From assembly GCA_964388035.1 (NCBI GenBank), contig CAYLZE010000037.1, positions 1 to 42,954 of the forward strand: a DNA stretch of 42,954 nucleotides, read 5' to 3'. Origin of the DNA: an uncultured archaeon. Its GTDB lineage: Archaea; Asgardarchaeota; Lokiarchaeia; Sigyniarchaeales; SOKP01. Made by a program: the position numbers and the translations under genes. Below are positions 1 to 42,954 of the stretch, piece after piece; the stretch's first letter is position 1, and each line of letters starts with the position of its first letter. Below the pieces are notes generated by a model. That model saw nothing but the letters and a program-made list of their open reading frames with translations. It had not been told where the DNA came from and searched no databases.

Positions 1-2
1 CA

Positions 3-188
3 CCAAGAGGGCCGAGCTTGTCCATCAAGTTGATGAAAAAAACCATGCACGCTTATTTTATTGACATTGCTTCTAAAACGCTAGATTTAGAAAATGAAGC
101 ACTTAGGGAAGCCATGAAAACTCATGATTTTAGAGAATCCATGAAAGCTCTCACTACCAAAAAAGAACCCGAATTTAAAGGAAAATAA
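3..188 (+). CDS. 3' end of an enoyl-CoA hydratase/crotonase family protein (partial, runs off the window start)
   Basis: Manual translation of frame 3: ...GPSLSIKLMKKTMHAYFIDIASKTLDLENEALREAMKTHDFRESMKALTTKKEPEFKGK*. This matches the typical crotonase C-terminus (P.A....K..., T.D..E...AF..KR.P.F.GK). Confidence 0.8.
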   Translation, partial: PRGPSLSIKLMKKTMHAYFIDIASKTLDLENEALREAMKTHDFRESMKALTTKKEPEFKGK

Positions 189-303
189 AATGAATTTTAA
201 TAGTATGAATCAAGATCTTAGAAACTATGAGAGATTTTTAAAGAAGGTATAAAATTTATTTTTTTTACAATATTCTCGAAATTATTATAATATGTGTTGA
301 ATA

Positions 304-311
304 TTTATATA
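304..311 (+). promoter_or_regulatory. Putative archaeal TATA box for pyrG
   Basis: TTTATATA lies ~40 nt upstream of the ATG at 352. The AT-rich context makes this weak evidence. Confidence 0.35.
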
Positions 312-351
312 TTTTTTAAGTAAAAAATTTAATAAGAAATCGATTAAAAAT

Positions 352-2110
352 ATGCAGACCCAATGTAAATTTGTGTTAGTGACAGGCGGTGTAATGTCGG
401 GAATCGGGAAAGGAGTCGCAACTGCATCCTTAGGTAAAATTCTCCAATTTCGGGGGTTTAAAGTATCCGTGGTAAAAATAGACCCTTACTTGAACGTGGA
501 TCCCGGTACCCTCAACCCGATAGAGCATGGGGAATGTTTCATCACGGAACAGGTGTGGGATTTCAAGCCCGTACCTGAATCAGATGAAAGAGTATATAGA
601 ATATCTGAAATAGACCAAGACTTCGGTACATTCAACCATACTGCTCGTATGGTTTGGTAAATACGAAAGATTTCTTGGCATAGATATTCATCCCTCGCAT
701 AACATCACCTCCGGTCAAATATATTTATCCACGATTCTTAAGGAAAGAAAAGGCGAGTTTCTGGGGCGAACAGTTCAAATCATTCCTCATTGTACTGATA
801 TGATCAAGGAGAGATTACTTGCAATTGCCGAAGATGAAAATCTCGACGTGCTATTAGTAGAATGTGGTGGCACGGTCGGTGACTTGGAGTCGGGAATTTT
901 TCTGGAAGCGTTCAGGCAATTACGATTGGAACTCCCTAAGAATCACACGGCGTTCGTTCACGTCACGCTCATCCCATTTTCCAAAGCCGTAGGGCAACAG
1001 AAGTCTAAACCCACGCAACATTCAGTTAAGATGCTGCAGAGTGCTGGATTACAACCAGATATTTTAATAGGCCGAAGTGAACAACCTCTCGAAGAAGATT
1101 TGCGCAGAAAACTTTCCTTGTTTACGAATGTCCCAATGGAAGCCGTGGTGTCAAATCCCGATTTGGAATGTGTCTATGAATTACCCCTTTTATTCGAAAA
1201 ACAATCTACAGGAGATTATTTATGCGAATTATTAGACCTAAAAGCCAAATTAGTATCCTTTAGCGAAGTCACGAATTTCTCTGAATGGCAAAAAACGGTA
1301 GAAATATTTAAAAGTGCTAAGAAAAAAATACGTATCGCAATGCCGGGCAAGTATTTCAACATTTCCGATTCTTATATTTCGATAAATGATGCTTTAGAGC
1401 ATGCGGCAGTTTATCAAGGATACAATACCGATTTAAAAATGATCAATCTCACAGCTAAAACCAATATTGAAAAAGAATTGGCAGATTGCGATGGAATTCT
1501 GTTAACTCCTGGATTTGGAAGAAGAGCTGTGGAAGGAATGATTAAAAGTGCAGAAATTGCAATGGATAAGAAAATTCCCTTTTTAGGAATATGTTTCGGA
1601 GCGCAATTGTTTTATATAGCATATTGTAGAACACGTTTAGGATTAGAGGGAGCTAATTCCACAGAAATTGATCCTGATACCCCGTATCCCGTAGTTGATT
1701 TGTTAGAAAGCCAAAAAGGGGTGAATGAAAAGGGCGGTACCATGAGATTGGGGGGGCTGAAAGTGTTTATTAAAAAAGGAACAAAACTATTTGATGCTTA
1801 TCAAAAGCAAGAAGTTATAGAACGATTTCGACATCGTTATCATATTAAATTTGAGTTTATACCTAATGAGGCAAAGGCAAAGGAACTTATAATTTCAAGT
1901 ACCGATGATACGGGTGGAATTATTAACAGTATCGAATTAAATCGTTCTGATCATTGGATGGTGGGCACGCAATTTCATCCTGAATTCAAGTCCAGACCTT
2001 GGGAAGAAGGAACCTCACCAGTTTATTCAGCATTCGTCAAAGAAGCAATTAAATATAAGATTAAGAATAAAGGAGCAACTAAATATAAGATCAAGCATAA
2101 AGGAGATTAA
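352..2110 (+). CDS. pyrG: CTP synthase, split by a 31-nt insert; predicted spliced CDS join(352..631,663..2110), 575 aa
   Basis: The N-part has [12 protein letters not shown] and [12 protein letters not shown]. The frame from 662 reads [21 protein letters not shown]...[20 protein letters not shown] and continues into ORF 800..2110 ([20 protein letters not shown], glutaminase triad GICFGAQ...QFHPEF). Removing 31 nt gives [12 protein letters not shown]. Length 280+1448=1728 nt = 575 aa plus stop. Confidence 0.95.
632..662 (+). other. Candidate bulge-helix-bulge (tRNA-type) intron in pyrG mRNA
   Basis: Exon stem TTCG(622-625):CGAA(664-667). Central helix GTAC(626-629):GTAA(657-660), with 3 WC pairs and one G.A. 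Bulges ATT(630-632) and ATA(661-663). Intron hairpin CAACCATAC(633-641):GTATGGTTTG(647-656). Cleavage after the second nt of each bulge excises 632-662 and restores frame and motif. Confidence 0.8.
2045..2104 (+). repeat. 30-nt tandem duplication at the pyrG 3' end ([10 protein letters not shown] / [10 protein letters not shown])
   Basis: gcaattaaatataagattaagaataaagga (2045-2074) vs gcaactaaatataagatcaagcataaagga (2075-2104), 27/30 identical. Confidence 0.9.
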
Positions 2111-2114
2111 TAAT

Positions 2115-3641
2115 TTAATAATCTTCTAAAGAACGAAATTCTAAATCTTTTAGAAGGTAAGAATAGTCTTTTTTAGTTCCTTTTTTTAAGTACTCTTGAA
2201 AGCCTTGCTCACCTATCGGATATTTCTTTTGTAAAATATATAAATTATACTCTGCCTTTTTTCCCAATTCTTTTAATTTATCGAAATCATCATCATCATA
2301 AAGCGCAGTTTTCGCATATTCAATTGCAATGTTATATAGTTTCAATTCTTGTTCATTATACCTCATCCATTTAGCAAATTTATCTTTATTCAATATTTTG
2401 ACATTTCTTCTTAATTCTTTTTTAATGTTTTTAGATAATTTTATGTTTTTGTCAATTAATAAGGGAACTATTATTAATTCCCTGTAAGAGCTTTGATAAT
2501 TTTTATATAATTTATCAAATAGATTCTCTTTATATCTAGATGTCGAATAATCAATGCATTTCATTTTGATATTATCCTTTAAATTCAAAAGCGCGTTATC
2601 ACTAACAGTATTTCTCCCATCTGTTGGACTTATTTCATAAAAAGCTATATTACCTTTTCTTAATTGATTTTCTATAAAAAGATTTTCCATAATAAAATGG
2701 ATTGATAGCCTAATGATATTTGCTCTCTCGTGATTGGGAGAATAAAAGTTAATTATCCATTTTTTAAAATCTCTATTTTCAGTTCTAAACTTTTGCTTTA
2801 AATAATCTTTTATTGTCTTCCCATGAGGTCCATCTTCATCACCCCGTACCTCATTTAAATAATAGGAAACTCCACAAAAGGAACCAATTTGCTCAAAAAG
2901 GCTTTCCCACTCATTAAGATCTTCCATATTATATTTCTTCTCAAAACCTTTGGTACTTTTTCTGTTTTTTTCATACCATTCTTCAAAATCTTTACCTTCT
3001 TCTTCAAACTTTTTTTCAATTCTATATAATATCGTACGATTAGATATTTGATTTCCTGTTTTTTCCTCAAATTCTTCTGAAACTTTTGATAGAAATCCAT
3101 ATTTCTCAAATAATTGGATCCACAAGTTCAATTCTTGTTCACTATATACTGACTTGAATTTTGTTGGATTTTCTTGTTTGTATTCATTCTCCCCTTTTTT
3201 AAAGTCTATATTTTGTCTTAAAAACCTTCGCTTGATTCTATCTCTTATCGACGAGGATCTAAACACTTTATTATACACTTCTCCTAGCTTAATAGAAACC
3301 TGTCTAAAACTCGCCAATTCTTCATATAATTTCATCCAAAATAGCTCTTCTTTATCTCCATATTTCTGTAATTGAATATTTCTTTTATAACGAGCTTCCC
3401 AATTTTTGAAATCCCAATCTTTTTCTTTAAAATAATTTTGAAGTCTTTCCTTGATGGTCGTATCTGATGGACCTTCTCCTTCTTCATTTCTCAAAAGATC
3501 CTTAATATAATTATAACTTCCGAATTCTTCATACAGTTTTTTCCATTTTATTACATTTTTTTGATTATATTTTTCAATTCCATAAGTAATTTTAGGTCTC
3601 CAAGTAGAAACATCAATATCTTGTGAATTCATAAAGTCCAA
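2115..3641 (-). CDS. Hypothetical protein with four tandem ~65-70 aa HTH-like repeats and a C-terminal PD-(D/E)XK-like domain; possibly the 3' part of a longer disrupted gene
   Basis: The repeat pattern Y......W..L(Y/F)E..GS...V...L.......P...TI...(I/L)...F......F..W occurs four times. The C-terminus reads H..MEN...FYE.....SDNALL...CIDYSTS...K..K.Y.....LIIVP. The frame stays open upstream to 3809. AT content is very high. Confidence 0.65.
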   Translation of the reverse strand: MDFMNSQDIDVSTWRPKITYGIEKYNQKNVIKWKKLYEEFGSYNYIKDLLRNEEGEGPSDTTIKERLQNYFKEKDWDFKNWEARYKRNIQLQKYGDKEELFWMKLYEELASFRQVSIKLGEVYNKVFRSSSIRDRIKRRFLRQNIDFKKGENEYKQENPTKFKSVYSEQELNLWIQLFEKYGFLSKVSEEFEEKTGNQISNRTILYRIEKKFEEEGKDFEEWYEKNRKSTKGFEKKYNMEDLNEWESLFEQIGSFCGVSYYLNEVRGDEDGPHGKTIKDYLKQKFRTENRDFKKWIINFYSPNHERANIIRLSIHFIMENLFIENQLRKGNIAFYEISPTDGRNTVSDNALLNLKDNIKMKCIDYSTSRYKENLFDKLYKNYQSSYRELIIVPLLIDKNIKLSKNIKKELRRNVKILNKDKFAKWMRYNEQELKLYNIAIEYAKTALYDDDDFDKLKELGKKAEYNLYILQKKYPIGEQGFQEYLKKGTKKDYSYLLKDLEFRSLEDY

Positions 3642-4039
3642 GATATCTTTTGTTAAATTAATAGCATAACTCCTTGATAGATTAATATATTTTATAGTAT
3701 TTTTTAATAATTCTTTATAGTTCTCTGAATAAAGGTTAATTAGAGTAAGTATTTGGAGAAAGCGTATTGTTTGTTTATTATTCTTTTCATTCTGTCTTAT
3801 TTCATTTTGTTAAAAAAAAAATTTGCGATATTAGGTATTTCATGAAAAATCTGTTTGATAGAAAAGTTCTCATAGTTTAATTTATTTTGAAAATCTCTCA
3901 AAATCGTATTGTTAAAAAAAATAAATAATATTTTCTTTTGTTTTTGATTGAGGTAAACTTTAGGATGCGAATTTCTGTTTTTTAGAGGAATTTTAGCACA
4001 ATTATTTTCTTTCTTCATCAAATCATAAATCCCTTTCAT
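3642..4039 (-). pseudogene. Probable decayed 5' extension of the 2115..3641 gene
   Basis: There are 56 stop-free in-frame codons upstream of 3641 (to 3809). These abut ORF 3797..4039 in a neighbouring frame at an A10 run (3812-3821). Confidence 0.4.
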
Positions 4040-4289
4040 TTAATCTTTTTTAGGTATTAATAATACATTTAGATTAAACTTGAAATATGACTATAAAAAA
4101 AAGAAATTCAATTGAAATTGTAACCCTCTCTCAATCCTTGATATTGCATCCCAAGAGATTTAAATTTGATATAAATGTATTGAATTCACATTCTATAAAG
4201 CATGTATTCAATATAAGGGGAAGTCTAAAGTAAACATTGCTATTTTACCAAATTTTAAAAACAAAACATAACAAAAAAAAGTTAAAAAA

Positions 4290-6716
4290 TTAATTTTTAT
4301 CGATTGAGATATCTTTATACTGCATTTCCAGAAGATGTTTATAGACTCCATTTTCGAGTGAAACCAATTGTTCGTGCGTGCCTTGTTCCACGATGCCTTT
4401 TTTATCTTGGTCCATGACTACGATCCAATCTGCATTTTTAATCGTGGATAAGCGATGTGCTATGATTAAAGTCGTCCGTCCTTCTCTTGCTTTATCCAAA
4501 GCATCTTGAATTAGTGATTCAGTATAAGGATCTACTGAGGAAGTTGCTTCGTCTAGAATTAATACCTTGGGATTTCGTATCAATGCTCGGGCGAAAGCTA
4601 TAAGTTGGCGTTGCCCGATGGAAATATTAGATGCATTTTCTTTTAGTTTTGTATCGTATTTTTTGGGCAATGCTTCGACAAAATTGTGGAGCCCCAAGAA
4701 TTTTGAAACTTCGATCATCTTTCTTTCCAAAATTTCCTCCGTTTCGGGATTTTTATGGGAATTTTCATCAAAACCATAAAGGAGGTTTTCTCTGATTGTA
4801 CCCGTGAACAAGAACGAATCTTGGGGTACCAACCCGATTAAATCTCGAAGGGCTTTTTTAGATATGTTTTTCACGTCAATGTCATCAATTTTAACTGACC
4901 CGTCATTCACGTCATAAAATCTACAGGTTAACTTGATGAAGGTGGTCTTGCCAGCTCCAGTTCTTCCAACAATAGCAATAGTCTTGCCCTCATCAATTTC
5001 CAAGTTTACATCTTTAAGGACATACCCTACTGTTGCTTTATGTTCCATGCGTACTCGCTCTTCTTCAATAGCTTTTTTAACGATATCTGGAAAAGTGTTA
5101 ATTACTTCTTCGGGAAGAGGAAAGGTTGCAAGTATGCGCAAGAGTTGGGAGGGATTCAATTGTCCGCCCATTCCTCTATTTCCTCCCATCATTCCCCCAG
5201 ATTCTCCTCCCATTCCGCTGTCTCCTCCACCACTTGGCATCCTAACTTGACCCTTGAGTGACATTTCCAATCCTCGAACCATTTGATTCATCATGGTAGG
5301 ATTGTTTAACATTCCTTGTAAGAATGGTGGTATATTTTCTGTAAAAGCTTTTGGATTTTTTGCTGAAATGTTCGCAGGTACTTTAGGACTACTTTCCTTA
5401 GTTTTCACTGATTTACGGAAAAAGTTTTGGGATTTAATTGCTTTCTTAGCGTTCATTTTTTGATCTCGGGCTCCATTTAATTTGTATCCAAAACTTACAT
5501 GCTCAAATACGATGGATCCTCTAGGAGATTCTATCTCTATGGGATGATCTGGATCAGGAAGATCCACCTCTTCCTCTAACACAGTATAAACTCGGTCTGC
5601 GGAAGCGATTGCACTTTCCATGACTTGCTGAATTTGAGTAAGTGCCATGAAAGGTTGGAAGAGGTTTGATAAATATTGGATGAATGCGGTAAGAGTGCCC
5701 ACCGTAATGGCGATTCCAAAAGGTGCAATATTATTCAGATCGATGTATCCTCCTATTAGGAGAATGCTCGCAATCATTAAAGAGGATAAAAAGGTTATTA
5801 AAGGAAAGAATGTGGCAAAAATTCTTCGTGCTTGGAATGAAGCTTCTGCGTTCTCTACGTTAGCACGATCAAATTCATCGCTCGCCCTCTTTTCTTGACC
5901 AAAAGCTTGAACCGTTTTTGCACCAGCAATATTTTCTTGTATGGAAGAGGTGACTTTGCTTATTTTTTTCCGAGTTTTCCTAAAAGCACCAATAACACGT
6001 CTTTGAAACCATTTAGCCATGAAATAAAAGACGGGGATAACTACCAACGCAAATAGGGCAAGGAAGGGATTCAATATAAACATGAAAATATAACTGAGTG
6101 CAATTCCGATAATACTCGTAACGATTTGGACAAATTGCCCACCTACAAATAAATTTATTTGATCCACATCATTCGTTGCACGCGAGATAATATCACCCGA
6201 TGGATGCTTATCGAAATAGGACATGGACATTTTTTGGAGTTGAGCGAACACATCATTGCGCATCCAAAAGACTACACCTTGACCAATTTTTCCCAAACCA
6301 TAAGATCCAAAATAATTAATTACGGCCATGATGATGATTAAAAAGAAATAAAGAATAGTTATATTAAGTAGTACTTGGGTATTCTGCTGGATAATTCCCG
6401 TATCAATTAAAGTTTTTGTTAGTAAGGGTGTAATAGAATTTATTACCGTTCCACCGGCAATTAATATGACATAAAGAAAGAATAATTTTTTATTCCTAAA
6501 AAGATATGAAAAGATCCATCTCCACAAAATACCTCTCGGATGTTCAAGCTTCACATCATCTTCCATGAACATCATGGGACCACGATGAGCGGTCGCATCG
6601 GGCCCCCTTGGTCGATTTTGGATTTCTTTATCTATCTTCTCGAGTTTGATGGCTTCCTCTGAATCAATTGTTTCTTCAGAACCTTCTGATTTCTCTGGAA
6701 TGTTTTTATTCTTCAT
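4290..6716 (-). CDS. ABC exporter subunit, fused TMD-NBD (TM288-like half of a heterodimer), with a large NBD insertion
   Basis: Six-TM domain, Walker A GRTGAGKT, Q-loop VPQD, degenerate signature ISIGQ, Walker B ILDEATSSVD, H-switch IAHR. Overlaps the stop of the upstream partner (ATGA). Confidence 0.93.
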   Translation of the reverse strand: MKNKNIPEKSEGSEETIDSEEAIKLEKIDKEIQNRPRGPDATAHRGPMMFMEDDVKLEHPRGILWRWIFSYLFRNKKLFFLYVILIAGGTVINSITPLLTKTLIDTGIIQQNTQVLLNITILYFFLIIIMAVINYFGSYGLGKIGQGVVFWMRNDVFAQLQKMSMSYFDKHPSGDIISRATNDVDQINLFVGGQFVQIVTSIIGIALSYIFMFILNPFLALFALVVIPVFYFMAKWFQRRVIGAFRKTRKKISKVTSSIQENIAGAKTVQAFGQEKRASDEFDRANVENAEASFQARRIFATFFPLITFLSSLMIASILLIGGYIDLNNIAPFGIAITVGTLTAFIQYLSNLFQPFMALTQIQQVMESAIASADRVYTVLEEEVDLPDPDHPIEIESPRGSIVFEHVSFGYKLNGARDQKMNAKKAIKSQNFFRKSVKTKESSPKVPANISAKNPKAFTENIPPFLQGMLNNPTMMNQMVRGLEMSLKGQVRMPSGGGDSGMGGESGGMMGGNRGMGGQLNPSQLLRILATFPLPEEVINTFPDIVKKAIEEERVRMEHKATVGYVLKDVNLEIDEGKTIAIVGRTGAGKTTFIKLTCRFYDVNDGSVKIDDIDVKNISKKALRDLIGLVPQDSFLFTGTIRENLLYGFDENSHKNPETEEILERKMIEVSKFLGLHNFVEALPKKYDTKLKENASNISIGQRQLIAFARALIRNPKVLILDEATSSVDPYTESLIQDALDKAREGRTTLIIAHRLSTIKNADWIVVMDQDKKGIVEQGTHEQLVSLENGVYKHLLEMQYKDISIDKN

Positions 6717-8500
6717 TCTCGAACCATCTCTCCCGTTGGATTAACCGTTTTTGTAATAAGCTCTTTTTGCTTTCGAAAGAGCGTTTCGTAGATTTGCTTG
6801 TAAAGTACATTTTCACGTATTAATTCGTCGTGAGTTCCATATCCCACGATTCGTCCTTTATCTAGCACTAAAATCTCATCAGCATTTCGAATGGTAGAAA
6901 TTCGTTGAGTAATAATGAAGGTAGTAGTGCTTTTCATGATACGTTCGAGAGCTTGTTGAATTTTAAATTCGGTCTCCACATCAACAGAACTGGTAGAATC
7001 ATCAAAGATCAAGATTTTAGGCTTAATAATAATTGCACGAGCAATACTTAAACGCTGTTTTTGACCGCCTGAAAGAGACGTTCCGCGCTCTCCCACCATT
7101 GTTTGGTAACCATCTGGTAAGCTTGCGATGAAATCATGAATGTTGGCTACATTCGAGGCTTCTTCTATTTCCTCATAAGTCGCATCTTCCTTGCCATAGG
7201 TGATGTTTTCCTTGATGGATTTATTAAAGAGAAAAGTATCTTGAGATACTATCGTTATGTTTCGGCGTAAATCTGCAATCTTATAATCCTGAACATCCAC
7301 TCCATCAATTTTAATTGATCCCTCACTTACATCATAAAATCGAGGGATGAGGTTAATGATCGTGGATTTTCCTGAACCTGTAGTTCCAATAATTGCAACC
7401 TTACGCCCTTGAGGAACTTTAAATGTTAAGTTTTTAAGGACGCGATTACTCGGTGTATATCCAAAAGACACGTTATCAAACTCAATTTCCCCTTTAATGT
7501 TTTTACCATTAATCGCATTGGGTTTTTCAATAATATCGGGAGCAGAATCGATTACTTCTCCTACTCTTCTGAGTGCTGCATCTGCTTGAACATACATGAT
7601 CATGATCTGCCCGAGAATGATGAGCGGAAAGACCGTTAGACCGATATAAGATTGAAAAGTAATGAGTGTAGCTAAAGCCATTGTTCCTTGTATTACTAAG
7701 GTACCCCCGATATAGAGGGTAAAAATAATCATCAATCCAATCAATATGAGATTAATAGGCATGTAGAGGGAGTTAACTTTAACGGAGCGAACGCTCGCAT
7801 CATAAAAGCGCTGATTATTGACATTAAACTTGCGAGATTCTTTATTTTGCATGTTGAACATTCTAACAACCTGGGATCCTACTATATTCTCCCGAATGGA
7901 GTTTGTTAATTCTCCAAATGCTTGTCGGCTTTCATAATAAATGGGGCGTAATTTCCATGTAATCAGAAAGGATATAAAAAGTGATGTGGGTATCAAGAGC
8001 CCAAAAATCCAAATGATTTCCGTGTGCAGGATAGACACAGCAATCAGTATTCCTAGCAATTGAATGATCCCTTGTACTCCTACGGCTAATCCGAAACCAA
8101 AAATCATGTTTGTTTGTTCCACATCTGATGTAGCTCTTGCCACTAAATTTCCAATTTCCATTTGATCAAAATATGCGAAGGATTGACGATTTATCGCATT
8201 ATGAATGTCTTTCCTTATGAAATATAGAGCATTTGTCGAGACCCGGGCAGTTAAAATGCGTGAATACCGAAAAATTAGAAAAGAAACCAGTCCTAACCCT
8301 ATAATCATTCCGTAATAAAAGAACAACTCCGATATTCCAATCCTGTTAGGTAAATTAGGGTCAAGTTGACCCACCAATTGTCCTATAAATATTGGAATAA
8401 GGAGTTGAAGAATCGTGGAAACTGTTTGTAGAATGAGAGCTTCAGCGAAAATTCTCCGACTTTTTAACCAATACTTTACAATCATTTGTAATGAATTCAT
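6713..8500 (-). CDS. ABC exporter subunit, fused TMD-NBD (TM287-like half with a degenerate catalytic site)
   Basis: Walker A GTTGSGKS, signature LSGGQ, Walker B IFDD (Asp replacing the catalytic Glu), switch ITQR (Gln replacing His). Confidence 0.93.
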   Translation of the reverse strand: MNSLQMIVKYWLKSRRIFAEALILQTVSTILQLLIPIFIGQLVGQLDPNLPNRIGISELFFYYGMIIGLGLVSFLIFRYSRILTARVSTNALYFIRKDIHNAINRQSFAYFDQMEIGNLVARATSDVEQTNMIFGFGLAVGVQGIIQLLGILIAVSILHTEIIWIFGLLIPTSLFISFLITWKLRPIYYESRQAFGELTNSIRENIVGSQVVRMFNMQNKESRKFNVNNQRFYDASVRSVKVNSLYMPINLILIGLMIIFTLYIGGTLVIQGTMALATLITFQSYIGLTVFPLIILGQIMIMYVQADAALRRVGEVIDSAPDIIEKPNAINGKNIKGEIEFDNVSFGYTPSNRVLKNLTFKVPQGRKVAIIGTTGSGKSTIINLIPRFYDVSEGSIKIDGVDVQDYKIADLRRNITIVSQDTFLFNKSIKENITYGKEDATYEEIEEASNVANIHDFIASLPDGYQTMVGERGTSLSGGQKQRLSIARAIIIKPKILIFDDSTSSVDVETEFKIQQALERIMKSTTTFIITQRISTIRNADEILVLDKGRIVGYGTHDELIRENVLYKQIYETLFRKQKELITKTVNPTGEMVRE

Positions 8501-17033: not shown

Positions 17034-18222
17034 TATCAAATCCCTCCGTCGCAATTCTAATACATTCATCTTTATCTCTATAGCTCGCATTGCTATAGAA
17101 GCAAGTTTTTGCAGAGTTTGTAGTTACGGGTCTCGGTAAGGCCGTCAGTAAGGGACATAAGTAGGTAAGATGAGCTCCCGATGTATCTAATATAGTTCTA
17201 TAGTCAGAATTTAGAATGGAATCTTTTATCTCTTTATTCGTGCAGATCCAGAAATTGATATTTTGAGCAATCTTTTTCCCCTTCAATTTATTAATTATTT
17301 CAATCACTTCCGGTTTACTGAGCTGGGGACAACCAATTGAAACATTCTTGGGAGCTGAATTCCATTCCGTGCTGTATTTCTCCCTCACATCCTTGATATC
17401 GCTCATGGATATTTCTACTATTTCTTCGGGTTTATCTTCTTGAAAAGCATCCTCCAAAGTTTTTGCCTCAGGCGTTTTCCCAATAACGTGTATCAATGCA
17501 ACAGCTCCCGTAGCGGCGGATGCCGCGCCCAAGTTTTTCAAGTTATCCGTGGAAATATTTTTGAACCCTTCTAATACTGGAATCCGATTTCCTGCTATTT
17601 CACCAATAATCAATCCTGTAGATGTTAAATTAAAAAGGTTTGATTTATCAATATCAGGAGAAAGGCGAAATAACACGTCTCCTTTTCTATTTTCTTTTAT
17701 ATGCAATCCATGATAGGAGGTTTTTCCTAAAATTCCGCAAGCAATATCCATTAATCCTCCTTCCCTGTTAGACCGAGCACCTATTACAGAATTTAAATAA
17801 ATAACAGCAGATGATTCGGACCAAGCACAATGCTCTTCAAATTTTGGAGCATTATCAATGAAATATGGAGTACACGTAAATCCTTTCACCCCGATTTTAT
17901 CCAAATCTTCCATCATCTGATCGTGAAGCGTAAACATGGGATATACCACGCTAAGCTCTTCTCGATAATCCATGTCGATAATAGGATCGGCAGTAGTTCT
18001 CACCTTAACTTTTAACCCTGCTTGGGCAATATCATGTAAAATCTTTGCCGATGCATTCACAAAATTTAATCCAAAATTCAGTACGGTATGCGCGGACCTG
18101 ATTTCAATTAATTTTTCCGCTCCAAAAGAATCTCCCAATTTCACGATTAATTTCATTAATTTTGAGAGCATTTCCCCCTTATTTCCGTTTAAGATATCTT
18201 CCTCTTCCTTGGTTAAAAACAT
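17026..18222 (-). CDS. Aconitase X catalytic subunit, DUF521; likely phosphomevalonate dehydratase large subunit
   Basis: MFLTKEEE..L.G, FTCTPY, AWSESSAVIYLNSVIGARSNREGG, IGCPQLS, LCP and TNSAK. The three Fe-S Cys are present. The substrate is inferred from the archaeal modified mevalonate pathway. Confidence 0.85.
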   Translation of the reverse strand: MFLTKEEEDILNGNKGEMLSKLMKLIVKLGDSFGAEKLIEIRSAHTVLNFGLNFVNASAKILHDIAQAGLKVKVRTTADPIIDMDYREELSVVYPMFTLHDQMMEDLDKIGVKGFTCTPYFIDNAPKFEEHCAWSESSAVIYLNSVIGARSNREGGLMDIACGILGKTSYHGLHIKENRKGDVLFRLSPDIDKSNLFNLTSTGLIIGEIAGNRIPVLEGFKNISTDNLKNLGAASAATGAVALIHVIGKTPEAKTLEDAFQEDKPEEIVEISMSDIKDVREKYSTEWNSAPKNVSIGCPQLSKPEVIEIINKLKGKKIAQNINFWICTNKEIKDSILNSDYRTILDTSGAHLTYLCPLLTALPRPVTTNSAKTCFYSNASYRDKDECIRIATEGFDNE

Positions 18223-18489
18223 TTTTCACACTCTCTAGTTATTACCTTGATTATTACATCTCAATTATGATGATTTCAAATAAAAGTTTTATTGTGTTTT
18301 GAAAACTCGTTAGATACCCTATGATGAATTATTCTCAACGGGATAATAATAAAAATTAAAAAAAAATAATAGTTGTTGTTTCTTATACCTTTTAAAGCCA
18401 ACATGTAAAAAAAATAATTACTATATCAATTGGTATTTGAAATACTAAAGATATTAGTTGATATAAAACGTGATTTGAGGTATTACAAC

Positions 18490-21400
18490 TTGCCGTTAAA
18501 CAAAACGATTAAAAAAGCTTTAGTTTTAGGTTCGGGAGGAATTAAAATCGGTCAAGCAGGAGAATTTGACTACTCGGGCAGTCAAGTGTTAAAAGCTTTA
18601 AATGAAGAGGGGATAGAGACAATTCTTATCAACCCTAACATAGCGACCATTCAAACTGATCCTCACATGAGCTCAAAAGTTTATTTACTGCCCATCAATG
18701 TCAAATACGTGGAAGAAGTCATCAAGAAGGAAAAGCCGGATGGGATCTTATTAGCATTTGGAGGGCAAACTGCCTTAAATGTGGGTGTGGAATTAAAAGA
18801 ATATGGGATCCTTGAGAAACATGGTGTCAAAGTATTAGGCACGCCCATAGAAGCCATAGAAGCCACGGAGGATAGGGATTTGTTTGTAAAAGCCATGCAT
18901 AAAGCTAATGCAAAGGTGTGTCGCAGTAAAGCAGTGAACTCCTATACGGAAGCACTTAAAGTAGCGGAAGATTTTGGGTTTCCCTTGATGATAAGAGTTG
19001 CATATACGTTAGGGGGACAAGGTTCCGGAATTGTTCATAACGCGCAAGAATTTGAAAAAATGGCTAGAAGGGGAATCGCGCAATCCCGGATTAATCAAAT
19101 TTTGATTGAAGAGAGCATACAAGGCTGGAAAGAAATAGAATATGAAGTCGTAAGAGATCAGGCAGATAATTGTTTTATCAATTGTAACATGGAAAATTTT
19201 GACCCGGTAGGTATTCATACGGGAGAATCCATTGTTGCCGCGCCATCACAAACGCTTACCAATGAAGAATATCACATGTTGCGTTCCGCTTCAATTCGGA
19301 TTATCCGAAGTTTGGGAATAATTGGAGAATGTAATATACAATACGGGCTCGATCCAACTTCAAAAGAATTTCGCGTGATCGAAGTAAATGCTCGGCTTTC
19401 CCGCTCCTCTGCCTTGGCGTCGAAGGCTACTGGTTATCCTTTAGCATATATAGCAGCAAAATTGGCTGTAGGTTATAAGCTGCCGGAGTTAAAGAATAAA
19501 ATCACGGGTATTACGACGGCTTGCTTCGAGCCTGCACTGGATTATATCGTATTAAAGATTCCCAGATGGGATCTTACTAAGTTTATACGGGTAGATCGCC
19601 AAATTGGGAGTCAAATGAAATCAGTAGGAGAGGTCATGGCAATCGGAAGGACCTTCGAAGAGGCCCTTCAGAAAGCAATTCGAATGCTGGATATTGGCAT
19701 GAAAGGCTTTGTGGCTAATAATCTACCACCCATCCAGGATATGGATGAATTAAAATACGATTTACGGCATCCCACGGATTTGAGATTATTCCGGATTGCA
19801 GAAGCTATAAAAAAGGGTATTTCAATCGATGAAATTTATCGCTTATCACGCGTGGATAAATGGTTTTTATACAAGCTGAAAAATATTGTCGATGTTGAAT
19901 TCCAATTATTAAATTTAGATTTTTTAGAAACTCCAAGAGAAGAATTAAAATATTGGTTTACTAGAGCAAAACGATTTGGATTCTCGGACGGGCAAATTGC
20001 AAAAATTTTAGGCGTGGATACTATAAAAGTTCGAAATTTAAGGAAGAACTTTAAAATTCTCCCATTCGTGAAGCGAATTGATACACTAGCTGCTGAATGG
20101 CCTGCTACTACTAATTACCTCTATTTAACCTATAGTGCCGAAGAACATGATGTTGATTTTGAGAAAGAACGACAACAAGTAGATTTAAGAAAGGTAATTG
20201 TCCTTGGCAGTGGTACATATCGCATTGGAGCAAGCGTGGAATTTGATTGGGGCTCCGTGAATTGCTTGTGGGGATTAAAAAAATTGGGTATAAATCAAGC
20301 CATCATGATTAACTATAATCCCGAAACAGTCTCGACAGATTATGATATTTCAGATAAATTATATTTTGAAGAATTATCGGGAGAAAGAGTTATAGATATT
20401 TGCGAATATGAAAAAGCAGATGGAATCGTGGTATCTGTTGGGGGACAAATTGCTAATAATCTCGCTTCCAAATTTTATAAGTATTCGGAAGTTTTCAGAA
20501 AATCCAATTTAAACATATTGGGAACCCATGGAAGCAGGATAGATATGGCGGAGGATCGCTCGAAATTTAGCAATTTATTGGACCAACTTGAAATTAAACA
20601 GCCGGAATGGAATGTATTAACGGAAAGTGAGGAAGCTTTAGCATTTGCTAATAGAGTAGGATATCCCGTTCTTGTGAGACCCTCTTACGTATTGAGTGGT
20701 GCGGCAATGCGTGTTTCTTACGATAAGCGCACCCTTCAAGATACTTTAGAACTAGCAGCAGCAGTTTCAAGGGAATATCCCGTAGTAATTTCTAAATTTT
20801 TTACTAATGCCCGAGAAGTAGAATGTGACGGAATCTGTGATGGAAGAAACGTGTTTATCGGGGCGATTGTAGAGCATATCGAGAATGCAGGCATTCATTC
20901 CGGCGATGCTACTATGACAATAGGTCATTACACCATTTCAGAGAAAGTAATTGATACGATTGAGGATTACGCAAAGAAGATTGCGTTAGCATTACAAATT
21001 AAAGGTCCATTTAACGTGCAATTTCTTGTAGAAAATGATGATGTATTTGTAATAGAATGTAATCTACGTTCCAGTCGATCAATGCCGTATGTATCGAAAA
21101 CGCGGGGGATCAATCTCATGAGACTTGCGGCAGAAGTTTTTCTCGGCAAGCAAATCCCCCAAAGATTATTAACTCTACCTTACGGAGAATACGTTTCCGT
21201 GAAAGCACCCATGTTTTCTTTCATGCGCTTAGATAAAGCCGATCCCGTATTGGGAGTGGAAATGGCAAGTACAGGTGAAGTAGCATGCTTAGGGGATACT
21301 TTTTCCGAAGCTTTATTGAAAGCGCTGGAGGCAGCAGAAATGAAAATTCCGATTAATGGAGGAAACGTGCTAATCTCGGTGGGAGGGGAAGAATTGAAAA

Positions 21401-21804
21401 AGAAAGTGATTCCCCTGGCAAAGGTATTAAAATATCTCGGTTTTACTATATTCGCAACGGAAGATACAGCTCAAGCCTTGAAAGAAAGTGGAATTTATGC
21501 CGTAAAACTCTATAAAATACACGAATCGGGAATGGAACCTAACATAATGGGCTGCCTCCAGAATGGCGCCGTTGATTTAGTCATTAACATTCCGCATCCT
21601 ACAACGACCGAAGAAAATTTCAGAACTATCTTGGAAGATGAATATAAAATAAGAAGGCTATCCGTCGATTATAATATTCCCGTATTAGTAAATCTTCAAT
21701 TGGCCGCGGCTGTAATTAATGCAATTGAAAAAATTAGAAGACGATCGTTAGAAATTAAATCCTTGGATGAATATCATGAAGAATTAGAGGAAGTATACTG
21801 GTAA
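18490..21804 (+). CDS. carB: Carbamoyl-phosphate synthase large subunit
   Basis: LGSGGIKIGQAGEFDYSG, NPNIATIQTD, two ATP-grasp domains and a C-terminal MGS domain. Start moved to TTG 18490 (MPLNKTIKK), which is preceded by GAGGT. Confidence 0.97.
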   Translation: MPLNKTIKKALVLGSGGIKIGQAGEFDYSGSQVLKALNEEGIETILINPNIATIQTDPHMSSKVYLLPINVKYVEEVIKKEKPDGILLAFGGQTALNVGVELKEYGILEKHGVKVLGTPIEAIEATEDRDLFVKAMHKANAKVCRSKAVNSYTEALKVAEDFGFPLMIRVAYTLGGQGSGIVHNAQEFEKMARRGIAQSRINQILIEESIQGWKEIEYEVVRDQADNCFINCNMENFDPVGIHTGESIVAAPSQTLTNEEYHMLRSASIRIIRSLGIIGECNIQYGLDPTSKEFRVIEVNARLSRSSALASKATGYPLAYIAAKLAVGYKLPELKNKITGITTACFEPALDYIVLKIPRWDLTKFIRVDRQIGSQMKSVGEVMAIGRTFEEALQKAIRMLDIGMKGFVANNLPPIQDMDELKYDLRHPTDLRLFRIAEAIKKGISIDEIYRLSRVDKWFLYKLKNIVDVEFQLLNLDFLETPREELKYWFTRAKRFGFSDGQIAKILGVDTIKVRNLRKNFKILPFVKRIDTLAAEWPATTNYLYLTYSAEEHDVDFEKERQQVDLRKVIVLGSGTYRIGASVEFDWGSVNCLWGLKKLGINQAIMINYNPETVSTDYDISDKLYFEELSGERVIDICEYEKADGIVVSVGGQIANNLASKFYKYSEVFRKSNLNILGTHGSRIDMAEDRSKFSNLLDQLEIKQPEWNVLTESEEALAFANRVGYPVLVRPSYVLSGAAMRVSYDKRTLQDTLELAAAVSREYPVVISKFFTNAREVECDGICDGRNVFIGAIVEHIENAGIHSGDATMTIGHYTISEKVIDTIEDYAKKIALALQIKGPFNVQFLVENDDVFVIECNLRSSRSMPYVSKTRGINLMRLAAEVFLGKQIPQRLLTLPYGEYVSVKAPMFSFMRLDKADPVLGVEMASTGEVACLGDTFSEALLKALEAAEMKIPINGGNVLISVGGEELKKKVIPLAKVLKYLGFTIFATEDTAQALKESGIYAVKLYKIHESGMEPNIMGCLQNGAVDLVINIPHPTTTEENFRTILEDEYKIRRLSVDYNIPVLVNLQLAAAVINAIEKIRRRSLEIKSLDEYHEELEEVYW

Positions 21805-22711
21805 AAAGTGAAAAATGTTTATTTGACTAATTATATACTTCATCCGTTTGATTTAGTTTAGGTAATAATGGGTTCTTTTAGAATTCCTTTAATATAATCA
21901 TACTAACTTACTTACTTTAAAAGGAGTTATTTTCTTCCTTTTAGATATTCACTAGTTATTATCATGCATGTGATAGTTAAATTAGTTATACCGCACTATC
22001 CTATATTATACAATAACAAATACGTTGTAAATCTAATTTTCCTCTCATCAAGTAAAAAAATCACATATTATTCGAATTATATTTTTAATGGTAATATTAA
22101 ATCTTATTTAACTTCAAAAAATATTCATATTCATTTAAACTACTAAAATTATACTCATCTAGATAAATAAAATAGATTATACATGAATTTAAAATTGAAA
22201 TTAAGCTATTTTAAGCCTTATTTACTTTTTTAATAATTACAACAATACTTACGTTTATTCTACAATTTCTTCAATTGAAGAATATTTTGCTTTTTATAGG
22301 GCTGCTAATTCTGTTTCTACTAAGCAGCGTGAGCTATTACACTTCTCTCAAAGGCGTATCAAAAGATCTCAATAAGCAATTTTTTCCCAAATATAACAAA
22401 ATTCAGTCTATAAATTCTATTTTTAGCAATTAATTTTCCCATCTCAATTTTATTCTTCATCTTTGAATCAATGGAGTTTGTTATGATGTTAGGTTTAGTT
22501 GTTTTATTGAATTTTCTCTCTATTATTATTATTATTATTTAGGAATAGGAAAAATATTAAATGACTCATAAATGAATAATCAGTTTTTTCCCTTGCTCCA
22601 TTGATCATAGTAAATTTCATAATATCTATAAGATCCAGCAAATTTTCAAATTTGATTCATAAGATATAAATGTTTAAGAAAAAAGATAAGTTGGTCTATT
22701 TAAAGAACTCT

Positions 22712-25711
22712 TTAATTAAAATCCCTTCTTAATTCTTCTAAATAATTTTCGAGACTTTCTAAATTATAAAAACTTCTTAAGGGTAGCATCATTTGGCCAC
22801 TTTTCAAATCCCAAGTATCTTCCCAACCTTTTTTTATTGACTCATATATTTTCTCAACGCCTTTATGATAAGGAGGAAATTCCATTGATTTTAAATAGGG
22901 ATCTGCTGATTGCGATCTGAACATGGAAATAGCATAAATATTATTAGAAGATCCTATAAGCAATGTGCGTTTACCTTCAGAATCTAACTTGCCTGCATAT
23001 ACAACAAAAGGTCCAAAGTTATATAAAATCCGATAGAGGAGGGTTGGCAACTGATATTTAAAATCCTTCTGTAAAAATTCCAAATCGAGATTCTTTATGA
23101 TTGATTCCGGAGAGAACCAGCCTTCTACACTGAAGGCTCTAAAACTTACCCATTCATTCTTATCAATTTCCTTGAGAATATTGTAAAGAATTTTATAGCT
23201 TTGCTTTATGGAGTTTTTGTATTTATCAAGAAGGTATTTAAAATTATTGAAATTCTCATGACTCAATTTCGTTAATATAGATTGTGTACTTTTAGATTCG
23301 GGTTCTAATTCTAATGATCTCTGAAGAGATCTGTATCCTTCATCCCATCGTTCAAGATTTAATAAAGCTACTCCTCGAAATAGCCACCCCTCTGGTTCAA
23401 TTGGATGATATTTAACAAATTCATTAGTAATCTCAAGGCTCTCTTCATGTCTCTTAATGTCGTTCAAGGCAAACGACTTCACTTTTAGCGCATGCCAAGC
23501 ATGAGGAATTATTTTTAAAATTTTATCCGACAAATTAATCGATTCATCATGTCTTCGCGCTCTTAAGAGATCTTCAGCTTCAAAAAGTTGTATAAAAAAG
23601 GATTTCATCTTTTTAACTTCTGGAGGGGAGGGGGGAGGATTGTCTAGATCCATAACTTGAGAAGGACTTGTGTCATCAAGATCGATTCCTATTTTCTTAA
23701 ACTCTTCGGGGTCTTTTCCTTCTACAGTAGTTCCCATAGCACCCATTTGTATCATGGGGACTTTACCATCTTGCCATAAGGGAGCACCACAATGAACACA
23801 AAACTTTTGACCGATGGAAACTGGATGATAGCATTTCTTACAAATCAAGCTTTCTCCCCGTTTCCCTTCCTTACCTAAATGCTCCATTTGCTGTGGAGTT
23901 ATCTCTTCTGCACTTTCATTAAACGGATTGCCAATTACCATGAAAGGGCGATTCATACTTTTAAGAGCGGGATTTATGGTTGTTGCTTTTTCCATGGCAA
24001 TTTTTGCTTCTTCTTTTTTACCCAATCGATCCAAAATCAAGGATTTATTATAGTATGCCTTATCGAGTTTAGGATCAAGCTCAATAGCTTTATTAAAGGA
24101 TGTCAATGCTTCATCATCCTTTTTCATTGAGGCTAAAATAGCACCTTTATTTAGATGATTCATAACAGAATCGGGGTCTCTCCTAAGTATATCTTCAGTA
24201 ATTTCAAGCGCTACATCGAATTTCTTTAATTTAGATAATGAGGTGGCCTTATTTGTTAATAATGATATTTCATCCGGAAGTATCTCTAATGCTTTATCAT
24301 AACATTTTATTGCATCTTCGTCCCGACCTAGTCGAGATAAAATTTCACCCTTTCTTAAAGAAGCATCAAAAAAGCTAGGATTAAGTTTGATAGATTCATC
24401 AAAGAAAGCAAGGGATTCTTTTAATTTTCCTACCGAAATATAAGCAACCCCCTTTCTAAAATAATCTAGAAAATCTTTTGGTTCAATATTCAAATAAGTT
24501 GAATCTTCTTGTTGAGGAGATTCCTTTAATTTGCGATTAATAAGCGTGATATTTTTTTTATAGATAGCCTCTCTATAATGCGGTTTGATTTCCAATGCTT
24601 TATCATAATAAAATATGGCTTCCGTTAGTTTATCTTGACAACGGAGTGACTCGCCAACCCAATACAATAATTCAGTAGAATTAGGAAATTTATCTAACGC
24701 TTGTTCAAATACCTTTTGTGCTTTCTTATACTTTTCTGAAAGAAGGATGACTTCACCTTTTCCTTTCCATAGCTCTATTTCATCCGGAAATAGTTTCAAG
24801 GCTTGATCATAATTATTTAAAGATTCTTCAAATTTATCCATAACTTGTAAAACCCTTCCACGCCATAACCAGCCACGAATATTGTTCTCATTCAATTCTA
24901 TTGCTTTCTCAAAGCATTTTAATGCCTCAGTATTATTTCCTAATCTTCCAATTTCAATTCCTTTAATTATCCAAGCATCTGAATCATTCGGTTTCTCTTG
25001 CGTTATATTATCGACTTTGGTTATTATCTCTTTTTGTAATTTTAGATTTTTTAATATCTTTTCTCTAAGATTTTTAAATTCATTAATGTTAGGATTCAAT
25101 TCCAAAGCTTTATTAATGCAATTAAGTGATTCCTGTAAATCATTGCGCAACCCTAATATAAAAGCTTTTCCAGACCAAGCGAAAGCATTATTTGGATTTA
25201 AGGTTAGTGCTTGATTAAAACATTTTAACCCTTTTTCCACTTCACCATGTCTAACATGTGAAGTCCCTTTATCAGTCAAGTATTTTGATTCTTTAGGATT
25301 TAAGGAGATTGCTTTTTCAAAAGACTGTATCGCTTCTTCGTAATTATCTAATAAATCCAGGGACATTGCTTTAATGTGATAAATATCATCAAAGGATGGA
25401 TCTAGTTTTAGAGTTGATTCCGCCAGCTCTAAAGCAGCTTCATATTGTTTTGATTTAAAGAGTCCGTGGGTTATTGATGCCAAATAAGTTGCAGGATTTG
25501 GTAGTAATTTAGCTGCTTGATTGAAATAATTCATGGCTTCTTCAATTTGACCATTATTCATTAGATCCACGCCTTTCTTAGTTAAATCATTGAGCTCATC
25601 CGGTATTTCTAAACTTACTTTCGCATTATTTAAGTCAAATCCGCAAGTAGGACATTTGGTAACAGAAAGTGGTTGGATATTTCCACATTTATCACATTTT
25701 CTTAATATCAT
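22712..25711 (-). CDS. Large TPR-repeat protein with two zinc-ribbon motifs
   Basis: N-terminal CDKC...CPTCG, many TPRs (A...KG..L..LG..EEA...YDKAL.L.P), internal CKKC...FCVHCG and an unassigned ~175-aa C-terminal domain. Confidence 0.9.
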   Translation of the reverse strand: MILRKCDKCGNIQPLSVTKCPTCGFDLNNAKVSLEIPDELNDLTKKGVDLMNNGQIEEAMNYFNQAAKLLPNPATYLASITHGLFKSKQYEAALELAESTLKLDPSFDDIYHIKAMSLDLLDNYEEAIQSFEKAISLNPKESKYLTDKGTSHVRHGEVEKGLKCFNQALTLNPNNAFAWSGKAFILGLRNDLQESLNCINKALELNPNINEFKNLREKILKNLKLQKEIITKVDNITQEKPNDSDAWIIKGIEIGRLGNNTEALKCFEKAIELNENNIRGWLWRGRVLQVMDKFEESLNNYDQALKLFPDEIELWKGKGEVILLSEKYKKAQKVFEQALDKFPNSTELLYWVGESLRCQDKLTEAIFYYDKALEIKPHYREAIYKKNITLINRKLKESPQQEDSTYLNIEPKDFLDYFRKGVAYISVGKLKESLAFFDESIKLNPSFFDASLRKGEILSRLGRDEDAIKCYDKALEILPDEISLLTNKATSLSKLKKFDVALEITEDILRRDPDSVMNHLNKGAILASMKKDDEALTSFNKAIELDPKLDKAYYNKSLILDRLGKKEEAKIAMEKATTINPALKSMNRPFMVIGNPFNESAEEITPQQMEHLGKEGKRGESLICKKCYHPVSIGQKFCVHCGAPLWQDGKVPMIQMGAMGTTVEGKDPEEFKKIGIDLDDTSPSQVMDLDNPPPSPPEVKKMKSFFIQLFEAEDLLRARRHDESINLSDKILKIIPHAWHALKVKSFALNDIKRHEESLEITNEFVKYHPIEPEGWLFRGVALLNLERWDEGYRSLQRSLELEPESKSTQSILTKLSHENFNNFKYLLDKYKNSIKQSYKILYNILKEIDKNEWVSFRAFSVEGWFSPESIIKNLDLEFLQKDFKYQLPTLLYRILYNFGPFVVYAGKLDSEGKRTLLIGSSNNIYAISMFRSQSADPYLKSMEFPPYHKGVEKIYESIKKGWEDTWDLKSGQMMLPLRSFYNLESLENYLEELRRDFN

Positions 25712-25943
25712 GATTTTTATTTTTGCCGATATGAGACCTATAATAATAGTTTATATTAAAATATTTAAGGTTTTGTTATAGTGTCTACCTTAAATGTATT
25801 CAAACTGTTTTCTAAATCAAGCTCTCTTGAGCTCCATACAATTGAATATACCCATTAGGAAAGTAAATGAATACGGATGCTTTTTCAATTAAACAAAACT
25901 TTAAATATAAACGATAAGATTATTAACTTAATTAAATCACTTT

Positions 25944-26855
25944 ATGACAGAAATAATGGTTGACAAACATCCCGCTATTCAATACATTGAGGATTTTTCA
26001 AAAAAATGTAATAAATTTTTAGAAGCTCTTGATCAACACTTCCCATTAGCTAAATATCTTCAATTTTATAGCATTATATACGATTTATTAACAAGCGAGG
26101 AACTTCCCCAGAAGAAATGTTCCTTATTTTTCTATAGAAATAAAGAATGTGGATTTTTAGTAGATAATTATATCTCAAATTCATTTGAACAAAATTTAGG
26201 ACTAGAAATCAATTCAATTGTTGATGTTTCGCTTAGAGAATACACGGAGATCCATTCATGTATATGGACTATCCTTTTTTATACTTCCCCATTATTATCG
26301 GGAACTATCTTAATGACAATTGGAGACAAATTAGATCCCTTAGTTTTAGGAGCTAAACTATTTCGACTATTTGATGTTGAAGAAATAAATAAAAGTAATT
26401 GTCCGACGAAGTATAATTTTAAATCAGCTTGGAATAAGGAGGAACAATTGAAAATTGCAATTAAGCGATGTGAATCTCTTTGGAATAATGAAGAATTATT
26501 CCTCTTGGAGCCTAGTTTTTTAACAATGGAACAAGCTGACTATGAAATAGAATATTTTGGAAGACATATGTTTTCAATGGTTGGTCAAGTGGCTAAGGAT
26601 ATAGCCAAAAGAGATGGAGTAAAATTTGAAGAAATGCCAGACTTATTGGCACAACCACTTTATCAGCACGGTAAATTGAATAATTTAGGGCAGATTTACA
26701 AAGTTCAGAGAGATATATTTAAAATGGCTTGGTTAAAGGTTTTCAAACCTAAATTTGAGCAATTATCAATGGAAATTGATTCTTCAGTGGATAATAAATC
26801 ACTTGCTAACATAAAAATACTTGATTTGACGAGCTCTAAATATTTAGTATCTTGA
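25944..26855 (+). CDS. Hypothetical protein
   Basis: 303-aa ORF in AT-rich DNA with a TATA-like element upstream. No recognisable motif. Confidence 0.65.
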   Translation: MTEIMVDKHPAIQYIEDFSKKCNKFLEALDQHFPLAKYLQFYSIIYDLLTSEELPQKKCSLFFYRNKECGFLVDNYISNSFEQNLGLEINSIVDVSLREYTEIHSCIWTILFYTSPLLSGTILMTIGDKLDPLVLGAKLFRLFDVEEINKSNCPTKYNFKSAWNKEEQLKIAIKRCESLWNNEELFLLEPSFLTMEQADYEIEYFGRHMFSMVGQVAKDIAKRDGVKFEEMPDLLAQPLYQHGKLNNLGQIYKVQRDIFKMAWLKVFKPKFEQLSMEIDSSVDNKSLANIKILDLTSSKYLVS

Positions 26856-26929
26856 TCTTATTGCAATCTTACGTCCTAGATGCTTTTAAAGTAGAATTCA
26901 ATAAAACTGAAATTATTCTTAAAAAGATT

Positions 26930-28381
26930 TTACGCTTGTGTTGCAAATTTTTCATTTGTAATACGATGGCGTGGTATTTTATAACCTTCAGGAAAAGGAC
27001 TTTTATAACTTTTCCCTTTCATATCTATTTCGAATTCTTCACGCGCTTTTTTTACTAATTCTGGATCATTCATGAAATCTAAGGCAGAATATGCCAGTAC
27101 TTTTGCAGCTGCCAGCATTCCTTTATGACCAATGCTCATTCCTGTCGTTGCAACATTTTGCCAAGTATGCCCCAATGCTCCAATTACATAACAAGTCATT
27201 ACAAATTGACCTAACGGGGTCACCCAAGTGACATCCCCTACATCGGTAGAACCAGGAGCTACCTTATTTTTATCAAAATCCGCCATTATTACGGGAAAGA
27301 GAGATTGGCTGAATACTTGAGTTGCCATGGCTTTAAACTTTTCTGGTACTAAACTCATTATACCGTCTACTGCATTTGAAGGTAAAGTCTCCTTCAATTT
27401 ATGAGCATACTCTTGTTCTTCCTTATTAAATCTTGGTGCTCCAACTTTTTGCATGTTTTCGTGGAGATTTTTGCAGACCACCACATTATGAATGGGATTA
27501 TATAAACCCCCTAAGAAATTAATTTCGAATGTAGTTTCGGTCATTAAGGTCGCTCCTTCCGCAATTTTTACTAGCCTATTATAAATCTCTTCTACTTGAT
27601 GCCTTTCTGGCGCGCGCACGAAATAATACACTTCTGCTTCTTCGGGGACTACATTGGGTGCACTGCCTCCATTAGTAATGACATAGTGAATTCTGGCGTC
27701 AGGAATGATATGCTCTCGCATGTAGTTTGCTCCCACGTTCATTAATTCGACGGCGTCTAATGCACTTCTCCCATTAAAAGGATCCGCCGCAGCATGAGCC
27801 GTTCTGCCGTGAAATCTAAAAATCACCGAATTTAAAGCTAGCGTGGAGCTTAGCATCACGGCATTCAAGTAACAAGGATGCCATGTTAAGCAGATGTCCA
27901 CATCCTCAAAAACATGTCCCGGATCGATCATGTATCCCTTGCTGTTAAAGGACTCCTCCGCGGGGCATCCATAATAACGAATCGTTCCCCTCACCTCCCC
28001 CGCGTCAATTGCCTCTTTTACAGCCAAAACTGCCGCTAAAGAACCAATTCCTAATAAATTATGACCACATCCATGTCCCGGTGCTCCTTCTTTTAATGGC
28101 TTCCGAAAAGGCTCTTTGGCTTGACTCATCCCTGGTAGGGCATCATATTCTCCTAGAATTCCGATTACTGGCTTTTCATTACCATAACTTGCAACAATAG
28201 CTGTTTCTAAATCCTTTATTCCTAAAGTCACTTCAAAACCTGCGGCTTCTAATTCTTCAGAAATCAATTTGGAAGATTTATATTCTTGCAAACCCGTTTC
28301 TGCAAACGTCCAGATTAGATCACTAAGCGAGGTGAATTTTTCTCCTTTACTTTTTATCCATTTACCATACTTTTTCCACAT
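26930..28381 (-). CDS. M20 amidohydrolase, p-aminobenzoyl-glutamate hydrolase subunit B (AbgB)-like
   Basis: GEYDALPG, GHGCGHNLLG, GCPAEE, TWHP, GRSALDAVELMNVGANYMREH, PNVVP, GSTDVGDV. The start is probably ATG 28381 (MWKKYG). Confidence 0.9.
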   Translation of the reverse strand: MWKKYGKWIKSKGEKFTSLSDLIWTFAETGLQEYKSSKLISEELEAAGFEVTLGIKDLETAIVASYGNEKPVIGILGEYDALPGMSQAKEPFRKPLKEGAPGHGCGHNLLGIGSLAAVLAVKEAIDAGEVRGTIRYYGCPAEESFNSKGYMIDPGHVFEDVDICLTWHPCYLNAVMLSSTLALNSVIFRFHGRTAHAAADPFNGRSALDAVELMNVGANYMREHIIPDARIHYVITNGGSAPNVVPEEAEVYYFVRAPERHQVEEIYNRLVKIAEGATLMTETTFEINFLGGLYNPIHNVVVCKNLHENMQKVGAPRFNKEEQEYAHKLKETLPSNAVDGIMSLVPEKFKAMATQVFSQSLFPVIMADFDKNKVAPGSTDVGDVTWVTPLGQFVMTCYVIGALGHTWQNVATTGMSIGHKGMLAAAKVLAYSALDFMNDPELVKKAREEFEIDMKGKSYKSPFPEGYKIPRHRITNEKFATQA

Positions 28382-28582
28382 GATAACAATTACTTCAAAA
28401 CTTTCTTTATTGAATAATATTTGCTGAATTGCTAAATAAACATTACTCAAAAGATATATTTTCTTCTTATAATGAAGAAATCGTGCTGATTTTCTTTCAT
28501 TAATGATATACTATTGGAAAAATATTTTTAATCTTAATGCTAAATGTATTTATTAATAATAATAATTCTGGTGCGGATTTGT

Positions 28583-30211
28583 TTGAGTAATATTTATATT
28601 AAAAACGGAATAGTGATGGATGGAACGGGGCAAAAGGCCTATAAAGCGGATATTCTCATAAAAGATGATAAAATTGCGGAAATTGGAATGATTAAAGAAC
28701 ATTCCAATTCTCAAATAATCAATGCTACGGGATTAGTTGCATGTCCCGGATTTATTGACGTGCATTCTCATTTGGACTTTCTCATGCCTTCCCCACGCCA
28801 TGCTAAAGTTTTAGAAAGCTGGGCACGGCAAGGTGTTACTACGATCATTTCGGGTAATTGCGGTTATAGCCCAGCACCCATTAATCATGAAATTGAATCC
28901 GATTTAGAGAAATACTGGTATTTTGCATATCCTCGCGATGGTTTAAGGTTCAGTTGGAATACCATGGAAGAATTTTTTAGCTACTTGGAATCTAAAGGTA
29001 TTCAATTCAACTTGGGCATGCTAACAGGCCACAGTACATTAAGAGCTAATGCAATGGGATTTGAAACTCGTTTACCTAGCAAGAATGAAATGGAAGAAAT
29101 GAAAGAGATGTTAAAAGATTCTTTAAAAGCTGGATCACTCGGGTTATCATTAGGATTAGATTATGTTCCAGGAGCATTTTCTAATACCGAAGAGCTGGTA
29201 GAGCTAGCGTCTGTTTTAACTCCCTTTAATGCGCCCTTAGTTCCTCACACTAGAGGGTTTTTAGGGAAACTTTTCATTGAAGGCATTAGAGAAGTCATCG
29301 AAGTCGCTGAAAGGAATAAGATTCCCTTACATTTATCTCATCATGCGGGAGGGGGCATCAGCAGGGCAAGAAAAGTGGTGCTAAAGGAAATAGGGGAAGC
29401 AATAAAACGAGGCTTAAAAATTAGCCATGATAATATTCCCTTTCCTAACTCTTCCACGACAGTTCTAAATTTATTTCCACCATGGGCATTTGAGGGGGGA
29501 ATGAATGCTTTTTTTAAGAGATTAACCGCCAAGGAAATAAAAGATAAAATTAAGCAAGAAATGTATACATTTAAACCCAAATGGCCTCCATGGAAAAACC
29601 AATGGTGGACAAGTCGAGGATATAATGAGCATATCTTTTTATTCGGTTTTAAGCAAGAAAAAAATAAAGCTTTTAATAACTTGGAGTTGATTAAAATCGC
29701 CGAGATATTAAAACAAGAACCTCTTGAAGCTCTCATTGACCTAGTTCTAAGCGAGGATGGAAAGGTTTTTTATATAAGTGGACAGTTTGATAATCCCTTA
29801 GCGGAGGATTTTGTTGAACAACTCTTATTAGATCCTCTTTGCTCTGTAGGTACTGATATAGTGGGGGCTGATTTTAACACGATCTCACCTGCGGCATGCG
29901 GTGCTTTTACAAAAGTTCTGGGAAATCTTGCCCGAGAAAAGGCAATTTTCTCCGTGGAAGAAGCGGTACGTAAAATGACTTCACTACCAGCATCTCAGAT
30001 GCAACTCGAAAAAAGAGGCATGATAAAAAAAGAGTTTTATGCGGATATTGCCATTTTTGATCCCAAAAAAGTGCGCTGTAATGCCTCTTATACCACTCCT
30101 GGAATTTCATCCAGCGGAATTGCACACGTGCTTGTTAATGGGAAAATTATCCTTGAAAATGGCAATTATAATGAAGAAGTATTAGCAGGAAGAGTATTAA
30201 GGAAGATCTAA
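28583..30211 (+). CDS. N-acyl-D-amino-acid deacylase family amidohydrolase
   Basis: ACPGFIDVHSH, QGVTTIISGNCG, HTR, HLSH, EEAVRKMTSLPA, ADIAIFDP, VLVNG, GRVLR. Probable start TTG 28583. Confidence 0.9.
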   Translation: MSNIYIKNGIVMDGTGQKAYKADILIKDDKIAEIGMIKEHSNSQIINATGLVACPGFIDVHSHLDFLMPSPRHAKVLESWARQGVTTIISGNCGYSPAPINHEIESDLEKYWYFAYPRDGLRFSWNTMEEFFSYLESKGIQFNLGMLTGHSTLRANAMGFETRLPSKNEMEEMKEMLKDSLKAGSLGLSLGLDYVPGAFSNTEELVELASVLTPFNAPLVPHTRGFLGKLFIEGIREVIEVAERNKIPLHLSHHAGGGISRARKVVLKEIGEAIKRGLKISHDNIPFPNSSTTVLNLFPPWAFEGGMNAFFKRLTAKEIKDKIKQEMYTFKPKWPPWKNQWWTSRGYNEHIFLFGFKQEKNKAFNNLELIKIAEILKQEPLEALIDLVLSEDGKVFYISGQFDNPLAEDFVEQLLLDPLCSVGTDIVGADFNTISPAACGAFTKVLGNLAREKAIFSVEEAVRKMTSLPASQMQLEKRGMIKKEFYADIAIFDPKKVRCNASYTTPGISSSGIAHVLVNGKIILENGNYNEEVLAGRVLRKI

Positions 30212-30459
30212 GGTTTGATTTAAAGTGAAGTAGGTAAACATTCATTACTTCTGCTTTCAATTGCGTTTTCCCTCTTTAATCTTAATTTTTCCCTCTTTCC
30301 TTTATTTTAAAGTATTTAATCAAAATTTTTCGAAGAACAATGTGAGGTTATATACAATTTCAGAATAATATTGAAAAATCAGTTTTCTTTAATTGTCCAT
30401 TAATTTAAAAAATAAGAAGGAGAATGTATTTATATAGTTAATACACTTATCATGAAATC

Positions 30460-32589
30460 ATGAGTAACTACGATAAAAAATCCGATGAGGAGGATGTGTT
30501 TGTTTTCGAATTCTTTGATAAAGATTATGATGGTTCTATCGAAACGAATAAATCTTCCACAATAGCACATTACAATGAGGTCAAATTTGAAGAAGATCTC
30601 AATGAGGAACAATTAGCTATCGTTAATAATATTAAGGGTCCAATGTTAGTTATTGCAGGGGCCGGCTCAGGCAAAACACGAACGATAACATATGCCGTGG
30701 CAAAATTATTGGTCTCTAAGGTGAATCCCTCGGAAATCATGCTCGTTACCTTTACAAATAAAGCGGCTAATGAAATGATCAAGCGCGTCGAAAATCTGTT
30801 GGGAGCACGTCCTAAAGGAATATGGGCGGGTACCTTTCATGCTCTTGCGAATAGGTTTTTAAGAATCTATTCTAAAAAAATCGGAATTAAACCCAACTAT
30901 ATCATCATGGATGAAACTGACGCCGTCGCTTTGATGAAGTTATCAATAAGTCAAGCTAATGTACAAGAGGTGGAAGAAAGATTTCCAACTTCAAAAATCG
31001 CAAAGAATATCCTTTCCTATTCCATAAATTGCAATAAATCCATAAAAGATGTCATCCTATGGAAATACCAGAATTTTGACAATCCGAAAATTATTACTAA
31101 GCTGAATGAAGTTTTTAAAGTTTATAAAGCAAAAAAAGCAGAGGCGGGATTACTCGACTTTGATGATTTATTAGTATTCTGGGATCAGCTATTATCGGAA
31201 AAATCTGTAGCTCAATCCATCGCTCGGAAAATAAGATATGTCCTGGTGGATGAATATCAGGATACCAATTATATTCAAGATGAAATTATACAAAAGATCG
31301 TAATGCAAAATCCTGAACATAATATCATGGTGGTGGGAGATGATGCTCAGAGCATTTATGCATTTCGCGGCGCCGATTTTCATAATATATTGAACTTTTC
31401 TAAAAGATATCAAAATTCTAAGACTTATTATATCACCTATAATTATCGTAGTGTACCAGAGATTTTGGATTTGGCAAACGAATCCATTAAGAATAACCAG
31501 AAACAATTCAAGAAAAGTATGCGTCCTACCAGACATGATGGAATAAAACCATATCATGTTCAGGTAGGCGATGATGACGATCAAGCGCGATTCATTTCAA
31601 ATCAAATTCTCCAGTTACGTTCCCAAGGTTATAAATTAGACGCCATGGCAATCCTATGTAGAGCAGGATTTCATACAATGAAAATTGAAATGGAATTAAG
31701 GGCAAAGAACATTCCTTTTGAAGTTAGAGCGGGTGTCGCATTTTTTGAACGGGCTCATATAAAAGACGTTCTGGTCCATCTGAGGGTCGTGGAAAATCCA
31801 GATGATGAGTTATCTTGGCATAGAATCTTTTCAATGATTTCCTCCATTGGGAATGCTTCTGCTACTAAAATTTATGCTGCAATGATAAACGAAGAGAATC
31901 CCATCCAAGCTCTACTTTCTGACGATTTCTATGGGCAAAGATTAAAAGGAGAGCGTATTTCCAAAAAAGGCATTAAAAACCTCATGAATCACGTGAAAAG
32001 AATGGAATATTTTAAAGCACAAGATAATCCTGGTGATTTGATAGTAAAAATCACGGATATTATTCAATCCTATATTCAATCTCATTATGATAATTGGCAA
32101 GATCGCATGGATGATCTGAAACAACTCGCAATCTATGCACAAAACTACGATTCAGTGAGAAGATTCTTAGAAGTACTGAGTTTAAATCGATCAAACATCG
32201 AATCCAAGAAGTGCCTATTAGGAGATCTTAAGGAAGAAGAAAGGCCCTTGATAATCTCAACTATTCACCGAGCCAAAGGTTTAGAATGGAAAATTGTATT
32301 TATTCCCATGCTCTCTGATGGTTATTTTCCCTCCTCGCGCGTCTTTGGAGACACGGAAGCATTTGAAGAGGAGCGAAGAGTGTTTTATGTTGCCGTTACC
32401 AGAGCAAAAGAGCAATTATACTTGCTTTCTCCTTCCATTATTCGAGGTTTTCGAGGATATGATATTCAAAGTACGTCTCAGTTTATATCCGAATTAGACT
32501 CTAAAGTGTATCAAAAAGCTACCGCCAAATTTGATGTTCAAGAAAAGAAAAAAGATGTTGGATTTAAATCCGCGGCGGATTTATTATAA
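30460..32589 (+). CDS. ATP-dependent DNA helicase, UvrD/PcrA/Rep family
   Basis: AGAGSGKT, TFTNKAA, GTFH, VDEYQDTN, VGDDAQSIYAFRGA, NYRS, STIHRAKGLEW, EERRVFYVAVTRAK. Confidence 0.96.
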   Translation: MSNYDKKSDEEDVFVFEFFDKDYDGSIETNKSSTIAHYNEVKFEEDLNEEQLAIVNNIKGPMLVIAGAGSGKTRTITYAVAKLLVSKVNPSEIMLVTFTNKAANEMIKRVENLLGARPKGIWAGTFHALANRFLRIYSKKIGIKPNYIIMDETDAVALMKLSISQANVQEVEERFPTSKIAKNILSYSINCNKSIKDVILWKYQNFDNPKIITKLNEVFKVYKAKKAEAGLLDFDDLLVFWDQLLSEKSVAQSIARKIRYVLVDEYQDTNYIQDEIIQKIVMQNPEHNIMVVGDDAQSIYAFRGADFHNILNFSKRYQNSKTYYITYNYRSVPEILDLANESIKNNQKQFKKSMRPTRHDGIKPYHVQVGDDDDQARFISNQILQLRSQGYKLDAMAILCRAGFHTMKIEMELRAKNIPFEVRAGVAFFERAHIKDVLVHLRVVENPDDELSWHRIFSMISSIGNASATKIYAAMINEENPIQALLSDDFYGQRLKGERISKKGIKNLMNHVKRMEYFKAQDNPGDLIVKITDIIQSYIQSHYDNWQDRMDDLKQLAIYAQNYDSVRRFLEVLSLNRSNIESKKCLLGDLKEEERPLIISTIHRAKGLEWKIVFIPMLSDGYFPSSRVFGDTEAFEEERRVFYVAVTRAKEQLYLLSPSIIRGFRGYDIQSTSQFISELDSKVYQKATAKFDVQEKKKDVGFKSAADLL

Positions 32590-32773
32590 GGTTCCATTTT
32601 AATATATTTCATTTTAATGATCTTCTCATTGATAATCATCCCCGTAATAGAAATTTGATGAATTTTTTCATCAATTTTTGCTAATAATAATAAGTGCCAT
32701 TAAAAAAAGTATTTAAATTACAGAACTTAACTTTACTCTTAATCATAAGAATTTTAAAAATGATGAATCGTTA

Positions 32774-33928
32774 ATGGTTTTGTCCAAGCATGAGCGTGTT
32801 ATTCGTACTTTGGGGCTCGAAGGGGAGCCCGATGTAATTCCCATCCATAACTTGGGTTTTGAGCCAACGGGTACAGCCTGTCAAGAATTTCTCAAATCTA
32901 AAGAAAACAAGGAATTGAACACCAAGGTAATAAATTCTGTTTCGAAAAGGACGCTCGATATAACTGAGCAGAGATTTTGGAACGCTGATCTACACATTAC
33001 GAATCCCTTTAACATGATAAATACAAATTTGAAAAGGGCTCCACCAGAATATCCTGAATGTGCTATTGATACGATGAGTGGCCGGTTATATAAGCTTGCC
33101 AAACAAGTAGAAACAAATTTGACCTATTATTGGTATGTCGGTGGATATTGTAAAACCCCTGAAATTTTGTATTCTTATTGGAATAAATATGGAAAACCAT
33201 CAGAAATTATTAATAAAAAAGCTAAAATTTCAAAACAAAATTGGGATGCTCACGTGAATTCTGTATCCAAGTATTTTTATCCAATGCCCGAATTACCAAT
33301 TTCAATGCATGATTTCCTCTATCAAGGCATCACTCTCAATAAAGTGGCATATTACATGCGAAAAAAACCTCAATTCATTCATGAAGTAATGAAAGAATTT
33401 ACAGATACTAATTTAGCCGTTATAAAACAATATGCAGAAATAGGGGTAGACGTTGTGTTCTATGCTGATGATTTAGGTTATAAGGGAAAATCCATCTTTT
33501 CACTCAAGGATCTCCGGGAATTTGTTCTTCCTTATTACAAACAAATGTACCACGCTTGTAGAAAAAATGGAATAATCATAGTTCAACATTCTTGTGGTTA
33601 TGTTGATAAGATTCTCCCTGATTTGGTGGATTTGGGACTTAATGCCATTCAAGCGTTAGAACCTGCGGCGGGTGTTGATCTAGCCCATTTAAAGGAAATA
33701 TTGGGCGATCAAATTTGTTTTATGGGCGGAATGGACGCATCTAGGGTGCTCAATTTCGGAACAGCGAAAGAAATCCAGGATGAAGTGAAGAGATGCATTA
33801 AAGCTGCTGCTAAAGGAGGGGGATATTTCGCTGGACCAAGCCACAATATTTTGAACGTGCCATGGGAAAATGTGTTAGCATTTCGGGCTGCTATTGAAAA
33901 ATATAGAAATTATCCCGTTCATTTTTAA
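32774..33928 (+). CDS. Uroporphyrinogen decarboxylase / MtaA-like methyltransferase family protein
   Basis: YADDLG, HSCG, LEPAAGVDL, MGGMD, GT..EI..EV, SHNI...PWEN. Confidence 0.85.
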   Translation: MVLSKHERVIRTLGLEGEPDVIPIHNLGFEPTGTACQEFLKSKENKELNTKVINSVSKRTLDITEQRFWNADLHITNPFNMINTNLKRAPPEYPECAIDTMSGRLYKLAKQVETNLTYYWYVGGYCKTPEILYSYWNKYGKPSEIINKKAKISKQNWDAHVNSVSKYFYPMPELPISMHDFLYQGITLNKVAYYMRKKPQFIHEVMKEFTDTNLAVIKQYAEIGVDVVFYADDLGYKGKSIFSLKDLREFVLPYYKQMYHACRKNGIIIVQHSCGYVDKILPDLVDLGLNAIQALEPAAGVDLAHLKEILGDQICFMGGMDASRVLNFGTAKEIQDEVKRCIKAAAKGGGYFAGPSHNILNVPWENVLAFRAAIEKYRNYPVHF

Positions 33929-34000
33929 TTTTTTTTTCTTGAAATTAATCAGTCCACCCTTTCGGCATGTTTTAAAGTAGCAATGAATTTTCTATTTTTG

Positions 34001-36484
34001 TTAAACCATTTGAATTTTCATGGAATATTTATCTTTAAATTGCATATTGAGTTGCCATATATTTTCCTTCTTGTGTATCAAGATAAAATTATCTTCATGG
34101 CTCGAGATAGAGATATTATCAGGCAATTTAAGATAAAGATATCCTTGTCTCTTTCCAGGCAAGTTCAAACTAATATCTAATACCTTCTGATTTTCATCAT
34201 ATTGATATCGTTTAATCTCATAACAGCCTTGAGATATGTGCAGATTGGAAGAAAGGAAGATGGGAGTTTTCTTTATTACTTCATTAACAGGGATGATAGC
34301 TAAATACTTACACGAGTGTGGTTTGACATTTTGGAATATGATTTGCTCTTCCCTCTTAAATTCACCTTTAAACATTCCCTCCCAAAAATCAAAAATGTAA
34401 TAGCTTTGTTCGGTATTTGGCATCAATGGCAATGAATCTAAAGGTTTAAAGGCAATATTTTTCACTTCATCTTCCCAATTAATAATGCAGACCAAATATC
34501 TCTTCCCTATGGGCTCATTCGTTTCTAAAGCATAAATACTTGGTAATCTTGAATATAAAATGTCAACGGGAAGAGCGTTATGATGAGGAGAATTATAAGG
34601 TGGAATCATCAATTGAAGATCGGAGATTTCCTCTTCTGATAGGATTGACATATCATCTGAAACCAGTAATAGTCCTCCTGAAAGGCCAAAAATAGTCATT
34701 TGAAGCCGAATCTCATCAAGATTCAAATCGGTATTGGTTCTTCTGATCATTAAACAATCGGTATCATTAATCCAGAATCGATTATGCATGAAGGAGCGAA
34801 ATAATACATTTATCATCCCTGATTTCAAGCATTGCTCCGGAAAATCTTCCATTGCATCCACTTTTGGAGTACTCCAACTTGGCCCTGTATCTTGGCCAAT
34901 TCGCATTGCATCTACTAATCCCACGCAAGGACCTAAAGGAGCTCCGCATCCTAAGAGAAATACATTTTTTGAAAGTGTTTCTCTTATGATTTTTATACCA
35001 TTATGGAATGCTTGAGCGCGAGTTAATATTCTATTAGAATAATTTGAGTTTATTGGACAAGGAGCATATAAAAAATCGATTTTCGCGAAATCTAGCAAGG
35101 GAGGAACGTTTTCAGAAGGGTTGCGCTCGTAAAGATATAATTGATCTTCATAAAAACTTGTTAAATAATCCAAAACCTCTTTTCTCGTTATATCAAATCC
35201 AAATTCGTGAGCGCCCCAATTATACAACACTCTTATGAGCTTATCGTTCTTTTTATCAGTTAGAAACCAATCTCTGTGGTTTTTAAATAGTTGTGCTCTT
35301 CGCTCGGCTATGAATGGAGCCGACCAGATTCCGGTCTTGACCCCCGATTTACGCATCTCTTCAAACAACCACCTTAAACCCCTCGGAAATTTGGAATTAA
35401 TGGTGTTATAATCTCCAATTTGGGTGAAATATCCATCATCCAATTGAAAGAAATCGATTGGAAGGAGATCTGCATGATTTTTAAAAAACTCCAAGTTCTT
35501 GACCATTTCCGCTTCAGAAATGTTAGTATAGTAATAATACCAGCTGCACCAACCCACAGGTACCCTTGGAAGAGCGATTTTATTTCTCGATTTAACAACA
35601 TCTGCATATTCTTGTAATCCATAATATCCCGCGCCATTGGTTTTAAAACAAATAAAAAGTTCTTCAGAAGAGTTGATCGTACTTTCCGTAAAAGTGACTC
35701 CATCCATGCATCCAAATGCCGTTAAGAGGGTCATAGTATTATAATTTTCATAATCCAACATGATTCGGGAAAATTGGTCCTTGAGGGTAGTAAATCCTAT
35801 TACCAGAGAATTCATTGACTCTAAATCGGTAATTATAGTGCAGTATTCACTGTAAAATCTTCCCTTAATTTTATAATCTTGATTATCTAATAGTAAGAAA
35901 AATAAATCTATTGTCGAGCCCATGCTATCTCTTTCATTCCCGAATAACATTTTACAATTACTCCAGCTCTGCCAGCCGTGTTTGAACCATGATATTTTGT
36001 CTAACTTGCTTGGAGTGCTGCTTTTTGCCATATACAATTCATCCTCTTTTATCGTAAGAGGTGAGATGCTATGGATTTTTAGAGGCACGCTTGAATTATC
36101 AATGATGTCTGTCAATTGAACCAGAATAAACTCCTTTTTTTCATACATGCGAAACCGGATAGAGAAGCTAAGATCCATCTTCGAATCTTCATTAACTGAA
36201 AGATCTATTAGTATATTCTTTCCAATATCATCTTGATTAGTTTCAACACGACTGGTATAAGAGTACTTTTTGGAGCTTACCTCAATCAATTCCTCCGATT
36301 CCCCTGAAAAGCAAGTTATTTGAAGATAACAATTTTCTAATTTACATGTACTCACATTCGGGTCTTTCTTATTACTTGAGAATTGATAGGTACCTTTCTT
36401 CGACCCCCGTTTAAACACGGCTAATGAAATGAAATCATTTGAAATTACTACATGGTCCGAATCATCTTTTACTATCTTTAACAT
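34001..36484 (-). CDS. Alpha-galactosidase, glycoside hydrolase family 36
   Basis: GWQSWS, GWCSWY, QLDDGY, KFPRG, W.APF, KIDF (nucleophile), LGCGAP, MRIGQD (acid/base), NDTDC. Confidence 0.92.
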   Translation of the reverse strand: MLKIVKDDSDHVVISNDFISLAVFKRGSKKGTYQFSSNKKDPNVSTCKLENCYLQITCFSGESEELIEVSSKKYSYTSRVETNQDDIGKNILIDLSVNEDSKMDLSFSIRFRMYEKKEFILVQLTDIIDNSSVPLKIHSISPLTIKEDELYMAKSSTPSKLDKISWFKHGWQSWSNCKMLFGNERDSMGSTIDLFFLLLDNQDYKIKGRFYSEYCTIITDLESMNSLVIGFTTLKDQFSRIMLDYENYNTMTLLTAFGCMDGVTFTESTINSSEELFICFKTNGAGYYGLQEYADVVKSRNKIALPRVPVGWCSWYYYYTNISEAEMVKNLEFFKNHADLLPIDFFQLDDGYFTQIGDYNTINSKFPRGLRWLFEEMRKSGVKTGIWSAPFIAERRAQLFKNHRDWFLTDKKNDKLIRVLYNWGAHEFGFDITRKEVLDYLTSFYEDQLYLYERNPSENVPPLLDFAKIDFLYAPCPINSNYSNRILTRAQAFHNGIKIIRETLSKNVFLLGCGAPLGPCVGLVDAMRIGQDTGPSWSTPKVDAMEDFPEQCLKSGMINVLFRSFMHNRFWINDTDCLMIRRTNTDLNLDEIRLQMTIFGLSGGLLLVSDDMSILSEEEISDLQLMIPPYNSPHHNALPVDILYSRLPSIYALETNEPIGKRYLVCIINWEDEVKNIAFKPLDSLPLMPNTEQSYYIFDFWEGMFKGEFKREEQIIFQNVKPHSCKYLAIIPVNEVIKKTPIFLSSNLHISQGCYEIKRYQYDENQKVLDISLNLPGKRQGYLYLKLPDNISISSHEDNFILIHKKENIWQLNMQFKDKYSMKIQMV

Positions 36485-36621
36485 GATAAATTGCTCATTT
36501 TAAAATTCTAAGCTAATTATTTCTTATTACATTTATAAAATTAATTATGGGATTAATAAAGAGAGTGATTATGGAGTATTTATCATTAAATTAAAATTTA
36601 TTTCTGGCAATAAGTACAAAG

Positions 36622-36637
36622 TGTAACTAAGGTTACA
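36622..36637. promoter_or_regulatory. Palindrome TGTAAC-N4-GTTACA, possible operator upstream of GH36 or a terminator hairpin of thrC
   Basis: Perfect 6-bp inverted repeat in the thrC-GH36 intergenic region. Confidence 0.3.
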
Positions 36638-36675
36638 TGACTATCATCACACCTTCTCCAAAGTAAGGGAAAAAA

Positions 36676-37953
36676 TCACTTTTTTAACAGTTCTCCGAAA
36701 AGCGACTTCCAATCAAAATCAGGATTGGCAACTCGAGTTTCCTCCAGAAGTGGTTGATATGATTGGATATCTTTAAATCCCGAACCTGTTATTAAACATG
36801 CTATCCACTCATCGCTTTTAATAACACGGTTTTCTAATAATTTGGAAAGAGCTGCTATAGTCGTACAGCTTGAAGGCTCTGCCCAAATGCCTTCCAAAGT
36901 GCTTAATTTTCGACAAGCTATTAATGTTTCATGATCTGAAACTGAAATAGCATCTCCCTGGGACTCTTTAATTGCTGGAATTCCTGTATAACAATCTAAT
37001 GGAATGTCGTCAGCTAGAGCTGTCGAGATCGTCTTTATTTCTTTCCAAGGATGGTTAAATAAATACCCTGGGGTTAAATTCTCCTTAATAGCTTTAACAA
37101 AAGGAGCACATCCTTCTGGTTGAACTGCAAATAGTTTAGGAATTAAGTTTATGAATCCTAAATCCATCAATTCTTTAAATCCTTCATAAACGCCGCTTAA
37201 CAATCCCGATCCTCCCACGGGAATTATGATACCATCGGGAATACAATTATTAGCACGCATGCTTTGAATTGCAATTTCATACGCGATTGTTTTAGCCCCG
37301 TTGTTAATAAAAGGATTAAAATTTCCCGCAGTTATCAAATTCGCCATGTTAAATTCTTTACTTGCCTCATTAACAATGTTAGATATGAATTTAGTGGAGT
37401 CGGAATTGATTTTAATAACATTGCCCCCATAAGCTTTTATTTGGATAATCTTATTTTCTGGGGCTATAAACGGAATGAGAATGATGTTTGGAATTCCTGC
37501 ATTAGCAGAATATGCTGCCACGGAGGCACCGACGTTTCCAGAGCTCATCGTTATTACCGACTCTTTATGCATTTCCCGTGCTTTACTGATTCCCATGGAA
37601 ATTTGACGATCTTTAAATGAACTGGTGGGATTTAATAATTCTAATTTTAACATTAGATTTTTAATGTTGCACTCTCTTGCAAGTCTATCTGATTTGAGAA
37701 GAGGAGTATTGCCCTCTCCTAATGAAATAATATTCTTCCGTTCCTTAAGAGGTAAAAAATCAAAAAAATCCCACATGGAAGTTACCCTAGTTTGAAAAAA
37801 ATCATTTTTGGATTTTTTTTCCTTTAATCTTTCCCGATCCATGACAATTGAAAGAGGACTTTTGCAATCGGGGCATTCGATAATATCCTCAACCTCCTCA
37901 TTGATAATACGCTTACAATTGGTACATTTAAAATAATATTTTTGTTCTTTCAT
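36676..37953 (-). CDS. thrC: Threonine synthase (PLP-dependent, Zn-ribbon N-terminus)
   Basis: CTNC...CPDC, SLGEGNTPL, NPTSSFKDR (PLP lysine), SSGNVGAS, PVGGSG, EGIWAEPSS, TGSGFKD. Confidence 0.85.
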   Translation of the reverse strand: MKEQKYYFKCTNCKRIINEEVEDIIECPDCKSPLSIVMDRERLKEKKSKNDFFQTRVTSMWDFFDFLPLKERKNIISLGEGNTPLLKSDRLARECNIKNLMLKLELLNPTSSFKDRQISMGISKAREMHKESVITMSSGNVGASVAAYSANAGIPNIILIPFIAPENKIIQIKAYGGNVIKINSDSTKFISNIVNEASKEFNMANLITAGNFNPFINNGAKTIAYEIAIQSMRANNCIPDGIIIPVGGSGLLSGVYEGFKELMDLGFINLIPKLFAVQPEGCAPFVKAIKENLTPGYLFNHPWKEIKTISTALADDIPLDCYTGIPAIKESQGDAISVSDHETLIACRKLSTLEGIWAEPSSCTTIAALSKLLENRVIKSDEWIACLITGSGFKDIQSYQPLLEETRVANPDFDWKSLFGELLKK

Positions 37954-37984
37954 GTTTCATTACTTCATTTAAAAGCTCAATATA

Positions 37985-39634
37985 TTAAAATTCCAACCGT
38001 TTTAATACGGGATATCGACGTCCTATTCCAAAGGCGCTGGGACTAATTCTAATTGTTTGAACTAATTGACGTCTTTTATATTCCGAATTTAAGTATAATT
38101 TCCTCACTTTTAATATAGTATCTTTATCAATCCCTTTCTGCTTTAAATTATCGAACTCGTTTCCTATTCCGTGTTCGATAATCTCCTCCAAAACGGAATC
38201 TAACGTTTCATAAGGAGGAAGAGAATCGCTATCTTTCTGATTTTCTCTTAATTCAGCCGTGGGAGGGCGACTTATAATTCCTTTCGGAATTATTTCTTTG
38301 TCTTTATTTATGTAATTACAAATATCATAAATTTGAACTTTTAAGAGATCCCCAGGAATGTTTTTTCCTCCCGAGGTATCCCCATATAATGTACAATATC
38401 CCACTCCAATCTCGGACTTGTTTCCGGTTGAAACCAACAACCAGTTAAACTTATTCGAGTAATACATGAGAATTGTAGCACGAATTCTAGCTTGTAAATT
38501 CTCATCTGCTATATTGAACTTTAAGTTACCCAATACACTTGCAAGAGATGTTTCATAACCATCAAAAATTTCGCCGATAGGATGAATGATGTAATGAATT
38601 TTCAAATTTTCACAGAGTTGGCGAGCCAATGTGACGCTTTCGTCGGAAGTAAATCTCGTGGGCATCATCACGCAATTTACTTTCTCCTGTCCTAAGGCCC
38701 TGGCACAAATATATGCCGTGAAAGCGGAATCTACTCCCCCGCTCAGTCCTAAAACTACTCCATTAAAAACATTACTTTTCTGATAATAATCATGCAAATT
38801 TAATGATAAAGCTCTTAACACATCCTCTCTCCAATCTGAAGGAGGAATGTCTTGCGATGATGACATTTCGTTTTCAACATCTACATCTATCATTCTACTA
38901 TCTTCTTCGAATGCTTTTGCTTTATATACTAAATTTCCCTTTCGATTAACAATAAAACTCTGACCATCATAGACTATTTCATCAAGACCCCCCACCATGT
39001 TCACGTATATAATAGGGACCGAAAGTTCCTTAGCTTTTTTCGAGACTAATTCTTTCCTTATCTCGAATTTACCATAATGGAAGGGAGAAGCGTTAATCAC
39101 GGTTAATAATTCTGCACCATTATCCACTAAATTCTGTGCTACTTTAATTTCATAATTCTTATCCCAAATATCTTCGCAAATTAGAATTCCCACGTTTATT
39201 TCTTTAATTCTAACTGGCATGAACTTATCATCGAATGAGAAATATCTTCGCTCGTCAAAAATATCATAATTTGGTAATAGTCTCTTATTTTCAATATATA
39301 GAACTTTATTTCCTCTTATAACCATAGCAGAATTATAAAAAGGTTGAAAACTATTTCTGATTTCAGTTGGTTGCGTGAATGTACCTAAAATAATAACTGG
39401 CTTGCTGTTCAAGTTAATAATCTCTTGGATGGCCTTTTCATTTTGCTGTTGAATCAAGGGGTCATGAATGTGATCCATGAGGGGATATCCTACTAAACTC
39501 ATTTCGGGAAATATAATAAGATCAGCTTGCTGATTTTTTTTAATAACTTCCCCGATTTTTCTTGCATTCCCAGGTACATCTGCCACGATGGGATTTATTT
39601 GGCCCAAAACGACCTTCAATTTTTTATTACTCAT
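37985..39634 (-). CDS. nadE: Glutamine-dependent NAD+ synthetase
   Basis: Nitrilase domain (FPE, KRLLPNYDIFDE.RYF, ICEDIW) fused to a synthetase domain (GLSGGVDS, ENLQARIR, TGNKSE, GYCTLYGD, PTAEL). Confidence 0.96.
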   Translation of the reverse strand: MSNKKLKVVLGQINPIVADVPGNARKIGEVIKKNQQADLIIFPEMSLVGYPLMDHIHDPLIQQQNEKAIQEIINLNSKPVIILGTFTQPTEIRNSFQPFYNSAMVIRGNKVLYIENKRLLPNYDIFDERRYFSFDDKFMPVRIKEINVGILICEDIWDKNYEIKVAQNLVDNGAELLTVINASPFHYGKFEIRKELVSKKAKELSVPIIYVNMVGGLDEIVYDGQSFIVNRKGNLVYKAKAFEEDSRMIDVDVENEMSSSQDIPPSDWREDVLRALSLNLHDYYQKSNVFNGVVLGLSGGVDSAFTAYICARALGQEKVNCVMMPTRFTSDESVTLARQLCENLKIHYIIHPIGEIFDGYETSLASVLGNLKFNIADENLQARIRATILMYYSNKFNWLLVSTGNKSEIGVGYCTLYGDTSGGKNIPGDLLKVQIYDICNYINKDKEIIPKGIISRPPTAELRENQKDSDSLPPYETLDSVLEEIIEHGIGNEFDNLKQKGIDKDTILKVRKLYLNSEYKRRQLVQTIRISPSAFGIGRRYPVLKRLEF

Positions 39635-40006
39635 TTTGTTAACCTATAGAAATTTCTAAATACATGACGAACATCTATTCAGATGAAATATTTTTTTATT
39701 CAAGTAATGATTATTTTGATTTGCAAAATAATTTCACTTAATTTCCTATTAATAGTACAAGAAATAATACATGACAAAAGTCTGAAAAAAAGATAATTAA
39801 AAAAGAAAGATAAAAAGCTTATATAGAATTTCGAAAAAATCCTGCTCTCAAATTTAAAATATTTGATAAATATGAAAAAAAATACATTTAAAATTAGGTA
39901 CGAGTTCGATTGGTCCAGCAACGGTCATATCAACCTCATTAATGATGAAAAAAAAGAAATACTTGCTCGATTTTTCGGCATTTATTAAAAAAAATAAAGA
40001 CCTAAT

Positions 40007-40846
40007 TCATACAATATTGCCGCAATAATTTCCGCCGAATGGTCTCTTTGATATTGGTTTTATGACCTTAAACGGTTTGTTAAAAAGCTTGGTTTCTTCT
40101 AAACCAAATTCAGAGCAGAATTCTTTGAGGTAAGGTTTTATTTCTTCCATCTCCTCCGCACGCAAGTCAGATAATTTTGAACCTATCCCTAATTTAGGAG
40201 TTAAATCCTCATCAGTTCTTAGTAAAATCTTACCTCTATGGATCCCCGTTCCCAATTCCTTCCCACAAATCGGATCTCCACTTTCCACCACCTCTCCATT
40301 TTGAAGAATTTTTAGTCCTAATACGATGATCAAGCCTCCTGCCATGTATTCTCCCAGAAAGTCTTTAGCGGTGCCACCAACAACTATAATCGGAAACTTA
40401 TCCTTATATTCCTTGATATGAATGCCTACTCTATACCCCACGTCTTGCTTGATAAAGATTTTTCCGCCTCGAGTTGATAATCCTATGACATCCCCCGCAT
40501 CTCCGTGCACGATGATAGTACCATCGTTCATCGTATTTCCTGCTTGATCCTCGCAATTTCCATTCACGATAATTTTAGGACCATCCATGAATATACCCAA
40601 ATCATTTCCTGGTAATCCGTTTATGATGATTTCATGATCTCCTTTCAAGGAGGCCCCAATAAATCTCTGTCCGCATACTTTATTTAGAATTATCGTTCGA
40701 AAATCGTGATAAATTGCCTCGTGAATGAGTTTATTTAAATCTTTATAATTAAGCGGATTTCCATTCGGAGCCGCATCAATTTCTATCATTTTTTCTTCAT
40801 TATTTTTTGATTTCAATTCCATTTTTTGATTATTTTCTGTCATCAT
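40007..40846 (-). CDS. Archaeal glutamate synthase subunit, GXGXG domain (GltB domain 3)
   Basis: GQRFIG, GNDLG.FM.G, GNTMNDG, GYRVGIH, DFLGEYMAGG repeats. Confidence 0.9.
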   Translation of the reverse strand: MMTENNQKMELKSKNNEEKMIEIDAAPNGNPLNYKDLNKLIHEAIYHDFRTIILNKVCGQRFIGASLKGDHEIIINGLPGNDLGIFMDGPKIIVNGNCEDQAGNTMNDGTIIVHGDAGDVIGLSTRGGKIFIKQDVGYRVGIHIKEYKDKFPIIVVGGTAKDFLGEYMAGGLIIVLGLKILQNGEVVESGDPICGKELGTGIHRGKILLRTDEDLTPKLGIGSKLSDLRAEEMEEIKPYLKEFCSEFGLEETKLFNKPFKVIKPISKRPFGGNYCGNIV

Positions 40847-40855
40847 TTTTTTAAC

Positions 40856-42376
40856 TCACTCTCCTGCATGTTTTACTCCTAAAATTTCAGCAATATGAGG
40901 ATTCGGGCCAATATATCTTAAGCGATCCCTATTTGATCTTAAGGATTCAACTGAATCTATTCCCATTGCCCCGAGAACTTCCTTCAATTCTTCATTCCAA
41001 GAATGAAATAGATTAATTAACCTATTACGAGCAACATCGATATCTAATCTTTTGACAAGATACTCTTGTTGAGTGGCGATCCCCCAAGAACAGAGACCTC
41101 TGAAGCACTGTTGACACACGCGGCATCCCATCGCAATCAACACGGGCATTCCAACCATCCCCACGTCAGCCCCTAATGCTATTGCTTTTATTAAATCCGC
41201 AGAATATCTTATCGAACCTCCTGCAACCAATGTTATCTCATCTCGCAAGTTTTCTTTACGCAATCTTTCATCCACTGCCGCTATTGCTAATTCAATCGGA
41301 ATTCCCGCATGATCCCTGATAATTCTGGGAGCGGCTCCTGTCCCCCCTCTAAAGCCATCAATTGTAAGAAAATCAGCGCCTCCCCGCACGATTCCCACGG
41401 CAATGGGTGCCGAATTATGGACTGCGGCAATTTTAACTCCAATTGGAACTTTATATCGAGTAGCTTCCTTCAAAGCAGCGATTAATTGAGCTAAATCCTC
41501 TATTGAATAAATATCATGATGAGGGTAAGGTGATAACGCATCGCTCCCTTTGGGGATCATGCGTGTCTCTGAAATTAAAGAATTTACTTTTTCTCCAGGT
41601 AAATGCCCACCATGTCCGGGTTTTGCTCCTTGTCCGATCTTAATCTCTAACCCAGCAGCATTTTGTAGATAATTTATATCAACACCAAATCGACCAGAAG
41701 CTATCTCGGTGATGATATTTTGACCATATTCGTAAAAATCCGGATGCAAGCCCCCTTCTCCTGATCCTGCCAAGATGTTTAACTCTTTAGCGGCTTGGTA
41801 GATGGCCATGCAGGCATTATAGCTTATGGAACCCAAGCTCATGTGTCCCACCATTATGGGCATATCAATTTCAAAATTAGGCATGAATTCTGTTTTTAAA
41901 GAAATCTTATTGGAATCGTCTGGATCCTCCAAAAATTCGATTTGTTTTGGCTTCCGTCCAAAGAATACCTTGGTTTCGATAGTTTCCCGCAAGGGATCAA
42001 TACTTGGATTCGTGACTTGACAAGCATCTAATAATAAATCATCAAATATTGAAGGAATGGGACGATCATTTCCCGTCGCACTTAATAAAACCCCTCCATT
42101 TCCGGATTGTGACCAAATTATATTGCGAATTCTTCTATCATAATTGCCATGAGGGGGTAAATAGGATGGGTTCTTTACGATTCTAATGGCTTTCCCCGGA
42201 CACATCACGACGCATCGTTGACATGCCACGCACTTGGAATCATCTGCAACGATCCTTTCTCCATTAAATGAAAGGGCTCCATAAGAGCAATGATTGGTGC
42301 ATCGTTTACATTTTTTGCACGACTCCCGATCAATCTCAACCTTAAAATAGGATTCTATTAAATGAGTTAACGGCAT
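40856..42376 (-). CDS. Archaeal glutamate synthase FMN-binding subunit with N-terminal 2x[4Fe-4S] ferredoxin (GltB domain 2)
   Basis: Two CxxCxxCxxxC motifs, MSLGSIS, GEGG, ASGRFGV, EIKIGQGAKPG.GGHLPGEKV, HHDIYSIEDL, DGFRGGTGA, GC..CQQC..G.C. Confidence 0.94.
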   Translation of the reverse strand: MPLTHLIESYFKVEIDRESCKKCKRCTNHCSYGALSFNGERIVADDSKCVACQRCVVMCPGKAIRIVKNPSYLPPHGNYDRRIRNIIWSQSGNGGVLLSATGNDRPIPSIFDDLLLDACQVTNPSIDPLRETIETKVFFGRKPKQIEFLEDPDDSNKISLKTEFMPNFEIDMPIMVGHMSLGSISYNACMAIYQAAKELNILAGSGEGGLHPDFYEYGQNIITEIASGRFGVDINYLQNAAGLEIKIGQGAKPGHGGHLPGEKVNSLISETRMIPKGSDALSPYPHHDIYSIEDLAQLIAALKEATRYKVPIGVKIAAVHNSAPIAVGIVRGGADFLTIDGFRGGTGAAPRIIRDHAGIPIELAIAAVDERLRKENLRDEITLVAGGSIRYSADLIKAIALGADVGMVGMPVLIAMGCRVCQQCFRGLCSWGIATQQEYLVKRLDIDVARNRLINLFHSWNEELKEVLGAMGIDSVESLRSNRDRLRYIGPNPHIAEILGVKHAGE

Positions 42377-42378
42377 TA

Positions 42379-42954
42379 TTAAACCTCCATTCCACCCGTA
42401 ACAGTTAATTCAATTTTTTCAAACGGATCTTCCGATCCTTCTCTTAAGAGACCTTCTCCTAATTTTGCAATGACCGCCGTTCCACTCCTCGGATGCCATA
42501 TTTTTTTGAATTTAAATGCCTCGTTTTCAAATAAATTCAGTCTTTTAAAGGAAGCTTCTTCACTGCTCATGAAGATAGTATTTTCATCTTCTGAAATCCC
42601 CGCAACAAGCGGACGCAGCTTTTTCCTGTCTGAGAGTCCAATTAACGTGGGGACGGGATTATTTTGTCCCACGATGATGGAAAAGGGACCATTAAGCATG
42701 GCAGAACGATACGTTGCCCGAATGCTCTTCAACGCAATTTGATAAGATTCTTTCATTTGTTCTATCTCATCAAAAAGTGGGGGTGCTAAAGCTAAACTGG
42801 CAATCGTTAAGGGCATTTTGTGTTTTCTGGTAAGTAAATCAAAGAGATAGGCAATAACTTCGGTATCGGTATATAGCGTGCACTTGTATCCAAAAGATTC
42901 CAAGAAACGCATGTTAGTCCCATAGGATGTAATTTCTCCGTTATGAACCACGGA
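42379..42954 (-). CDS. Archaeal glutamate synthase glutamine amidotransferase subunit (GltB domain 1), 5'-partial
   Basis: HNGEITSY, TDTEV, LNGPFS, DR..LRP, SSEE. The frame runs off the window end. Confidence 0.9.
   Translation of the reverse strand, partial: SVVHNGEITSYGTNMRFLESFGYKCTLYTDTEVIAYLFDLLTRKHKMPLTIASLALAPPLFDEIEQMKESYQIALKSIRATYRSAMLNGPFSIIVGQNNPVPTLIGLSDRKKLRPLVAGISEDENTIFMSSEEASFKRLNLFENEAFKFKKIWHPRSGTAVIAKLGEGLLREGSEDPFEKIELTVTGGMEV

Follow-up and report, generated by a model that had tools for sequence, protein, structure and literature searches.

A 31-nucleotide insert in the CTP synthase gene of a Lokiarchaeia archaeon is very probably an mRNA intron removed by the tRNA-splicing pathway

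The window analysed here, the whole 42,954-nucleotide stretch of contig C37, belongs to a 5.47-Mb metagenome-assembled genome (MAG) that is 96.7% complete and 7.3% contaminated. It carries pyrG, the gene for CTP synthase, on the forward strand. The frame that opens at the pyrG start (position 352) runs from 352 to 660 and ends at a TAA (658–660), and the gene continues in another frame to 2110. Excision of 31 nucleotides, 632–662, fuses the two frames into a 575-residue CTP synthase open to 2110. Exon 1 (352–631) comprises 93 codons and the first base of a Tyr codon, with positions 1–62 of PF06418 at 367–552. The candidate intron (632–662) is in phase 1, shifts the frame and holds the in-frame TAA. 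Exon 2 (663–2110) completes the synthetase domain and adds the glutaminase domain, with PF06418 positions 70–265 at 653–1240. pyrG is readable as a functional coding sequence only once the insert has been removed. A first-pass annotation of the same DNA had described this break, and its position, its 31-nt length, the TAA and the coordinates of the surrounding helices were all re-derived unchanged. The annotation had also suspected an Asgard archaeon as the host; the pyrG protein, 70–77% identical to those of Promethearchaeota (Lokiarchaeia) versus ~40% to bacterial enzymes, backs this assignment. Compared with the bacterial enzymes, Lokiarchaeia pyrG has ~16 additional residues ahead of an E-I-D-Q-D-F motif (552–600 in the window, from the family alignment), and in most family members the motif reads Y-S-R rather than Y-E-R. 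Two regions of the window, 15440–21804 and 37985–42376, contain carA and carB, separated by an aconitase X gene of opposite orientation, together with genes for a glutamine-dependent NAD synthetase and for the subunits of a split glutamate synthase, all with intact frames. Five other contigs of the MAG (C191, C197, C200, C204 and C211) have a GC content above 45%, against 33% for the genome, and are probably contaminants.

The insert is crossed, with zero differences, by contigs from two salt-marsh runs (the source sample possibly being one of them), and it recurs letter for letter in a contig from a JGI metagenome; it is hence real DNA and not the mis-assembly against which the first-pass annotation had advised checking. 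A profile search of the genome found a single gene with the CTP synthase N-terminal domain, namely this pyrG, and the other intact copy that would have spoken against splicing was looked for and is absent from the genome. One further tblastn match was rejected, as it covers the glutaminase domain alone and lies on a contig of 69% GC that is evidently foreign or a contaminant. The genome contains no second copy of the 31-nt insert, and the insert matches none of its tRNA introns. Rfam covariance models gave no match at E ≤ 1 in window positions 150–2300, and a scan for sigma-70 promoters and terminators, a model unsuited to archaea, returned nothing.

The insert and its flanks can be arranged into a motif of the bulge-helix-bulge type (BHB). 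In the central helix, an exon strand (626–629) faces an intron strand (657–660) that holds the stop codon, forming three Watson–Crick pairs and one G626·A660 apposition. Both strands are invariant in all eight genomes that carry the insert (see below); within the intron, 657–660 is constant among these carriers and the remainder is variable. Three-nucleotide bulges lie at 630–632 and 661–663. In each bulge, EndA cleaves the bond that joins bases 2 and 3 (PMC2738675), and this rule, together with the register test described below, places the predicted cuts at 631/632 and 662/663. The remainder of the intron forms a hairpin (633–656) of nine pairs with a 5-nt loop (642–646) and a bulged base at 654. 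On the exon side, a helix pairs 622–625 with 664–667, and an extended stem pairs 599–620 with 673–689. All of these positions had been given correctly beforehand, including the outer helices 615–620:673–678 and 599–606:682–689, except that the hairpin 633–641:647–656 had been drawn without its bulged base.

The proposed BHB fold also needed qualification: the motif is present, but it is relaxed and lies off the minimum-energy fold, 2–4 kcal/mol above the best. The region 590–700 folds with a z score of −3.2 relative to shuffled sequences, and a motif of equal quality arises from a shuffled intron in about 1 of 20,000 trials. Forcing the BHB in ViennaRNA costs 3.4 kcal/mol here and 2.1–3.9 kcal/mol in the relatives, measured against the best fold or ensemble; the same test on three tRNA introns of this genome gave 0.8, 0.9 and 4.5 kcal/mol, a span that takes in the pyrG values. 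In the thermodynamic model the central helix has a probability of ~1%. Because the central helix contains an invariant G·A in place of a fourth Watson–Crick or G–U pair, the motif is relaxed rather than canonical, the label following a published classifier definition (bioRxiv 10.64898/2026.10.13.758758): three of four central pairs are formed, the exon helix is 100% paired, and the intron helix is 93% paired with covariation. The G·A is probably tolerated, since it occurs at the same central-helix position in two unrelated introns (L048 and L243). The mismatched A belongs to the in-frame TAA, so its conservation may serve the stop, the tuning of cleavage, or both.

A junction-pattern search of 135 genomes of the family identified a 31-nt insert at the identical site (site B) in eight, this genome and seven others, whereas a reversed control pattern gave 0 matches. 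The carriers belong to four genera, in which 2/2, 4/4, 1/1 and 1/10 genomes have the insert. Their intron sequences are widely divergent at a constant length of 31 nt. The first-pass annotation had suggested looking in relatives for same-site inserts with covarying stems, and this is what the eight genomes display. Eight of the nine hairpin pairs show compensatory, two-sided change, with 93% of cells paired across carriers; the exon helix 622–625:664–667 is 100% paired; and the outer stems are partly in fixed register, with 67% and 79% of cells paired. For the whole structure, 82% of cells are paired, compared with 30–47% when the partners are slid. Unaided, RNAalifold recovered the hairpin and the exon helix and missed the central helix. 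The site-B break was not seen in ~20 more distant genomes with a pyrG match, and a loose junction pattern applied to 400 genomes of the phylum gave background level only. Every site-B insert is 31 nt long under search patterns that permitted up to 45 nt, and an insert with an endonuclease open reading frame was not seen.

Three features show the mark of selection: the structure of the intron, the exon arms and the protein encoded by both exons. Among the carriers, pN (0.01–0.17) is far below pS (mostly 0.5–0.85, and lower in exon 2 for the closest pair) in each exon; the gene is therefore alive, its silent sites are near saturation, and the relaxed selection that would have undercut the original proposal is not found. 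The four exon codons that form the motif are the same in 8/8 carriers; none of the 67 intronless orthologues has this set, including the 12 with the same peptide. Among codons whose amino acid is invariant, only 12.5% are also codon-invariant in the carriers. The extended exon–exon duplex is stronger in carriers, with a mean of −15.3 kcal/mol versus −9.4 kcal/mol in intronless relatives with Tyr-Glu, kin that are not independent, and the exon–exon pairing of seven of the eight carriers falls within the top 3% of synonymous recodings. The eight carriers represent ~4–5 independent lineages and thus do not amount to eight independent tests.

The relatives also fix the register of excision. When 15 registers of 31 nt were compared, only 632–662 yielded F-G-T-Y-E-R in 8/8 carriers, the next best reaching 3/8. 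Within this genome, removal of 630–660, 631–661 or 632–662 gives an identical mRNA, and 632–662 was chosen among the three because the relatives single it out. All 75 orthologues keep the junction Tyr. Cuts after 631 and 662 that restore GTYE had been predicted from this sequence by itself; they prove to be the unique match of the EndA rule and the protein junction in all eight carriers. The register given by the EndA rule is the sole register that restores the peptide throughout, and structure and protein therefore agree independently.

RtcB is encoded intact in the genome (C23), and EndA is present as two paralogues, on C146 and C33. Of these, the C146 protein most resembles the catalytic subunit of Aeropyrum pernix EndA (E 1e-35); aligned to it, the Y125, H133, K164 triad is kept, as are K44 and R46 of the specificity loop, a crenarchaeal EndA loop linked to broad specificity (PMC3241643). 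The second paralogue is without the catalytic His and looks structural. Judged by these residues, the host appears to have a two-subunit EndA of broad specificity as well as the ligase. Hetero-oligomeric EndA is the enzyme type proposed to allow relaxed-motif mRNA introns (PMC2738675). The crenarchaeal-like loop of this Lokiarchaeia catalytic subunit (C146:8374–8598; L138:1156–1770) had been described in 2011 as conserved only in Crenarchaea. ARAGORN called introns in 15 of the 22 tRNA genes, several of which were mis-called (Pyl, Stop), suggesting multiple or non-standard tRNA introns; automatic BHB assignment to tRNA introns was dependable for three or four genes only.

pyrG is interrupted at another site elsewhere in the family. 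At site A, ~54 nt into the frame and within the P-loop codons, eight other family genomes have an insert of 30 nt with in-frame stops (seven genomes) or of 32 nt (G006); the loci are L220–L222, L224, L225 and L227–L229, in G006, G194, G195, G207, G215, G218, G235 and G034. The geometry is that of site B, with a compensatory change in the central helix and a weak exon helix, and the cut register fits the EndA rule within a 1-nt ambiguity. Two of the ten site-A pattern matches, G197 and G216, were dropped as lacking the pyrG Ser codon. No pyrG with both introns occurs among the genes seen.

We also scanned this genome for BHB motifs whose removal joins open reading frames. Unfiltered, the scan showed no enrichment over length+1 and length−1 controls; with a coding filter and a length of 29–32 nt it gave 21 candidates, against 5 and 10 in the controls, at thresholds set post hoc. 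As these thresholds were picked after the data had been seen, the scan provides no intron count and is not a census. For several genes, removal under the EndA rule joins contiguous Pfam positions: 143/144 in the NAD synthetase nadE (L153:1137–1166; C45:19136–19165), whose insert is absent from 20 relatives; 66/67 in a CinA-like, molybdopterin-binding gene (L145; C47:27882–27911), whose insert occurs at 29 and 30 nt among orthologues; and 78/79 in an FGGY kinase (L149; C149:3761–3790). In a ubiquitin E2-like gene, removal of a 30-nt insert (L143:834–863; C38:34333–34362; related loci L162, L189 and L190) joins Pfam positions 62/68 with linker residues lying between, and the sister species has the same insert at 31 nt. 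The AMP phosphorylase intron (L146:1226–1255, minus strand; C32:9825–9854; also L260, L262–L265, L267 and L268) occupies one site in 8/16 genomes of the family; it measures 29, 30 or 31 nt, and its four-pair central helices covary. Its Pfam fit is looser, as it is for five of the seven further BHB candidates of 29–37 nt, in genes for an alcohol dehydrogenase (L148, C50), an acyl-CoA dehydrogenase (L150, C10), a thiolase-like protein (L151, C65), an aldolase (L147, C63) and a roadblock protein (L155, C66). The other two, a CdhA-like gene (L144, C199) and a transporter (L152, C55), were picked out by motif or paralogue only, and the within-genome paralogue test is noisy. All 12 of these other candidates in the genome have four-pair central helices.

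Additional breaks were noted in relatives. The E2-like gene has a second site, with 32 nt in G008 and G015 and matching breaks in G003 and G012; in G011 (L171) a 32-nt insert lies elsewhere in this gene, with no clear BHB in the register search. The match of the G012 CinA-like gene (L244) begins at residue 92 in a 116-aa frame, its break being at a different position. An in-frame stop is present in 12/12 of the 30-nt introns found without a stop requirement, where chance would give 50–73% for each and the introns fall into three homology groups, so that the pattern is no more than suggestive.

About twelve further introns of this kind appear to be present in the genome. The first-pass annotation was right about the pyrG intron and understated its scope, as it is apparently one of many in the genome and the family. 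We consider it probable that one Lokiarchaeia family routinely splices housekeeping mRNAs, with ~30-nt hairpin BHB introns in at least a dozen genes per genome that are gained and lost gene by gene.

For pyrG itself, we hold with high confidence that the insert is an mRNA intron excised by the EndA/RtcB tRNA-splicing pathway. That a core metabolic gene should rely on tRNA-type splicing had been proposed at the start, and the relatives, the junction, the pattern of selection and the encoded enzymes all argue for it. In the proposed mechanism, the pyrG transcript would fold locally so that the intron hairpin forms, and the long exon–exon stem would draw both junctions together around the relaxed BHB. 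The two-subunit EndA would then cleave after 631 and after 662, and ligation of the exons by RtcB would restore the Tyr codon, whose first base comes from exon 1 and whose other two come from exon 2. The spliced product would be the 575-residue CTP synthase, and unspliced RNA would yield only a 102-residue dead-end peptide. EndA cleavage of the pyrG RNA, ligation by RtcB and their timing relative to translation are steps that we infer; if transcription and translation were coupled, folding would face competition from ribosomes at a point 280 nt into the frame. The G·A mismatch and the stop codon could conceivably make splicing rate-limiting and regulatable, a speculation to which we give rather low odds.

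The insert might instead be removed by some other RNA nuclease and ligase, or be excised precisely from DNA as a tiny mobile element. The relaxed motif, which is not the predicted best fold, and the patchy distribution, which suggests some mobility, lend this idea a little weight. The site-B register, however, is exactly that of the EndA rule, and the same rule joins contiguous Pfam positions in other genes; no conserved target duplication flanks the insert, it has no second genomic copy, and at 31 nt it is much too small for self-splicing. Only the insert-bearing form is seen in DNA contigs, a weak argument against DNA-level excision because contigs drop rare variants. Overall, we regard removal by a route other than EndA as very unlikely.

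Translational recoding, in which ribosomes would bypass or frameshift over the hairpin in uncut RNA as in T4 gene 60, is less likely still. The hairpin and the in-frame stop within the insert would suit it, and matched Gly codons lie 31 nt apart (625–627 and 656–658) here and in two relatives. Such take-off and landing codons are nevertheless missing in 5/8 carriers, and in 5/8 carriers any hop at codon boundaries would turn the invariant Tyr into Asn or His. The sole working register splits a codon, which excludes a ribosomal hop. Moreover, the other inserts occur at 29, 30, 31 and 32 nt at one site, in all three frames; an intron can be expected to vary in this way at one site, whereas a recoding signal, being fixed, would not tolerate it. 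Recoding would also leave the selection on exon–exon pairing unexplained.

A pseudogene or assembly error, to which the ~7% contamination of the MAG and the broken frame might point, is refuted by the presence of the insert in other assemblies and in the seven relatives and by purifying selection on both exons, and the ~97% complete genome has no other pyrG; we see practically no chance of it. An unspliced split gene, in which the 102-aa peptide would work together with a 436-aa protein started independently at ATG 800, is just as implausible, for although both reading frames exist, it would lose residues 94–139, which are conserved in the exon-2 frame of the carriers and continuous in intronless orthologues, and it gives no reason for the structure or the fixed junction codons.

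The distribution of the intron bears on its history. In a pyrG tree built without the junction region, the carriers are not one clade (AU p = 0.0003; 3–4 changes on the unrooted tree), and the site-A carriers are likewise scattered. The common length, bulge and tail of the site-B introns point to a single origin, whereas the failure of the carriers to form one clade makes exact losses or lateral exchange likely; the former could proceed, for example, through a copy of the spliced mRNA. We infer, less firmly than the splicing itself, either that a single old gain in the family was succeeded by exact losses or that the segment was exchanged laterally.

If Lokiarchaeia must splice pyrG, an essential gene of nucleotide synthesis, along with many others, the protein-coding genes of these genomes would be richer in introns than any others known in a prokaryote, among relatives of the eukaryotic host lineage, and expression of core genes would hinge on EndA and RtcB. 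In Lokiarchaeia annotations, some genes would be wrongly called pseudogenes and some proteins would be cut short, eukaryote-signature genes like the E2-like enzyme among them. Processing of mRNA before translation in relatives of the eukaryotic host would bear on proposals about the separation of DNA from ribosomes (discussed in PMC10732040). BHB introns are not spliceosomal and say nothing direct about the origin of the spliceosome. The exact junction makes the splicing claim directly testable.

The mechanism is a known one. What the literature searched does not describe is its occurrence in this gene and this phylum and, most of all, the apparent number of genes interrupted. As of 2020, reported archaeal mRNA BHB introns comprised cbf5 and one 5'-UTR case only (PMC7714728), and in the searchable literature BHB splicing of an archaeal coding sequence is confirmed for cbf5 only. 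We found no paper on BHB introns in Asgard coding genes in the literature searched, whose coverage leaves out most subscription journals. The cbf5 pre-mRNA intron occurs in Desulfurococcales and Sulfolobales (Watanabe 2002; Yoshinari 2006; Yokobori 2009, PMC2738675). Like it, the pyrG intron is short (16–44 bp in cbf5, 31 in pyrG) and lies within a conserved coding motif in an unconventional BHB; both have cuts between bulge bases 2 and 3, a hetero-oligomeric EndA, no open reading frame and patchy gain and loss (PMC2738675). The two differ in that pyrG belongs to core metabolism in an Asgard archaeon and cbf5 encodes an RNA-modifying enzyme in another phylum, in that the family has two independent pyrG sites and many more candidate genes per genome, and in that splicing was proven by cDNA for cbf5 and is predicted for pyrG. 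In Haloferax HVO_1309, mRNA is likewise an EndA substrate, its BHB intron lying in the 5' UTR, where removal appears to matter for expression (PMC7714728); unlike in pyrG, that intron is outside the reading frame and no protein sequence depends on exact ligation. Asgard tRNA introns share the motif and the enzymes, those of this genome being ~23–43 nt (ARAGORN); a 2026 preprint describes repeated gains of such introns and mentions mRNA 0 times. In pyrG, by contrast, the host is an mRNA, and the exon arms must come from synonymous codon choice. The HAC1/XBP1 transcripts of eukaryotes also contain a short, frameshifting mRNA intron whose removal takes an endonuclease for the cuts and a tRNA ligase, RtcB in animals, for the joining, but there IRE1, rather than EndA/TSEN acting at a BHB, cuts two separate stem-loops in a proven regulatory switch. 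The resemblance to pyrG is one of analogy and not of membership, regulation being established for HAC1/XBP1 alone.
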